Part shown: one piece after another, positions 1 to 64,000 of the stretch
Layout of the letters: every line of letters starts with the position of its first letter
Position numbering within the stretch: the first letter of the stretch is position 1
Source: Escherichia coli
GTDB lineage: Bacteria; Pseudomonadota; Gammaproteobacteria; Enterobacterales; Enterobacteriaceae
Direction: 5' to 3' (one strand)
DNA length: 64,000 nucleotides
Assembly: GCF_041248615.1 (NCBI RefSeq)
Contig: NZ_CP158426.1
Position numbers and translations under genes: made by a program
Notes under the pieces: model-generated
Databases searched by the model: none
Told to the model about the DNA's origin: nothing
Seen by the model: only the letters and a program-made list of their open reading frames with translations

Positions 1-378
1 TTCAGCCAAATGAAAGCGGCGATTCGCGCTAACTACTCTAACCCACCAGCACACGGCGCTTCTGTTGTTGCCACCATCCTGAGCAACGATGCGTTACGTG
101 CGATTTGGGAACAAGAGCTGACTGATATGCGCCAGCGTATTCAGCGTATGCGTCAGTTGTTCGTCAATACGCTGCAGGAAAAAGGCGCAAACCGCGACTT
201 CAGCTTTATCATCAAACAGAACGGCATGTTCTCCTTCAGTGGTCTGACAAAAGAACAAGTGCTGCGTCTGCGCGAAGAGTTTGGCGTGTATGCTGTTGCT
301 TCTGGTCGTGTGAACGTAGCCGGGATGACACCAGATAACATGGCTCCGCTGTGCGAAGCGATTGTGGCAGTGCTGTAA
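1..378 (+). CDS. aspC: aspartate aminotransferase, C-terminal part (5' end outside window)
   Basis: ORF in frame from position 1 to stop at 378; C-terminal sequence recognised as AspC; synteny with ycbL/ycbK downstream as in K-12. Confidence 0.85.
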
Positions 379-391
379 GCGTTAAAAACAA

Positions 392-421
392 TGAAGCCCG
401 CTTAAAAAGCGGGCTTTTTTA
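392..421. terminator. rho-independent hairpin between convergent aspC and ycbL
   Basis: GC stem gaagcccgc / gcgggcttc with T-run (aagcccgcttaaaaagcgggctttttt) immediately after aspC stop. Confidence 0.7.
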
Positions 422-428
422 TGCGCCT

Positions 429-1076
429 TTACCAGACGGGCATTTCGTCTTGCAGGAAGGGATTATGCAGGCGCTCATAACCAAGTGTGGATAATGGTCC
501 GTGACCCGGAATAAATGTCACGTCATCCCCCAGTGGCAGCAACTTATCTTTGATTGAAGAAATCAGTTGATTATGATCGCCACGCGGGAAGTCACTGCGC
601 CCTACTCCGCCTTTGAAAATAACGTCGCCAGAAATCAGCAGCTTTGCCCGATCATCAAAAAACACGACATGACCCGGCGTATGCCCAGGGCAATGTAACA
701 CCTGTAAAGCCACATTCCCTATGCTGATGGTATCGCCTTCGTTCAGCCAACGATCCGGCGTCAGCGGCTGGCACTCTTCCAGACCAAACATACGACTTTG
801 CGCAGGCAAGCCTTGCAGCCAGAACTCATCTTCTTTTTCCGGGCCAAAAACCGGCACGCCGTAATGTTGCGCCAGTTCCGCCGCTGCACCAACGTGGTCC
901 AGATGACCATGCGTCAGCAGGATCTGCATCAGTGTCAGGCCGCTGGCGTCAACTTCCTGTTTGATTTTTTCCGCATCGCCGCCAGGATCGACCAGTGCGG
1001 CCAGTCGGGTTTGTTCACACCAGATCAATGAACAGTTCTGGGAGAATGCGGTGACCGGAATAATACGATAGTTCAT
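429..1076 (-). CDS. ycbL: metallo-beta-lactamase fold hydrolase (hydroxyacylglutathione hydrolase GloC/YcbL)
   Basis: 215 aa ORF with [10 protein letters not shown] metal-binding motif; synteny. Confidence 0.85.
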
Positions 1077-1102
1077 ACTGCCCCTGTTTCGTTAAGCAAT
1101 TA

Positions 1103-1651
1103 CTACCAGTGCCGTGCTGGCCCGGTATCAATATGCACAAAGTTACTACGTGGGTAATATCCTACACCACCTGCGCGCATAGATAACGCGGCTTTGCGAA
1201 TATTGCTTAACGCGATACCTTCAATATGGAAATCCATCGCCTGCCCTTTCGTGTGATAGCTTTTCTTCGCTACTCCACGGCTGCGGGCGCGTAGTTCATT
1301 GTTGGTATCAATGGAGCGATAACCGGAAATGAGTTGCACCGGTTTGCGGGTGCCTAACAACCCTTGCAGGCGATACAACTGATCGAATAATCCTGGGTCG
1401 ATGGACTTTATTTTGTTCGCGCGATAATCGCGGAAAAAATGGTTAAGTTTTGCCAATTCTTCCTGAATATAGCCTCTGCCATCGAAAAACTCCGCTTTGA
1501 TTGACTCTCCGGTATGAAGATTATTGAGTGTCAAAATGCGCGGGCGTGGGGTAGAGAGTGTTGCAAACGCAGGGGTCGGCAGGATGGCGGCACCGAGTGC
1601 AACGCCACCAAGCGCCAGCAGTTTGCGGCGATTAGCGTCGAATTTGTCCAT
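1103..1651 (-). CDS. mepK: peptidase M15-family murein endopeptidase MepK/YcbK with Tat-type signal
   Basis: ORF 1103-1660; start set at MDKFDANRRKLLALGG (twin-arginine-like leader); synteny. Confidence 0.8.
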   Translation of the reverse strand: MDKFDANRRKLLALGGVALGAAILPTPAFATLSTPRPRILTLNNLHTGESIKAEFFDGRGYIQEELAKLNHFFRDYRANKIKSIDPGLFDQLYRLQGLLGTRKPVQLISGYRSIDTNNELRARSRGVAKKSYHTKGQAMDFHIEGIALSNIRKAALSMRAGGVGYYPRSNFVHIDTGPARHW

Positions 1652-1831
1652 GATAATCAAGTCTACAGGTCAATGTTATCGTTTATATGCACTTCTGGCG
1701 CACAAGAGGCACCTTAACCGTCAGTAAAGCTGACGTCAAGATGACTCAACCCCAGCAGTGACGGGGGCTGCAGAGAATCGCCCCCGATCATGCTAATTAT
1801 TACGACAACTGATTTCCCCGAACTGCTTCAT

Positions 1832-3679
1832 TTACCTGATTAATTGTTCCGCTTTCGATACGATTTGCGAGCTGGATCGCGCAGGCAGATCATAATTGTA
1901 AATATCTGTACGATACTGGGTACGACCATCTGCACCAACAAATGCCGTCAGGTAGTAGAGATTTACCGGAATCGACTGCCGAATATTGACGTAACGCGTA
2001 TCACCCTGCTTCAGCGCATCAGAAATACGTTTGTCATTCCAGCCTGCATCCTGCAACAGCATATTCGCCAGATCGGAAGCTTTATTCACTCGTACACAGC
2101 CTGAGCTCAATGCGCGTGTATCACGCTTGAACAGATTGTGGTTCGGCGTGTCATGCAAATAAATGGCCTCTGAACTCGGCATATTGAATTTATAGCGCCC
2201 CAGCGAGTTCCGCGGGCCTGGAGCCTGCTGGAAGCGAAACGGTAAATTTGAGGCCGTGATTGTAGACCAGTCAACCTGCCATGGGTCAATCGCTTCTCTG
2301 CTGTTCCAGCCGCGCATCACCGTATAGCCATGGCTTTCGAGATATCCCGGATCGTTGCGCACTTTCGGCAGAATATCTTTGCGTGCCAGAGTTGGTGGTA
2401 CGTTCCACGGCGGGTTTACCACTACGTTGTTAAGTGCACTACTCATCATCGGCGTTTTGCGATCGGGGCGACCGACAATGACTCGCGAATCCAGCACCTG
2501 ATTGCCGTTCTGATAGTAGACCAGCGAATAGGCTGGAATGTTAACCATAATCCCGGTAGAAAGCTCTGTTGGCAGCAAGCGCAATCGCTGGATGTTGAGT
2601 GCCAACACGCCAGCACGCTGGGCGGGCGTTACGTTTAACCAGTCACGCGTTGCCGGGCCAATAGCGCCATCTGCTCCCAATCCTTGCCATGCCTGAAAAC
2701 GTTTAACGGCTTCCACCAGTTCATTATCGTAGGCGGCACGAACGGCAGGCGCAGGTTTACTACGAGACGTCGTTTGCTTGTCCATCGGCTTAGTTTCTGC
2801 TGTTTCAACAGTAACAGCGGATGGGCTGACTACCGTGTCAGTTGGCGTGTCATCGCCAGGTAGAGTAATTTTCGGCCCCCCGTCCAACATGCCTGTACGC
2901 TGCAATATTTCGCGCAACGCCGGTACGTCGTTACTCCACTGCCCTGGGCGCAACGTTGCTTTGCCGGTCAGTTGGGGCCACGGTTTGGTGTCACTGAGTA
3001 AGGCCAGTAACGATTCATGCATCGCTGCATATTGCGGATGCTGCGGTGCCAGACCTGCAACAAACGTCGGCAATTGACCTTTATCCAGCGCCAGTTGCCA
3101 TTGGTTAATCACCGAGAGCGGCGGCGTTGAAAGCGCATAAGGTTTACTGCTATATAGCCAGCGAGTGCCTTTGACCGGAATATTTGCAATGAAATGGAGA
3201 TAGCCCATCATCGCATCAGAGAGCACGACGTCGCGTGCCATCCCGTTAACACCAGGATCGGTCAGTAACTCTACCCATTTATTAAACTGCGGCTGGAAAC
3301 CGGCAATCGCCACCTCTGCCAGCTGTTGCTGGAAGGCTTTAACAGCATCACGGTTTTCCCACATGGGTTGCATATCGCGTGCGGCATACAACAGTTGAAG
3401 CTGGTTAAGATAAACCGGCTTATAACCTGCGGGTAATTGAGATTCGATTTGCGTGCGGGCTTTTTCTGCCGCACCTTCAGGCAATGGCTGGATCCCCGCC
3501 ATTATTGCCGTGGCTTGCGCCTGCGGCAGTGCCTCGCCCTGTTCACTGACAGCCACCGGGCTGTCGCCAGGGATTACTTCAGGCTCATCGGCCTGCGCAT
3601 TGAACAGTGGAGCGAATGTTACGGCCAGGCACAAACTGATTGCCGACAGCCGACGACCACACATCATATTAAGCAACAT
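1832..3679 (-). CDS. ldtD: L,D-transpeptidase LdtD (YcbB)
   Basis: 615 aa ORF with signal peptide, recognised as YcbB; synteny. Confidence 0.85.
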
Positions 3680-3909
3680 CCCTTGCCCCCTGTTTTTATC
3701 ATACTCTGAATAGCCAGGCTGTTATTTTACGACTTGCCTGTACAACGCCAATACTCACGAAAGTATGACGAGCAAGCCTGTTACTCATCAGGCTTATCTT
3801 CAGTATATAAACGCCGATACGTTTTTACATAACCTAATGTAAAGAAGTTTAAAGAAAAGCGCGCCGTAATGTGCCACTTTTTTAGTGCAGAAACGGAGTT
3901 TTCGGAAAA

Positions 3910-3936
3910 AGAAAAGGCGGCATTGCTGCCGCCTTC
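3910..3936 (-). terminator. rho-independent terminator downstream of mukB
   Basis: On minus strand aaggcggcagcaatgccgcctt followed by T-rich tract, directly after mukB stop. Confidence 0.6.
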
Positions 3937-3939
3937 ATT

Positions 3940-6900
3940 TTAACTCGCCTGGGAAGGCGCTTCGTCACTTCCTGGAAGCGTTTCAGGGAGTTGCGGCGCA
4001 AATCCTCGCAGGCCGACGACGTGAACGTGTTCGGTATTCTGGAAGACTTTACGCACCAGTTTATAGGTGGTGCCTTTTTCCGGACTGATATTTTCCGGCG
4101 CTGCGATGATGAGCTGCATTTGCAAACGTTCACACAATTCAAACAGCGTGGCGATAGAACGAGCATCCAGTCGCGCTGCTTCATCGAGGAACAGCAGGCG
4201 GCAAGGAGAGATATCTTTACCGCGCAGGCGGCGAGATTCATCTTCCCAGCTTTGTACCACCATCACCAGAATCGACATACCGGTACCAATCGCCTCACCG
4301 GTCGACAATGCGCCAGACTCTGCGCGCAACCAGCCATCGGAACCACGGTTAACCTCAACTTCCATTTCCAGATAGTTGCGGTAATCCAACAGTTCTTCAC
4401 CGATGGTCTGCGGCGTGCGCTGCCCCATATCAATCTGCGGATTAAGACGCTGATACAATTTCGCCAGCGCTTCCGAGAAGGTCAGACGGTTGCTGTTAAA
4501 CAGATCCTGATGCTGCTCGTGCTGTTCAGAGAGCACATCCAGCAGCATGGCGTGCGTTTCACGCACGTTCACGTTGAGGCGCACGCTGTTCACCTGACCA
4601 AACGATACGTTCTGCAACCCCTGGTTGAGCATACGGATACGGTTCTGCTCGCGCTGAATGGTTTTGCGAATGATGTTCGCCACGCTGCGGGAACTGATCG
4701 CCAGTTTCTGTTCACGGGAGGTTAACTCTTCGGTCAGACGGCTAAGTTCGATCTCCATCTGTTCGATAGCTTCCACCGGATCATCGGTACGAATAATATC
4801 CTGACGAATACGTTCACGCAGATGCTGATAAACCGCCACGAAGAACTGAATTTTACGCTCCGGACGTTTCGGATCTTCCGACATGCGCAGCACGTCGCGC
4901 AGATGTTCGTTATCCGCCACCGCCAGACGCAGCGCACCTAACGCCTTATCCGACATAGAGCGCAAATCATCAGCGGAGAGATAAGCCAGCTCACGACGGT
5001 GTAAGCGACGCTCAACGCCGTTATCTTTCACCATGCGCATGACTGCACACCAGCCCGCTTTCGCGGTCACTACCTGCTCGCGCATCTCAAAGTAATCACG
5101 CTCCAGCTTTCGCAGTTTGCGGGTCAGGTTGTCCATCTCCGCTTCGCAGAAGGTGAGCGCTTTTTCCAGTTGATTGCGGCGTGAACGGTTATTGCTCAGT
5201 TGCGCATGCAGCTCGTCACGGCGAATACGTGCCCGCTCTTCTGCCCCGCTATCAGCACGCACGCCGATATCCTGCAATTCACGTTGCAGATCGTTAAGTA
5301 GCTCTTTTTTGGTGTCATACGAACTTTTCAGCGAAGCCAGCACCTGGTTGTACTGACTCAACTGCGCTGCGTGTCCGCGCAACGCTTCACGCGCGCGGGT
5401 ACGCTCCGCTTCCGCCTGTTCCAGACGTTCACGCAGTTTTTCGTTGAGATCGCTGTTACCGCTCAGCATTTCTGCCGAGTCAGAGTAGCTAAAGTGCGCA
5501 CGACGCTGCACCACTTCCGTCAGGGCAAACGCCTGCTGACGGGCATCGCGCTGCATCTGCTGAGAGTACGCGTAATCTTCTTTTAACTGTTCGAACTGTT
5601 CCGGGTCGCTCTGCAATACCGAAACGATCGGTTCCAGTTTCGCCAGTTGATTGCCAAACTGCTGAACAAAACGCGCGGCTTCCTGGGCTTCATCCAGACG
5701 TTCGCGGATTTCATCGACGCGATCCGCCAGGCTGTCATCAGCCAACAGGTTTAGACGCGGCAGAATGCGGTTCAGCGCCGTAACACCCTCTTTCGCCTGC
5801 TCAAACTGAATACGCTGCTGCTGGTTATCATTTTCATGATTACTCAACGCCCGCTCCAGTTCGACGCGACGGCTGTTCAGTTGACGGATTTCGGCTTCCG
5901 GATCAGACTCAAACGCCACCGCCAGATGACTACCTATAAAGCGGCTGAATGCCTGATGCAGACGCTGGGTTTTCTGTACATCAAAGGAGAGCGTGGCGAA
6001 GCGTTCGGAAAGTACTTCACGCTCGGCATGGAGGCTTTCAATACGGCTTTCACGCGCAGCACGACCAAACAGCGGCACTTCCGGGAAACGTGAATAACGC
6101 CACTGACGATCGGCGATTTTCACCACTACCGCTTTTTCCAGCTCATCAACGCTGAACACGCTGTCATCGAATGACTGCGGATCCCCTTCGATCAAATAGA
6201 GATCTTCCGGGCAATCGGTCAAGCCTTCCAGGTGTTCGGTTACCTGTGACAGATCTGGCACCACGATGGCGTGGCGTGACGGGCCATACAGCGCCGAGAA
6301 GTACGGCGCATCTTCCAGACTCACGTCGTCATAAATTTCGGACAGCAGCACACCACCAAAACGCTCCGCCAGCGCATTCAAACGCTGGTCTTCAGAACCA
6401 CCTGGCTGGCTTAAACGTTCGATCTCTTCATCGACGGTGTTTTTGCGCGCGCCTACTTCATCGCGTTCAACAATGGCTTCGCGCTCACGCTCCAGCAACT
6501 GTTGCAGATATTCGGTGACATCCTGGCTGGAAGAGAACTCTTCGCCGCACTGTTCGCTCAACTGGTTGAGGCTGTTTTGCGCTGCCAGCCAAACCGGTGC
6601 ACGCTGCATCAAACTCTGAATGCGAGACTGCAGCTGTTCCTGTTCCTGGCGCAGTGCCATGCGCTCTTCACGGGCGTTAGACACGCTATCGGAAAGAGAG
6701 GCAATGCGTGCTTCCAGCTCCTGATGCAGAGCTTCCAGTTCATCAATATCAAAATTCTTGCCCTGACGTTTGCAGAAATCTGCCAGCAGGCGTTCGGCTT
6801 CTTGCTGCTCGCGCAGACGCTGTTCCAGTTCGCTTAAGCGCATCCGCAACGGTTGAACCTGCTCTGCCAGGTGACGCTGATCGACCCCTTCGCGCAATAG

Positions 6901-8400
6901 TTCGCGAGCGACATCCCACGCCTCGTTACGCGCCAGCGGGCCATTAATTGCCACCACCAGCTGATAAGCCTGCTCAAACTGGCTGTGTGCGGTTTGCGCC
7001 ATGCTCATTTTCTGCTCAAGAGAGAGCATTTTTTCAGTCGCTTCCAGTTCTTTCGCCTGGAAGGTTTCCAGCCATTCGGCGGCGCTGTCGGCGGTTAAGT
7101 CCGGCAGATGGCACAGTTCTTTGGCACGATTAAGCGCAGCAATCGCCTGGTTATACTGGATCGCGCGCGTTTGCTGGACGTCCAGCGCCTGCTGATAGTC
7201 AGCAAGCTGGCTTTTCAGCTCGTCCACTTCCAGTTCGGCAGCTTCCGCACGAGCCTCGTTCTCTTCCTGGCGTTCGATGGCTTCTGCCACCACTTCGTTT
7301 TGCTCTTCCAGACGGATCTGCAGCTCATCGAGATCCGCTTCGTAACGTTCGATCTTCTCCTGCTGACGCAGTGCGGTTTGCACCAGGTTCAGGTGATCGC
7401 TGGCCGCCTGATAATCCGCTTCCAGATCGCCTTCGGCACCGTTGTGCTCTGCCAGCTCACGCGCCATATCGACGTGTTTGTACTGCTCAGCCGCCAGTTG
7501 CTGACGCGAAGTGTGTAACTCGCGACGAAACTCCAGGGCTTTGTCGAGATGGACACGGCGCTCGTTGGCGTGACGCATGTAGTCCGCCGCCACGTAGTTG
7601 GTGGCTTCGCTGATCAGATGCTTAAACAGGTCACGGTCCGACTGGGTGACACGAATCGCTTCCAGCGTCATGCGGTTTTCGCGCAGCGCCGCTTCCATGT
7701 CCTGGAACGCTTTCCGCACGCCGCTGTTTTCCGGCAACAGGTAGTCGCGCAGAGAGCGCGTAATGGCGCTGGAGATCCCGCCGTACAGCGAAGCTTCGAT
7801 CAGACGATAGAATTTGCTACGGTCAGACGCTGAGCGCAGACGACGCGCGATGATGCCCAGATCGAACATCAGCGAGTGGTAATCGGTAATGGAGTTGAAC
7901 TGCTTAAACTGCACGCCTTCCATCGCCTCGAGCTTGTCTTTCAGCTCGTTCAGCGGCAGTACACGCGCCTGGCGTTCGTTGAGGGTTTCGGTCACCAGCT
8001 GCGTCGGCAGCACCGACATCGGCAGGCCCTGAATGGCAAACGGTTTGATATCGACTTTACGATCGCGTCCGGCAACCTGTTGCAGACGCACACCGACCAC
8101 CACACGCTGGTGGCGCGAGTTAATGGTGTCGAGCATCGAATAACAGACACCCGCTTTCAGCTTACCGTGCAGACCTTTATCGCGCGAACCGCTGGTGGCC
8201 CCGGCTTCCGTGGTGTTACGGAAATGCAGCAGGGTCAGGTCGGGGATCAGCGCCGTAACGAACGCCGCCATGGTGGTGGATTTACCCGCCCCGTTACCGC
8301 CGGAGAGCGTCGTAACCAGCTCATCGAGGTCAAAAGTTCGGGCAAAAAAGCCGTTCCAGTTAATCAGCGTCAGTGAGCGAAATTTACCGCGTTCAATCAT
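3940..8400 (-). CDS. mukB: chromosome partition protein MukB (SMC-like condensin)
   Basis: 1486 aa ORF; N-terminal Walker [10 protein letters not shown], long coiled-coil region; mukFEB synteny. Confidence 0.95.
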
Positions 8401-9104
8401 TATTCTTCCTCTCCGCTATCTGGCTGACTCTCTTCGGTTTCATCGTTGAGTTGCAGATGATTTTCAATCGGCATTGCTTCGCCATCACGAATCAGGCGAC
8501 GCTGTGCTTCACGGGGATCGTCGCCAGCACGCACATCGGCTCCGAAGCGGAACACCGATTCGGTAATGCGGAACTTGCTGCTGTCGTGGCCCATAAACCA
8601 CACCATACCCAAACGACGCAGACGGTTGAGCGAAGAACGTACTTTTTCCTGCAACTTCTGGCGGTCAACGTCTGAACCGGTTGAACGGTTGTTCACCAGT
8701 TTCAGCAGTTTCGCTTCATCGGCCAGGGTGAGCAGTTCGTCGTACAGTTCCTGCTGGGTGAAAATCCCCTCGTTCGCCAGCCGTTCCGGGCTGAGATAGA
8801 GATAACAGAGGATTTTCCCGACCATCATATCCAGTTCCGACAAGACGGAACGCGGGATAAGAGTGGTGGAACGTGGGCGTAAATAGAAGAACCCTTCCGG
8901 TGCACGAATAAGCTCAACGTTATAACGCGCGTAAAACTCTTCCAGATATTCCTGAAAATCCATCAGGAATGCATGATTATCCAGTTCGTCGAGGCCAATA
9001 TGGCGGCCTGAACGTAAGGCGCTGTCCAGCGCCGGAAATAACGGATTCGCCAGCGCCTGCGCCAGCTTAACCGGCATCACTTGTTCAATATTTGTCGATG
9101 ACAT
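8400..9104 (-). CDS. mukE: chromosome partition protein MukE
   Basis: ORF 8400-9131; start placed at MSSTNIEQ as in K-12; overlaps mukF 3' end. Confidence 0.9.
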
Positions 9105-10407
9105 GCGCCTGTACCTTGGCTCCGTAATCATTAATCGGCTGCCATTTCGCTGGCAGTCCGGTGAAATCTGCTTGCGCTACGCCAAGACGTACCGCCTGAT
9201 CAATAACAATGCGCGCAACGTCAAAGTGACGTGCACGCGGATACTGTGACAGATATTCGCGTACCACCAGACCAAGATCCAGCGGCACTTGTCTGGTTTT
9301 GTACACGGCAAGTTGTTCTTCGATGATAGCCGCCAGCTGTTCGCGGATCTCGTTAAACTCTTCGTACTCCAGATCCTCAGGAAGTTCCCCAGTCACTTCT
9401 TCATCGCGCAGTGCCATCTCTTCGTCACGCATATCCAGCAGACGATCAGCATTGGCATAAGTTAGCGCCCACGGCTCATCAAAATAGGTTTGTACCGACT
9501 GACGTAACCGCTGAGCAAAGACGCGGTTTTTATCCATATCGATCGCAGTACGAATAAATTTGTGTACGTGGCGGTCGTAGCCAATCCACAAGTCGATGGA
9601 TTGCTGGCCCCAGCTGATAATACGGTCGAGTTTGCTCTGCAGATCGAACACCAAACGATCGACAAAGTGCAGATCGTCATGGGTCATCGTCGCATCCTGA
9701 ATGCGCAACAGATTAGCCTGCAATTTGTCGCCTGCCGCTTCCAGCGTATCCTGCAATTCACGCAGCGTGCCGGAAGTTTCTGAAAGCAACAATTCACAGC
9801 TGGAAATCGCTGCCCGCCAGTCTTTGTTCAGCAACTGGGCGATATCGTCCTTCACCTGCTGCTGCTGTTCGTCCATCAGACGTTGCGTCAGGTCGATACT
9901 GTCGAAAATTTCTGCTACCGAATATTTCAGTGGCGCATAGACATTACGGTGCCAGTGAAATTCATCTCCGCCCTCTTCGGCGGCATCAGCTGCGCGTTTG
10001 AGTTCACCCGCCACAATCGACAACTGCATAGAAAGGCGCAGCGTAGAAAACTCGCGCTGACGGATGTAATAGTCAGTAATGCCGATGCCGAGCGGCGTCA
10101 GACGGTAAATTGCGTTCCCTTCCGCCTGCTCGCTGGTAAAGCGGTTCAGCAGACGTTGACGCACCATGTCGTTGATCGCGTTGTTGGCGCGCACGCCGAT
10201 GGTTTCGCTGGTTTGCTCAAACGCATCACTCACATGGCGGAATGCATCCACCAGCTCGCCTTCACTCATCTCACCATCCAGACGCTCGCCGTTCAGCGTG
10301 GCAACCGCCAGCAGAAAAGAGAGTCGGTCTACCGGCAGCGAGATGGAGAAGTCATTTTTTCTGGCCCAGGCAACCAGTTCGGGGACTGTCTGGGAAAATT
10401 CACTCAT
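9085..10407 (-). CDS. mukF: chromosome partition protein MukF (kleisin)
   Basis: 440 aa ORF recognised as MukF; 4-nt overlap with upstream smtA. Confidence 0.95.
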
Positions 10408-11189
10408 ACTTTATCCTTGCTCTGCGGTTTGCGCGCGGTGACATGAATATAACGCCCCAGGGTAATATACGGTTCCTGACGGCAATAACGCGTTTCTAAT
10501 TCAAGTAATACTTCATAGCAGTCGCGCTGCTGGTGCTTCTCGCGCAGATAATCATGAAACACGCGAACGCCTGTCTTACCCATAATTTGCCAACCAGCTT
10601 CTTCCAGCCACAGATAAACCTGCGCCGGGTCGCGTGGATAATCTGGCGAAAGCGTCCGTTTTTTCTTTTTCGGCATTCCCGCCTGCACGTAATCAAAATT
10701 CCCGGCGACCATGTTATGCATCAGCAAGCCGTGCGCATTGTAGAACATTAACGACAACACACCGCCTGGACGCAACACTGACCACAGGGTCTGTAATACG
10801 CTGCGGGGATCGGCCACCCACTCGAGCACCGCATGGAACAATATCAGATCAACGGGCGTTTCCAAATGCGAAGCAACATCCTGAGCGGCGCAATGTATAA
10901 ATTGCATGTTGTCGCTCACACCTTTTGCTTCTGCCGCCTGTTTTGCGCGGTCGATCATCTGCGCAGAAAGATCGCATAAAATGACCTGATGCCCACGCTC
11001 GGCCATTTTGATTGCGGTCTGCCCTTCTCCACCGCCAGCATCCAGCACACGCAGTTTTTGCGGGCCCATTTCCGCCAGCACGCGATCGAGATCCTGCCAC
11101 AGAATAGCCTGTCGAAGCTGCCCTTTGGTGGTGCCGTAAATGTTACGGGAAAACTTTTCCGCAATATCATCAAAATTGCGATCCTGCAT
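10404..11189 (-). CDS. cmoM: SAM-dependent methyltransferase SmtA/CmoM
   Basis: ORF 10404-11201; start placed at MQDRNFDD; SAM-binding motif LDAGGGEG; first gene of smtA-mukFEB. Confidence 0.85.
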
Positions 11190-11324
11190 TGCTTTCTCCA
11201 CCGGTTGGCTAAGACGTTTTCTGATAAAGACGCTATTTTGTCACAGCCACGGCGAGAATGAACCCGTCTGGTGTAATATCGCTGGCGATCCCTTGCTATA
11301 TGGTTAAAAAAGGAACCAGAAAGG

Positions 11325-12104
11325 ATGCTTTTTACACTGAAAAAAGTGATTGGCAATATGTTGCTGCCACTTCCGCTGATGTTGTTGATTATTGGCGCTG
11401 GCCTGGCGCTGCTGTGGTTTAGCCGTTTTCAAAAAACCGGGAAGATTTTTATTAGCATTGGGTGGCTGGCGCTCTTGTTATTGAGTTTGCAACCGGTAGC
11501 CGACCGCCTGCTGCGTCCCATCGAAAGCACCTATCCGACATGGAATAATTCGCAAAAAGTGGACTATATCGTGGTGCTCGGAGGTGGTTATACCTGGAAC
11601 CCGCAGTGGGCACCAAGCTCGAATTTAATCAATAACAGTCTGCCCCGCCTGAATGAAGGTATTCGCTTATGGCGCGAAAATCCGGGATCAAAACTGATCT
11701 TCACGGGAGGCGTAGCAAAAACCAATACGGTGAGTACAGCCGAAGTAGGTGCCCGAGTTGCGCAATCGCTGGGCGTGCCGCGCGAGCAAATTATCACTCT
11801 GGATTTGCCAAAAGATACCGAAGAAGAAGCTGCGGCAGTGAAACAGGCGATTGGTGACGCCCCTTTCCTGCTGGTGACATCCGCGTCTCATTTGCCGCGG
11901 GCGATGATCTTTTTTCAGCAGGAAGGGTTAAATCCGCTGCCAGCCCCGGCGAATCAGTTGGCCATCGACTCGCCGCTTAATCCGTGGGAACGGGCAATCC
12001 CTTCTCCGGTCTGGCTGATGCATAGCGATCGTGTTGGCTATGAAACGCTTGGCCGCATCTGGCAGTGGCTGAAAGGTCCGTCAGGCAAGCCACGGCAAGA
12101 GTGA
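11325..12104 (+). CDS. elyC: envelope biogenesis factor ElyC (YcbC), DUF218
   Basis: 259 aa ORF with N-terminal TM segments; synteny. Confidence 0.8.
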   Translation: MLFTLKKVIGNMLLPLPLMLLIIGAGLALLWFSRFQKTGKIFISIGWLALLLLSLQPVADRLLRPIESTYPTWNNSQKVDYIVVLGGGYTWNPQWAPSSNLINNSLPRLNEGIRLWRENPGSKLIFTGGVAKTNTVSTAEVGARVAQSLGVPREQIITLDLPKDTEEEAAAVKQAIGDAPFLLVTSASHLPRAMIFFQQEGLNPLPAPANQLAIDSPLNPWERAIPSPVWLMHSDRVGYETLGRIWQWLKGPSGKPRQE

Positions 12105-12974
12105 TTTTGATGCCAGATCGAAGTTGCGCCGACTAAATCGTCCGGTATTAACCAGTTGCGCAACTTCATCCCATAACACATACAACCAACGCCGCCAGAT
12201 GAACGACTCCGCCACTGGCGCGCGTTGCAGGTAGCTCCAGAGCAAATCTTCCGCCAGAGAATTATCCATTAGTCGGAACAGTTCGTATTCTCGCGGTGCC
12301 CAAAGCATTAGTCCCGGCCCGACCATCGCCAGTAACTGATCGCTGCGCGAATCTTTCAGCATGCTGCGTAAACAGAAGTTACCGTGAATCAGCACACAAT
12401 TGTCGTTAAAGCCTTCAAATAATGCCGGAAGACATTCGCGAGTACGAAACAGGATCCGCTTATCCTGCATCGTTAGACCGGTGTTATTGAACTGATTGAG
12501 CGTGGTCCATAGCACTTCAACATGTTGCCGGTACCATGAGGGCCAGAAATTTTCCTGAGTATTGTCGACCGCGCCGACGCAACCGCGACTGTCCTGACGG
12601 TGCCAGGCCAGTAAGGCTTCAACGATTTGATCTTTGAGCTGTTCCCAGCGTTCTGGTGTTCGGGCTGGTGCCTCCACCGAAACACCACGCATCCGCTCCA
12701 GTAGCAGGACATCGGGGCCGGGGTGTTCTTCATGCGTCATCACACCATAAATAGTCGGCATACGGACAGTTCCACTTCTTGCCAGCATGGTGGTTTTCCA
12801 TGCCAGTTGTCGGGCTTTTCCGGGCGTACTAAAGCTTCTTGCCATTAACGGCATTGGGTTTCCCTGGCTGTCATACAAAGCCCACAACGCCGTATCCGCT
12901 TTTTCATTGACGCACTCAATACGACTGAGTTTTTCGCCCAGTAAATGGCTTAATTCGGCACGCAGCTGTTCCAT
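12081..12974 (-). CDS. ycbJ: putative kinase-like protein YcbJ
   Basis: 297 aa ORF; synteny; 3' end overlaps elyC 3' end by 24 nt. Confidence 0.8.
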   Translation of the reverse strand: MEQLRAELSHLLGEKLSRIECVNEKADTALWALYDSQGNPMPLMARSFSTPGKARQLAWKTTMLARSGTVRMPTIYGVMTHEEHPGPDVLLLERMRGVSVEAPARTPERWEQLKDQIVEALLAWHRQDSRGCVGAVDNTQENFWPSWYRQHVEVLWTTLNQFNNTGLTMQDKRILFRTRECLPALFEGFNDNCVLIHGNFCLRSMLKDSRSDQLLAMVGPGLMLWAPREYELFRLMDNSLAEDLLWSYLQRAPVAESFIWRRWLYVLWDEVAQLVNTGRFSRRNFDLASKSLLPWLA

Positions 12975-13127
12975 TCAGATTACCCTCATAAAAGCTACTG
13001 CTTTCATAATGAGCGCCAATATAAAAGATGTCACCTGAATGAGATCAATTGTTGAAAAGAAAAATTGAGGAAAATCGTAACGGTACGACACTCCTCCCAA
13101 AATTGGCTGGAGTGTCGTGAAGTGAAA

Positions 13128-14053
<926 letters not shown>

Positions 14054-14104
14054 AGTTCCTCCAGATGGATCGGGTTATGAATGCATAAATCTTATCATAA
14101 TCAT

Positions 14105-15337
14105 TTATGCGACGGGGTCTATTTCCCAGCCGGTGCGGCAATCAGTAAAGAGGCCTTGCGGGCAGCGTTCTAATGTCACCCGCGTTGCCTGCTGCCAGTT
14201 AGCGAAATCAGTAATCGCATGACGTAACCCTTTTTGCAGCGTTGTCGTTGGTTTAATGCCTTCTTGTAACCACAGAGAGATAACTTCAAGGATGCCTGTC
14301 TGGCGATGCATTTTGGCATCCATTCGCCCAACTAATTGCCCACGATGTAATAACGGCAGAACAAAATAGCCATACTGGCGTTTCGGCGCTGGGGTATAGC
14401 ACTCCAGCCGGTAGCTAAAATCAAAAAGCTGCTCTGCGCGTTTGCGATCCCAGACAACAGGATCAAAAGGCGAAAGTACCGCGCTGTGCGTTGCAGTGAG
14501 CTTTCCGGCCAGCGCACGCTCGAGTAGCGGCAGCAAATCAGCATGCAGCCAAAGATTGCCCAATTTTTCAACATGCACAGCAATGATTTGCTGCTGTTCA
14601 GCCCTCGCTTCGCGCCACGCCGCCAGTGCCGGACGTTTCAGCCGATAGTAATCTGCCAGCCACTGTTCGCGGAATATTCCCAGGCTACGCGCACTGTTAT
14701 CCAGCATGATGATTTCTGCTTCTGTTTGCGAAACGAGATCGCGCTCATCATCCCAGTCAGGCATGACTCGGTGGGTTAAATCATAAACGCGCTGGAAGTT
14801 GCGCCGTTCAATCACCATCACCTTTCCGGCAGTAAATAAACCTTCCAGATGCCGTTTATGCGGCTTCCATTCCCACCAGCCGCTTGCACCTTTACGAGAA
14901 TGCTCGAAATCGGCTGAACGTACCGGCCCCTTATCATGAATATGCTGAATTAACTGTGCAATTTCCGCCTCATGTTCCTGCATCCAGGCGTTTTTGTATT
15001 TCCAGCCCATTTTTTCAGGTGCCAGCATGCGGTGGCGAATAAGACGAAAGTCGCTACGCGGCATAAAGCAGGCTTCATGCGCCCAGTATTCCATTAATTC
15101 GCCACGCGCCAGAGACTCATCCAGCCACTGGGCAGGATAATTTCCCAGACGACTGAAAAGCACCAGATATGGACTACGGGCAACAATATTAATGGTATCG
15201 ATTTGCAGCAAGGACATGCGGGAGATCGTTGCCGGAATATCCTCCAACGATGCTCGACGGCGGGGTTTGTTTAACAGGCCTTGCGCGGCGAGGTGAAGAT
15301 TACGCGCATCAGCAAGAGAGAGGTGCGGCAGCGACAT
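14105..15337 (-). CDS. ycaQ: winged-helix DNA-binding protein YcaQ (interstrand crosslink glycosylase family)
   Basis: 410 aa ORF; synteny between lpxK and ycaR. Confidence 0.8.
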   Translation of the reverse strand: MSLPHLSLADARNLHLAAQGLLNKPRRRASLEDIPATISRMSLLQIDTINIVARSPYLVLFSRLGNYPAQWLDESLARGELMEYWAHEACFMPRSDFRLIRHRMLAPEKMGWKYKNAWMQEHEAEIAQLIQHIHDKGPVRSADFEHSRKGASGWWEWKPHKRHLEGLFTAGKVMVIERRNFQRVYDLTHRVMPDWDDERDLVSQTEAEIIMLDNSARSLGIFREQWLADYYRLKRPALAAWREARAEQQQIIAVHVEKLGNLWLHADLLPLLERALAGKLTATHSAVLSPFDPVVWDRKRAEQLFDFSYRLECYTPAPKRQYGYFVLPLLHRGQLVGRMDAKMHRQTGILEVISLWLQEGIKPTTTLQKGLRHAITDFANWQQATRVTLERCPQGLFTDCRTGWEIDPVA

Positions 15338-15373
15338 TCATGACTCCATCAATCGAACGCTGCCGCGGCGTAA

Positions 15374-16360
15374 CTAGTTGCCAGAAGCCAGCGAGGTTAG
15401 TTGCGCAAGCAGTTTCGCTGGTTCATCACCTGAAAGCTGTGCGTCAACAGGCAAATACCACCAATTTCCTTCGGCAAAGGGCAGGCATTTCACCGCATCT
15501 TTTTCAGTCATTACCAGCGTTTGCCCGGCGCTTACCAACGCACTAACATCCGCATGGTTCAAAGACTGATGATCGGCCAGTGGTACACATTTTTCCGGTT
15601 GTACGCCGCACATCTTCAGCGTGGCAAAAAAGCGCGGCGGATGCCCAATCCCTGCCATCGCCACCACATGTTCAAGCTGAGCAACGTCACAACGCATACC
15701 GGTACGTAAATTCACCGCCTGACCCGGCAGCAGATGCATGGGGATTTCACCGCTGCGTGGGACACCGCCGTTGACGATTACCGCATCAACCGACTTTAAG
15801 CGCCCCGCTCGCTCACGCATTGGCCCCGCCGGCAACCACCAGCCATTGCCAAAGCGACGCACACCATCAATAACGACGATTTCCATATCACGCGCCAGAC
15901 GATAATGCTGTAAACCGTCGTCGGTTACGATGATCTGCACATCAGGGTGTTGCGCCAGAATGGCTTTTACCGCATCAGAACGCACGGGAGAAACCGCAAC
16001 AGGCGCATCAGTGCGTTGATAAATCAACACAGGTTCATCACCCGCCTGTGCTGTTGTGGTATCTGCCGACAATAACAGCGGATAAGATTCAGCCTTACCA
16101 CCATATCCCCGCGATACGACCCCCACGCGAATACCGCGCTGTTGCAACTGTTCCACCAGCCAGACAACGACCGGGGTTTTTCCGTTGCCGCCTGCGGTGA
16201 GATTACCAACCACGACAACCGGTACGGGGGCACGCCAGGCGCGCTTCAGTTTTAGTTTATAGCAAAGACGGATCGCGCCACTTACCAGGCCATACAACCA
16301 GGAGAGTGGCAGCAATAGCCGCCACAAAGGGGATTCACCAGACCAGATTTTTTCGATCAT
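15374..16360 (-). CDS. lpxK: tetraacyldisaccharide 4'-kinase
   Basis: 328 aa ORF with P-loop [12 protein letters not shown]; overlaps msbA stop by 4 nt. Confidence 0.92.
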
Positions 16361-18105
16361 TGGCCAAACTGCATTTTGTGAAGTTGCGCGTAAACGCCGC
16401 GGTGCTCAAGCAAATCGTTATGCGTACCGCGTTCCACAATGACACCATCCTCGACGACCACGATTTCGTCTGCCTTTTCAATGGTAGACAAGCGGTGGGC
16501 AATCACCAGAGAGGTACGGTTTTTCTGCAACTCATCCAGTGCCGCCTGAATCGCACGTTCGGATTCGGTATCCAGAGCCGAGGTAGCTTCATCCAGAATC
16601 AGAATCGGGCTATCACGCAGCAAGGCTCGAGCGATAGCAATACGCTGACGCTGACCGCCAGAGAGCAGCACGCCGTTTTCACCAATCACTGTATCGAGAC
16701 CGTTATCCATCTTATTGATGAAGTCCATGGCGTAGGCCATACGCGCCGCTTCTTCAATTTGCTCACGGCTGTACTGTTCAGTCCGTGCGTAAGCAATGTT
16801 GTTAGCAACCGTATCGTTAAACAGATGGACATTCTGCGACACCAGAGCAACCTGGTTACGTAACGACGCCAGGGTATACTCGCGCAGATCGTGACCATCC
16901 ATCAGGATTTCGCCTTCATCAATATCGTAAAAACGAGTGATCAGGCTGGCGATGGTTGATTTACCTGAACCAGAGCGTCCAACCAGAGCAACCGTCTTCC
17001 CTGCCGGAATTTTCAGGTTGATGTTACGCAATGCAGGTACGTCACGTCCCGGATAAGTAAAGGTGACATTGCGGAATTCCACGTCGCCAGTCGCACGCTC
17101 GATCACGCGCTTACCTTCGTCTTTCTCCTGCTCACTGTCCAGAATGGTAAACAGCGTCTGACAAGCCGCCATACCGCGCTGGAACTGGGCGTTAACGTTG
17201 GTCAGTGATTTCAGCGGACGCATCAGTGCAATCATTGAAGAGAAAACAACGGTAATCGTACCGGCAGTCAGGCTATCCATGACACTTGGGAAGCTCGCCG
17301 CATACAGAACAAACGCCAGCGCCAAAGAGGCGATCAGCTGAATGATCGGATCAGAGATGGAAGAGGCTGAAACCATTTTCATCCCCTGAAGACGCATTCG
17401 GTTGCTGACTTTATCAAAGCGTTTCGTTTCCACTTCCTGACCACCGAAAATCAATACTTCTTTGTGGCCCTTCAGCATTTGTTCGGCGCTGGTGGTCACC
17501 TGCCCCATGGTGTTCTGCATGTTTTTACTGATGTTGCGAAAACGCTTCGATACTACGCGAATCGCAATCGAAACAATCGGTGCCAGCACAATCAAAATGA
17601 TCGACAGTTGCCAACTGTAATAGAACATCATGATGAACAGGCCGATGATTGACGCACCTTCACGCACAACCGTTATCAGTGCGCCGGAAGAAGAAGAAGC
17701 AACCTGTTCGGAATCGTAGGTGATACGTGACAACAGCGTCCCCGTTGACTGTTTGTCAAAAAATGAAACCGGCATTCCCATCATGTGACCAAACAGGCGG
17801 CGACGCATGGTCATTACCACCTTTCCTGATACCCAGGAGATACAGTAGCTGGAGACATAGCTGGTGATACCACGTAAAATCATCAGCCCGATCACCACCA
17901 GCGGCATCCACACCAGCACGGAGCGATCTGTTTTACCAAAGCCATCATCAAGAAGTGGCTTAAGGAGCGATAACATGAAGGTATCGCTGGCTGCGTTGAG
18001 GATTAACGCTACGCCCGCCACGATCAGACCCGCTTTAAAAGGCGCAATGGTTGGCCACAGTCGGCGGAATGTCTGCCACGTAGAGAGATCTTTGTCGTTA
18101 TGCAT
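16357..18105 (-). CDS. msbA: lipid A export ABC transporter ATPase/permease MsbA
   Basis: 582 aa ORF; Walker [13 protein letters not shown] signature LSGGQRQR. Confidence 0.95.
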
Positions 18106-18141
18106 TCAAAAAACCAGCATTTGTTGAAATAGCCGCATATT

Positions 18142-20406
18142 CTACCCGTTATCCACTGGCACGCCAAACCACTGATGATACCAACGAGGTAAAATTTGCT
18201 CCCTGAGGCTGCTAATCCGCCAGCCTTGCGCTGAAAAATTGACCGTTATTTGCCCCTGATGAGGAGTATCAAGCCACGTATAACCCTGTTGTTGATAGCG
18301 ATGTTTAACTTTGTTAGAGGGCAGTCTCCATGCGTTATAGCGCGATGCCGATGCGAGTGCCACTTTTCCATTCACTCGCTGAATTAATGGCAACGATGAT
18401 GAGGTATTACTGCCATGGTGAGGTACCTGAAGCAATGTTGCCTGCACTTGCTGCCAGTAACGGCTTAGCATCTTTTGTTCAGCGGGAGCTTCAATATCAC
18501 CGGTTAGAAGAATGCTATTCGTCCCGTCATCAATCTTAACCACACAGGAATGGTTATTTCCTTTATCGTTGCTACCTTGTAAAGGCCAGTGCGCGCTGAA
18601 ACGCAATCCTTGCCATTGCCACGCTTCGCCACGCACACAGGGCTGATGATGTTCCCAGTTTAACGGACTTCTGATCCATAACATCGGCCATGTATGCAAT
18701 ATTGAGTCCAGCCCTCCCCGGTGATCCAGATGTTCATGACTCAGAATAACGCCTTCCGGTTCAAGATTATGCCAGTGGAGCCAGGGGATAATCAGTTGTT
18801 GCCCACTATCCCCTTCGGGCCAGGCCAGTCCCGTGTCATAGAGAATCGCTTTGCCGTTTCGCGCAATGACCATTGCCAGCCCTTGCCCGACATCAAGCAT
18901 GTACACTTGCCACTCGTCAGGTCGAGGTTTTTGCCACAGCGGCCAGCACATCAGCAAGCCTACAGCCACACACATTGCTGGCAACGTTCGCCAGGCGTTT
19001 AATCGCCATACCACCAGTAAGAACCATGGGGAAAATGTTAGCCATTGCCAACGTTCAGCAATGTTGATCCACCCTTCCGGCAAACTCTTTAACCCCCAGA
19101 AAAGTAAAGCCAAAGACCGGTCGGCAAGAAACCATAACCCTTGCTCCAGAATTAACGGCCCGCTTAAATGCGCAACCATCGCGGCGAGGATCAACGGAAC
19201 CGTGATAAATGTCACCAAGGGAATTGCAAAAAGATTCGCAATAAACGAGGTCAGACTAATGCCATGAAATATGACGATTTGCACGGGCATAAGCAGGAGG
19301 GTGATTCCCAGTTGCAGATGGATGAGGGAAACAACCGCACGCAATACCGGCGGCAGCTGCCACTCAGGACAGGGAAACCACTGATACCAAAAAATCAGTG
19401 CCGCGACCGCAGCGGCAGAGAGCCATAAACTTTGCGAGAGAATGGCAACAGGATCCATCAGCAAAATTGCCGCCAGACAACATATCCATACATCCCAGCC
19501 ACTCCACTGTCGCCCACTTAACTTAAGCATTCCCCACGTAGCAAGCGCCACCACGGTACGAAATGCAGGAGGTTGCATTCCCGTCAGCCAGGCATAAAAA
19601 GCAGCACAGCAGATTCCGCCAATTAATGGCATTTGCCAGTGGATCCAGCGCCCAGGCAGAAAAATTTGTCCACTGCGAATGAGTCCGGCAGCCAGCAACG
19701 CTGCAAAAGCGATGTGCAATCCCGATATCGCCATTAAATGCGCCGTTCCAGTATCACGCATGATATTTTTGATTTCTTTGGGGACGGATAACCGTTCCCC
19801 CATACCTAAACCAAGAATAACCGCGTTCCACATATAGGGTTGCAGCGTTGTTTGTAGTGACGCCAGATACTGTGCACGCAGGCTACAATTCGGTTCAATG
19901 ACACTTGCCTGCAGAAAGCGGCCGGTGAGCGGCTGATGCTGGGCAATGGCATAACGCTGGCTATCAAAGCCGCCATCATTAAGTTGACCATGAACTGCAC
20001 GAACTTTGAGTTTCATTGACCACAGTTGTCCAGCACAAACCGCTTGCGGAAGATATTCGCCATACAGCACGAGGCCTGGCGCAGGGAATATACGTCGACC
20101 TTGTAGATGAGTAATTTGACCGTAATGAGTGGTCATACCGTCAGTAGCAGTGATCTCAACAATTGCATCCTGCGTCGCGCCAGTTAAGGTTTCTCCTGCC
20201 CACAAAATTTGCTTTGCTGCTAATATGCCCCAAACGAAAAACAGCAACGTCAGCGCGATATAACGGACAGTTTTAAAAGGGATAAATACCAGTACGCAGG
20301 CGAAGACGGTCAGAGACGCAAGGGTTAATGTCCCAGGCAATTGGGGCAAAATCAGCAACGGAAAAATTCCGCAAATTATGCATACGCCGACTGTCGTTAT
20401 TTTCAT
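18142..20406 (-). CDS. ycaI: ComEC/Rec2-family inner membrane protein YcaI
   Basis: ORF 18142-20484; start placed at MKITTVGVCI; polytopic membrane region plus C-terminal metallo-beta-lactamase-like domain. Confidence 0.8.
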   Translation of the reverse strand: MKITTVGVCIICGIFPLLILPQLPGTLTLASLTVFACVLVFIPFKTVRYIALTLLFFVWGILAAKQILWAGETLTGATQDAIVEITATDGMTTHYGQITHLQGRRIFPAPGLVLYGEYLPQAVCAGQLWSMKLKVRAVHGQLNDGGFDSQRYAIAQHQPLTGRFLQASVIEPNCSLRAQYLASLQTTLQPYMWNAVILGLGMGERLSVPKEIKNIMRDTGTAHLMAISGLHIAFAALLAAGLIRSGQIFLPGRWIHWQMPLIGGICCAAFYAWLTGMQPPAFRTVVALATWGMLKLSGRQWSGWDVWICCLAAILLMDPVAILSQSLWLSAAAVAALIFWYQWFPCPEWQLPPVLRAVVSLIHLQLGITLLLMPVQIVIFHGISLTSFIANLFAIPLVTFITVPLILAAMVAHLSGPLILEQGLWFLADRSLALLFWGLKSLPEGWINIAERWQWLTFSPWFLLVVWRLNAWRTLPAMCVAVGLLMCWPLWQKPRPDEWQVYMLDVGQGLAMVIARNGKAILYDTGLAWPEGDSGQQLIIPWLHWHNLEPEGVILSHEHLDHRGGLDSILHTWPMLWIRSPLNWEHHQPCVRGEAWQWQGLRFSAHWPLQGSNDKGNNHSCVVKIDDGTNSILLTGDIEAPAEQKMLSRYWQQVQATLLQVPHHGSNTSSSLPLIQRVNGKVALASASRYNAWRLPSNKVKHRYQQQGYTWLDTPHQGQITVNFSAQGWRISSLREQILPRWYHQWFGVPVDNG

Positions 20407-20562
20407 GCACCCCTCCCTGTTTATGGAAAGTGTGCAACTTTGTTGAGCGGTTGTCTGGTGGGAATTTTGCGTTCCCCGAGGCACGTTCAGAAGAATTTAA
20501 CGAGAGGGTGAAAACTGCTCAAAACTCTGCGAGGCAGCTTCCAGTTCCAGATTAGAGAAATG

Positions 20563-20592
20563 AAAAAAGCACCCGACAGGTGCTTTTCTCGC
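20563..20592 (-). terminator. rho-independent terminator after ihfB
   Basis: Minus strand gcacctgtcgggtgc stem followed by TTTTTT. Confidence 0.7.
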
Positions 20593-20612
20593 GTTCAAGT
20601 TTGAGTAAAAAC

Positions 20613-20897
20613 TTAACCGTAAATATTGGCGCGATCGCGCAGTTCTTTACCTGGTTTAAAGTGAGGAACGTATTTTCCTTCCAGTTCTACTTTATCGCCA
20701 GTCTTCGGATTACGTCCGGTACGTGGTGCGCGGTAGTGCAAAGAGAAACTGCCGAAACCGCGGATTTCAATACGCTCGCCCTGCGCAAGAGTCGAGGCCA
20801 TATGCTCCAGCATCTCTTTTACTGCATCTTCAACCGTCTTGGCGGGAATGTGCGATTGCTGGGTGGCAAGTCTTTCTATCAATTCTGACTTGGTCAT
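20613..20897 (-). CDS. ihfB: integration host factor beta subunit
   Basis: 94 aa [23 protein letters not shown], recognised as IhfB. Confidence 0.95.
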
Positions 20898-21056
20898 GAT
20901 TCCTCCGGTTCCTTAAAGGCAAATTAAGCGGCTGCTGTTGCTGCATTGATTAAGGGCGGCCGTAGCCGCCCTTAGTGCTTGATTACAGGACGAAACCTGC
21001 AATCTGTCAAGTAAACTCAACAAACTTCGGAATAAAAATCCCGAAGAGTCAGAGAA

Positions 21057-22730
21057 TTACTCGCCTTTAGCTGCTTTGAAAGCTTCAGCCATTGCGTTGT
21101 TGGAGAAGTTTGCATCTTCCTGTTTGTTAACAGTTGCGATTGCATCTTTCTCGTCAGCTTCGTCTTTCGCACGAACAGACAGGCTGATTGCGCGGTTTTT
21201 ACGATCAACGCCGGTGAATTTAGCTTCAACTTCGTCGCCAACGCTCAGAACCAGGGTAGCGTCTTCAACGCGGTCACGGGATGCTTCAGAAGCACGCAGG
21301 TAACCTTCAACGCCGTCAGCCAGTTCTACGGTTGCGCCTTTAGCGTCAACTGCAGTTACTTTACCGGTTACGATAGCGCCTTTCTTGTTCAGAGCAACCC
21401 AGTTGTTGAACGGATCTTCTGCGAGCTGTTTAACGCCCAGGGAGATACGTTCACGTTCTGCGTCAACCTGCAGAACAACTGCAGCGATTTCGTCGCCTTT
21501 TTTGTATTCACGAACTGCTTCTTCGCCTGCAACGTTCCAGGAGATGTCAGACAGGTGAACCAGGCCGTCGATGCCGCCGTCCAGGCCGATGAAGATACCG
21601 AAGTCAGTGATAGACTTGATTTTACCTTCAACACGGTCACCCTTGTTGTGGGTTTCCGCGAACTGCTGCCACGGGTTAGCTTTGCACTGTTTCAGACCCA
21701 GGGAGATACGACGACGTTCTTCGTCGATATCCAGAACCATAACTTCCACTACATCGCCAACGTTAACAACTTTGGACGGGTGGATGTTTTTGTTGGTCCA
21801 ATCCATTTCGGAAACGTGTACCAGGCCTTCAACGCCTTCTTCGATTTCAACGAAGCAGCCGTAGTCGGTCAGGTTGGTCACGCGACCAGTCAGTTTGGTA
21901 CCTTCCGGATAACGTTTAGCGATAGCTACCCACGGATCTTCGCCCAGCTGTTTCAGGCCCAGGGATACACGGGTACGTTCGCGGTCGAACTTCAGCACTT
22001 TAACAGTGATTTCATCGCCAACGTTGACGATTTCGCTCGGATGCTTAACGCGTTTCCAGGCCATGTCAGTGATGTGCAGCAGGCCGTCAACGCCGCCCAG
22101 ATCAACGAATGCACCGTAGTCAGTGAGGTTCTTAACGATACCTTTAACTTCCATGCCTTCCTGCAGGTTTTCCAGCAGCTGATCGCGCTCTGCGCTGTTT
22201 TCGGATTCGATAACGGCACGACGAGAAACAACAACGTTGTTGCGCTTCTGATCCAGCTTGATTACTTTGAATTCAAGCTCTTTGCCTTCCAGGTGCAGAG
22301 TGTCACGCACCGGACGAACGTCTACCAGAGAACCTGGCAGGAACGCACGAATACCGTTCAGCTCAACAGTGAAGCCGCCCTTAACTTTGCCGTTGATAAC
22401 ACCGGTAACAGTTTCAGCATCTTCGTAAGCTTTTTCCAGCGTGATCCAGGCTTCGTGACGTTTAGCTTTCTCACGGGACAGCAGAGTTTCACCGAAGCCG
22501 TCTTCTACTGCGTCCAGAGCAACGTCAACTTCGTCACCTACCTGGATTTCCAGCTCGCCCTGGGCGTTTTTGAACTGCTCAGCCGGGATGGCGGACTCAG
22601 ATTTCAGACCAGCGTCAACCAGTACTACGTCTTTGTCGATAGCAACAACAACGCCACGAACGATAGAACCCGGGCGGGTTTCGATTTCTTTTAAGGACTC
22701 TTCAAAGAGTTGAGCAAAAGATTCAGTCAT
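21057..22730 (-). CDS. rpsA: 30S ribosomal protein S1
   Basis: 557 aa ORF with repeated S1 domains, recognised as RpsA. Confidence 0.96.
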
Positions 22731-22840
22731 GTTTAATCTTCAGGTTTATATTTAACGTCCACCTGGCTCCATGCCGGATGGGGTTGTTTAACATACCCGC
22801 TGTCATTCCATTGCAACGGGGGTACTGCAAATTCGGTCGC

Positions 22841-23524
22841 TTATGCGAGAGCCAATTTCTGGCGCGCGTATTGTAGCGCTTTTTCAATCACTTGCTCAAT
22901 GCTTAAGGTGGTGGAATCCAACACTAAAGCATCGGCTGCCGGAACCAGTGGCGCTACCGCTCGGTTACGATCGCGGTCGTCGCGTTCTTTGATCTCGGCC
23001 AAAAGGCGCTCAAAGTTAACACTAAAGCCCTTCTCCTGCAACTGTAGCATGCGGCGATGCGCACGTTCTTCCGAGGAGGCGTCAAGGAAAATTTTCACTG
23101 GCGCATCAGGGAATACCACCGTTCCCATATCGCGGCCATCGGCAATCAAGCCTGGTAATTCGCGAAACGCGCGTTGGCGACGCAATAATGCTTCACGAAC
23201 GCGTGGGAATGCCGCGACTTGTGAAGCAGCATTCGCCACTTCCTGAGTACGAATTTCGCCGCTGACATCTTCCCCTTCGAGGATCACTTCCAGATTGCCA
23301 TTGGTCGACACAAAACGTACATCCAGATGGGATGCCAGCGGCACCAGCGCATCTTCCGATGCAACATCAACATGGTGATGTAATGCCGCCAGTGCCAGTA
23401 CGCGATAAATTGCACCCGAGTCCAGCAGATGCCATTGCAACGCTTCCGCCATAGCCTTACACAAGGTGCCTTTCCCTGCACCGCTTGGGCCATCAATGGT
23501 AATAACCGGGGCAATTGCCGTCAT
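22841..23524 (-). CDS. cmk: cytidylate kinase
   Basis: 227 aa ORF with P-loop GPSGAGKGT. Confidence 0.92.
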
Positions 23525-23696
23525 CTTTATCTCCTTAAAACAGGCGTACCGTTAACATAACCGCGCGCATTATACGCGCCGACGCCACAAATCGTTAACG
23601 TTGTGTGCAAAAACCAGTTTTGTCTGTATTCAGATGGGGATTTATTGCGCAATTATAGCGGGCTGGCAGAAGACCAGCCCGAAAGATGACAATGAT

Positions 23697-24461
23697 TTAC
23701 TTACCAGAGGCGATACGATCACGGATGTGTTGCGCACGCTCTGTTGATGGTGGGTGAGAGTCAAACATGGACTGGGTACGACCGCCATCCAGGCTGGCCA
23801 ATTTTTCAAAGCTGCCAACCAGCCCCTGGGTGCTGATGCCACGTTTCTTCAACAGATCAAAGGAGAAATCATCTGCTTCGGACTCTTTATCGCGGGAGTA
23901 TTTAGCATTGATCGCGCCTTCTGCGATATCACCTAATTGTGAGCGAGAAAGCTGGGAAGCCACACCGCTGGTAGCGGAAATCGCATCACGTGCGGCAACG
24001 ATCGCATAAGAAGCTTTCATTTCAGCCAGCGAGTGACCCAACGCGACGTGGCCCAGTTCATGACCCAGAACGCCTTCAATTTCGTTGTCGTTCATCATGT
24101 CCATCAGGCCACTGTAGACACGAACACAGCCGTTCGCCATCGCCCATGCGTTGACGTCGCTGGTCATATAAACCTTATAGTTGACCGGCGTGCCATTAAT
24201 ATTGTTACCCAATGCTTTGGCGATTTTTGCCAGACGTTTACCGTACTTGCTGGATTTACTTGCGACTTGATTGCCGCTGTCCATTTCGGCACAGCCCTGA
24301 TTGGCAATCGCTTTTGCATCAGCATCGCTTAACGTTGCTGCTTTATAGGCATTTAAACCTGAGCTGATAGCCATATTGGTATCAATACCGTGGGTATTTT
24401 GACACCCTGTCAGTAATGCTGCAGAAGCCGCAATCGCCAGCAGTAATTTAGTATTCTTCAT
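23697..24461 (-). CDS. ycaL: M48-family metalloprotease lipoprotein YcaL
   Basis: ORF 23697-24485; start placed at MKNTKLLLAIAASAALLTGC (lipobox); HELGHVALGH zinc motif. Confidence 0.82.
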   Translation of the reverse strand: MKNTKLLLAIAASAALLTGCQNTHGIDTNMAISSGLNAYKAATLSDADAKAIANQGCAEMDSGNQVASKSSKYGKRLAKIAKALGNNINGTPVNYKVYMTSDVNAWAMANGCVRVYSGLMDMMNDNEIEGVLGHELGHVALGHSLAEMKASYAIVAARDAISATSGVASQLSRSQLGDIAEGAINAKYSRDKESEADDFSFDLLKKRGISTQGLVGSFEKLASLDGGRTQSMFDSHPPSTERAQHIRDRIASGK

Positions 24462-24629
24462 GTGAATCATCCGTTGATTAATCATATATAAATATTATGT
24501 ATCAACAACTTACATTGACAAGCGACGCTACCATTAATCAAAATGACTCACAAGGTCCGAAAAAAAACGCCGACAATGTGCCGACGTTTTGATAAAGAAA
24601 GATTTGGCTATTTATTGCCCGTTGTTCAT

Positions 24630-25913
24630 TCAGGCTGCCTGGCTAATCCGCGCCAGCTGCTCGAAATAATCCGGAAATGTTTTGGCCGTACATTTGGGAT
24701 CAAGAATCGTCACTGGTGTATCTGACAACGCCACCAGCGAGAAACACATCGCCATCCGGTGATCATTGTATGTCGCGATCTCGGCAAAGTTCAGTTTTTC
24801 CGGTGGAGTGATACGAATGTAATCGTGCCCCTCTTCTACTTCCGCACCAACTTTACGCAGTTCTGTTGCCATCGCAAACAGGCGATCGGTCTCTTTAACA
24901 CGCCAGTTATAGATATTGCGCAGCGTGGTGGTGCCTTTTGCAAATAACGCCGCCGTGGCAATGGTCATCGCCGCATCGGGAATATGGTTCATATCCATAT
25001 CAATAGCGTTCAGTTCACCACGCGTGCAGGAAATATAATCGTCGCCCCAGCAAATAGTCGCGCCCATTTTTTCCAGCACATCAGCAAAGCGAATATCACC
25101 CTGCATACTGTTGCGTCCAATGCCGGTCACTTTTACAGTGCCGCCTCTGATTGCTGCTGCTGCCAGGAAGTAAGAAGCCGAAGATGCATCGCCTTCGACC
25201 AAATAAGTACCCGGAGACTGATAAGACTGCCCGCCTTTTACGACAAATTGTTGATAGTGCTGATTTTCAATTTCAACACCAAACGTCTTCATCAGATTGA
25301 GTGTGATGTCGATATAAGGTTTAGAAACCAGATCGCCTTTAATACGAATAACCGTATCTTCCGGCGCAAGAGGCGCAGTCATTAATAGTGCGGTGAGGAA
25401 CTGGCTGGAAACGGAGCCATCAACGTCAACGTTGCCGCCAGTAAAGCTGCCCTGTAAACGCAATGGCGGATAATTTTCTTGTTCCAGGTAAGTGATCTTC
25501 GCCCCGCCCAGGCGCAGCGCATCCACCAGATGACCAATGGGGCGTTCTTTCATACGCGGTTCACCGGTCAGCACAATATCATTGCTACCCAGACAAAGAG
25601 CTGCCGCCAGCGGACGCATTGCCGTTCCGGCGTTACCGAGGAACAACTCCAGGGCACTTTTTGCGTGTAATGGACCGCCGTTACCGATGATTTCGCAACG
25701 CGTACGATCAGCTGAAAGCGTATAGCTTACCCCTAATGCCTTTAACGCATTAAGCATATAGCGAACATCATCGCTATCCAGCAGATTAGTTAATACTGTT
25801 TTACCGTGTGCCAAAGCCGCCAGCAATAAAGCGCGGTTAGAAACGCTCTTGGAACCGGGCAGATTAATAGTGCCATCGACACGGACGATGGGTTGTAACG
25901 TCAGGGATTCCAT
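24630..25913 (-). CDS. aroA: 3-phosphoshikimate 1-carboxyvinyltransferase (EPSP synthase)
   Basis: 427 aa [38 protein letters not shown], recognised as AroA. Confidence 0.95.
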
Positions 25914-25983
25914 GAACTCAACTCTCTACAACAGAAATAAAAACCCCACAGGCTGGCTGTGGGGATTAAGCAAAATTTCGGCA

Positions 25984-27072
25984 TTAGCCGTGACGGCGTT
26001 CGAACTCAATCATGAAGTCTGTCAGCGCTTTAACGCCTTCCAGCGGCATGGCGTTATAAATAGACGCGCGCATTCCGCCGACCACACGGTGACCTTTCAG
26101 CGCATGAAGGCCAGCAGCAAAAGACTCTTCAAGGAACAATTTGTCAAGCGCACTGTCCGCCAACTGGAACGGCACGTTCATCCGCGAACGGTTAGCTTTC
26201 GCCACGTCATTGCGGTAGAAATCGCTGTTATCAATCACCCCATACAGCAGTTCTGCTTTTTGCTGATTGATTTTATCCATTTCAGCTACACCGCCGTTCG
26301 CTTTCAGCCATTTAAAGACCAGACCAGACAGATACCAGGCAAATGTCGGCGGCGTGTTAAACATGGAGCCGTTATCGTTGAGGATGGAATAATCCAGAAT
26401 CGACGGACACGCGATATTCGCTTTGCCCAGCAAATCTTCACGAACGATGACGATTGTCAGGCCTGCCGGGCCGATATTTTTCTGCGCGCCAGCGTAAATC
26501 ACGCCATAACGGCTGACGTCAATCGGACGGGAAAGAATGGTTGAAGAAAAGTCGGCGGCGACCACCACATCTTTGCCGAAGTCTGGCGTTTCGTCGATGG
26601 CGATACCGTCGATAGTTTCATTCGGGCAATAATGCATATAAGCAGCATTATCAGAGAGTTGCCATTCACGCATTGGTTTAACCGCGCGCAGACCATCAAC
26701 AGTCACTTTGGCGTCAAAGACATTAGGCGTGCAGTATTTTTTCGCTTCTTTAATGGCACTTGCCGCCCAGTAACCGGCATCAACATAATCTGCAGTGGTT
26801 TTATCACCGAGAATATTCAGCGGAACAGCAGCAAACTGACCGCGACCGCCGCCATGGCAGAACAATACCTTGTAGTTGGAGGGGACATTAAGAAGATCGC
26901 GAAAATCCTTCTCGGCTTCCTCTGCAACCTGAATGAACTCTTTGCCACGGTGACTCACTTCCATCACCGACGTACCAAGACCGTTCCAGTCGCGCAGTTC
27001 CTGTTGAGCCTGTTTAAGCACCTCTGCCGGTAGCATTGCCGGACCAGAACTAAAATTGAAGATTTGAGCCAT
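25984..27072 (-). CDS. serC: phosphoserine aminotransferase
   Basis: 362 aa [18 protein letters not shown], recognised as SerC; serC-aroA operon arrangement. Confidence 0.95.
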
Positions 27073-27270
27073 TTCCCCTCACCACGTTGCGTTGCTATTA
27101 ACCTGCGGTCAATCGATTGCGACCACAGGTAATACATTATTCCTGTGGCTATCGGTTTTATCATTCAGTGACACACATCGCAATGAGTAAAACCGTTGAG
27201 GGCAAAAATGTGGCTTGCATCACACAAAAGAATCTCTCGGATTATTAGCAAAAAGCCGATGTTTTTACTG

Positions 27271-27963
27271 TCACGTCACCCGTTTTGCCCGACTTGCCTT
27301 CGTCCATTCTGGATTTGCACAGCGCGGACATAATTGTTTTTCCCCCGCGTTCATATGAATGATTTCACTGCAACGAATGCAGGCATAGTCCGCCGACTCC
27401 GGCACCACTTTGTAACGCTGAGTACAATCACTGGGTAAAATAAGTAAACCCGGTTTCACCTTGTCATCTTCAAAGAAATAGACACTGATTTGCCCGTTGG
27501 TTTCGAGAATCGCCAGACGTACCTGCCCCAACTGCTCTACACCGCGCAATCGTAGCTCCATAAAGAACTCAAATTCCGTCATGTTGGAGTTATTGAGTTT
27601 TGACCAGGCCAGCTCGCCATCTTCAATAATGACAACCGGCTTACCTTCCAGAAGATCTTCCAGTTTTTCACTGTGTGCCATCAACCACATTACCAGGCGG
27701 TATAACAACGCCAGAGTAATAAAGACGATAAGTACCGGGACCATCGGTACATCATCATAAAACGCCACATCTCCCGCCGCTGATCCCAGCGTCAGAATGA
27801 TTAACACTTCAAAAAGCGACATCTGCCGCACACCGCGTCTTCCGGTCATTTTGAGGAACAAAAAAACCAGTACAAAGGTATAAAGACTACGTAGTGCCAC
27901 TTCGCCAAGGAAATCAAAAGGCACTTTATCAAATGCCATACGGTGGAGATCAAACGCCTTCAT
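27271..27963 (-). CDS. ycaP: DUF421 inner membrane protein YcaP
   Basis: 230 aa ORF with N-terminal TM segments; synteny. Confidence 0.8.
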   Translation of the reverse strand: MKAFDLHRMAFDKVPFDFLGEVALRSLYTFVLVFLFLKMTGRRGVRQMSLFEVLIILTLGSAAGDVAFYDDVPMVPVLIVFITLALLYRLVMWLMAHSEKLEDLLEGKPVVIIEDGELAWSKLNNSNMTEFEFFMELRLRGVEQLGQVRLAILETNGQISVYFFEDDKVKPGLLILPSDCTQRYKVVPESADYACIRCSEIIHMNAGEKQLCPRCANPEWTKASRAKRVT

Positions 27964-28092
27964 TTTTATGCTCTTATCGTGGTTTATCCACTAAAAGCAT
28001 AGTCAACAGTTCATCGGCATGGCGGCGGTGATAGCGCCTTTGAGATAAAACCCGTATTATTGCGCGCTTTCCGTACGACTAAAGTGATTTTC

Positions 28093-29853
28093 ATGACGCA
28101 AACATTTATCCCCGGCAAAGATGCCGCACTGGAAGATTCCATCGCTCGCTTCCAGCAAAAACTTTCAGACCTCGGCTTTCAGATTGAAGAGGCCTCCTGG
28201 CTGAATCCGGTGCCTAACGTCTGGTCTGTACATATTCGCGACAAAGAGTGCGCACTGTGTTTTACCAACGGTAAAGGCGCAACCAAAAAAGCGGCGCTGG
28301 CTTCTGCACTCGGTGAATATTTCGAGCGTCTCTCAACCAACTACTTTTTTGCTGATTTCTGGCTGGGCGAAACCATCGCCAACGGTCCGTTCGTGCATTA
28401 TCCCAACGAAAAATGGTTCCCACTGAGCGAAAATGACGATGTGCCAGAAGGGCTGCTCGATGACCGTCTGCGCGCATTTTACGATCCGGAGAATGAACTG
28501 GCCGGCAGTATGCTGATTGACCTGCAATCCGGTAACGAAGATCGTGGTATTTGCGGTCTGCCGTTTACGCGTCAGTCTGATAATCAGACCGTTTATATTC
28601 CGATGAATATCATTGGTAACCTGTATGTTTCTAACGGTATGTCCGCTGGCAATACCCGTAACGAAGCACGCGTTCAGGGGTTGTCCGAAGTTTTCGAACG
28701 CTACGTGAAAAACCGCATTATTGCTGAAAGCATCAGCTTGCCGGAAATCCCGGCAGACGTGCTGGCGCGTTACCCAGCGGTGGTTGAAGCCATCGAAACG
28801 CTGGAAGCAGAAGGTTTCCCAATCTTTGCTTATGATGGTTCGCTTGGCGGCCAGTATCCGGTGATTTGCGTGGTACTGTTCAATCCTGCTAACGGCACCT
28901 GCTTTGCCTCTTTCGGTGCACATCCTGATTTTGGCGTAGCACTGGAACGTACCGTGACCGAGCTGCTGCAAGGTCGTGGCCTGAAAGATTTGGATGTGTT
29001 TACTCCGCCAACCTTCGATGATGAAGAAGTTGCTGAACATACCAACCTCGAAACGCACTTTATCGATTCCAGCGGTTTAATCTCCTGGGATCTGTTCAAG
29101 CAGGATGCCGATTATCCGTTTGTGGACTGGAATTTCTCCGGCACTACGGAAGAAGAGTTTGCTACGCTGATGGCTATCTTCAACAAAGAAGATAAAGAAG
29201 TTTATATTGCCGATTACGAGCATCTGGGCGTTTATGCTTGCCGAATTATCGTGCCTGGCATGTCCGATATTTATCCGGCTGAAGATCTGTGGCTGGCGAA
29301 TAACAGTATGGGCAGCCATTTACGTGAAACGATTCTTTCGTTACCAGGCAGCGAGTGGGAAAAAGAAGATTACCTGAACCTCATCGAGCAACTGGATGAA
29401 GAAGGTTTTGATGACTTTACCCGCGTGCGTGAGCTGTTGGGTCTGGCGACCGGGTCGGATAACGGTTGGTACACCCTGCGTATCGGTGAATTAAAAGCCA
29501 TGCTGGCGCTGGCTGGTGGCGATCTGGAACAGGCTCTGGTCTGGACCGAATGGACGATGGAGTTTAACTCATCAGTATTTAGTCCGGAACGCGCCAACTA
29601 TTATCGCTGCCTGCAAACGTTGTTATTACTGGCGCAGGAAGAAGATCGCCAGCCGCTGCAATATCTGAATGCGTTTGTTCGCATGTACGGCGCAGATGCC
29701 GTGGAAGCCGCCAGTGCGGCAATGAGCGGCGAAGCGGCGTTTTATGGCTTGCAACCAGTAGATAGCGATCTGCACGCGTTTGCTGCACATCAGTCGTTGT
29801 TGAAGGCCTACGAAAAGCTGCAGCGCGCCAAAGCAGCATTCTGGGCAAAATAA
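28093..29853 (+). CDS. ycaO: YcaO-domain protein (ribosomal protein S12 methylthiolation accessory factor)
   Basis: ORF 28060-29853; start placed at MTQTFIPGKDAALED; synteny upstream of focA. Confidence 0.85.
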   Translation: MTQTFIPGKDAALEDSIARFQQKLSDLGFQIEEASWLNPVPNVWSVHIRDKECALCFTNGKGATKKAALASALGEYFERLSTNYFFADFWLGETIANGPFVHYPNEKWFPLSENDDVPEGLLDDRLRAFYDPENELAGSMLIDLQSGNEDRGICGLPFTRQSDNQTVYIPMNIIGNLYVSNGMSAGNTRNEARVQGLSEVFERYVKNRIIAESISLPEIPADVLARYPAVVEAIETLEAEGFPIFAYDGSLGGQYPVICVVLFNPANGTCFASFGAHPDFGVALERTVTELLQGRGLKDLDVFTPPTFDDEEVAEHTNLETHFIDSSGLISWDLFKQDADYPFVDWNFSGTTEEEFATLMAIFNKEDKEVYIADYEHLGVYACRIIVPGMSDIYPAEDLWLANNSMGSHLRETILSLPGSEWEKEDYLNLIEQLDEEGFDDFTRVRELLGLATGSDNGWYTLRIGELKAMLALAGGDLEQALVWTEWTMEFNSSVFSPERANYYRCLQTLLLLAQEEDRQPLQYLNAFVRMYGADAVEAASAAMSGEAAFYGLQPVDSDLHAFAAHQSLLKAYEKLQRAKAAFWAK

Positions 29854-29869
29854 AATCAAATAGCCTTCG

Positions 29870-30258
29870 CAATGTAGGCTTAATGATTCGTCTGAGTTAT
29901 ATTACGGGGCGTTTTTTTAATGCCCCGCTTTACATATATTTGCATTAATAAAATAATTGTAATTATAAAGTTAAATATCGGTAATTTGTATTTAATAAAT
30001 ACGATCGATATTGTTACTTTATTCGCCTGGTGCTCCCTTTTAATTAACTGTTTTAGCGGAGGATGCGGAAAAAATTCAACTCATTTGTTAATTTTTAAAA
30101 TTTATTTTTATTTGGATAATCAAATAGTTACTCCGTATTTGCATAAAAACCATGCGAGTTACGGGCCTATAAGCCAGGCGAGATATGATCTATATCAATT
30201 TCTCATCTATAATGCTTTGTTAGTATCTCGTCGCCGACTTAATAAAGAGAGAGTTAGT
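29870..30258 (+). promoter_or_regulatory. focA-pflB upstream regulatory region (multi-promoter, anaerobically regulated)
   Basis: AT-rich ~390 bp non-coding stretch upstream of focA; position corresponds to the known FNR/ArcA/IHF-regulated pfl promoter region; individual sites not mapped. Confidence 0.5.
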
Positions 30259-31116
30259 GTGAAAGCTGACAACCCTTTTGATCTTTTACTTCCTGCAGCA
30301 ATGGCCAAAGTGGCCGAAGAGGCAGGTGTCTATAAAGCAACGAAACATCCGCTTAAGACTTTCTATCTGGCGATTACCGCCGGTGTTTTCATCTCAATCG
30401 CATTCGTCTTCTATATCACAGCAACCACTGGCACAGGCACAATGCCCTTCGGCATGGCAAAACTGGTTGGCGGCATTTGCTTCTCTCTGGGGCTGATTCT
30501 TTGTGTTGTCTGCGGAGCCGATCTCTTTACTTCCACAGTGTTGATTGTTGTTGCTAAGGCGAGTGGGCGAATCACCTGGGGTCAGTTGGCGAAAAACTGG
30601 CTAAATGTCTATTTTGGCAACCTGGTCGGCGCACTGCTGTTTGTACTTTTAATGTGGCTTTCCGGCGAGTATACGACCGCGAATGGTCAATGGGGACTAA
30701 ACGTCCTACAAACCGCCGACCACAAAGTGCACCATACTTTTATTGAGGCCGTCTGTCTTGGTATCCTGGCAAACCTGATGGTATGTCTGGCAGTATGGAT
30801 GAGTTATTCTGGCCGCAGCCTGATGGATAAAGCGTTCATTATGGTGCTGCCGGTCGCGATGTTTGTTGCCAGCGGTTTTGAGCACAGTATCGCAAACATG
30901 TTTATGATCCCGATGGGTATTGTAATCCGCGACTTCGCATCTCCGGAATTCTGGACCGCTGTCGGTTCTGCACCGGAAAATTTTTCTCACCTGACCGTGA
31001 TGAACTTCATCACTGATAACCTGATTCCGGTTACGATCGGTAATATTATCGGCGGTGGTTTGTTGGTTGGGTTGACATACTGGGTCATTTATCTGCGTGA
31101 AAACGATCACCATTAA
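30259..31116 (+). CDS. focA: formate channel FocA
   Basis: In-frame GTG start giving (M)KADNPFDLLLPAAMAKVAEEAG; 285-codon polytopic membrane protein; the longer ORF from 29920 is an upstream extension through AT-rich regulatory DNA. Confidence 0.88.
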   Translation: MKADNPFDLLLPAAMAKVAEEAGVYKATKHPLKTFYLAITAGVFISIAFVFYITATTGTGTMPFGMAKLVGGICFSLGLILCVVCGADLFTSTVLIVVAKASGRITWGQLAKNWLNVYFGNLVGALLFVLLMWLSGEYTTANGQWGLNVLQTADHKVHHTFIEAVCLGILANLMVCLAVWMSYSGRSLMDKAFIMVLPVAMFVASGFEHSIANMFMIPMGIVIRDFASPEFWTAVGSAPENFSHLTVMNFITDNLIPVTIGNIIGGGLLVGLTYWVIYLRENDHH

Positions 31117-31170
31117 TGGTTGTCGAAGTACGCAGTAAATAAAAAATCCACTTAAGAAGGTAGGTGTTAC

Positions 31171-33453
31171 ATGTCCGAGCTTAATGAAAAGTTAGCCACA
31201 GCCTGGGAAGGTTTTACCAAAGGTGACTGGCAGAATGAAGTAAACGTCCGTGACTTCATTCAGAAAAACTACACTCCGTACGAGGGTGACGAGTCCTTCC
31301 TGGCTGGCGCTACTGAAGCGACCACCACCCTGTGGGACAAAGTAATGGAAGGCGTTAAACTGGAAAACCGCACTCACGCGCCAGTTGACTTTGACACCGC
31401 TGTTGCTTCCACCATCACCTCTCACGACGCTGGCTACATCAACAAGCAGCTTGAGAAAATCGTTGGTCTGCAGACTGAAGCTCCGCTGAAACGTGCTCTT
31501 ATCCCGTTCGGTGGTATCAAAATGATCGAAGGTTCCTGCAAAGCGTACAACCGCGAACTGGACCCGATGATCAAAAAAATCTTCACTGAATACCGTAAAA
31601 CTCACAACCAGGGCGTGTTCGACGTTTACACTCCGGACATCCTGCGTTGCCGTAAATCCGGTGTTCTGACCGGTCTGCCAGATGCTTATGGCCGTGGTCG
31701 TATCATCGGTGACTACCGTCGCGTTGCGCTGTACGGTATCGACTACCTGATGAAAGACAAACTTGCACAGTTCACCTCTCTGCAGGCTGATCTGGAAAAC
31801 GGCGTAAACCTGGAACAGACTATCCGTCTGCGCGAAGAAATCGCTGAACAGCACCGCGCTCTGGGTCAGATGAAAGAAATGGCTGCGAAATACGGCTACG
31901 ACATCTCTGGTCCGGCTACCAACGCTCAGGAAGCTATCCAGTGGACTTACTTTGGCTACCTGGCTGCTGTTAAGTCTCAGAACGGCGCTGCAATGTCCTT
32001 CGGTCGTACCTCCACCTTCCTGGATGTGTACATCGAACGTGACCTGAAAGCTGGCAAGATCACCGAACAAGAAGCGCAGGAAATGGTTGACCACCTGGTC
32101 ATGAAACTGCGTATGGTTCGCTTCCTGCGTACTCCGGAATACGATGAACTGTTCTCTGGCGACCCGATCTGGGCAACCGAATCTATCGGTGGTATGGGCC
32201 TCGACGGTCGTACCCTGGTTACCAAAAACAGCTTCCGTTTCCTGAACACCCTGTACACCATGGGTCCGTCTCCGGAACCGAACATGACCATTCTGTGGTC
32301 TGAAAAACTGCCGCTGAACTTCAAGAAATTCGCCGCTAAAGTGTCCATCGACACCTCTTCTCTGCAGTATGAGAACGATGACCTGATGCGTCCGGACTTC
32401 AACAACGATGACTACGCTATCGCTTGCTGCGTAAGCCCGATGATCGTTGGTAAACAAATGCAGTTCTTCGGTGCGCGTGCAAACCTGGCGAAAACCATGC
32501 TGTACGCAATCAACGGCGGCGTTGACGAAAAACTGAAAATGCAGGTTGGTCCGAAGTCTGAACCGATCAAAGGCGATCTCCTGAACTACGATGAAGTGAT
32601 GGAGCGCATGGATCACTTCATGGACTGGCTGGCTAAACAGTACATCACTGCACTGAACATCATCCACTACATGCACGACAAGTACAGCTACGAAGCCTCT
32701 CTGATGGCGCTGCACGACCGTGACGTTATCCGCACCATGGCGTGTGGTATCGCTGGTCTGTCCGTTGCTGCTGACTCCCTGTCTGCAATCAAATATGCGA
32801 AAGTTAAACCGATTCGTGACGAAGACGGTCTGGCTATCGACTTCGAAATCGAAGGCGAATACCCGCAGTTTGGTAACAACGATCCGCGTGTAGATGACCT
32901 GGCTGTTGACCTGGTAGAACGTTTCATGAAGAAAATTCAGAAACTGCACACCTACCGTGACGCTATCCCGACTCAGTCTGTTCTGACCATCACTTCTAAC
33001 GTTGTGTATGGTAAGAAAACTGGTAACACCCCAGACGGTCGTCGTGCTGGCGCGCCGTTCGGACCGGGTGCTAACCCGATGCACGGTCGTGACCAGAAAG
33101 GTGCAGTAGCCTCTCTGACTTCCGTTGCTAAACTGCCGTTTGCTTACGCTAAAGATGGTATCTCCTACACCTTCTCTATCGTTCCGAACGCACTGGGTAA
33201 AGACGACGAAGTTCGTAAGACCAACCTGGCTGGTCTGATGGATGGTTACTTCCACCACGAAGCGTCCATCGAAGGTGGTCAGCACCTGAACGTTAACGTG
33301 ATGAACCGTGAAATGCTGCTCGACGCGATGGAAAACCCGGAAAAATATCCGCAGCTGACCATCCGTGTATCTGGCTACGCAGTACGTTTCAACTCGCTGA
33401 CTAAAGAACAGCAGCAGGACGTTATTACTCGTACCTTCACTCAATCTATGTAA
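31171..33453 (+). CDS. pflB: pyruvate formate-lyase (formate C-acetyltransferase 1)
   Basis: 760 aa ORF; C-terminal glycyl-radical motif RVSGYAVRF; strong codon bias. Confidence 0.96.
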
Positions 33454-33493
33454 TTAGATTTGACTGAAATCGTACAGTAAAAAGCGTACAATA

Positions 33494-33521
33494 AAGGCTC
33501 CACGAAAGTGGGGCCTTTTTT
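33494..33521 (+). terminator. rho-independent terminator after pflB
   Basis: aaaggctccacgaaagtggggccttttttag hairpin with T-run. Confidence 0.7.
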
Positions 33522-33644
33522 AGCACGAGAGCCTTTTTTGTCAGCTATCTATACTTTAAGGTGACTGCCAAAACAGACTCGACGTAGCCTTCGAGCTGCG
33601 CACCAACACGGCCTCAGATGGGCCACATCTGGAGAAACACCGCA

Positions 33645-34385
33645 ATGTCAGTTATTGGTCGCATTCACTCCTTTGAATCCTGTGGAACCGTAGACGGCCC
33701 GGGTATTCGCTTTATCACCTTTTTCCAGGGCTGCCTGATGCGCTGCCTGTATTGTCATAACCGCGACACCTGGGACACGCATGGCGGTAAAGAAGTTACC
33801 GTTGAAGATTTGATGAAGGAAGTGGTGACCTATCGCCACTTTATGAACGCTTCCGGCGGCGGCGTTACCGCATCCGGCGGTGAAGCAATCCTGCAAGCTG
33901 AGTTTGTTCGTGACTGGTTCCGCGCCTGCAAAAAAGAAGGCATTCATACCTGTCTGGATACCAACGGTTTTGTTCGTCGTTACGATCCGGTGATTGATGA
34001 ACTGCTGGAAGTAACCGACCTGGTAATGCTCGATCTCAAACAGATGAACGACGAGATCCACCAAAATCTGGTTGGAGTTTCCAACCACCGCACGCTGGAG
34101 TTCGCCAAATATCTGGCGAACAAAAATGTGAAGGTGTGGATCCGCTACGTTGTTGTCCCAGGCTGGTCTGACGATGACGATTCAGCGCATCGCCTCGGTG
34201 AATTTACCCGTGATATGGGCAACGTTGAGAAAATCGAGCTTCTCCCCTACCACGAACTGGGCAAACACAAATGGGTGGCGATGGGTGAAGAATACAAACT
34301 TGATGGTGTTAAACCACCGAAGAAAGAGACCATGGAACGCGTGAAAGGCATTCTTGAGCAGTACGGTCATAAGGTAATGTTCTAA
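33645..34385 (+). CDS. pflA: pyruvate formate-lyase activating enzyme (radical SAM)
   Basis: ORF 33618-34385; start placed at [20 protein letters not shown]; CxxxCxxC radical-SAM motif [10 protein letters not shown]. Confidence 0.92.
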
Positions 34386-34393
34386 TTTCCCCG

Positions 34394-34428
34394 TAAAGCG
34401 GCAACTTTTTTGAGTTGCCGCTTTTTTA
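34394..34428 (+). terminator. rho-independent terminator after pflA
   Basis: gcggcaact / agttgccgc stem followed by TTTTTT. Confidence 0.7.
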
Positions 34429-34594
34429 TTCCGCGCTGCATAAATAATTCAGAGCTCTATTTCTAACGCCCTTACAGCACAGCTTCCAAATGTATTACCC
34501 AAACCGCCAGTATATGTCCTGCGGCTTGCGCGCATTTCTCGATTATGTAAAAACGGGTCAGATCTGCCAGAGTCAGCGTCACCGGCCACAATAA

Positions 34595-36025
34595 TTATTT
34601 GCTATTCGCTTTACGCGCCAGCAGCGGGAATATCAGCCCTAATCCTACCAGCACAAACGGCGTTGCAACATTCAGCGCCAACTGGAATGTCCACTCTGCG
34701 GTGAAGGCTTCCATTTTCGGGAAAATACCAGTCAGGCAGGCAAAAGCGGTAAAGGCAAAACACCAAATTCCGACGGTCATTGCCAGCGGCTTATTACGAA
34801 TAAAGACATATTCTGGTTTATATTTCTGCGCCAGGCGAACAACTGCAATAAATGCAACAAATACCCATAAATAACGCAGCGGCATCACTACCGAGTTAAG
34901 ATTCAACAGCCATTTATAGAGATTGTTCATATCACCAATGCCGAGAGTCGGTAGCATTATCAGGATCGCCACCAGCACCAGGGTCAGAAAATAGCCATTA
35001 ACGGGCGTACCAGAAGCGTTGGTACGACATAAACTGGCTGGAATATATTTGCTGTCAGCATCGCCTAATAACACTTTAAGCGGCGCATCAATCGAGAATA
35101 CCAGCGCAGCTACTTGTCCCAGGGTATTCGCAATGGCATAAATCACCATTAAAGTATTACCCATGTTGTAATACTCGCCCAGCTTCTGAAAGGCGTAATA
35201 CTGACCGTTAGTCATTAAGTCATCCGGGATATTACGCGAGTCAAACATCATCCCCATCGCCAGTGAGCCCAGAATGGCACAAACCGCAACCATCACCGCC
35301 AGGCATAACATCCCTTTTGGAAATTCTTTTCCTGGGTTGCGCGTTTGATTAACGTAAGGAGAAATCTTCTCTGCTCCGCCAACCGCGAAAACCAGCATTG
35401 AAATAGTGGTAATGTAGGTAAAGTCGATATGAGGAATGAACGTTTCCCAGGTAATGTTTGTGGTCGCAATATGCACTTCAGTAATTGCAGGCGCGGTTAC
35501 CGCCATCGCCACATACAGGAGCGACATAACAAACATCGCAATCCCTGCCACAGAACCGACGATTTTCAGCGATTTCATACCGCGTGAAGCAACCCACATA
35601 AAGAAGATAAACAGCACCAGCGTTAACCCCTGTAACGCTACGACTGAATATTCTTTGATTAACGAACCGTCGCCTTTCATCGCCCAACCGAGCGCAATCA
35701 GTATTGCCTGGGGTTTTTGTGCCAGATAGGGAATATGCACTACCCAGTAGGTCCACGCGGCGAGGTAAGCCAGTCCGGGTCCCATCGTGTGTTTAATCCA
35801 GGTACTGACCCCGCCCTTCCCATCTTTGAAGGTCGAGCCTAACTGACCAACAATTAGCGCATAAGGTGTGAAATAGAGCGCAAAGATAAACACCCATGAA
35901 AAAACAACCACCAGCCCCTGGTTGGCGTAGTTATTAACAACGTTGCCAAAACCCCAGACAGTGATAAAAGACATCAGCGCAATGTTGTACCATCGCAGCT
36001 GTTTTTCCTGAACATTCCCAGCCAT
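34595..36025 (-). CDS. ycaM: APC-family amino acid/polyamine transporter YcaM
   Basis: ORF 34595-36217; start placed at MAGNVQEKQLRWYNIALMSF; polytopic membrane protein. Confidence 0.8.
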   Translation of the reverse strand: MAGNVQEKQLRWYNIALMSFITVWGFGNVVNNYANQGLVVVFSWVFIFALYFTPYALIVGQLGSTFKDGKGGVSTWIKHTMGPGLAYLAAWTYWVVHIPYLAQKPQAILIALGWAMKGDGSLIKEYSVVALQGLTLVLFIFFMWVASRGMKSLKIVGSVAGIAMFVMSLLYVAMAVTAPAITEVHIATTNITWETFIPHIDFTYITTISMLVFAVGGAEKISPYVNQTRNPGKEFPKGMLCLAVMVAVCAILGSLAMGMMFDSRNIPDDLMTNGQYYAFQKLGEYYNMGNTLMVIYAIANTLGQVAALVFSIDAPLKVLLGDADSKYIPASLCRTNASGTPVNGYFLTLVLVAILIMLPTLGIGDMNNLYKWLLNLNSVVMPLRYLWVFVAFIAVVRLAQKYKPEYVFIRNKPLAMTVGIWCFAFTAFACLTGIFPKMEAFTAEWTFQLALNVATPFVLVGLGLIFPLLARKANSK

Positions 36026-36184
36026 AGACAAATCCTTCGCCAAAATTAAAGGGGCATCTGTAAAACGAGGGATTATGCGCGGCAAATAAGAAGTGCGGAA
36101 ATAGCGAAATGCAAAATTATAACCTGCTGCACATTTTATTTTTAAACGAATAAAATTTGGAATAAAGCAAGTCAGATAGAAGAA

Positions 36185-36226
36185 ACAAAAAAGCAGAGTG
36201 TGAAACAGTAAGTTCACACTCTGCTT
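36185..36226 (-). terminator. rho-independent terminator after ycaD
   Basis: Minus strand gcagagtgtgaac...gttcacactctgc stem followed by TTTTTT. Confidence 0.7.
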
Positions 36227-36234
36227 GAATTCAT

Positions 36235-37383
36235 TTACACGTGAGCAACGGGTTTCGGCGTATGACCGGCGTTGCGAAGCAGCATCAGCAAATAGATAAA
36301 CGATACGCTGGCGATCATGATAAACAATAAATTATCGGAGAAATTCTGCATTAGCATGGCAGTAAATGACGGGCCAAGCAGACTTCCCACGGTATAGCTC
36401 AACAGTAAGGCCTGGTTCATCGCCACCAGTTGATGATGTTCAACTTTCTCGCAAGCCCATGCCATCGCCACCGGATATAGCGTAAAGCCAGCGGCACCGA
36501 GGATGAATAACGCTGGGGCCATCGCCGCCTGGCTAAGCATCGCGATACTGCCGAGAATGACGACAAAGACCTGAACACGCAACACCAGCAGTCGACCAAA
36601 CTTATCCGCCAGACGTCCAATCGGCCATTGTCCAAGGATACCCGCACTGACCAGTACCGCCATCCAGAAACCAATGCTGGCATTGCTCACCCCTTTGTGA
36701 TTGAGGTACAGCGGCATCAGGCCATATAGAGATCCCAGAACGATTCCTGAGATAATGCAGCCATTCACGCCAAGCCGCGCCTGACGGAGTTTTAGCATTG
36801 ACGTAATTGACGTCGAATCATGGTTTTCAGCCTGCTGATTCAGCACACGCGTAAACAACAGCGGTAAGATCCCTGCCAACGTCAAACCTGTAACCCACGG
36901 CAATACGGACATCAGCTCGGTTGAAACTTTGCTGACCAGTAACTGGCCTAAAAACGTTCCCACGTAATAAACCATCATATACGCAGCAAGCAAACGCCCA
37001 CGGTTACGTGACGTCCCACTGCACATCAGCGCGCTCTCAACAACCACCCAAATCATGGCACAGCCGACGCCGGCGACAAAACGCCAAGCCAACCAGCTCC
37101 AGAATCCAATCATCAGGCCAAGGCCGGCACAGCCAGCGGCAAAAATGAAGGAGGCCAGATAATAGCTGCGGTTAAAGCCAATGCGCTTAATGACATACCC
37201 TGTCAGCAATGTACCGACCAGGTTGCCGGTAAAATAGGATGAGCTGACAACACCTACCTGCCATGTGGACATGTGTTCCTGGGCGAGCCAAAGCGGCACG
37301 AGTGTATTTAACACTGCGATCGCCAGAGTCAACAAAAGCAGGCCAGACAGCAAAAGCATGACAGGCCGGGTATACGTGGACAT
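36235..37383 (-). CDS. ycaD: MFS transporter YcaD
   Basis: 382 aa polytopic membrane ORF; synteny. Confidence 0.85.
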
Positions 37384-37697
37384 GAATTAAAACCGTGAGG
37401 AAGTTCAAATTTCATGCGCATCATGCCACCGCCAAAAACATTGTCAATGGGTGAAAATACGCGCATATCGCAGCTGAGGTATTATCGATTTATATTACTC
37501 ATTCATAACGCTAATGCTGGAGAGACGATTAATCTCATCTGATTGTTTTTAATGATCTAACACAAATTTCATACGCTTCGTTCAGTCGAAAAATTTCATG
37601 GTCACAGCAAACTCATATTTCCCGTCTATGCTTTCAGGGCAATGCATCGCGTCTGACCGATTTCAGACGTACCACTGACTCTCGAAAGGAGAAGAGG

Positions 37698-38324
37698 ATG
37701 ACCAAACCGTATGTTCGTCTTGATAAAAATGATGCTGCCGTTTTGCTTGTTGATCACCAGGCTGGTTTACTTTCCCTTGTACGGGATATCGAACCCGATA
37801 AGTTTAAAAATAACGTGCTGGCGCTGGGCGACCTGGCTAAGTATTTCAACTTACCTACTATTCTTACCACCAGTTTTGAAACCGGTCCTAACGGCCCATT
37901 AGTTCCAGAACTGAAAGCACAGTTTCCCGATGCACCTTACATTGCTCGCCCGGGAAATATTAACGCCTGGGATAACGAAGATTTTGTAAAAGCTGTCAAA
38001 GCGACAGGTAAAAAACAGTTAATTATTGCCGGTGTGGTAACCGAAGTTTGCGTGGCATTCCCGGCGCTTTCAGCCATTGAAGAAGGGTTTGACGTCTTTG
38101 TCGTGACTGACGCGTCAGGGACCTTTAATGAAATTACCCGGCATTCGGCGTGGGATCGCATGTCGCAAGCTGGTGCGCAATTGATGACATGGTTCGGCGT
38201 GGCTTGCGAGCTGCATCGCGACTGGCGTAATGATATTGAAGGACTGGCGACGTTGTTCTCTAACCATATTCCTGATTATCGTAATTTGATGACCAGTTAT
38301 GACACGTTAACGAAGCAGAAATAA
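37698..38324 (+). CDS. ycaC: isochorismatase-family hydrolase YcaC
   Basis: 208 aa ORF MTKPYVRLDKNDAAVLLVDHQAG, recognised as YcaC. Confidence 0.88.
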   Translation: MTKPYVRLDKNDAAVLLVDHQAGLLSLVRDIEPDKFKNNVLALGDLAKYFNLPTILTTSFETGPNGPLVPELKAQFPDAPYIARPGNINAWDNEDFVKAVKATGKKQLIIAGVVTEVCVAFPALSAIEEGFDVFVVTDASGTFNEITRHSAWDRMSQAGAQLMTWFGVACELHRDWRNDIEGLATLFSNHIPDYRNLMTSYDTLTKQK

Positions 38325-38326
38325 AA

Positions 38327-38352
38327 GAGAACCGGGGCCGAAACCCCGGTTG
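38327..38352. terminator. bidirectional hairpin between convergent ycaC and dmsC
   Basis: aaccggggccgaaaccccggtt perfect stem-loop immediately after both stops. Confidence 0.65.
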
Positions 38353-38358
38353 TTATGA

Positions 38359-39222
38359 TTAGCTTGCGACGGCCATCCCCACGGTCATATGCAAACCATA
38401 GAATACGCCACGACCGATTAATTCCCCTGCCAGAAGCAGAATGAATGATACGGAAAGTAGCGGAACCGCAGGCTGATAACCTTTTAGCTGTGGTGCAATC
38501 CACAAGCACAGGGCAACAGCCAAAAGCACGATCCGCCAGGACATCAGCGCACCATAGTCCGGCACCAGCGCTGCGGCCTGCTGCACAGAACTATGAATAG
38601 TCGCCAGCTCTGCGCCCTGCATCACTGACATCACGCCACTCACTACCAGTGCCAGTACAGAAATGGCTGGCAGCAGACGCATCGCCCAGCCATCGACGCC
38701 AGCCAGACTCAGCAACAGGTAACCCAGTAACGGGCCGCCCATAAACATCGTCAGGAAGAAGCCCATCGGCGTCCAGATGCTGTACCAGGTCGGAACGGTA
38801 TCAATGCTGTTATACACACGCACCATCATCCAGACAAAGATGACGCCAAGAACCATCGTCACTATCAGCCACAGCGTACGCAATGCCGGTGACAGCTTTT
38901 TCAGCATTGCCAGCAACCAGCCGATGCCACCAACAGCAAAAAAGATCGAACCGCTGGCGATTTCGTTACTGAGTGCTGAAGCCCCTACCCGGTTGAGCGA
39001 GTTAAAGGCGCGCATCGGTGAACCAAGATGAAGCATAGAGGCGATAAAGCCAATGCCCATCAGCACCCATAAACCAAACATGCAGGCAATAACACGCTGC
39101 TGGGCTTCTGCTCGCAGGTCGCCTTTGAGCAGCGCCAAAGCCAGAACGATAAAACCACCCGCTACACATTGCCCGAAGACCGTGAAGATCATCAGCGGCC
39201 ATTCATGCCATCCACTTCCCAT
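38359..39222 (-). CDS. dmsC: DMSO reductase membrane anchor subunit
   Basis: ORF 38359-39285; start placed at MGSGWHEWPLMIF, 2 nt after dmsB stop; polytopic membrane protein. Confidence 0.85.
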   Translation of the reverse strand: MGSGWHEWPLMIFTVFGQCVAGGFIVLALALLKGDLRAEAQQRVIACMFGLWVLMGIGFIASMLHLGSPMRAFNSLNRVGASALSNEIASGSIFFAVGGIGWLLAMLKKLSPALRTLWLIVTMVLGVIFVWMMVRVYNSIDTVPTWYSIWTPMGFFLTMFMGGPLLGYLLLSLAGVDGWAMRLLPAISVLALVVSGVMSVMQGAELATIHSSVQQAAALVPDYGALMSWRIVLLAVALCLWIAPQLKGYQPAVPLLSVSFILLLAGELIGRGVFYGLHMTVGMAVAS

Positions 39223-39223
39223 C

Positions 39224-39841
39224 TCACACCTCCTTCGGGTTTGCCAGATAGCCAGTGGTATCCCCGGTCGGGCGGCTGTTGGCATTGGGTTTGATCACAA
39301 TATTCGGTTTGGTAAAGTGAGCTCGCGGCAACGGCGCAACGGCCGCCAGATCGCCATGTTTTTTACGCAGCTCGTCGATAGGGCCGAAATCCAGCGCCCG
39401 CAGCGGGCAAGATTCAACACAGATCGGCTTTTTCCCCTCCGCAACACGGTCATAACAACCATCGCATTTGGTCATATGGCCTTTCGTTTCGTTATATTGC
39501 GGTGCGCCATACGGGCAAGCCATATGGCAGTAGCGGCAGCCAATGCACACATCTTCATCGACTACAACAAAACCATCTTCACGTTTATGCATCGCACCAC
39601 TCGGGCAGACTTTAGTACAAGCCGGATCTTCGCAGTGGTTACATGAAATCGACAGATAGTAGGCAAACACGTTCTGATGCCAGACACCGTTATCTTCCTG
39701 CCAGTCACCGCCAGCATATTCATAAATGCGGCGGAAGCTGACTTCCGGCGTCAGATCTTTATAGTCTTTACAGGCCAGCTCGCAGGTTTTGCAACCGGTG
39801 CAACGGCTGGAATCAATAAAAAATCCATACTGGGTTGTCAT
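39224..39841 (-). CDS. dmsB: DMSO reductase iron-sulfur subunit
   Basis: 205 aa ORF with four Cys clusters of ferredoxin type (CxxCxxCxxxCP). Confidence 0.92.
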   Translation of the reverse strand: MTTQYGFFIDSSRCTGCKTCELACKDYKDLTPEVSFRRIYEYAGGDWQEDNGVWHQNVFAYYLSISCNHCEDPACTKVCPSGAMHKREDGFVVVDEDVCIGCRYCHMACPYGAPQYNETKGHMTKCDGCYDRVAEGKKPICVESCPLRALDFGPIDELRKKHGDLAAVAPLPRAHFTKPNIVIKPNANSRPTGDTTGYLANPKEV

Positions 39842-39851
39842 CGGTTACTCC

Positions 39852-42296
39852 TTACACCTTTTCAACCTGAACAAGGTTTGTATGTGACGGATTCCCCTTA
39901 GCGAGAGGAGACGGACGTTGAGTGGTCAGTACGTTGATACAACCGCCCTTATCGACACGTTTTGCATCCGGGTCATACCAGGCACCTTCACCCAGTGCGA
40001 CCACACCCGGCATCATTCGTGGCGTCACTTTCGCCTCAATATGAACCTCACCACGATCGTTAAAGATCCTGACTTTATCGCCGTTGTTGATACCGCGTTT
40101 TTGTGCATCAAGCGGGTTGATCCACATTTCCTGACGGCAAGCTGCTTTCAGCACATCAACGTTGCCGTAAGTTGAGTGAACGCGAGATTTGTAGTGGAAG
40201 CCAGTAAGCTGCAGCGGATATTGTTTGTTCAGCGGATCCTGATAACTTTCAAAGCCCGGCGTATAGATCGGCAGTGGATCGATCACATCGCCTTCTGGCA
40301 ATTCCCAGGTCGCGGCAATGTCAGCCAGCGCCTGCGAATAAATCTCAATTTTACCCGATGGCGTGGTCAGTGGATTTGCCTGAGGATCTTCACGGAAAGC
40401 TTTATAAGCAACGTGGTGCCCTTGTGGGTCGCGCTTTTTAAAGATCCCCTGCTTGCGGAACTCTTCAAACGTTGGCAGTTCAGGAATCGCTTCCCGCGAC
40501 TGGGCATACAGATGCCGCATCCACTCTTCCTGTGTACGGCCTTCAGTAAACTGTTGCTCAACGCCAAGACGTTTTGCCAGTTCGCTGGTCATTTCATAGA
40601 TGGTCTTACATTCAAAGCGCGGTTTAATCACCTGATCGTTGAAAATCACGTAAGACATATTCCCGCAGGATGCATCCAGTGCAAAGTCCATCTGTTCGGA
40701 AGCGGTGCAGTCAGGCAGCAGGATGTCAGCATATTTCGCTGATGAGGTCATGTGGCAGTCGATAACCACAATCAGCTCGCACTTCTTATCATCCTGAAGG
40801 ATTTCATGGGTACGGTTGATTTCAGAATGCTGGTTAATCAGGCAGTTACCGGCATAGTTCCAGATCATTTTGATCGGCACATCCAGCTTATCTTTCCCGC
40901 GCACACCATCACGCAGCGCTGTCATTTCCGGGCCACGTTCAATGGCATCGGTCCACATAAACATCGAAATGCTGGTCTGGATCGGGTTTTCGAGGGTCGG
41001 CATACGGACAAACGGTAAGCTGTATGAACCTTCACGCGCGCCGCTGTTCCCCCCGTTAATACCAACGTTACCGGTCAGAATCGCCAGCATCGAGATAGCA
41101 CGGGTTGCGATTTCACCGTTAGCGTGACGCTGCGGGCCCCATCCCTGGCTGATAAACGCCGGTTTGGTACTGCCGATTTCACGAGCCAGTTTGATGATTT
41201 TGTCTGCCGGAACACCGGTGATTTGCGAGGCCCATTCCGGCGTTTTAGCCACGCCATCTGGCCCTTCACCCAGAATATAAGCTTTATAGTGACCATTTTT
41301 CGGCGCACTGGCTGGCAGTGTTTTCTCGTCGTAGCCAACGCAATATTTATCGAGGAATGCCTGATCCACCAGGTTTTCGGTGATCATGACATACGCCAGA
41401 CCGTTAACCAGTGCGGCATCTGTTCCCGGACGAATGGGGATCCACTCATCTTCGCGCCCGGCTCCGGTGTCGGTATAGCGCGGATCGATGATGATCATGC
41501 GAGCATTAGATTTCTGACGCGCCTGTTCAAGATAGTAAGTCACCCCACCGCCACTCATTCGCGTTTCGCCAGGGTTATTACCAAACAGCACTACCAGTTT
41601 ACTGTTTTCGATATCCGACGGGCTGTTACCATCTGCCCAGCCGCCGTAGGTATAGTTCAAACCTTCCGCAATTTGCGCGGAAGAGTAGTCACCGTAATGG
41701 TTCAGATAACCGCCGCAGCAGTTCATCAGGCGAGCGACCAGGGTATTTCCCGGCGGCCAGGAGCGGGTCATGGTGCCGCCCAGCGTACCGGTGCCATAGT
41801 TCAGATAGATAGACTCGTTGCCGTACTCTTTGATCAGGCGCTGCATATTGGTCGCGATGATGTCGTAGGCTTCTTCCCAGCTAATGCGCTCGAATTTGCC
41901 TTCACCGCGCGCCCCGACTCGTTTCATCGGATATTTCAGGCGGTCCGGATTGTAGACACGGCGACGCATGGAACGCCCACGCAGACAGGCGCGCACCTGG
42001 TGCAGGCCGTCATAGTTGTCATCGCCGGTATTATCCGTTTCAACATATTTAATTTCACCGTCCACAACGTGCATACGTAGCGGGCAGCGACTACCACAGT
42101 TAACTGTACAGGCGCTCCAGATAACCTTTTCGTCTGATTTTGTTGGAATGGCGCTATCGACAGCGTGCGCAATCCGACTAAAAGGTAATGTTAATGCGCT
42201 GCTGGCCATTGCCAGGCCGCCGATCGCTGTCGTTTTTACCAAACCACGGCGACTCACCTCAGCAGCCAATACCGCATCAGGGATTTTCGTTTTCAT
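39852..42296 (-). CDS. dmsA: DMSO reductase molybdopterin catalytic subunit with Tat signal
   Basis: 814 aa ORF with twin-arginine leader SRRGLVKTTAIGGLAMASSALTLPFS; dmsABC arrangement. Confidence 0.92.
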   Translation of the reverse strand: MKTKIPDAVLAAEVSRRGLVKTTAIGGLAMASSALTLPFSRIAHAVDSAIPTKSDEKVIWSACTVNCGSRCPLRMHVVDGEIKYVETDNTGDDNYDGLHQVRACLRGRSMRRRVYNPDRLKYPMKRVGARGEGKFERISWEEAYDIIATNMQRLIKEYGNESIYLNYGTGTLGGTMTRSWPPGNTLVARLMNCCGGYLNHYGDYSSAQIAEGLNYTYGGWADGNSPSDIENSKLVVLFGNNPGETRMSGGGVTYYLEQARQKSNARMIIIDPRYTDTGAGREDEWIPIRPGTDAALVNGLAYVMITENLVDQAFLDKYCVGYDEKTLPASAPKNGHYKAYILGEGPDGVAKTPEWASQITGVPADKIIKLAREIGSTKPAFISQGWGPQRHANGEIATRAISMLAILTGNVGINGGNSGAREGSYSLPFVRMPTLENPIQTSISMFMWTDAIERGPEMTALRDGVRGKDKLDVPIKMIWNYAGNCLINQHSEINRTHEILQDDKKCELIVVIDCHMTSSAKYADILLPDCTASEQMDFALDASCGNMSYVIFNDQVIKPRFECKTIYEMTSELAKRLGVEQQFTEGRTQEEWMRHLYAQSREAIPELPTFEEFRKQGIFKKRDPQGHHVAYKAFREDPQANPLTTPSGKIEIYSQALADIAATWELPEGDVIDPLPIYTPGFESYQDPLNKQYPLQLTGFHYKSRVHSTYGNVDVLKAACRQEMWINPLDAQKRGINNGDKVRIFNDRGEVHIEAKVTPRMMPGVVALGEGAWYDPDAKRVDKGGCINVLTTQRPSPLAKGNPSHTNLVQVEKV

Positions 42297-42466
42297 AATG
42301 GCTCACTCAAGCTTGCTCACGATTGATTCCAGTAACAAACCGTATTGTGTAATTATTTCTATAGCAGTTCGCTATATAGGCTTGTATACATCGAATAATT
42401 TGAAAATCAAAGAGATAGGTAGATTTTCACTCGAAAGTAGTATTACGTGTAAGTGAGGAGTAATTA

Positions 42467-42480
42467 TTGTTCGGTATCAA
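42467..42480. promoter_or_regulatory. candidate FNR-box-like dyad upstream of dmsA
   Basis: TTGTTcggtATCAA matches TTGAT-N4-ATCAA with one mismatch; position relative to the true dmsA transcription start not verified. Confidence 0.3.
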
Positions 42481-42592
42481 AGGGAGACAAAAAAAGCGCC
42501 CGCAGGAGATTTAACGGTACTTACTCCTCTTGCTGATTTCCTTATTTTTCAATAAGTAAACAAAAACAAGGGGAGCAAATTATCACAAATAA

Positions 42593-43597
42593 TTACTGGT
42601 CGATGGACAGTTTATGGACACTTTCAGCCAGCGGATTAAAGCTGATCGCATCCTGTAAAAAGTCCGGTGAAAAATGCGCATACGTCATCGTTTGCTGAAT
42701 CGTGGCGTGACCCAGGATCCTCTGCAACGTGACGATGTTCCCGCCGTTCATCATGAAATGCGTGGCGAACGTGTGCCGCATGACATGCGTGGCCTGCCCT
42801 TTGGGTAAGTCGGGCTTCACCTCCTGAAGGATCTCCCTGAAACTGAGATAATCAACCTGATATAACAGGCCGGTCCGGCGGGTTTTAATTAACGGCACAA
42901 CGGAATCAGCTACAGGAACCGAGCGCGATTTCCCGTTCTTTGTGTTAAAGAACGTCACCCTGTTACCCACGATGTGTTCCCCGCGAAGCGTTGACGCCTC
43001 TTTCCATCTGGCCCCGGTCGAAAGGCACAGAATGGCAATGCGTCGTGCATCACCCTCAAGCCGTTTCAGAAGGCGATCAATCTCGTCATCTGAAAGAAAG
43101 GCCATTTCTGTATTCTGAACCTTGAGTTTACGTATTCCGCGCACAGGGTTTTCGTTATGATAAACCTCCGCGTCAATTAACAACGAAAACATCGCAGATA
43201 AGGCGCACAGGTCGCGATTGATACTGGACGGCATCAGTCCCGCCTGCAACTTATCCGAGCGATACTCAATCACGAATTTTCGTGTCATCTGGCTGGCGCG
43301 CGGGTCCCCCATTTCACGTATCACCTTCTCCAGTCTGGTTCTGTAGGTATCACCATATGCCTGATTACGACCATCAAGCATCCACCACACCTCAATCAGT
43401 TCTGATAACCGCCGTTGATCGGCGGGCCTTGCCTGCCACGGGTTATTGTGGAAATTCTGAAGAACGTATCTTTCGAATTCCTGCGCCTTTGATTTCAGGG
43501 TGAAAATCTTACGAATCCGCCTTCCTCCCGCCCCCTGAGGCCTTACATCAACCTGATAACGTCCGTCTTTGAGTTGCTTAATCGACATGATCAGCAC
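42593..43597 (-). CDS. int: tyrosine-type phage integrase (P2 Int-like)
   Basis: 334 aa ORF; C-terminal HxxR...Y catalytic motifs (VMRHTFATHF, LGHATIQQTMTYAHF); N-terminus IKQLKDGRYQVDVRP resembles P2 Int; adjacent to host junction. Confidence 0.85.
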   Translation of the reverse strand: MLIMSIKQLKDGRYQVDVRPQGAGGRRIRKIFTLKSKAQEFERYVLQNFHNNPWQARPADQRRLSELIEVWWMLDGRNQAYGDTYRTRLEKVIREMGDPRASQMTRKFVIEYRSDKLQAGLMPSSINRDLCALSAMFSLLIDAEVYHNENPVRGIRKLKVQNTEMAFLSDDEIDRLLKRLEGDARRIAILCLSTGARWKEASTLRGEHIVGNRVTFFNTKNGKSRSVPVADSVVPLIKTRRTGLLYQVDYLSFREILQEVKPDLPKGQATHVMRHTFATHFMMNGGNIVTLQRILGHATIQQTMTYAHFSPDFLQDAISFNPLAESVHKLSIDQ

Positions 43598-43657
43598 CTC
43601 CGACGGATAAACCTGTTAACCCCTGCTTACTGAACGCCGCCCGTTCAATATACAGCG

Positions 43658-43999
43658 TCAGCCAGCATTGCGGCCTGATTGGGGTGATTTTTGGGTATTG
43701 CGGGTTGAAACCTGATCGTCCTCCGACTGCGTGGAGCCATCAAGAGAGAGAGCCGGGGCGATCTGACCGGCAACAGGTAGCGTCTTATCTTTGATTAGCC
43801 AGAACATATATTTTTCAAACCGATCCACTTGAAGGACGGCCTCAACAATCTTTGCTCTGGCGATCTTTTGCCCTGACTCATAATTCCTGACAGTTGCCAG
43901 AGATAACCCTGTAATATCAGCAAATTGCTTTTGAGTTAGCCCTTCCGTCTTGCGTATCAAACGCAACTTTTTCGCATAGTCTATTGACAAGATACTCAT
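43658..43999 (-). CDS. phage immunity repressor, P2 C-like (HTH)
   Basis: 113 aa ORF with HTH (LTQKQFADITGLSLATVRNYESG) and C-terminal QIAPALSLDG...SPQSGRNAG resembling P2 C repressor; divergent from cox-like gene. Confidence 0.75.
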   Translation of the reverse strand: MSILSIDYAKKLRLIRKTEGLTQKQFADITGLSLATVRNYESGQKIARAKIVEAVLQVDRFEKYMFWLIKDKTLPVAGQIAPALSLDGSTQSEDDQVSTRNTQKSPQSGRNAG

Positions 44000-44022
44000 T
44001 TGGGGATTAATCTCCTACAAAA

Positions 44023-44067
44023 GATAACCGTACGATTATCTTTACAAGTCATCAAAAATCATCAAAA
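44023..44067. promoter_or_regulatory. candidate early promoter/operator region
   Basis: Near-perfect 22-bp palindrome AAGATAACCGTACGATTATCTT followed by tandem direct repeats TCATCAAAA/ATCATCAAAA in the C/cox-like intergenic region. Confidence 0.4.
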
Positions 44068-44102
44068 GGCGCAACAAGCGCACCAATGCAAGAGGATAAC
44101 AA

Positions 44103-44624
44103 ATGCGGGAGATTATTGCCGACAAAGAGTTATCTGGCGCTCAACCGGTTCAGGATGATGGCGCGGACAATGAATTCATTGAAGCTGCCAACGACAACGA
44201 ACACCTGGAAACCAAAACCAGACCGTCCTACAAAAAGGGCGCAACCCTACGACTGGACGGCCCAGTCGCAGGACTTGTGTCACTGGAAAAAGGGGCTGCC
44301 TATCTGGGGGTAACAAAATCTGCGCTACGCGCCGCCATTCAGCGCGGGCAGATGCCGGGTCACAAAACGCGCTCAAATCCCGAAGATGAAAAGTCAGACG
44401 GTACATGGTGGTTTAACGCCAAAGCCTGGGACGAACTAGCCGACGAACTACTGGAGTGCGAACCGCCAGAGTGGCACAACTGGAAAAGCTACTGGACGTA
44501 CGACCGCAAGAAAAGAAAGTTTTCACCGGCAAACAAGGAGGACTGCCAGACCGTTAAAGGTAAGCAGGTTTACTCCCCCAGAGTTTCAAAACTGGAGCAA
44601 CTCAAAAACAACCAGCCCGGCTAA
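44103..44624 (+). CDS. cox-position early gene, HTH-containing (excisionase/regulator-like), 173 aa
   Basis: First rightward ORF after repressor, RBS gagga upstream; contains AAYLGVTKSALRAAIQRGQMPG HTH-like segment; much longer than P2 Cox. Confidence 0.5.
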   Translation: MREIIADKELSGAQPVQDDGADNEFIEAANDNEHLETKTRPSYKKGATLRLDGPVAGLVSLEKGAAYLGVTKSALRAAIQRGQMPGHKTRSNPEDEKSDGTWWFNAKAWDELADELLECEPPEWHNWKSYWTYDRKKRKFSPANKEDCQTVKGKQVYSPRVSKLEQLKNNQPG

Positions 44625-44632
44625 ACACGAAA

Positions 44633-44839
44633 ATGACCAGCAATATCATCAATGCCGTTTTGAACATTATATTCCTGGAATTAGGCGTAGTAGTGATTTA
44701 TCTGCTTGGCAAGCTAACAGGACAAAAAGAACGTTTTATTGTCCTCAACGTTCATTACGTCGCAGCTTATTCTAAAGGGCTTTTTCCAATAGTTGTTGGC
44801 GCGGGACTTACAGCGTTTGTCATCTGGCTCATCAGGTAG
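44633..44839 (+). CDS. hypothetical small membrane protein (68 aa)
   Basis: ORF with two hydrophobic segments directly after cox-like gene. Confidence 0.3.
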   Translation: MTSNIINAVLNIIFLELGVVVIYLLGKLTGQKERFIVLNVHYVAAYSKGLFPIVVGAGLTAFVIWLIR

Positions 44840-45121
44840 AGGCACACAACGTAATCATTCGTAGCTATATTTCCGCAATAGTATTCAAGTAAAGGAAGAC
44901 AACAACATGAAACCAAGACAAAGATTAACCTCCAGAAGTAGTGACGCATTGCACTTTAAAGCAAAAGACATAATAGCCACAACAAAGGTAGGAGCATAAG
45001 TCTATATACACTTTCAGAATTTCTATCTGGAGAGAACATTAAAAACGGAAGAGGAAGCCAATGAGTATTTGTTATTCATGAAAGATTGCATAGAAGGAAA
45101 AATAAGCGCAGGAGATAAATA

Positions 45122-45430
45122 ATGCGAAAACATTATTCACAGCCACATTTCCGCAACAGTGCACCACGCAGCAATAACCGCTGGAGCCTGCGCGAAACAC
45201 ACGCAACGCCGGGCGGTCATGCTGTAAAACAGACTGGTCAACACACCTGGCTGATTGAGCAGGCCGGACTCGTGATCCACAGATGCCACCGCAATCCGTT
45301 TACCGGAAACCGCATTTTTGCACTGAGCAGCGGCGACAATCAGTTCGGACAGGATTTCACACTGCACGAAGCCTTGCGAACTGCCGACCGCTTAATCGAG
45401 GGGCGCAGCTTTCAGCATACCGACTACTAA
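45122..45430 (+). CDS. hypothetical protein (102 aa)
   Basis: ORF preceded by AT-rich spacer and RBS-like ggagataaataATG. Confidence 0.4.
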   Translation: MRKHYSQPHFRNSAPRSNNRWSLRETHATPGGHAVKQTGQHTWLIEQAGLVIHRCHRNPFTGNRIFALSSGDNQFGQDFTLHEALRTADRLIEGRSFQHTDY

Positions 45431-45468
45431 GGCAAAAGGAGTCTTAATAAGACAGAAGAGGCAGCAAG

Positions 45469-45711
45469 ATGAAAAGAGCCTATAAAGAACTCATTAACGA
45501 CGCGCTTCAGAATTACCATTACGGACTTACAAGCCGTGGCACTAACGGTGACGCTGTTTCACTTGCAGCACTGACTACAGCAATCAAGGGCCTGACCTGT
45601 TGCGCCTTTGGTTCCGGAGATAATGAAGCTCTGACGGAATTACAGGCCATTAATAAAGACCTGTCTGAAGGAAACGTAATAACCCCCTTTGTAATTCAGG
45701 AGGAAGCATGA
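45469..45711 (+). CDS. hypothetical protein (80 aa)
   Basis: ORF with RBS-like aggcagcaagATG; co-directional with early operon. Confidence 0.4.
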   Translation: MKRAYKELINDALQNYHYGLTSRGTNGDAVSLAALTTAIKGLTCCAFGSGDNEALTELQAINKDLSEGNVITPFVIQEEA

Positions 45712-45833
45712 GCGTATTTATGTCATGGTTAATTCTTATCCTTGCCATTATTTGCGCTGTGGGGATTATGCGGGTAATTAACAGCATTAACACCATTGAA
45801 TCGTTATTTACTGGCGATAAGCGCCGTAAATAA
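45708..45833 (+). CDS. hypothetical small hydrophobic peptide (41 aa)
   Basis: ATGA-overlap coupling to preceding ORF; MSVFMSWLILILAIICAVGIM single TM segment; below ORF-table size cutoff. Confidence 0.3.
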   Translation: MSVFMSWLILILAIICAVGIMRVINSINTIESLFTGDKRRK

Positions 45834-45913
45834 ACAGGCGTTTAACACCAGAAACAACCAGAAACATCCGCTCACGCGGAGGGGTTGACCCGCTCAAAAA
45901 GGAGAAATCAGGA

Positions 45914-46207
45914 ATGCTTAATAATAAAAAAAACCGAATCATTGATAACAGTGAACAGGTCAACAAAATAATCGAAGGCACAAACAAATTAATTAAGAAA
46001 AAAAACAAACTAAGCCGTGAATTAATGGAACATCCGGAAGAAATATTATTAGCCATGATGCACCAGACAGAAGCGATAGCCATCGCCCTTGCCGTGCAGG
46101 CGCTTTCTGAGTTCCGGGAAGAAAACATCAGGCTGGCTCAGGAGCTGAAAAACCTCAGACGTCAGCTTCAGAGCACTGAGGCTGGCACGTCATCACGAAT
46201 ACACTGA
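45914..46207 (+). CDS. hypothetical coiled-coil protein (97 aa)
   Basis: ORF with RBS aaaggagaaatcaggaATG; AT-rich, K/E-rich sequence. Confidence 0.4.
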   Translation: MLNNKKNRIIDNSEQVNKIIEGTNKLIKKKNKLSRELMEHPEEILLAMMHQTEAIAIALAVQALSEFREENIRLAQELKNLRRQLQSTEAGTSSRIH

Positions 46208-46217
46208 GGGCCACACC

Positions 46218-46427
46218 ATGACTGCAATTCTGAGAAGACGCAATAAAACGCTTTTTACCGATACATCCGGGATGGAATACGAAGTGGAAAGCAGTGTCAT
46301 CGCCACCACCACCCGATGCCCGGCAGGTGACGAACTGATTTACGTCCACCTGACGGACGGGTCACAGATAACCGTCCTGACAGAGTCATGGCGCGAACTC
46401 GAGATAATAAGCGAGGTAAGAACATGA
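46218..46427 (+). CDS. hypothetical protein (69 aa)
   Basis: ORF closely following previous, co-directional. Confidence 0.4.
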   Translation: MTAILRRRNKTLFTDTSGMEYEVESSVIATTTRCPAGDELIYVHLTDGSQITVLTESWRELEIISEVRT

Positions 46428-46636
46428 GCAGCAAACACGATACCAACGCACGCAGACCAGGCAAAGAGGCGCGTCACCATATCGCCGTAATGCGCAACCT
46501 GCTTATGAGTGAAATCGACGATTTTGTGGCAGGCCTGGGGCAACCGGGCGAACCAGCAACACCAGGCCAGATACACAGGGAATTACGCCGCCGCGTGGAA
46601 AACGTCGTGGATTACGTCATAAACCCGAACGACTGA
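46424..46636 (+). CDS. hypothetical protein (70 aa)
   Basis: ATGA-overlap coupled to preceding ORF (start MSSKHDTN). Confidence 0.4.
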   Translation: MSSKHDTNARRPGKEARHHIAVMRNLLMSEIDDFVAGLGQPGEPATPGQIHRELRRRVENVVDYVINPND

Positions 46637-46675
46637 CGGGAACATGGCGAGCGTCAGATGACACACGCAGGGCAC

Positions 46676-47158
46676 TTATCGGGAAAAACCGATCGTAATG
46701 GCAGCCATCATCTTTTCAGCGAAAGAGAGAGATTCACGATGACTGATATTCAGAGACATACAGGCTTTGTTGTACGCCACATTTTCCATGCATTCCAGGA
46801 CAGGAGAGTCATGCATCTCAAGCTCTGGAAGGCGTGCCAGCAGAGCTTCCGTACTGAGGAGGGCGCTTTTGGTAATCAACTCATTGTAGCGATGGGCATG
46901 CTCACTCGCCGCCTGCGCACGTTGCCCGAAACGACATATGAAATTACAGGCTCCGAGAACCACCACCACTGCCCCAAGCACCCAGCCGAAATGCCAGCCG
47001 GCTACGATGAACGCACCCGCCGCAAGGATCAAAATGTTGATGATCGCATCAAGGCGACGATTGAATACCGCCGCGATGCGCTCCAGCCAGTAGCTGTACC
47101 AGAGACGGAACATGACCTCATCCCGTTCTCTCGATTTTTTACGTTGGTTGTTTTGCAT
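46676..47158 (-). CDS. hypothetical membrane protein, opposite orientation within early region (160 aa)
   Basis: ORF with basic N-terminus and long hydrophobic segment AIINILILAAGAFIVAGWHFGWVLGAVVVVLGACNFI; RBS-like gaggga upstream; the overlapping plus-strand ORF 46658-47293 is His-rich and judged a shadow. Confidence 0.45.
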   Translation of the reverse strand: MQNNQRKKSRERDEVMFRLWYSYWLERIAAVFNRRLDAIINILILAAGAFIVAGWHFGWVLGAVVVVLGACNFICRFGQRAQAASEHAHRYNELITKSALLSTEALLARLPELEMHDSPVLECMENVAYNKACMSLNISHRESLSFAEKMMAAITIGFSR

Positions 47159-47392
47159 GGTGTTTTATCCCTCATCGTCATCGCTCTGCCCCTAATCAGC
47201 GCAGAGTGCAGGGTAACCTGGCTCGTGGAATTTTTGCAGCCAGACATCTTTACCCCCGGGCGTGTTGAACAAAGTGTCCGCCAGATCCACTGAACGGCGG
47301 ATTCATCAATGCTAACACGCCCTTCTTTTCCGGTTGAAGGCGAAAAAACCGGACCATTACCCCGACACAAAACAGAACAACGGAGAACAACT

Positions 47393-47947
47393 ATGCCCGC
47401 ACTTAAACCTATGGGTGTATCAGGTGTACCACCGAAGCATGTCAGAGCCTGGACACAACAGGAAGATGCTCTACTGGTCGGTTTATACCCCTCCCACACC
47501 GTACCAGAACTGACAAAACACTTTCAGAGAACCGGGCCAGCAATACGAAGCCGCATCCGTCTTTTGCTCTCTCAGGGGGTTATCCACACCAAACAACCCC
47601 CCCTGAATACAAAAGAACTCAACACGCTCATCAGGAATCGCCACACAAAAACCATCCGGGAACTCGCGAATGAACTGGGGCGCTCGACATCCACGGTGGG
47701 ACTGAACCTGAGAAAAAGAGGGTACCGGTTCAGGAAATACGGGGAACTCCACCACAGAGCCAGATACAGCGATCACCTGGTGGAGTTGGTAACTGAACTG
47801 CGCGATGAACAGGGGATGACATTCAGCGAAATCAGAAAGTACATCCGGGACATGGCCGGGATATCCCTTAAAAGATGGGTCCTCGCCCGGCTTTACGCAC
47901 GATATACCGCCGCTGACACCGTGCTTTGCGAACTGCTACCGGACTGA
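47393..47947 (+). CDS. hypothetical protein, possible DNA-binding (184 aa)
   Basis: ORF 47309-47947; start placed at MPALKPMG with RBS ggag upstream; basic, helix-rich segments. Confidence 0.4.
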   Translation: MPALKPMGVSGVPPKHVRAWTQQEDALLVGLYPSHTVPELTKHFQRTGPAIRSRIRLLLSQGVIHTKQPPLNTKELNTLIRNRHTKTIRELANELGRSTSTVGLNLRKRGYRFRKYGELHHRARYSDHLVELVTELRDEQGMTFSEIRKYIRDMAGISLKRWVLARLYARYTAADTVLCELLPD

Positions 47948-48036
47948 GTAACCACTATGCACACACAAAAAAACCGCTTGCCATGCCGCAATCAGTCAGG
48001 TTACATTTCCGCTGCACCTCATAAAACGGGTGCCGG

Positions 48037-48260
48037 GATTGCAACCCCCGCTGACAACTACAGCGCACAACCGCGCCAGCGGTTTTTTTGTGCGTACCGT
48101 ATCGCCACGTCTTTTTCGCGCCAGAATTATGGCGGGGCGTATGGGGCCGACTTCGGTCGGGCCGGTTTCTGTAGTTGCCGGTGGTTGCAACCCTGTACGT
48201 CTCGCCACCCAGAATTGCAACCTCTGGATGGTGAGTTTTCAAAACTTGCAACTACAGAGG
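48037..48260. repeat. non-coding repeat cluster (TTGCAAC and CAACTACAG motifs, with hairpins)
   Basis: TTGCAAC at about 48040, 48185, 48216, 48247; CAACTACAG at about 48054 and 48250 with inverted copy tgtagttg at about 48171; ccgacttcggtcgg tetraloop-type hairpin at about 48145. Confidence 0.5.
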
Positions 48261-48267
48261 CCACACC

Positions 48268-48492
48268 ATGGCAAACCGCAAACAACAGCGCGCATACGCT
48301 GCGCGTCGTCACATCCAGACTGAAATCAACCGCAGACTTTTCCGCGCATTCCGCGTCGCGCATATCATGCACATCAATATGCTGCATGAGCGCAGCCACG
48401 CACTGTCAAACATGTATTCCGCCGCTGTATTCAGCTACCTGGCGGATGACCTGCGCGAGCTGCAGGACCTCATTAACCAGCACCACCACTAA
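48268..48492 (+). CDS. hypothetical protein (74 aa)
   Basis: ORF with RBS agagg upstream, downstream of repeat cluster. Confidence 0.4.
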   Translation: MANRKQQRAYAARRHIQTEINRRLFRAFRVAHIMHINMLHERSHALSNMYSAAVFSYLADDLRELQDLINQHHH

Positions 48493-48560
48493 TCAACATC
48501 CCGGAGCCATCCCGCCCCCGTACGCGGGAGGCTTCCGCACGTCCGTTTCCGGAGGTTCTC

Positions 48561-48974
48561 ATGAAGAGCGTTAAGGGACTTTCAGATATTCAGGATTTTT
48601 TTAACTGGATGTGGGCGGTGGATCCACGCCTCGCTTCCCGTCTCAATGACCTGCACGACTATTACCGCCGCGCCTGTAAACAGGCAGCCCGCAGCGCTGC
48701 CACATACGGGGATTTTTCCTTCACCGTTGACGACCGTTACCGCGTGGATGTCAGAGACCAGAACCACAGCCTGGAGCTGGGCCTGTTCCACATCAACGGG
48801 TGCGACAGCAGCGTTATCAGCTGGTCATCGTCAGAAATGGTGCTCGTTCTGGAAATGACCACCCACAGCGTGGTCGTGAAAGGGATTAAAACAGCAGAAG
48901 ACTTTATCGCTGAATACCAGCGCCTTCTTGTGCTGTACCGGGCTGCATTTCAGAAGGCAACAGCAGGGGAGTAA
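48561..48974 (+). CDS. hypothetical protein immediately upstream of gene A (137 aa)
   Basis: ORF ending 5 nt before gene A start. Confidence 0.45.
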   Translation: MKSVKGLSDIQDFFNWMWAVDPRLASRLNDLHDYYRRACKQAARSAATYGDFSFTVDDRYRVDVRDQNHSLELGLFHINGCDSSVISWSSSEMVLVLEMTTHSVVVKGIKTAEDFIAEYQRLLVLYRAAFQKATAGE

Positions 48975-48979
48975 GCGGA

Positions 48980-51490
48980 ATGAGCCATCACCACACGCAC
49001 CTGGCGTACCCGTGGAACGCCCCGCTGCCGGTTATTGATCCTGAGACATTCGGCAGAGCATTACCGCAGAAGCCAACCGCATTACAACGGGCAATCCGTG
49101 ACTACCTCACCGAAGACATTCGCACTGAGGCCCGGCTGGATGAAGAAACCGTGGCCTTCCTGACAACCACGGACAAAGGTAAGCAAATTAATTCACACCT
49201 TCACCGGGACGAAGAGCGGCAGATAAGGCTGGATAAGCTGGCACGACACAGACGCGAAAATCCGCCAACGGCGGTATCGGAGGCGATAGCCGAACTTCGC
49301 ACCCTGCCCTCGTTTCTTGCCAGTGTGTTGATCCGTGATCTGGCACGACTGAACCGGAAACAGCAAAGTGCCCGCAGTGAAGGTGTAAAAAACAACAGCG
49401 CATACGTGGCCGATAATTTCGTTCGCCGTGGACTGCGTGCGCGCCTGAAACGTATTGAAAGGGTTAACGACCGCTTTGCAACGCCGGCATTCAAAACCAC
49501 CGTCGTGCGCCATCGCCTTGAAGAACTGCTCACACTGCCGCAACTCACCCGTGACGAAATCCAGCGCATCGCCACACTGACAGCCCAGGCATTCGCCGCA
49601 GAATTTGAACGCATATGTGATGAAGTTCTTGAACGGACAGGCAAGGATAATGACAGCCCGGTTATCTGGCTGCTGGCCTACCAGAAGGTGGCACGCACAG
49701 CCTTAATTCTGGGCATGGTCCCGCCATACTGGCCGGAACTCGAAATCAGGCACAACCGACGCACACCGCCGGACCCTGAACGGGTTCCGGGTGCGGTACT
49801 GCGCATCACCTGCGCGACCTGGTGGAACAACCAGTTACGCCACGTCGCCGATCTCTGGCGGGAGGAGTTACTGCGCGCCGCCGGCAGAGTGTCACGTAAA
49901 CAATCCCCCTATATCAGCCATGAGTCACTACTGGAGTTCCGCGAGAAGCGCCAGCGCACCTGTGACTTTCTCAAAAGCTGGGATATTGAAAACGAAGACG
50001 GCGAGCGCCTGAGTCTGGAGGACGTGTACTGGGCTGGCCTGGGTAATCCACGCAACCGCCGCAATGAAATGATGGTCTGCGTCAGAGGGATGGAGATGGT
50101 GGCCGAATTACGGGCTGACGTCGCATTCTTCATCACAGTAACCACCCCTTCCCGCTTTCACAGCGTGAACGAGAACGGCAGCCTGAACCCGAAATACAAC
50201 GGTGCCACAGTACGAGATGCCAGTGATTATCTGGTTTACGACTTCTTCGCAGCCGTAAGAAAAAAAATAAAAAAAGAGGGGCTGGGCTGGTACGGCGTGC
50301 GAACCGCTGAGCCACACCATGACGGCACGCCACACTGGCATATGCTGGTATTCACTTCCCCGGAGAACGCAGAGCGCATCATCGAAATTATGCGCGAAGC
50401 AGCAATTAAATCAGATCGCCACGAACTGGGGGACGATATTTCACCGCGCTTTAAATGCGAGAAGATAGACCCGGAAAAAGGCACACCGGCAAGCTATATC
50501 GCAACCTATATCGGTAAGAACCTGGACGCCAGCGCTTTCCACAACAATGATCCGAAAACCGGAAAACCTTACGTTGATGAGGAATCCGGGAAAACCATGG
50601 CGGAAACCGTGGAGAACGCCATTGCCTGGGCAAGCCTTCACCGCATCCGTCAGTTCCAGTTTTTCGGCATTCCGCCCCGCCAGGTATGGCGTGAACTCCG
50701 CCGCCTTGCAAGCCAGATGGAGCGCAACCCGGCATCACCGAAGCACCTCGATCATGACGATATTGACGCCATTATGGCTGCCGCAGATGTGGGATGTTTT
50801 GCCACCTACATCATGAAACAGGGTGGTGTGCTCATTCCGCGCAACCAGTATCTGGTCCGCACCGCATACGAAACCGCAGACGAAGCCAACGACTACGGTG
50901 AATTCCCTCAACGTATCTACGGAATCTGCGCCCCGTCGCTCGGAGAGCGGTACACCATATGCACCCATCCGGACGAGTGGAAACTGGTTAAAAAAGAAAC
51001 AACACCAGACAACCGCACGGGCGAGGGTTTTGACCTTCATGGCGACCCCGTCGCCCCTTGGACTCGTGGCAATAACTGTCCCCGGGATGAAAAAACAGAC
51101 AATCACGGACCAGAAAACAGGCAGGACCCCGGACGACTGACGCTTCCCGAAGAGAACCTGGAAAGCTGGCTGAATACGTTAAGCAGGGGCGATCGGAGAA
51201 AACTGCGTAATCAGATTAAAAATCAGCCGTCGGGCGCAAAAACCGGACAAAACGACACCACACCGGCATCTGACACCCCTGTAAGGGTGGGGATTGTCGT
51301 GCCTGCGGATACCGCGACGGACACGCAAATCGCCCGCGAACTTGATGCGCTGGGTGTGCAGTTGCCTGACGCGGCCATCATCTCCGTGCGTAACGGTGCC
51401 CGTGTGCGTCTGGATAACGGGGGAACAGCGTACTGGGATGAGTCAGCCCGTCACATCATCACAGAGCAGCCAGTGGAGGCGGGAGCATGA
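48980..51490 (+). CDS. A: replication initiation endonuclease, P2 gpA-like (rolling-circle)
   Basis: 836 aa ORF in the gene A position; HUH-type GTPHWHMLVF motif. Confidence 0.8.
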   Translation: MSHHHTHLAYPWNAPLPVIDPETFGRALPQKPTALQRAIRDYLTEDIRTEARLDEETVAFLTTTDKGKQINSHLHRDEERQIRLDKLARHRRENPPTAVSEAIAELRTLPSFLASVLIRDLARLNRKQQSARSEGVKNNSAYVADNFVRRGLRARLKRIERVNDRFATPAFKTTVVRHRLEELLTLPQLTRDEIQRIATLTAQAFAAEFERICDEVLERTGKDNDSPVIWLLAYQKVARTALILGMVPPYWPELEIRHNRRTPPDPERVPGAVLRITCATWWNNQLRHVADLWREELLRAAGRVSRKQSPYISHESLLEFREKRQRTCDFLKSWDIENEDGERLSLEDVYWAGLGNPRNRRNEMMVCVRGMEMVAELRADVAFFITVTTPSRFHSVNENGSLNPKYNGATVRDASDYLVYDFFAAVRKKIKKEGLGWYGVRTAEPHHDGTPHWHMLVFTSPENAERIIEIMREAAIKSDRHELGDDISPRFKCEKIDPEKGTPASYIATYIGKNLDASAFHNNDPKTGKPYVDEESGKTMAETVENAIAWASLHRIRQFQFFGIPPRQVWRELRRLASQMERNPASPKHLDHDDIDAIMAAADVGCFATYIMKQGGVLIPRNQYLVRTAYETADEANDYGEFPQRIYGICAPSLGERYTICTHPDEWKLVKKETTPDNRTGEGFDLHGDPVAPWTRGNNCPRDEKTDNHGPENRQDPGRLTLPEENLESWLNTLSRGDRRKLRNQIKNQPSGAKTGQNDTTPASDTPVRVGIVVPADTATDTQIARELDALGVQLPDAAIISVRNGARVRLDNGGTAYWDESARHIITEQPVEAGA

Positions 51491-51918
51491 CGCGATTTTG
51501 CTGCACCATGCAGCGCCCACAGTTTGAGGCCATCATGCGCCAGCGTATGCCGGTGCTGACACTGTTCAGGCCTGCCACAAGGCCACAACCGGGCGACGAG
51601 CTGGAAATCACGATAGTCAGCCCCGATCGCACCACGGAGACCACCATCGCCGACATACTCAACAGGCGGCCGGGCAGCGAGAGCCATAGCTGGACTGTCG
51701 TCATTCGTCCGCGCCGTTCGCCGGAGGAACCGGAGCCGTGCACGCCTGCCGGGAAAATCATGCAGAGATATCACGAAGAGCGGACACGCAGGCACAACGG
51801 CGGACTGGCCAGAACACTGAACACAGTCAATCACAAGGCCGCGCTGGCGCGAATGGTCTTTTCACCACAACGCAATTCATTCGCCAGACCAGCACAGAAC
51901 GGGAGGAAACAACAGTGA
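51487..51918 (+). CDS. hypothetical protein (143 aa), translationally coupled to gene A
   Basis: ATGA overlap with A stop; RBS ggagg upstream. Confidence 0.4.
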   Translation: MTRFCCTMQRPQFEAIMRQRMPVLTLFRPATRPQPGDELEITIVSPDRTTETTIADILNRRPGSESHSWTVVIRPRRSPEEPEPCTPAGKIMQRYHEERTRRHNGGLARTLNTVNHKAALARMVFSPQRNSFARPAQNGRKQQ

Positions 51919-52109
51919 GCAGAATATTACTTTTTCTGCTGTTTTTCGCGCCATTCGCACAATCAGCCACGCCGAACTGCGTAGCGAAAAAGAGCAACAC
52001 CGTTGTCATTGTCCAGTGTGATGACGGCACGGTAACAATCACCGACTCGAGCAAAGGAAGCGTCATTGTCTGCCGTAAAGAGAAACCCTGTCAGCGAACC
52101 GAACTTTGA
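51915..52109 (+). CDS. hypothetical small secreted Cys-containing protein (64 aa, GTG start)
   Basis: GTGA overlap with preceding stop, RBS gggagga 7 nt upstream; signal-peptide-like SRILLFLLFFAPFAQSA then 4 Cys in about 45 residues. Confidence 0.4.
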   Translation: MSRILLFLLFFAPFAQSATPNCVAKKSNTVVIVQCDDGTVTITDSSKGSVIVCRKEKPCQRTEL

Positions 52110-52120
52110 AGGAAAAATAT

Positions 52121-52435
52121 ATGAACAGGAAACAGAAGCAGGAACTGAAAGGCTTCTTACGTAAAGAAATTGCCAGGCTGGAAGATGTGGAATCTCAGTC
52201 ATCAGATATTCCATTCGGAATGGATATCAACGACGCCTGTATGCTCCAGGTATACCGCATAGCTCAGGCTGCACTACAGGCAAAACCGTCAGATGGACTG
52301 GTTAGAGCAGTACGTTTCTATGAACTGGTAAAGCGTGAGAATCCGCCAGTCGAAACCGGAGCATGGCAAGACGCTGTTGACTGGGTGCTCAAAGAGGCTT
52401 GTCAGGTTGTAAACACTGGCATCAAAGGAGACTGA
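52121..52435 (+). CDS. hypothetical protein (104 aa)
   Basis: ORF 52106-52435; start at MNRKQKQ with RBS gaagga; first gene of a coupled three-gene set. Confidence 0.45.
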   Translation: MNRKQKQELKGFLRKEIARLEDVESQSSDIPFGMDINDACMLQVYRIAQAALQAKPSDGLVRAVRFYELVKRENPPVETGAWQDAVDWVLKEACQVVNTGIKGD

Positions 52436-52436
52436 T

Positions 52437-52646
52437 ATGGCTATTGCCGCAAGTTACACCATGCATCTCTATTGTGATTGTCGCCAGTGTACAAATGGTA
52501 AATATCAAACGCCAGACTTCGGTGAATATATCGGTACGTCATGGACTGGCTGTGCAAAAGAGGCGCGTAAGGATGGCTGGCGAATAAGCAAAGACAAAAC
52601 TCGTGCTTTTGCGCCCGGGCATAAAGTTTTGAGGATTAACAAATGA
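52437..52646 (+). CDS. hypothetical small Cys-containing protein (69 aa)
   Basis: Starts 2 nt after previous stop; CDCRQC...C pattern suggests a metal-binding knuckle. Confidence 0.45.
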   Translation: MAIAASYTMHLYCDCRQCTNGKYQTPDFGEYIGTSWTGCAKEARKDGWRISKDKTRAFAPGHKVLRINK

Positions 52647-53044
52647 CCACTATAACCAAAGAGCGACTACTGACAATCAGGCAGTGGCGCGAAACATACG
52701 GACCTGGTAGCAACGTTGTACTGCCAGCCGAAGAAGCGGAAAAACTGGCACGGATTGCTTTGGCATCGCTGGAAGCAAAACCAATAGGTGCTTTCCACAT
52801 TGCAGAACAGCAGGTCGATGGCACAAGTGACTACATCAAGGATGGGGAGTACCGCTTGCTGACATCTGAAGAACAAAAGATAGCCCAACTTTTAGGCGAT
52901 GCATGGAACCTGTATTTTACATTGCCAGTTGAGCATCCAATGGGTAGAGATGAATTTTGCCGGGCAATTCATCATTGCCAAAATATGGTGTTGGCACGCC
53001 CTGCCATCAGGGCGCTGGCCAGTAAGGGGCAAGGCTATAAATAG
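52643..53044 (+). CDS. hypothetical protein (133 aa)
   Basis: ATGA overlap with previous ORF; followed by terminator. Confidence 0.45.
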   Translation: MTTITKERLLTIRQWRETYGPGSNVVLPAEEAEKLARIALASLEAKPIGAFHIAEQQVDGTSDYIKDGEYRLLTSEEQKIAQLLGDAWNLYFTLPVEHPMGRDEFCRAIHHCQNMVLARPAIRALASKGQGYK

Positions 53045-53045
53045 A

Positions 53046-53077
53046 TGAGCAAAACGCCCTCCTCCAGGGCGTTTATT
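53046..53077 (+). terminator. rho-independent terminator after the coupled gene cluster
   Basis: aaacgccctcctccagggcgttt hairpin followed by atttc. Confidence 0.65.
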
Positions 53078-53081
53078 TCAA

Positions 53082-53170
53082 TGCACAATAGTGCACAAAT
53101 TTGCACAATTTTTTTGAACGACTTTTTGCCCTTCCGGCCCGTGTGGCGTCTGGATCCGTCGGGGATCCGT
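53082..53170. promoter_or_regulatory. phased direct repeats (operator or iteron-like)
   Basis: TGCACAA at 53082, 53092 and 53102 (exact 10-bp phasing); GGATCCGT twice at about 53151 and 53163. Confidence 0.45.
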
Positions 53171-53534
53171 GCGTGCACGAAAAAAGGCCTTTTTCTGCGC
53201 GCAGGTGACGGGGGAACAGCCCGCGTTTCAGGGGGTAAATAGCATTCCCTGAACGATGTTGCAGCGACACAACAGAATGGCTGTATTTCTCACGCTGAGC
53301 GTAAAAAAGACGTAAAAGCTTGATTTGATGGGGGTGAAAGATAAGGCCGTCAAAATCGCACTGAGGCAGCGAGAATATGTCGTCAGAGTTGCGGGGTTGC
53401 GTAAGCATCCGCCCGGCGATGATGGCTACAAGGTTGGAGATGTTGTGAAATTATCTGAAGGAATAACCAGCTTGCAGGAGAACCCGGGCAAAGTCAGAAT
53501 AGCGGCAGGCATCAACTCAAAAGAGGATAATGTC

Positions 53535-53634
53535 ATGAGCCACTTTAATGATTTATGCCAGATCAATCGTGAAGCTGAAGAAAAACGCGCTGAGGCAGCT
53601 CAAATTTTGCGGGATGAAGCGGCAAGGCTGATTG
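53535..53634 (+). pseudogene. 5' portion of a phage cargo gene interrupted by the IS21-family element
   Basis: RBS aagagga 7 nt upstream of ATG at 53535; the reading frame continues in phase with ORF at 56221-56625 once the IS is removed. Confidence 0.4.
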
Positions 53635-53829
53635 ATTGCGTATTTTCATGAAAGGAGATCACTCAATAACTTCCATCGAGATCGGGTAATAACATTTGAA
53701 CAGATCGCTGAATAACATCGATGGAGATCACTTTTGACTCATTTTGTTATTCAGTGATCTCCATCAATGTTATTGGAACTTCACAGGTGTGTTGATCTGT
53801 ATCTTTTGCCATTCCGGTAAAGGATACCT

Positions 53830-55371
53830 ATGCCAACAGTTCCAATTTCTATGAGAAAACTTAAAGAAATTCTTAGGCTTAAATACGGTGTTGGACTCAG
53901 CCATCGACAAATTGGTCGTAGTCTTGCAATCTCCCCTTCCGTTGTATCCAGATATGCTAATCGGGCGGCTCAACTTGGCATAAAGCAGTGGCCCTTACCT
54001 ACAGGATGGGATGATACAAAACTAAAACATGCGTTCCTTCAGACCCAGGTTAAGATGAAGAAGCACTCTCTGCCTGACTGGGCTACAGTACACCGGGAAC
54101 TGCGTAATAAATGCGTGACGCTGCAGCTACTCTGGGAAGAATACTGTGAGCGTAATCCAGGCGGTTTTTACAGCTATAACCATTACTGCCGGATGTACCG
54201 TGAATGGCTCAAAACCACTTCACCATCAATGCGTCAGGTACATAAAGCTGGCGAAAAACTTTTCGTTGATTACTGTGGACCTACCGTTGGCGTTACCGAC
54301 CCTGAGACCGGAGAAATAAGAACTGCTCAGGTCATCGTAGCTGTTCTCGGGGCATCAAGTTACACATGGGCAGAGGCCACCTGGTCTCAGCAGCTTGAAG
54401 ACTGGGTGATGAGTCATGTTCGCTGCTTCCAGTGGTTGGGTGGCGTTCCTGAACTTGTTGTTCCGGACAATCTGAAAAGCGCCACATCCAGGGCATGTAA
54501 GTATGATCCTGACGTTAACCCTACCTACCAGCAGATGCTTGAGCATTATAATGTCGCAGTTTTGCCTGCGCGGCCACGTAAACCGAAAGATAAAGCCAAA
54601 GCTGAAGTTGGCGTTCAGGTTGTTGAACGCTGGATCATGGCCCGAATCAGGCATGAGATCTTCTACAGCCTTGCATCGCTTAATCAGCGCATTCGGGAGT
54701 TGCTGGAAAGACTGAATAACAAAATAATGCAGAAGTTGGGTTATTCACGTGCAGAACTCTTCATCCAGCTTGATAAACCCGCACTGAAGCCTCTTCCTGA
54801 AGCCAGTTACAGTTACACCCTGGTGAAGAAAGTCAGAGTTCATGCCGATTACCACGTGGAAATCGACAAACATTACTACTCGGTTCCATGTTCGCTGTTA
54901 GGCCAGCAACTGGAAGCATGGATCTCCGGAGAACTGGTAAGACTCTTCAATCAGGGGCAGGAGGTTGCTGTGCACCCGCGCAAGCGTACTTATGGCTACA
55001 GTACCCGCAACGAGCACATGCCTGAAGCTCATCGACAGCATGCCACCTGGACGCCAGAGCGTCTTCTGGAATGGGCGGGGCACATAGGCAGTGAAACTCA
55101 TAGTTATGTGCTTCATATACTGAACTCTCGTCCACATCCGGAACAAAGCTATCGCTTCTGCCTTGGACTCCTGAACCTTCATAAAAAATACAGTAAAGCC
55201 AGACTTAATGCAGCATGTGCAAGAGCTCTGAAAACAAAGGTATGGCGTCTGTCAGGTATTAAATCGATCCTGGAAAAAGGTCTGGATAAACAACCTGTTC
55301 AGGATCCAAAACCAGATCTGTTATCCACGATGGAACACGAAAACGTACGCGGCAGTGAGTATTACCACTGA
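53830..55371 (+). CDS. istA: IS21-family transposase IstA
   Basis: 513 aa ORF; N-terminal HTH (LSHRQIGRSLAISPSVVSRY) and integrase-like core. Confidence 0.85.
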   Translation: MPTVPISMRKLKEILRLKYGVGLSHRQIGRSLAISPSVVSRYANRAAQLGIKQWPLPTGWDDTKLKHAFLQTQVKMKKHSLPDWATVHRELRNKCVTLQLLWEEYCERNPGGFYSYNHYCRMYREWLKTTSPSMRQVHKAGEKLFVDYCGPTVGVTDPETGEIRTAQVIVAVLGASSYTWAEATWSQQLEDWVMSHVRCFQWLGGVPELVVPDNLKSATSRACKYDPDVNPTYQQMLEHYNVAVLPARPRKPKDKAKAEVGVQVVERWIMARIRHEIFYSLASLNQRIRELLERLNNKIMQKLGYSRAELFIQLDKPALKPLPEASYSYTLVKKVRVHADYHVEIDKHYYSVPCSLLGQQLEAWISGELVRLFNQGQEVAVHPRKRTYGYSTRNEHMPEAHRQHATWTPERLLEWAGHIGSETHSYVLHILNSRPHPEQSYRFCLGLLNLHKKYSKARLNAACARALKTKVWRLSGIKSILEKGLDKQPVQDPKPDLLSTMEHENVRGSEYYH

Positions 55372-55382
55372 TACGGGATCCA

Positions 55383-56132
55383 ATGATGAATCATCTTTAC
55401 GAACAACTGACCGCACTTAAACTCACCGGCTTCCGTGATGCGCTTAAAAAGCAACTTGCTCAGCCGGGCACATACCAGGAGCTGGGCTTCGAAGAACGCC
55501 TGTCATTACTGACAGCAGAAGAACTAACCTGCCGTGAAAACAGGAAGGCAGAGCGTCTGATCAAACATGCACGGTTCAGACTTAATGCTGAGTTATCAAA
55601 GCTGGATTATCGTAACAATAGAGGGCTGGACAGGGCCCTCATCCGTTCACTCAGTCAGGGAAACTGGTTAACCCTGAAACAAAATATTTTACTGACCGGG
55701 GCCACCGGCAGCGGTAAAACGTTCCTGGCATGTGCACTTGGTCATAATGCCTGCCGACAGGGATACAAGGTCTACTATTATCGCCTTAAAGCGCTGATGG
55801 AACAGTGCTATCAGGGGCATGCTGATGGAAGATACAGCAAACTTTTGACCAGGCTGAATAATAGCGATCTGCTGCTTCTGGATGACTGGGGGCTGGAACC
55901 TCTCTCATCAGAACAGCGTAGCGACCTGCTGGAAATAGTGGATCTGATGTACCAACGAGGCTCAATCATCGTAGTGAGCCAGTTGCCGGTGGAAAACTGG
56001 TACAAAATGATCGGAGACTCCACACATGCGGATGCCATCCTAGATCGACTGGTTCATGGCAGTATCAAGATCGAACTTAAAGGAGAATCAATGCGGAAAA
56101 TACAATCTCCGTTGACCGAAGGAGATCAGTGA
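55383..56132 (+). CDS. istB: IS21-family helper ATPase IstB
   Basis: 249 aa ORF with Walker A GATGSGKT and Walker B LLLLDDWG. Confidence 0.85.
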   Translation: MMNHLYEQLTALKLTGFRDALKKQLAQPGTYQELGFEERLSLLTAEELTCRENRKAERLIKHARFRLNAELSKLDYRNNRGLDRALIRSLSQGNWLTLKQNILLTGATGSGKTFLACALGHNACRQGYKVYYYRLKALMEQCYQGHADGRYSKLLTRLNNSDLLLLDDWGLEPLSSEQRSDLLEIVDLMYQRGSIIVVSQLPVENWYKMIGDSTHADAILDRLVHGSIKIELKGESMRKIQSPLTEGDQ

Positions 56133-56220
56133 AGGTAATTTAAAAACGGTTCTGTGAAAGTGACACGAACCGATCTCCATCGATGTTACTCACCGATCTC
56201 CTTCACGGTAATACGCAATT

Positions 56221-56625
56221 GATTTCTATGAAGAATGGCTGGGGCTTCCATCCATGTACTGGGAAGACGATGATGGCGACCTGCACCGCTACGTGGAGAC
56301 AGGCTTGCCATGTAAGACAGCGGCGGATTTTAGTCCTCTTTCAGTCCACAATATCGCATCTGCACCAGACAATATTTTCCGCATGGCCGTGCGAACCTGG
56401 GTTAAGTCATCTGACAGCAGCTACCCGGTAAGCGTGGTTATTGCACTTGAATTATATTCAGTAGATGCGGAACGGGTGTCTCTGAGAGTCCGGGTGGAAG
56501 ACGATATTTCTGTTCGCGTATTTATCAATAAACCCAGCGAAGAAGCCTGGGGCGATGTTGTTATGCACATGAAAAAGCACATCGCTAATCACCTGAAAAA
56601 GCGAGCGCCATCAGCACTTCGTTAA
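56221..56625 (+). pseudogene. 3' portion of the IS-interrupted phage cargo gene
   Basis: Open frame from the IS right junction (DFYEEWLGLPSMYWEDDDGDLHRY...) to stop at 56625, in phase with the upstream fragment. Confidence 0.4.
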
Positions 56626-56691
56626 GCAGAGCTGGAGAGTCGGGGCATAAATTTTTTATGCCCCGGCGAAGCAGCAGACAAGCGAAGCGCG

Positions 56692-57747
56692 TCAGGATAT
56701 GGGCTGGGTGTCTAACAGTGCGTAAGGGTTAAAACGGATCACCTCTTCGCCCAGCCAGTCGTTGACGTGTTTCATTGCTTCCATGACGGGCATCAGTTCG
56801 TTAATGGCAAACACACGGGCTGCCTTCTCCACATCCCCGAATGACCCCTTCTCACCCGGCATGGCCCCCATCAGCTGCGGCGGTACACGGTGCACGGACA
56901 GCACATCATCACGCGATGCAGCCTTGACGTTCATGAACTCATCCTTTGCGGTGATTTGCTGAAACGGCAAAATCTGTACGCCATCCTTACCACCTCCCGC
57001 CGCGTGGATGAGCAGATTTTTAAACGCCCCGCCACCACGCGCGCTTTGCAGTGTTTCCCGCAGTTTTTCCATGCTTTCACGGTCAACCTGCGCCGCACCG
57101 ATGTAGACAATACAGCCCGCGTGTGAGCCGTTATCGTAGTAGAGCTTGCGGAAGATATCGGCGGAATGTGACAGGCTGGCAGACAGCAGGCCGCCCAGGT
57201 AATCCGGCATCCCGTAAATCTCCTGGTTGATATCAGGATTCATCAGGTGGCATATCGTCCCCTCACGAAAGCGGTACTCTTCCTGTCCTTCCTGTATATA
57301 CCACCATGATTTCATATCGCTGCCACGTCGCATGTATTTCGCCAGCGCCCGGCGCAGGGCCAGCGGTTCGCCAAGCATGTTGCGCCGCAGCTCAAGACAG
57401 GCATTACCGAACACAAACCAGTCCATCGCCACCCCGGCGAACTCCTGGCGGGACAGCAGAGGATGTGGAATATAGCAGCCCAGCAGCACATTACGTTTGA
57501 AGCTGAGCGCCGACTGGTGCCAGGACGTCTGGCGGGCAGCCCGTGCCAGTCCGTACCAGTCAACGGGCGTTTCAAACCACCGCCCGTTGTCGGCGCAGTA
57601 CATGCTGTCCAGCAGGTCGGCCCCTGACAGCCGGTAAGGTCCTTCAAACGTGAAGGCACTCAGTGTCGGGTCGCTTCGCAGGGAATCCGCAAGGCTGCCC
57701 TGCGCTGCGCGGGCGTTCGTACGTCGTTGTTTATTTTTTCTGCTCAT
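56692..57747 (-). CDS. Q: phage portal protein, P2 gpQ-like
   Basis: 351 aa ORF, leftward, stop overlapping the downstream terminase gene; position and size match P2 Q. Confidence 0.8.
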   Translation of the reverse strand: MSRKNKQRRTNARAAQGSLADSLRSDPTLSAFTFEGPYRLSGADLLDSMYCADNGRWFETPVDWYGLARAARQTSWHQSALSFKRNVLLGCYIPHPLLSRQEFAGVAMDWFVFGNACLELRRNMLGEPLALRRALAKYMRRGSDMKSWWYIQEGQEEYRFREGTICHLMNPDINQEIYGMPDYLGGLLSASLSHSADIFRKLYYDNGSHAGCIVYIGAAQVDRESMEKLRETLQSARGGGAFKNLLIHAAGGGKDGVQILPFQQITAKDEFMNVKAASRDDVLSVHRVPPQLMGAMPGEKGSFGDVEKAARVFAINELMPVMEAMKHVNDWLGEEVIRFNPYALLDTQPIS

Positions 57748-59498
57748 CAGAACTCCGTAACACTGAAGGGGGCGGCATCATGTTCACCGCCGACAGGTTC
57801 GTTGATAACGGCCAGCATGGTGGCCCATGCAAGATCGCCATGGCTTACGCCTCTTGCGCGATCTGTTTCGTAGGTGATAAATCCGGCCTGCGTTTTTGTT
57901 TTGCGTACCGCGTTAAAGGCGCTCACCAGTTCGCGCTCGCTGCGGTCGTACTCCCACCGCCCGGCGCGCATGAGCTGCAGCATCTTCAGAACCAGCGTGC
58001 GCTTTGATGACAGGGTGAAGGTGTAGGGAATGGCTGCCGGAAAAAAGCGCTTCACAATCTGATACACCGCATCCCCGTGACCGCCGGTTACGTCAATACC
58101 GATATGCTCAACGTTATAGCGAAAGGTGAACTCTTCAATCACCTTCGCCTGCGCCTCAAACTCCAGCCCCTGCACCCGCCGCGTCTCCACGGTGCGAAAA
58201 CGCCCGCCCGGTACGGCTGGCGGCACCACCACGACAACCGCCCCGCTGTCACCGTTCCCGCTACTGCCGTTGGCGTCGTACCCAATCCACACAGGGCGGT
58301 TCCCCATCGGACGCGGTGCAAACGGCTTCCAGTCCGGCCACTCGTCGTATCCGTCAACACCGCAGCCAATCAGGATATTCAGGTTAAATGCCGATTCCCC
58401 TTCGCGAGCAAATTCACACATGTAGAGATTGCGGAACTCGTCTTCAGTGTTATTGCGCCGGATTTTGTCAATGTTGGTTAACGTCCATCCCTGACTGACC
58501 ACATCTTCCAGCGTCACAATTTGCCGCCAGATATAGTCAGGACAGATAAGGCCGTTATGAAGCGCATTCCAGCTCACATCAAAATGCTGACGTTTATGAG
58601 TACGAAGCCCTTCATTCCAGTGATCGCCGTTCCAGTATGCATACGCCTCATGTGTTTCACTTGATGGCGTGGAAAAATAGGTACACCGCAAACCATCCAG
58701 CGTTGCCATAGCAGCAGCCACCTTGCGCAGCTCTGCGAAACGCCCCGTCCAGAAAAACTCATCAAAATACAGATTCCCTGTGTACGCTTGCGCGGTGGCC
58801 GCAGAAGTGCCGAGAAAATGCAGCTCTGCACCGTTGGAGAGGATGACTTTATCGCCCCCTTTCAGTTCCACATCAACTTCAGATGCAGCCTTCTGAATAA
58901 TGCTTTTAAACTGGAGCGCCTGACGACGAGACGCAGACAAAAAAATCTGGTTACGCTGGTAAGGTTGTGCCACATCGTCACGCAGCGCCATCAGCAGCGC
59001 TTCCTGCGCAAAATACCAGGTCGCCCCAATCTGGCGGGATTTCAGGATCATCCTGTCAGTAATTCCGGCACGCTCACAGGCACCGATAGCATCAAGCCAT
59101 TTGCGCTGGTGTCCGGCCAGCCTGTCGGTAATTTTTTCCCGCAGCGCCGCGATCTGTTCCGGCGTGAAATGATTTTTGTGTTTTTTCGCCCGGCCTTTCT
59201 TTCCTGTTGCCGTCTCATCCGGCAGACCGTCATGCAGCTTTTTAAGCTGACGGGTCAGCAAATCAATTTCCTTAAAGTCCCCGCCTGTTTTATTCTGTTT
59301 TTCCGTGAGCTGAATGAGTCGCGCATCCATGGACTGCGTGACACGCTGAACCGGGGGCGTCTCATCCCACTGGTCGCGTTTTTTCCACGAATGGATCGTG
59401 TTCTGGTTGATACCCATAAGGCGGGAAATTTCCGCAACAGGGTAACCCTGCCAGTACAGCTGGCGTGCCCGCTGGCGAACAAATGTATCCTGAATCAT
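57747..59498 (-). CDS. P: terminase large (ATPase) subunit, P2 gpP-like
   Basis: 583 aa ORF, leftward, divergent from O; size and position match P2 P. Confidence 0.8.
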   Translation of the reverse strand: MIQDTFVRQRARQLYWQGYPVAEISRLMGINQNTIHSWKKRDQWDETPPVQRVTQSMDARLIQLTEKQNKTGGDFKEIDLLTRQLKKLHDGLPDETATGKKGRAKKHKNHFTPEQIAALREKITDRLAGHQRKWLDAIGACERAGITDRMILKSRQIGATWYFAQEALLMALRDDVAQPYQRNQIFLSASRRQALQFKSIIQKAASEVDVELKGGDKVILSNGAELHFLGTSAATAQAYTGNLYFDEFFWTGRFAELRKVAAAMATLDGLRCTYFSTPSSETHEAYAYWNGDHWNEGLRTHKRQHFDVSWNALHNGLICPDYIWRQIVTLEDVVSQGWTLTNIDKIRRNNTEDEFRNLYMCEFAREGESAFNLNILIGCGVDGYDEWPDWKPFAPRPMGNRPVWIGYDANGSSGNGDSGAVVVVVPPAVPGGRFRTVETRRVQGLEFEAQAKVIEEFTFRYNVEHIGIDVTGGHGDAVYQIVKRFFPAAIPYTFTLSSKRTLVLKMLQLMRAGRWEYDRSERELVSAFNAVRKTKTQAGFITYETDRARGVSHGDLAWATMLAVINEPVGGEHDAAPFSVTEF

Positions 59499-59569
59499 TT
59501 CTCCCCCTCATGTGATTCAGGCAGTTTACTCACCCCTTACAGGCCTCCTGCCATGCCCGGTGTTGTCGG

Positions 59570-59593
59570 CATTCGCTTACAACAAACGCACTT
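59570..59593 (+). promoter_or_regulatory. candidate late-promoter activator site (TGT-N12-ACA dyad)
   Basis: TGTTGTcggcattcgcttACAACA in the P/O divergent intergenic region, about 60 bp upstream of the O start; matches the Ogr/Delta-type element of P2 late promoters. Confidence 0.55.
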
Positions 59594-59652
59594 TGTCTGT
59601 CCCTGCCCCGTTTTGCCATCATGAGACAAACGATCATCACGAGGGCCCGACA

Positions 59653-60489
59653 ATGCCTGAACAGAAAAAAACATCCCGTAAAACATTCCGCGTGGCCGTT
59701 TCCGGTCCCACCGCAGACGGTCGCGAAATCAGTGCCGCAGATTTGCGCGCGGCGGCCAGTAACTTCAACCCTGAGATTTACGGCGCACGCGTGAACGTGG
59801 AGCACTGGCTTTCACCGGTTCCGTCCAGTGAATTTTCCGCCATGGGTGATGTGACGGCACTGAGCACAGAAGAAATCACCGAAGGTCCGCTGGTCGGTCG
59901 TACTGCGCTGTATGCGGAAATCGAACCCACCGACCGCATGAAAAATCTGGTCTCCCGGGGTAAGAAAATTTACTCCAGTATTGAGCTGGCACGAAATTTC
60001 ACCCCTACGGGCACCCCGTATCTTATTGGCCTTGCCATGACAGACACCCCGGCAAGCATCGGCACGGAGCGTCTTCAGTTCGCCCTGCAGCAGCGCCGTT
60101 CGGTCATGACCTTCAATAATCAGCAGACGGAAGCACCGATGTTCTCTGACGCCATTGAGGCTGAAGTGATCGAACTGACGGAGCGCCGCAGCGAGGAAGG
60201 TGCGCAGTGGCTTAACCGCGTGATGAACATGATTGGGCGAGGACGCAGGGCTGACGACACCCGGTTCTCCCGCATTCATGACGCCGTTGAGGGGATAGCC
60301 TCATCGCATGCCGACCTTCTCGACCGCTTCAGTGCACTGGAATCGCGCCATCAGGCAGACAGACAGAAAATCGCCACCCTGTCCACTGAGCTGGCAGAGC
60401 TGAAAAACAGACTGCGCGGACTGGACGCTGATCAGGAAAGTCGTTTTACGGCAACCGGCGGGCAGTCCAGACAACTGGCTGACTACTGA
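59653..60489 (+). CDS. O: capsid scaffolding protein, P2 gpO-like
   Basis: ORF 59512-60489; start placed at MPEQKKTSRK with RBS; 278 aa; first rightward late gene. Confidence 0.75.
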   Translation: MPEQKKTSRKTFRVAVSGPTADGREISAADLRAAASNFNPEIYGARVNVEHWLSPVPSSEFSAMGDVTALSTEEITEGPLVGRTALYAEIEPTDRMKNLVSRGKKIYSSIELARNFTPTGTPYLIGLAMTDTPASIGTERLQFALQQRRSVMTFNNQQTEAPMFSDAIEAEVIELTERRSEEGAQWLNRVMNMIGRGRRADDTRFSRIHDAVEGIASSHADLLDRFSALESRHQADRQKIATLSTELAELKNRLRGLDADQESRFTATGGQSRQLADY

Positions 60490-60517
60490 CAGAAATAACC
60501 ACAAGAGGTGATAACCG

Positions 60518-61657
60518 ATGAATCTGATCATGAGCGATGCCGCGCGGGCCGAGCTTTTTGCTTACCAGGCACAACAGGCGGAGATGAATAACATCACGAT
60601 ATCTGCGCTCTCCTCCCGCTTTTCGGTACAGCCGGCAGTGCAGCAGAGATTTGAAAACGCATCAAAGGAAAGCCATGATTTTCTTCAGAAAGCCAACAGC
60701 ATTGGTGTGACAGAGCAGAAAGGTGAAAAGGTACTCCTGGACACCACCGGGCCGGTTGCGCGCACGAACAGCAGTTATGACGGTACAAATCGTCGTAACC
60801 CGCTGAATGTGGTGGACATGAAAGCGCGACGCTATGAGTGCGAGCAGGTGAACTACGACACCTTCATCTCCTACCCTCAGCTTGACATGTGGGCCGGACA
60901 CCCTGACTTCCAGCTGCGTGTGAGTCGCCAGATTGCCAGACAGGTGGCACTTGATCGCATCATGACAGGTTTTAACGGTACGCACCATGCGGAAGTCTCG
61001 GATATAAAAAAACACCCGCGACTTGAGGACGTCAATAAGGGGTGGCTGCAGGATATCAGGGACCAGGCCCCGCAACGCGTCATGAAAGACGTGATGCTGA
61101 CTGCGCGCAATATGGACAATTCGGTGGCATACACAGGCAGATACGCCAATCCCGATGCACTGGTCCAGGATGCACGCTCATCCCTGCTTGACGAATGGCA
61201 CAAGGACGCAGACGACCTCGTTGTCATCATGGGGCGAAACCTCTTTAACTCCCTGCGCCTGCCGGTCCTGAACAGTATCAGCATGCAGAATGCGAATGCC
61301 GAACTGCTTGCCGGACAGCTCATTGTGTCAACGCGGACCATTGGCGGCCTTGATGTGTACCTTGCGCCATTTTTCCCGGCTCAGTCAATGCTCATCACCT
61401 CATTCAGCAACCTGTCGGTTTACTGGCAGAAGGGGTCCATGCGTCGTCTCATGAAGGATGAGCCCGAATACAACCGTATCGCCATCTATCAGTCCGTTAA
61501 CGACTGCTATGTGGTTGAGGACCATGGTAAGTGCGCACTGATTGAGAATATCAGCTTTGCCACATATGACCATGACGCGCCGGACTGGTACCGGGAGGGC
61601 ATAAAAGCACTGTCAGCGCAGGCTGAAGACAAGGATGCAGGGGAAGAGGAGGATTAA
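60518..61657 (+). CDS. N: major capsid protein, P2 gpN-like
   Basis: 379 aa ORF following O. Confidence 0.75.
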   Translation: MNLIMSDAARAELFAYQAQQAEMNNITISALSSRFSVQPAVQQRFENASKESHDFLQKANSIGVTEQKGEKVLLDTTGPVARTNSSYDGTNRRNPLNVVDMKARRYECEQVNYDTFISYPQLDMWAGHPDFQLRVSRQIARQVALDRIMTGFNGTHHAEVSDIKKHPRLEDVNKGWLQDIRDQAPQRVMKDVMLTARNMDNSVAYTGRYANPDALVQDARSSLLDEWHKDADDLVVIMGRNLFNSLRLPVLNSISMQNANAELLAGQLIVSTRTIGGLDVYLAPFFPAQSMLITSFSNLSVYWQKGSMRRLMKDEPEYNRIAIYQSVNDCYVVEDHGKCALIENISFATYDHDAPDWYREGIKALSAQAEDKDAGEEED

Positions 61658-61659
61658 CC

Positions 61660-62436
61660 ATGCTGACACCGGCACAGGCTCATTTCCAGCACGTGATGGC
61701 TTTACGGGCAGGAACGGCAGCAGAAAACGAGGATATCGTGGCCCGCACGGCTCATGAGCAGGTCCTTCACCGTCTGCGCCTGGCACAGCAACGCATAAAG
61801 GGCGTCCAGGCAAAAGCGGCAAAGGCCGCGCTCAAGCGTGAAATGCTGCCGGGTTTTGCAGGCTGGATAGACGGCACGCTGGAAGCCGACGGCGGACAGC
61901 AGGATGAGGTGATAGCCACACTCATGGTGTGGGCCGTGGACTGTGGCGACCTGGCGCTTGCACTGCGCATCGGGGATTATGTGGTTCGCCACAACCTCAC
62001 GATGCCTGACAACTTCGGGCGTACGGCAGCCACGGTACTGACCGAGGAAATCTGCAACCCTGTTCTGACACAGGCCGGAACGGATGCACACGCCGATTTG
62101 TCCGGCTACATCGAACCGCTGGACACCCTCTGGCAAATTGTCGCGAACCGGGACATGCCCGATGAGGTCCGCGCCAAGCTGTGCAAGGCATGCGCCTTTG
62201 CCCGTCGTGGCCTGACCGATGCCGACAGCATGGCGGTGAGTCTGAAGCTGTTCCGTGAGGCAATGCACCTTAACCCGAATGCGGGGGTAAAACGTGAGAT
62301 TGCCACGCTTTCACGGGCCCTGAAAAAGGCCGGACAGGATGAAGCCGCTGCCGCACAGGAGCCTGCGGCACAGAAAGATACAACCAGAGAACAGACCACG
62401 ACGCCGAAGGCGAAAGCGAAGGCGAAACGTGGTTAA
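61660..62436 (+). CDS. M: terminase small (endonuclease) subunit, P2 gpM-like
   Basis: 258 aa ORF following N. Confidence 0.7.
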   Translation: MLTPAQAHFQHVMALRAGTAAENEDIVARTAHEQVLHRLRLAQQRIKGVQAKAAKAALKREMLPGFAGWIDGTLEADGGQQDEVIATLMVWAVDCGDLALALRIGDYVVRHNLTMPDNFGRTAATVLTEEICNPVLTQAGTDAHADLSGYIEPLDTLWQIVANRDMPDEVRAKLCKACAFARRGLTDADSMAVSLKLFREAMHLNPNAGVKREIATLSRALKKAGQDEAAAAQEPAAQKDTTREQTTTPKAKAKAKRG

Positions 62437-62538
62437 CGGCTGACCCCGTCAGAAGGCGGCGTGCCGGGCGTTCCGGTTACGGTTTTCCGTTCCCCTTACA
62501 CCCGGCACCCACCGCCTTTTTTTCTGAAGGAGCGATTT

Positions 62539-63033
62539 ATGAGCATGGTCGCAAGACCGGAAGCCGCCCCTGCACGGGACGATATCCCCGACACCGACGA
62601 CGGCGACGCCACCATCACCGCCGGGGCATTCTGGCCGGAGATTGTGCTGCGGGAGCTGCGCCTTGCAGTACGCCTGCCGGGCCGCATCACCTCCACACGT
62701 CTGGCGCACGTTGCCACGGGAGCCGTGGCTCACGTCACGCGGGAGCTGGAAGAGTGGCAGAAGGCGCAGTCTGCCGCAGGGTTCAGCATCCTCGCAGAAG
62801 TGCCTGCCGCCACCATCAACGGTGAGAGCGTCAACGTATGGCATTACCGCAACGCCGTCTACAGCGCCACCCGCGCCCTGATTCTGGAACGCTGGCGGGA
62901 TGTGGACACCACTGATAAAGGGGACCGCCGGGCTGACGCACTGGATGAGCAGATGGAAGACTTATGGCGCGATGTGCGCTGGTCCGTGGCAGATATTCTG
63001 GGTCGCCCCCGTCTTTTTGCGGAGCTGGTGTGA
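62539..63033 (+). CDS. L: head completion/stabilisation protein, P2 gpL-like
   Basis: ORF 62461-63033; start placed at MSMVARPEAA with RBS aggag; 164 aa. Confidence 0.7.
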   Translation: MSMVARPEAAPARDDIPDTDDGDATITAGAFWPEIVLRELRLAVRLPGRITSTRLAHVATGAVAHVTRELEEWQKAQSAAGFSILAEVPAATINGESVNVWHYRNAVYSATRALILERWRDVDTTDKGDRRADALDEQMEDLWRDVRWSVADILGRPRLFAELV

Positions 63034-63230
63034 TGAAAGTGAGGGCACTCCAGGGGGATACCGTCGATTTACTCTGTTTCCGGCACTACGGCACCACGCA
63101 GGGGGTGACCGCACAGGTACTTGATGCCAATCCAGGGCTCTGCCGCCAGGTAATTCTGGAAGCGGGACAGGAGGTGGAAATGCCGGAGCCGGAAAGGAAA
63201 CAGCAACGCGAAAAGGTAAAGCTATGGTGA
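63033..63230 (+). CDS. X: small tail protein, P2 gpX-like
   Basis: 65 aa from ATG overlapping L stop; MKVRALQGDTVDLLCFRHYG resembles P2 X. Confidence 0.7.
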   Translation: MKVRALQGDTVDLLCFRHYGTTQGVTAQVLDANPGLCRQVILEAGQEVEMPEPERKQQREKVKLW

Positions 63231-63514
63231 CGGGATTTTTTCAGCGCGTCAGTGACTGGATCACCTTCTGGGCGTCAGTGACGGCAACAACCATTGGTGT
63301 TATGACCATCAGCGAAAAAATTGCGCTGGCCGGGCTGCTTCTGGGGTCACTTTCCGCCATCCATGCCTGGTGCCACCGCAGGCGTACGGAGCAGGCAATG
63401 AAGCGCCGCAATGACCTTATCGCCCGCATCCTGGCACGTTCAGAAAACCGCGAGCTTCACGACGGTGAGAGACGGGCACTGGACAGCGTGAGACAGGACG
63501 GAGAAGAGCGGTGA
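63224..63514 (+). CDS. Y: holin, P2 gpY-like
   Basis: 96 aa ORF with hydrophobic segments (WITFWASVTATTIGVMTI, ALAGLLLGSLSAI) and charged C-terminus; position before lysozyme. Confidence 0.7.
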   Translation: MVTGFFQRVSDWITFWASVTATTIGVMTISEKIALAGLLLGSLSAIHAWCHRRRTEQAMKRRNDLIARILARSENRELHDGERRALDSVRQDGEER

Positions 63515-64000
63515 AACTGCCGGTAAAACGTTATGCGGTGGCGGCCATTGTGGCGCTGGGCGTCTCCATGGCACCCGGTGAACTGAGAACCTCACGGGAA
63601 GCACAGATAAAAATCGCCACCCGGGAAGAGTGCCGGGCGACACCGTACCGTGATATTGCAGGAGTAATGACCGTGGGATGTGGTTCAACAGGGGGCGTGG
63701 AGAACCGGGTTTACGGAGAAAAGGAGGTGGCCCGCCGCTGGGTGAATGACCTGCGGCACGCGGAAAACTGTATCAACCAGAACTTCAGCGGTGCCGCCAT
63801 GCCCCAGTCCGCCTTTGAGGCGATGACCGACGCGGCGTTCAACGTCGGCTGTACCGGCCTGATGTGGTACCGGGACAGGAGCGGCAACCGGCAGCGCACC
63901 ACCATCTGGAAGCACGCACAGGCGCACCGCTGGGTGGCGATGTGCGGGAGACTGACCGATTTTGTCAACAGTGGCGGACGCCGCTCACAGGGGCTGGTTA
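63511..64000 (+). CDS. K: endolysin (lysozyme family, possible signal-anchor-release type), 3' end outside window
   Basis: GTG start overlapping Y stop; N-terminal hydrophobic AAIVALGVSMAPG then EECRATPYRD...GVMTVGCGSTGG lysozyme-like catalytic region; no stop before window end. Confidence 0.65.
   Translation, partial: MKLPVKRYAVAAIVALGVSMAPGELRTSREAQIKIATREECRATPYRDIAGVMTVGCGSTGGVENRVYGEKEVARRWVNDLRHAENCINQNFSGAAMPQSAFEAMTDAAFNVGCTGLMWYRDRSGNRQRTTIWKHAQAHRWVAMCGRLTDFVNSGGRRSQGLV

Follow-up and report, generated by a model that had tools for sequence, protein, structure and literature searches.

The locus

The locus lies in a P2-like prophage within the window, which is the whole 64,000-nucleotide stretch of Escherichia coli DNA analysed here. 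Reading rightward, it comprises a gene-free backbone block, the first part of a small accessory gene, a complete insertion sequence (IS), the remainder of the accessory gene, a terminator hairpin and, facing all of these, the prophage portal gene (Table 1). The backbone block contains a terminator hairpin, three TGCACAA repeats (53083-53110) and the sequence GCGCGCAGGTGACGGGGGAACAGCCC (at about 53197-53222). It is 85-88% identical, over 414 bp, to P88-like phages, in which it stands directly before the portal terminator, and its core is conserved in prophages of Salmonella, Erwinia and Edwardsiella. The portal protein scores 210 bits against TIGR01540 (cut-off 166).

Backbone block, portal terminator and portal gene all have their counterparts in P88 (Xuanwuvirus, Peduoviridae), whereas the accessory gene is absent from both P88 and P88_4B11, whose flanks are the same. 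In P88 the two flanks abut, the terminator hairpin being kept directly after the block, and relative to that phage the accessory gene is a single-gene insertion of approximately 585 bp.

Table 1. Features of the interrupted locus, in window coordinates
Feature	Position	Strand	Basis
Conserved gene-free backbone block, probably cos region	53045-53460	+	P88-like phage identity, cross-genus conservation
Ribosome-binding site GAGGA, 7 nt before ATG 53535	53523-53527	+	Read from sequence
5' fragment of accessory gene, codons M1-D34	53535-53636	+	Homolog start motif, phrog_5091 span, translation
Left target-site duplication copy, ATTGAT (codons I33-D34)	53631-53636		Single copy at the empty site elsewhere
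ISEc12 (IS21 family), complete, 2,581 bp	53637-56217	+	100% full-length identity to annotated copies
Left terminal inverted repeat and GGAGATC-type subterminal repeat array	53637-53774		Repeat families D1, I1, I2, I5, I7
istA, IS21-family transposase, 513 aa	53830-55371	+	NF033546; RefSeq WP_001298859.1
istB, AAA+ helper ATPase, 249 aa	55383-56132	+	NF038214; RefSeq WP_001016257.1
Right terminal inverted repeat and subterminal repeats	56151-56217		Repeat families D2, I1, I2, I7
Right target-site duplication copy, ATTGAT	56218-56223		Sequence and IS boundary comparison
3' fragment of accessory gene, codons F35-R167 and stop	56224-56625	+	Translation, homologs, RefSeq
Bidirectional terminator hairpin CGGGGCATAAATTTTTTATGCCCCG, between accessory gene and convergent portal gene	56641-56665		Read from sequence
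Portal gene (gpQ homolog)	56692-57747	-	TIGR01540; RefSeq annotation

The insertion sequence and its target

The element is an intact ISEc12, and the first-pass annotation, made from the DNA letters and their open reading frames, had placed it correctly in the IS21 family. It is identical at every position to many plasmid copies, which RefSeq labels ISEc12. The two genes, istA and istB, are consecutive, and both products exceed their NCBIfam cut-offs: IstA scores 310.5 bits against NF033546 (cut-off 160), and IstB 270 bits against NF038214 (cut-off 200). PGAP starts istB one codon later than the 249-aa call. The ends are of the TG...CA type (TGCGTATT... on the left, ...AATACGCA on the right) and comprise imperfect terminal inverted repeats accompanied by several subterminal ones, with repeats of the GGAGATC type at both ends. 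The boundaries at 53637 and 56217 are fixed, because six other ISEc12 copies have the same ends in unrelated flanks; an earlier proposal to excise 53635-56220 was off by 2-3 bp. In all features of the element itself this copy is like ISEc12 elsewhere, and only its site of insertion is particular.

The hexanucleotide ATTGAT is repeated on the two sides of the element, and accounts for the short duplication that had been noticed around GATT. The left-hand frame reads ...EAARLID up to 53636, and the right flank, from 56221, reads DFYEEWLGLPSMYWEDDDGDLHRY; the IS is placed exactly between codons D34 and F35. Target-site duplications in the IS21 family range from 4 to 8 bp. The 6 bp found here fall inside this range, as do the 5 and 7 bp of other copies, but are not the commonest length for ISEc12, which duplicated 5 bp at four of the six other sites, 7 bp at one, and none at the last. 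An apparent likeness among ISEc12 flanks, which would have suggested a target-site preference, proved to be a ranking effect; on inspection, the flanks of the other copies differ.

One gene, interrupted

Deletion in silico of 53637-56223 (the IS together with one copy of ATTGAT) joins the two halves in a single open frame, as the first-pass annotation had anticipated in claiming that they share a codon phase and once formed one gene. Phase agreement has a one-in-three chance of arising by accident, but the split-gene result is independent of it, because uninterrupted alleles match the rebuilt sequence (1,114 bp, 53000-53636 plus 56224-56700) in one piece. The search for such alleles that had been suggested was successful: the halves are joined at 100% identity, over the full length, in 18 or more complete E. 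coli chromosomes. An intact allele is carried, for instance, by SCU-115 (NZ_CP054368.1, 2830484-2831597). At least 80% of the rebuilt sequence is covered in 29 genomes, and the intact form occurs in approximately 29 of 5,426 complete E. coli genomes. At the empty site in other genomes, PGAP calls one gene.

RefSeq presents the interrupted locus otherwise, as two hypothetical proteins (WP_202888960.1 and WP_223715959.1) with no pseudogene flag, according to which the halves would be separate, unrelated small genes that flank the IS by chance. To judge from sequence comparison, this reading is already refuted, and its probability is practically nil: the joined sequence is 100% identical in the uninterrupted alleles, both halves are covered by a single PHROG family (phrog_5091) and by a single family of homologs, and a single compact fold is predicted for the whole.

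The interrupted form is far rarer than the intact one. Among the 5,426 genomes the IS junction occurs in one, that of strain NRZ14408, the source of the window, which it matches at 100% over 10.5 kb. The chromosome of this strain gives five matches to the junction query, corresponding to the left ends of five ISEc12 copies. Repeats in such number may mislead assemblers, and a copy might have been misplaced here during assembly. We regard this as exceedingly improbable, since misassembly would not produce a clean 6-bp duplication around complete IS ends, and the exact 123-aa product predicted from the 3' fragment is recorded on approximately 10 contigs. Three alternative calls of the intact locus, by comparison, are recorded on 829 to 1,000 contigs each. 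Insertion of ISEc12 into one accessory gene, then, is the event that we take forward, and its distribution suggests that it was recent.

Start and length of the gene

Most likely, the true gene extends from the ATG at 53535 to the stop codon at 56623-56625 and encodes 167 aa. All 10 close homologs share the start motif MSHF, and eight of the 10 are 167 aa long. The first-pass annotation began its reading frame at TTG 53325; the ATG is the likelier start, and so the IS cut the gene after codon 34 of 167. PGAP arrives at 236 aa for the intact allele, by read-through from the upstream backbone DNA. The original estimate of approximately 170-240 aa for the rebuilt product agrees well with these two values, the one from family evidence and the other from PGAP.

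Were the 236-aa PGAP product the intact protein, translation would begin at ATG 53328, the N-terminal 69 residues would be genuine, and the IS would have cut after residue 103. The frame of the E. coli allele is indeed open from 53328, and versions of 236 aa and 197 aa are present in PGAP and UniProt. The PHROG profile and eight of the 10 close homologs, however, begin at MSHF, and the ribosome-binding site GAGGA is positioned for ATG 53535. Moreover, the in-frame DNA ahead of that ATG belongs to the P88 backbone and, in P88 itself, ends in TGA, and other genera have no gene call across 380-650 bp upstream. We therefore consider the longer protein quite improbable, and number residues according to the 167-aa product.

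Effect of the insertion

In the IS-bearing allele, D34 is followed by four residues from the IS (CVFS) and then by a stop codon at 53649-53651, which gives a stub of 38 aa. The first in-frame start in the 3' fragment is M45, at 56254, and this is where RefSeq begins its separate 123-aa hypothetical protein. Because the IS lies between D34 and F35, inside a predicted N-terminal helix (residues 2-40 of the model, packed on a sheet), the gene is almost certainly inactivated, and the allele can be read as null. The earlier suggestion that the IS may have inactivated a cargo gene is thus strengthened by the position of the cut, the null status being read from sequence. Any product of the 3' fragment would lack almost the whole of the predicted helix, since no in-frame start precedes M45; residues L32, Y36, L40 and L42, which are conserved in the family, are inside the missing region.

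A -35 box for a hybrid promoter can come from the right end of an IS21-family element, and the frame from M45 is still open. The 123-aa C-terminal fragment might, then, be expressed, for example from a promoter at the right end of the IS, with its activity kept or changed, and the insertion would not be null. This is very improbable: no promoter-like site reading outward from the right end was found, and the fragment is without residues 1-44, the four conserved positions included. Inactivation is accordingly the outcome that we assume below.

Position of the gene in the prophage

P2 has a cos-proximal hotspot between gpA and gpQ, occupied in P2 itself by tin and old (Rousset et al. 2022, PMC9122126); in the supplement to that paper, the intact arrangement in NZ_CP033635 is given as six ‘hypothetical’ genes. 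The present locus resembles this hotspot in several respects. [quoted passage not shown]

For the cos region of P88-like phages the TGCACAA-repeat block makes a good candidate, and the linear P88_4B11 record ends within it, at the equivalent of 53126|53127. The cos 19-mer of P2 is absent at up to three mismatches, BLAST gave no significant alignment between the P2 cos region and the block, and we found no published description of a P88-like cos site in the literature. The GC-rich, palindrome-rich region upstream of the gene was also considered as a structured RNA (a retron or an antitoxin RNA). Rfam returned no RNA family match for 52400-56800, and the region is now read as conserved cos-region DNA.

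The tin and old genes of P2 are found on that side of cos which faces gpA, with transcription running in the direction of gpA. Here, in contrast, the gene is convergent with the portal gene and is found downstream of the block, towards the portal; this arrangement, like the ends of the P88_4B11 record, suggests the side opposite tin and old. Relative to cos, the accessory gene is thus probably on the side of the portal gene. Its assignment to the tin/old position, made at first reading, holds in the broad sense of the gpA-gpQ interval, but probably not in the strict sense.

The protein family

The protein belongs to phrog_5091: residues 69-235 of the 236-aa call align to positions 1-163 of the 164-position profile (E = 3.4e-52). 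The match is full-length, but no function is annotated for the family, and membership is thus uninformative on role. Other collections gave little more. Pfam had no match for the protein or for a 47-member alignment, NCBIfam had nothing meaningful for the protein or 10 relatives, BFVD had no match, and a sequence profile search of the PDB returned only noise (E >= 0.009). PADLOC, with its models of known and candidate anti-phage defence proteins, gave no match at E up to 0.1-1 for the protein or 10 relatives. The AlphaFold model is confident, and no specific structural relative of it was found.

In Salmonella, Edwardsiella and Erwinia, close homologs adjoin the portal gene of P2-like prophages, in which the toxin-antitoxin cargo upstream varies. 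Distant homologs are found in further classic moron positions, between the antiterminator gene Q and the holin gene, and after ogr. Like classic phage morons (e.g. those between Q and the lysis cassette of lambda), the gene stands singly, with backbone blocks to either side and a terminator after it; unlike them, it showed no convincing sigma-70 promoter of its own upstream.

The product is probably a non-enzymatic, cytoplasmic alpha/beta protein. We would guess, though with low confidence, that it has a protein as binding partner and a part in phage-phage or phage-host conflict (defence, exclusion or counter-defence). A bolder proposal is that phrog_5091 and its 20-25%-identical relatives in Gammaproteobacteria form an undescribed single-gene module for phage conflict, partner-binding rather than catalytic, in a small, unrecognized insertion site of P88-like phages bounded by cos and the portal terminator, and that NRZ14408 is a natural knock-out, perhaps selected for the cost of the gene. 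We think this unlikely as a whole.

Origin and significance of the allele

Very probably, the locus arose by a single event. As we reconstruct it from sequence, an intact ISEc12 would recently have entered the P88-like prophage of NRZ14408 at a 167-aa accessory (‘moron’) gene, duplicating the 6 bp that encode I33-D34. It would have left a short stub and a remainder deprived of promoter and original start, and the result would be a null allele. The knock-out of this gene is a real and ordinary event, namely the loss of an uncharacterized accessory gene to an IS; many other E. coli keep the gene unbroken.

The significance is chiefly for annotation. Where RefSeq has two hypothetical proteins, and an intact call of 236 aa, we would place one gene of 167 aa, disrupted in NRZ14408. 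This strain would then carry a natural null allele of an uncharacterized gene, an accessory one with a wide distribution among P2-like prophages, and the allele could be used as an entry point to the question of whether the family has a role in phage defence.

The interrupted gene

An in-frame split of one prophage accessory gene by an IS21-family element, as the first-pass annotation had claimed, is borne out. In-silico removal of 53637-56223 fuses ...EAARLID to FYEEWLGLPSMYWEDDDGDLHRY... in one open frame, and intact alleles are 100% identical to the rebuilt gene. The two possibilities checked against the claim fail: the halves are neither unrelated nor in different frames. The left flank ends in the codons ...GCA AGG CTG ATT GAT and the right flank begins ATT GAT TTC TAT GAA GAA TGG; the cut falls exactly at a codon boundary, and the ATTGAT duplication corresponds to codons I33-D34. 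Duplications in the IS21 family range from 4 to 8 bp, a span that includes this one. In six other ISEc12 copies, the duplication is 5 bp (four copies), 7 bp (one) or absent (one).

The element is ISEc12: its DNA matches many plasmid copies so annotated by RefSeq at 100% identity and full length. Six plasmid copies, each with unrelated flanks, have identical first and last bases, which fixes the boundaries. Both IS genes score above the cut-offs of the NCBI curated IS21 models. Imperfect inverted repeats and GGAGATC-type subterminal repeat arrays occur at both ends; terminal inverted repeats and subterminal arrays are typical of the family.

Features of the interrupted locus and its surroundings (window coordinates)
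Feature	Position	Size	Remarks
Replication endonuclease	48980-51490	836 aa	
TGCACAA repeats (three)	53083-53110		10-bp spacing; core of conserved block
GCGCGCAGGTGACGGGGGAACAGCCC	~53197-53222		further on from TGCACAA repeats; core of conserved block
Single-gene insertion relative to P88	~53461-53636 + 56224 to ~56630	~585 bp	
Direct repeat ATTGAT	53631-53636 + 56218-56223	6 bp	both sides of IS
Complete IS	53637-56217	2,581 bp	read from window sequence; starts TGCGTATTTTCATGAAAGGAGATC, ends ...CCTTCACGGTAATACGCA
istA	53830-55371	513 aa	NF033546, 310 bits (cut-off 160)
istB	55383-56132	249 aa	NF038214, 270 bits (cut-off 200)

Start codon and predicted effect of the insertion

The proposed single gene of about 170-240 aa stands as a single gene, with its length refined to 167 aa. 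PGAP places the start of its 236-aa call at ATG 53328; ATG 53535 is the better-supported start on four counts. The phrog_5091 profile (164 positions) aligns to residues 69-235 of the PGAP product (E = 3.4e-52). Among ten close homologs (from Salmonella, Edwardsiella, Erwinia and other E. coli; 53-87% identity), eight are 167 aa long and all have the MSHF start motif. ATG 53535 is preceded, at a distance of 7 nt, by a GAGGA ribosome-binding site. The in-frame DNA ahead of this start belongs to the backbone common to phage P88, in which a stop codon ends it; in the P88 annotation the counterpart of 53328-53534 is a 42-aa ORF of its own, with TGA as its stop. The 236-aa PGAP version and a 197-aa UniProt version arise by read-through of this backbone DNA, and the N-terminal extension (53328-53534) is probably an annotation artefact. 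A promoter for the 167-aa gene was looked for, and none was identified.

With ATG 53535 as the start, the IS sits after codon 34 of 167. The 5' remnant is a 38-aa stub (M1-D34 plus CVFS); the 3' remnant has no start codon of its own, and M45 is the first in-frame start. AlphaFold gives a confident model of the protein (pLDDT 84.8, pTM 0.80), in which residues 2-40 form a long N-terminal helix packed against an antiparallel sheet; a further helix lies at the C-terminus. A product lacking residues 1-44 would be without the N-terminal helix and conserved L32, Y36, L40 and L42, from which we infer that the IS-bearing copy is a null allele.

Intact alleles

The rebuilt 1,114-bp query (53000-53636 + 56224-56700) occurs unbroken, at 100% and full length, in at least 18 complete E. 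coli chromosomes, and at least 80% of it is covered in 29 of 5,426 genomes. In SCU-115, PGAP annotates the intact locus as a single gene (WP_223942718.1). The IS junction occurs in only one of the 5,426 genomes, NZ_LT599825.1 (E. coli NRZ14408), which is 100% identical to the window across the 10.5 kb compared; the five junction-query matches on that chromosome are five ISEc12 left ends. In a 15-billion-protein collection, the 123-aa C-terminal fragment is found on approximately 10 contigs, against 829 to 1,000 contigs for each of three alternative calls of the intact locus. On these counts the insertion is rare, and probably recent.

Prophage context

The gene is carried by a P88-type (Xuanwuvirus) P2-like prophage, ~36.2 kb long from integrase to ogr, IS included. 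The prophage runs integrase, repressor, cox, replication endonuclease, several small hypothetical genes and the region of ISEc12 and the 167-aa gene, then portal, large terminase and capsid genes. In P88, by contrast, a conserved block (53045-53460 here) leads straight into a hairpin terminator and the portal gene, with the 167-aa gene absent between them; relative to P88, the gene is thus a single-gene insertion.

The block contains no genes and shows 85-88% identity to P88-like phages. It is conserved in that phage group and in prophages of E. coli, Salmonella, Erwinia and Edwardsiella; in the last three genera its core is preserved ahead of the homologous gene, with variation in Edwardsiella. 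The linear record of P88_4B11 ends and begins at the equivalent of 53126|53127, just past the TGCACAA repeats. The block is probably the cos region of the P88-like group, with the repeats as a putative accessory site, perhaps for terminase. The P2 cos 19-mer is absent from the examined sequence, and BLAST of the block against the P2 cos region gave no significant alignment. By manual count, GGTGACGGGGGAACAGCCC (53204-53222) has 13 of 19 bases in common with P2 GGCGAGGCGGGGAAAGCAC, a likeness that is only a lead.

The gene had also been assigned to the tin/old position of P2. In P2, tin and old sit between gpA and cos; if the conserved block holds cos, the 167-aa gene lies on the other side, probably between cos and the portal gene. 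The location in the gpA-gpQ hotspot holds, and the side of cos probably differs: the hotspot, in the definition of Rousset et al. 2022 (PMC9122126), takes in the gene whichever side it is on. In the supplement of that paper, the NZ_CP033635 entry shows the intact arrangement as six genes labelled 'hypothetical'.

Five small hypothetical genes between the replication endonuclease and the block (51487-53044) form the gpA-side hotspot cargo; the four that were run against PADLOC models gave no match. Relatives fill this slot with partition genes (ParM/StbA) or with toxin-antitoxin pairs (HigB-like/HTH, YafO, Phd-Fic, HicAB). A 133-aa ORF is open at 52643-53044, but the partial pseudogene that RefSeq annotates there ('missing C-terminus') takes in only the initial 135 nt (52643-52777), an edge that suggests a recombination boundary of the cargo within the ORF. 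Outside the window, RefSeq lists the tape-measure gene of this prophage as an incomplete pseudogene (NZ_LT599825.1 3404313-3406508), with an unannotated gap of ~1.1 kb beside it, so the NRZ14408 prophage may have a defect that is independent of the IS.

Protein family

Pfam, NCBIfam and PADLOC models gave no match to the 167-aa protein or its relatives. When 1.84 billion representative proteins were searched with a profile, 43 relatives came back, mostly of 143-226 aa; the Foldseek hits in AFDB50 belong to the same uncharacterised family, in Enterobacterales, Pseudomonas and Histophilus. Every close homolog adjoins the portal gene of a P2-like prophage, and the toxin-antitoxin cargo upstream varies. 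Two distant relatives (20-25% identity) lie elsewhere: one between antiterminator Q and holin in a lambdoid prophage, beside a DUF2441 gene (locus L010, 5001-5510), the other in a P2-like prophage, where it stands immediately behind ogr and ahead of HicAB (locus L011, 5001-5480). Both sites are classic moron slots. Tentatively, and with low confidence, the protein might be a non-enzymatic, partner-binding accessory factor in phage-phage or phage-host conflict.

In two Erwinia tracheiphila prophage copies with the homolog (loci L006 and L007), the large terminase gene is incomplete or gone, and an IS91-family transposase gene (Y2_Tnp) lies at that point: another IS damaging the same type of prophage.

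Significance

In one strain, an accessory prophage gene that is still uncharacterised has been knocked out by a common multicopy IS, an ordinary event of a kind already known. For annotation, its value is that one gene is now listed as two, the halves appearing in RefSeq on NZ_LT599825.1 as separate hypothetical proteins. NRZ14408 would also supply a naturally occurring null allele of a gene whose protein family is widespread and uncharacterised.

Follow-up and report, generated by a model that had tools for sequence, protein, structure and literature searches.

In phage P2, genes Q and P are transcribed leftward and genes O, N, M and L rightward, and between the two groups the GenBank record (NC_001895) has only one annotated site of this kind, "activator binding site; pO, pP promoters" (3057..3087). 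The mapped transcript starts of P (3016, minus strand) and O (3127, plus strand) are both 55.5 bp from the centre of the dyad in this site, which reads TGTTGT-GTCAGTGATAAG-CCATCC and is, therefore, imperfect in its right half. Likewise, the record of phage 186 (NC_001317 3798..3817) has only one site for the B protein, annotated for "activation of pV and p12 promoters" and situated between these two divergent promoters. In phage Smp131, from the distant host Stenotrophomonas, promoters PP' and PO' were assigned bioinformatically to the same 18 nucleotides, with the structure TGT-N12-ACA, a dyad symmetry that is quoted as the late-promoter consensus of the P2 family; Smp131 also codes for an Ogr-like protein with the motif CX2CX22CX4C (PMC3931495). 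Because the assignments in P2, 186 and Smp131 agree, one dyad common to the divergent pair can be considered the rule in this family, a rule whose basis is the GenBank annotations of P2 and 186 together with PMC3931495.

The prophage and its divergent late region

The window, that is, the whole stretch of 64,000 nt of Escherichia coli DNA analysed here, consists of ordinary E. coli chromosome from position 1 to 42500 (aspC, mukFEB, msbA, rpsA, aroA, pflB, dmsABC) and contains part of a P2-family prophage integrated between dmsA and serS. Positions 53332-64000 are 100 % identical to the genome of E. coli NRZ14408 (NZ_LT599825.1). The phage late region is also 99.9 % identical to that of strain LH50-c, compared with ca. 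98.2 % for the chromosome, indicating that the prophage is more conserved between both strains than the flanking DNA. The nearest sequenced phages are P88 and other members of Xuanwuvirus, with around 77 % DNA identity over the region. The gene order of the prophage is int, C, cox ... A ... (cos) Q, P / O, N, M, L, X ... S, V, W, J, I, H, G / U, T, E, FII, FI (inverted) / D, ogr. Genes S and V overlap, which leaves no space for PV as a promoter of its own. The block from FI to U is inverted with respect to P2, so that FI and D also diverge and the gap that separates them is a second one of this type.

The original prediction placed a divergent late-promoter region between the leftward P/Q operon and the rightward O operon. 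The annotation bears this out, since the gap between P and O corresponds exactly to the predicted interval (Table 1). Within it, the genes face away from each other as they do in P2, and an intergenic region of 154-160 bp with one dyad is also found in P88 and in phages and prophages of E. coli, Citrobacter, Klebsiella and Enterobacter belonging to Xuanwuvirus and other Peduoviridae, together with a conserved block, TGCCATCAT.

Table 1. Features of the P-O region, in positions of the window; promoter elements and transcription starts are predictions.
Feature	Coordinates	Strand	Basis and remarks
P, large subunit of the terminase; heads the leftward P-Q operon	57747..59498	-	583 aa; Pfam Terminase_6N/6C/5 (gpP-like Terminase_5); RefSeq annotation
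P-O intergenic region, divergent late control region	59499..59652	.	154 bp; ORFs, Pfam and RefSeq annotation of the identical genome
Shine-Dalgarno of P, GAGGGGGAG	59501..59509	-	P ATG at 59498; read from the sequence
Predicted PP transcription start	59516..59517	-	ca. 55-56 bp from dyad centre; placed by P2 geometry
Predicted PP -10-like hexamer, TAAACT	59523..59528	-	47 bp from dyad centre
Perfect dyad TGTTGT-N12-ACAACA, TGTTGTCGGCATTCGCTTACAACA	59561-59584	.	Centre between 59572/59573; proposed single Ogr-type activator site
Inner core TGT-N12-ACA	59564-59581	.	Equals the published P2 late-promoter consensus
Predicted weak -35-like element of PO, TTGTCT	59593..59598	+	4/6 consensus matches, 18-bp spacer; below the threshold of the consensus scan
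Predicted PO -10-like hexamer, CATCAT	59617..59622	+	47 bp from dyad centre; inside the conserved block
Predicted PO transcription start	59628..59630	+	Placed by P2 geometry
Shine-Dalgarno of O, GAGGG	59641..59645	+	O ATG at 59653; read from the sequence
O, capsid scaffold/protease; heads the rightward late operon	59653..60489	+	278 aa; Pfam Phage_GPO, E = 3.9e-87

Two other traits of the prophage bear on its state. An IS21-family element, annotated as ISEc12, is situated 2.5 kb to the left, at positions 53638-56217 (IstA, 513 aa, 53830..55371; IstB, 249 aa, 55383..56132), where it interrupts a hypothetical gene of the prophage located between the replication region and cos/portal, and it is flanked by a target duplication of ca. 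7 bp (ATTGATT). This element is missing from the otherwise 99.9 % identical prophage of LH50-c and, of 5,426 complete E. coli genomes, a single one contains its junction. Additionally, the tape-measure gene is annotated as a pseudogene lacking its C-terminus both in NRZ14408 (L090, positions 19314-21509) and in LH50-c (L002, positions 20762-22957), in both cases adjoined by ca. 1.1 kb devoid of annotation. The pseudogene and the IS insertion suggest that the prophage may be inactive or defective and, consequently, that the dyad may not be in use in this strain.

The perfect dyad, its second copy and the cognate activator

The P-O gap contains the clean TGTTGT-N12-ACAACA that had been described upstream of O, and no other exact match exists in the 64 kb of the window; in 100 shuffles that preserved the dinucleotides, no exact match appeared. 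With spacers of 11 to 13 nt, it is also the single match in the gap having up to three mismatches, apart from overlapping or spacer-shifted readings of the same dyad. The bare core TGT-N12-ACA is not enriched in the window, with 14 occurrences found and 16.4 expected, and what makes the dyad significant is thus the complete 6+6 palindrome, along with where it is situated and the fact that it recurs. Moreover, no P2 late promoter has an exact TGT-N12-ACA, which makes the core alone a poor detector of these sites.

A second exact copy, TGTTGTCTCCTGACAGCGACAACA, occurs where the tail genes FI (sheath) and D diverge, in a gap of 161 bp, and these two copies are the only ones in the 31 kb examined of NRZ14408. 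Mononucleotide shuffles of the 22-kb late region contained a mean of 0.0005 exact copies; the dyad is, then, far beyond chance. P88 has corresponding sites at the same two places, with one and two mismatches, and P88-like phages in general share with the lineage of the window the second site between the inverted FI-U block and D.

The comparison with the P2 promoter sequences, proposed as a check of the original prediction, was also favourable: a MAFFT alignment pairs the TGTTGT of the window with the TGTTGT of the annotated pO/pP activator site of P2, and both phages have one dyad in the gap, with this same left half-site and a 12-bp spacer. The site of P2 (TGTTGT-N12-CCATCC) is nevertheless imperfect, as opposed to the 6+6 palindrome of the window, and the flanks outside the motifs can barely be aligned. 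Phage 186, which belongs to a different genus (Eganvirus) and uses activator B, also has one activator site between its divergent terminase/scaffold promoters p12/pV, TGTTGT-N12-CCA, although with an imperfect right half-site. As for closer relatives, 77 related viral contigs provided 34 distinct upstream sequences for comparison; in 32 of these the best match to the dyad had at most two mismatches and was situated 80.5-82.5 bp from the O ATG, whereas the next-best matches had three or four mismatches.

Variation among these sites was not the same in both halves. In P88-like relatives the P-proximal half-site is degenerate (TGTTCT, GGTCT, GGTTGT), while the O-proximal half and its flank, ACAACAAAA, are invariant; P2 and 186 show the reverse pattern, with a perfect TGTTGT and an O-proximal half that reads CCA. 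Among the lineages compared, only that of the window has both half-sites perfect.

A tblastn search for an ogr gene within the 64-kb window gave a best E value of 0.17. An ogr homologue had been expected at the far end of the prophage, beyond the window, and we located it there in the genome of NRZ14408: WP_029400762.1 (83 aa) is coded directly downstream of D, at a distance of 14.5 kb from the end of the window. The protein matches Pfam Ogr_Delta (PF04606) with E = 4.9e-14 and a score of 52.4 bits (cut-off, 26.3) and, over 53 residues, shares 42 % identity with P2 Ogr, so that an activator of the Ogr/Delta family is encoded here as in P2. Its cysteine motif is CX2C-X24-CX4C, with a loop two residues longer than the X22 of P2, and it has a Leu at the position of P2 Tyr42; because of both differences, its contact with RNA polymerase could differ from that of P2.

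The gap between D and ogr is just 43 bp (L090, positions 25128-25170), and a simple consensus scan found no separate promoter upstream of ogr, a gene that has its own annotated promoter in P2. After ogr there is a terminator-like hairpin (L090, positions 25540-25559), as in P2. We also observed that each of the leftward late genes, P (window positions 59529-59537, minus strand) and FI (L002, positions 25384-25392, minus strand), is preceded on its transcribed strand by the 9-mer AGGGGTGAG. The distance of this 9-mer from the dyad differs, with offsets of 24-32 after the site for P and 5-13 for FI, and its occurrence may be due to chance.

The dyad itself, its uniqueness, its recurrence in the FI-D gap, the alignment with P2 and the existence of a cognate ogr were computed or observed directly. 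Taken with the annotations of P2 and 186, they make it highly probable that the dyad is one site common to both promoters for the Ogr-type late activator of the prophage, as occurs in those two phages. The dyad is, then, real but ordinary; most likely, it is the usual site from which P2-family phages activate late genes in both directions, although in this case unusually perfect.

The predicted promoters and alternative readings of the gap

No consensus sigma-70 promoter was found in a scan of positions 59400-59750, and the best hexamers match 4 of 6 positions, which fits with activator-dependent promoters. We compared promoters lined up on the dyad centre and read in the direction of transcription, with offsets counted after the site. 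The candidate -10-like hexamers of the window, TAAACT for PP and CATCAT for PO, both occupy offsets 33-38, and those of P2, TAGCCT for PP (7 nt upstream of the mapped P start) and GAAACT for PO, both occupy offsets 32-37. The hexamers are thus 47 bp to either side of the dyad centre in the window versus 46 bp in P2, with a register offset of 1 nt, and the starts of PP and PO are predicted at 55-57 bp from the centre. The hexamer of PP reads TAATCT in the relatives and, together with the block TGCCATCAT, is conserved in this form across four further Peduoviridae genera.

The predicted core of PO, with its -35-like element at one end and its start at the other, is spanned by an inverted repeat of 7 bp, TTTGTCT / AGACAAA (59592-59598 and 59624-59630). 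This repeat, which P88 does not conserve, may have arisen by chance.

The geometry on the O side could also be different, with the same Ogr site serving both promoters and PO starting near position 59618, within TGCCATCATG, which would leave the dyad at around -45 for PO and at -55 for PP. The MAFFT alignment indeed pairs TGCCATCATG with the P2 sequence TGCCGACATG, which contains the O start, by means of a 10-bp gap, and in P88 and phiT5282H the corresponding -10 position is occupied by TACGCT, a reasonable hexamer. However, the window has no -10-like hexamer there, only CCCCGT/CCCGTT. CATCAT, on the contrary, is kept in four of five related lineages, including P88, phiT5282H and Klebsiella 3LV2017, and reads GATGAT in the fifth, ST16-OXA48phi5.4; it mirrors the hexamer of PP, at a distance that matches that of P2, and it is preceded 18 bp upstream by a -35-like TTG, likewise kept in four of the five lineages. 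A start near 59618 appears, in consequence, improbable, and we retain the symmetric arrangement, with the palindrome centred ca. 55 bp upstream of both predicted starts.

The original prediction also contemplated a degenerate second dyad for the P promoter and, from the existence of a single clear dyad, asymmetric control of the operons; in this model the dyad would serve PO alone and PP would use the degenerate site at positions 59511-59533. The candidate string, tgtgattcaggcagtttactcac, is present at these positions, starts with TGT and allows some TGT/CAC symmetry to be read. Its status as a dyad, by contrast, is at the level of chance: six of the 12 specified bases are mismatched with a spacer of 11 or 12 nt (five to six over spacers of 11-13 nt), ca. 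5.8 % of all positions in the window match the dyad equally well, and there is no ACA 12 bp after its TGT. The string is not conserved in relatives. Its centre, which is ca. 24 bp away from the start codon of P, falls near -5 of the predicted PP, over the -10 and start of this promoter, for which reason it cannot be an upstream activator site. It is also partly explained by a 9-bp inverted repeat at the ribosome binding site of P. Finally, the expectation that P should have a dyad of its own finds no counterpart in the records of P2 and 186, which annotate one site per divergent pair; a single dyad is the normal state in these phages. The half-sites of the main dyad are unequally conserved in P88-like relatives, and a directional difference in strength is therefore conceivable, but we rejected a separate P-specific dyad as a chance-level match in the wrong position, without a counterpart in P2 and 186, and consider asymmetric control through it very improbable.

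The 9-bp inverted repeat is perfect and formed by CCTGAATCA (59489-59497, overlapping the P start codon) and TGATTCAGG (59513-59521, part of tgtgattcaggcagtttactcac), with the P Shine-Dalgarno in the loop. As RNA, it folds into a hairpin of -10.9 kcal/mol (z = -1.8) that could occlude the P start codon in the mRNA, although its relevance is uncertain because the predicted PP start lies inside the upstream arm. P88 keeps just a bulged 7-bp version of this repeat.

That the palindrome is not an Ogr site at all, occurring by chance or forming an RNA or DNA hairpin or an operator for Cox, the C repressor or IHF, is scarcely credible: the segment folds as RNA into a small hairpin of -12 kcal/mol, but this is unexceptional (z = -1.9; equalled by 9 of 200 shuffles), is situated upstream of the two predicted transcripts and matches no Rfam family, whereas two exact copies exist where chance predicts practically none, each in a divergent late intergenic region, and the dyad corresponds by position to the activator sites that are annotated in P2 and 186. 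No terminator-like site was found in the P-O gap. A match to Rfam c4-2 (E = 0.75, 18 bits versus a gathering score of 41) was dismissed; it is inside O and on the opposite strand.

Proposed activation from one site and the late regulon

[quoted passage not shown] Late promoters of the P2 family are characterised by a dyad at ca. -55 on which the activator leaves a footprint, and by a dependence on the activator and on this domain that is seen in the rpoA109 phenotype (alpha L290H). For the dyad of the prophage, the functional steps are transferred from P2 and 186, and it is from these phages that we infer the transcription starts, the -10 hexamers, Ogr binding and the contact with the polymerase. 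Ogr made late, or a delta protein supplied by a satellite, would bind the palindrome, and this one site would serve two back-to-back, activator-dependent sigma-70 promoters, PP for P-Q, leftward, and PO for O-N-M-L and onward, rightward. Since the palindrome is centred at a similar distance upstream of both predicted starts, the bound activator would be placed alike with respect to RNA polymerase at either promoter, and from around -55 it could recruit or stimulate the polymerase, through the alpha C-terminal domain, at two weak promoters. Late in infection, or after induction, the packaging and portal genes (P-Q) and the head, lysis and tail genes (O onward) would in this way be switched on together from one site. 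The FI-D site would likewise drive the tail-sheath operon and D-ogr, placing ogr under positive feedback.

A broader proposal, which is speculative and rather unlikely as a whole, is that the late regulon has been condensed to two bidirectional regions (P-Q versus O...G, and FI...U versus D-ogr) with one perfect palindrome each, without PV and with ogr inside an activated operon and hence under positive feedback, and that the quality of the half-sites sets the ratio of terminase/portal to capsid transcripts or leads to mutually exclusive firing of the promoters. One symmetric site faces two promoters, and in the relatives the P-proximal half alone has decayed, so half-site quality could tune the output of P versus that of O. 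If this were true, there would be real asymmetric control, encoded inside the single dyad.

The established model of P2 and 186 is unchallenged by these findings, whose main value is for annotation, as they correct the expectation of one Ogr site per divergent late promoter. The perfect palindrome, being present twice, is also a clean substrate for studies of DNA recognition by the Ogr family and of how one site can serve two promoters. At least 26 complete E. coli genomes, of which many come from poultry, carry the prophage with an identity of 99 % or higher, and its late-gene switch is now located.
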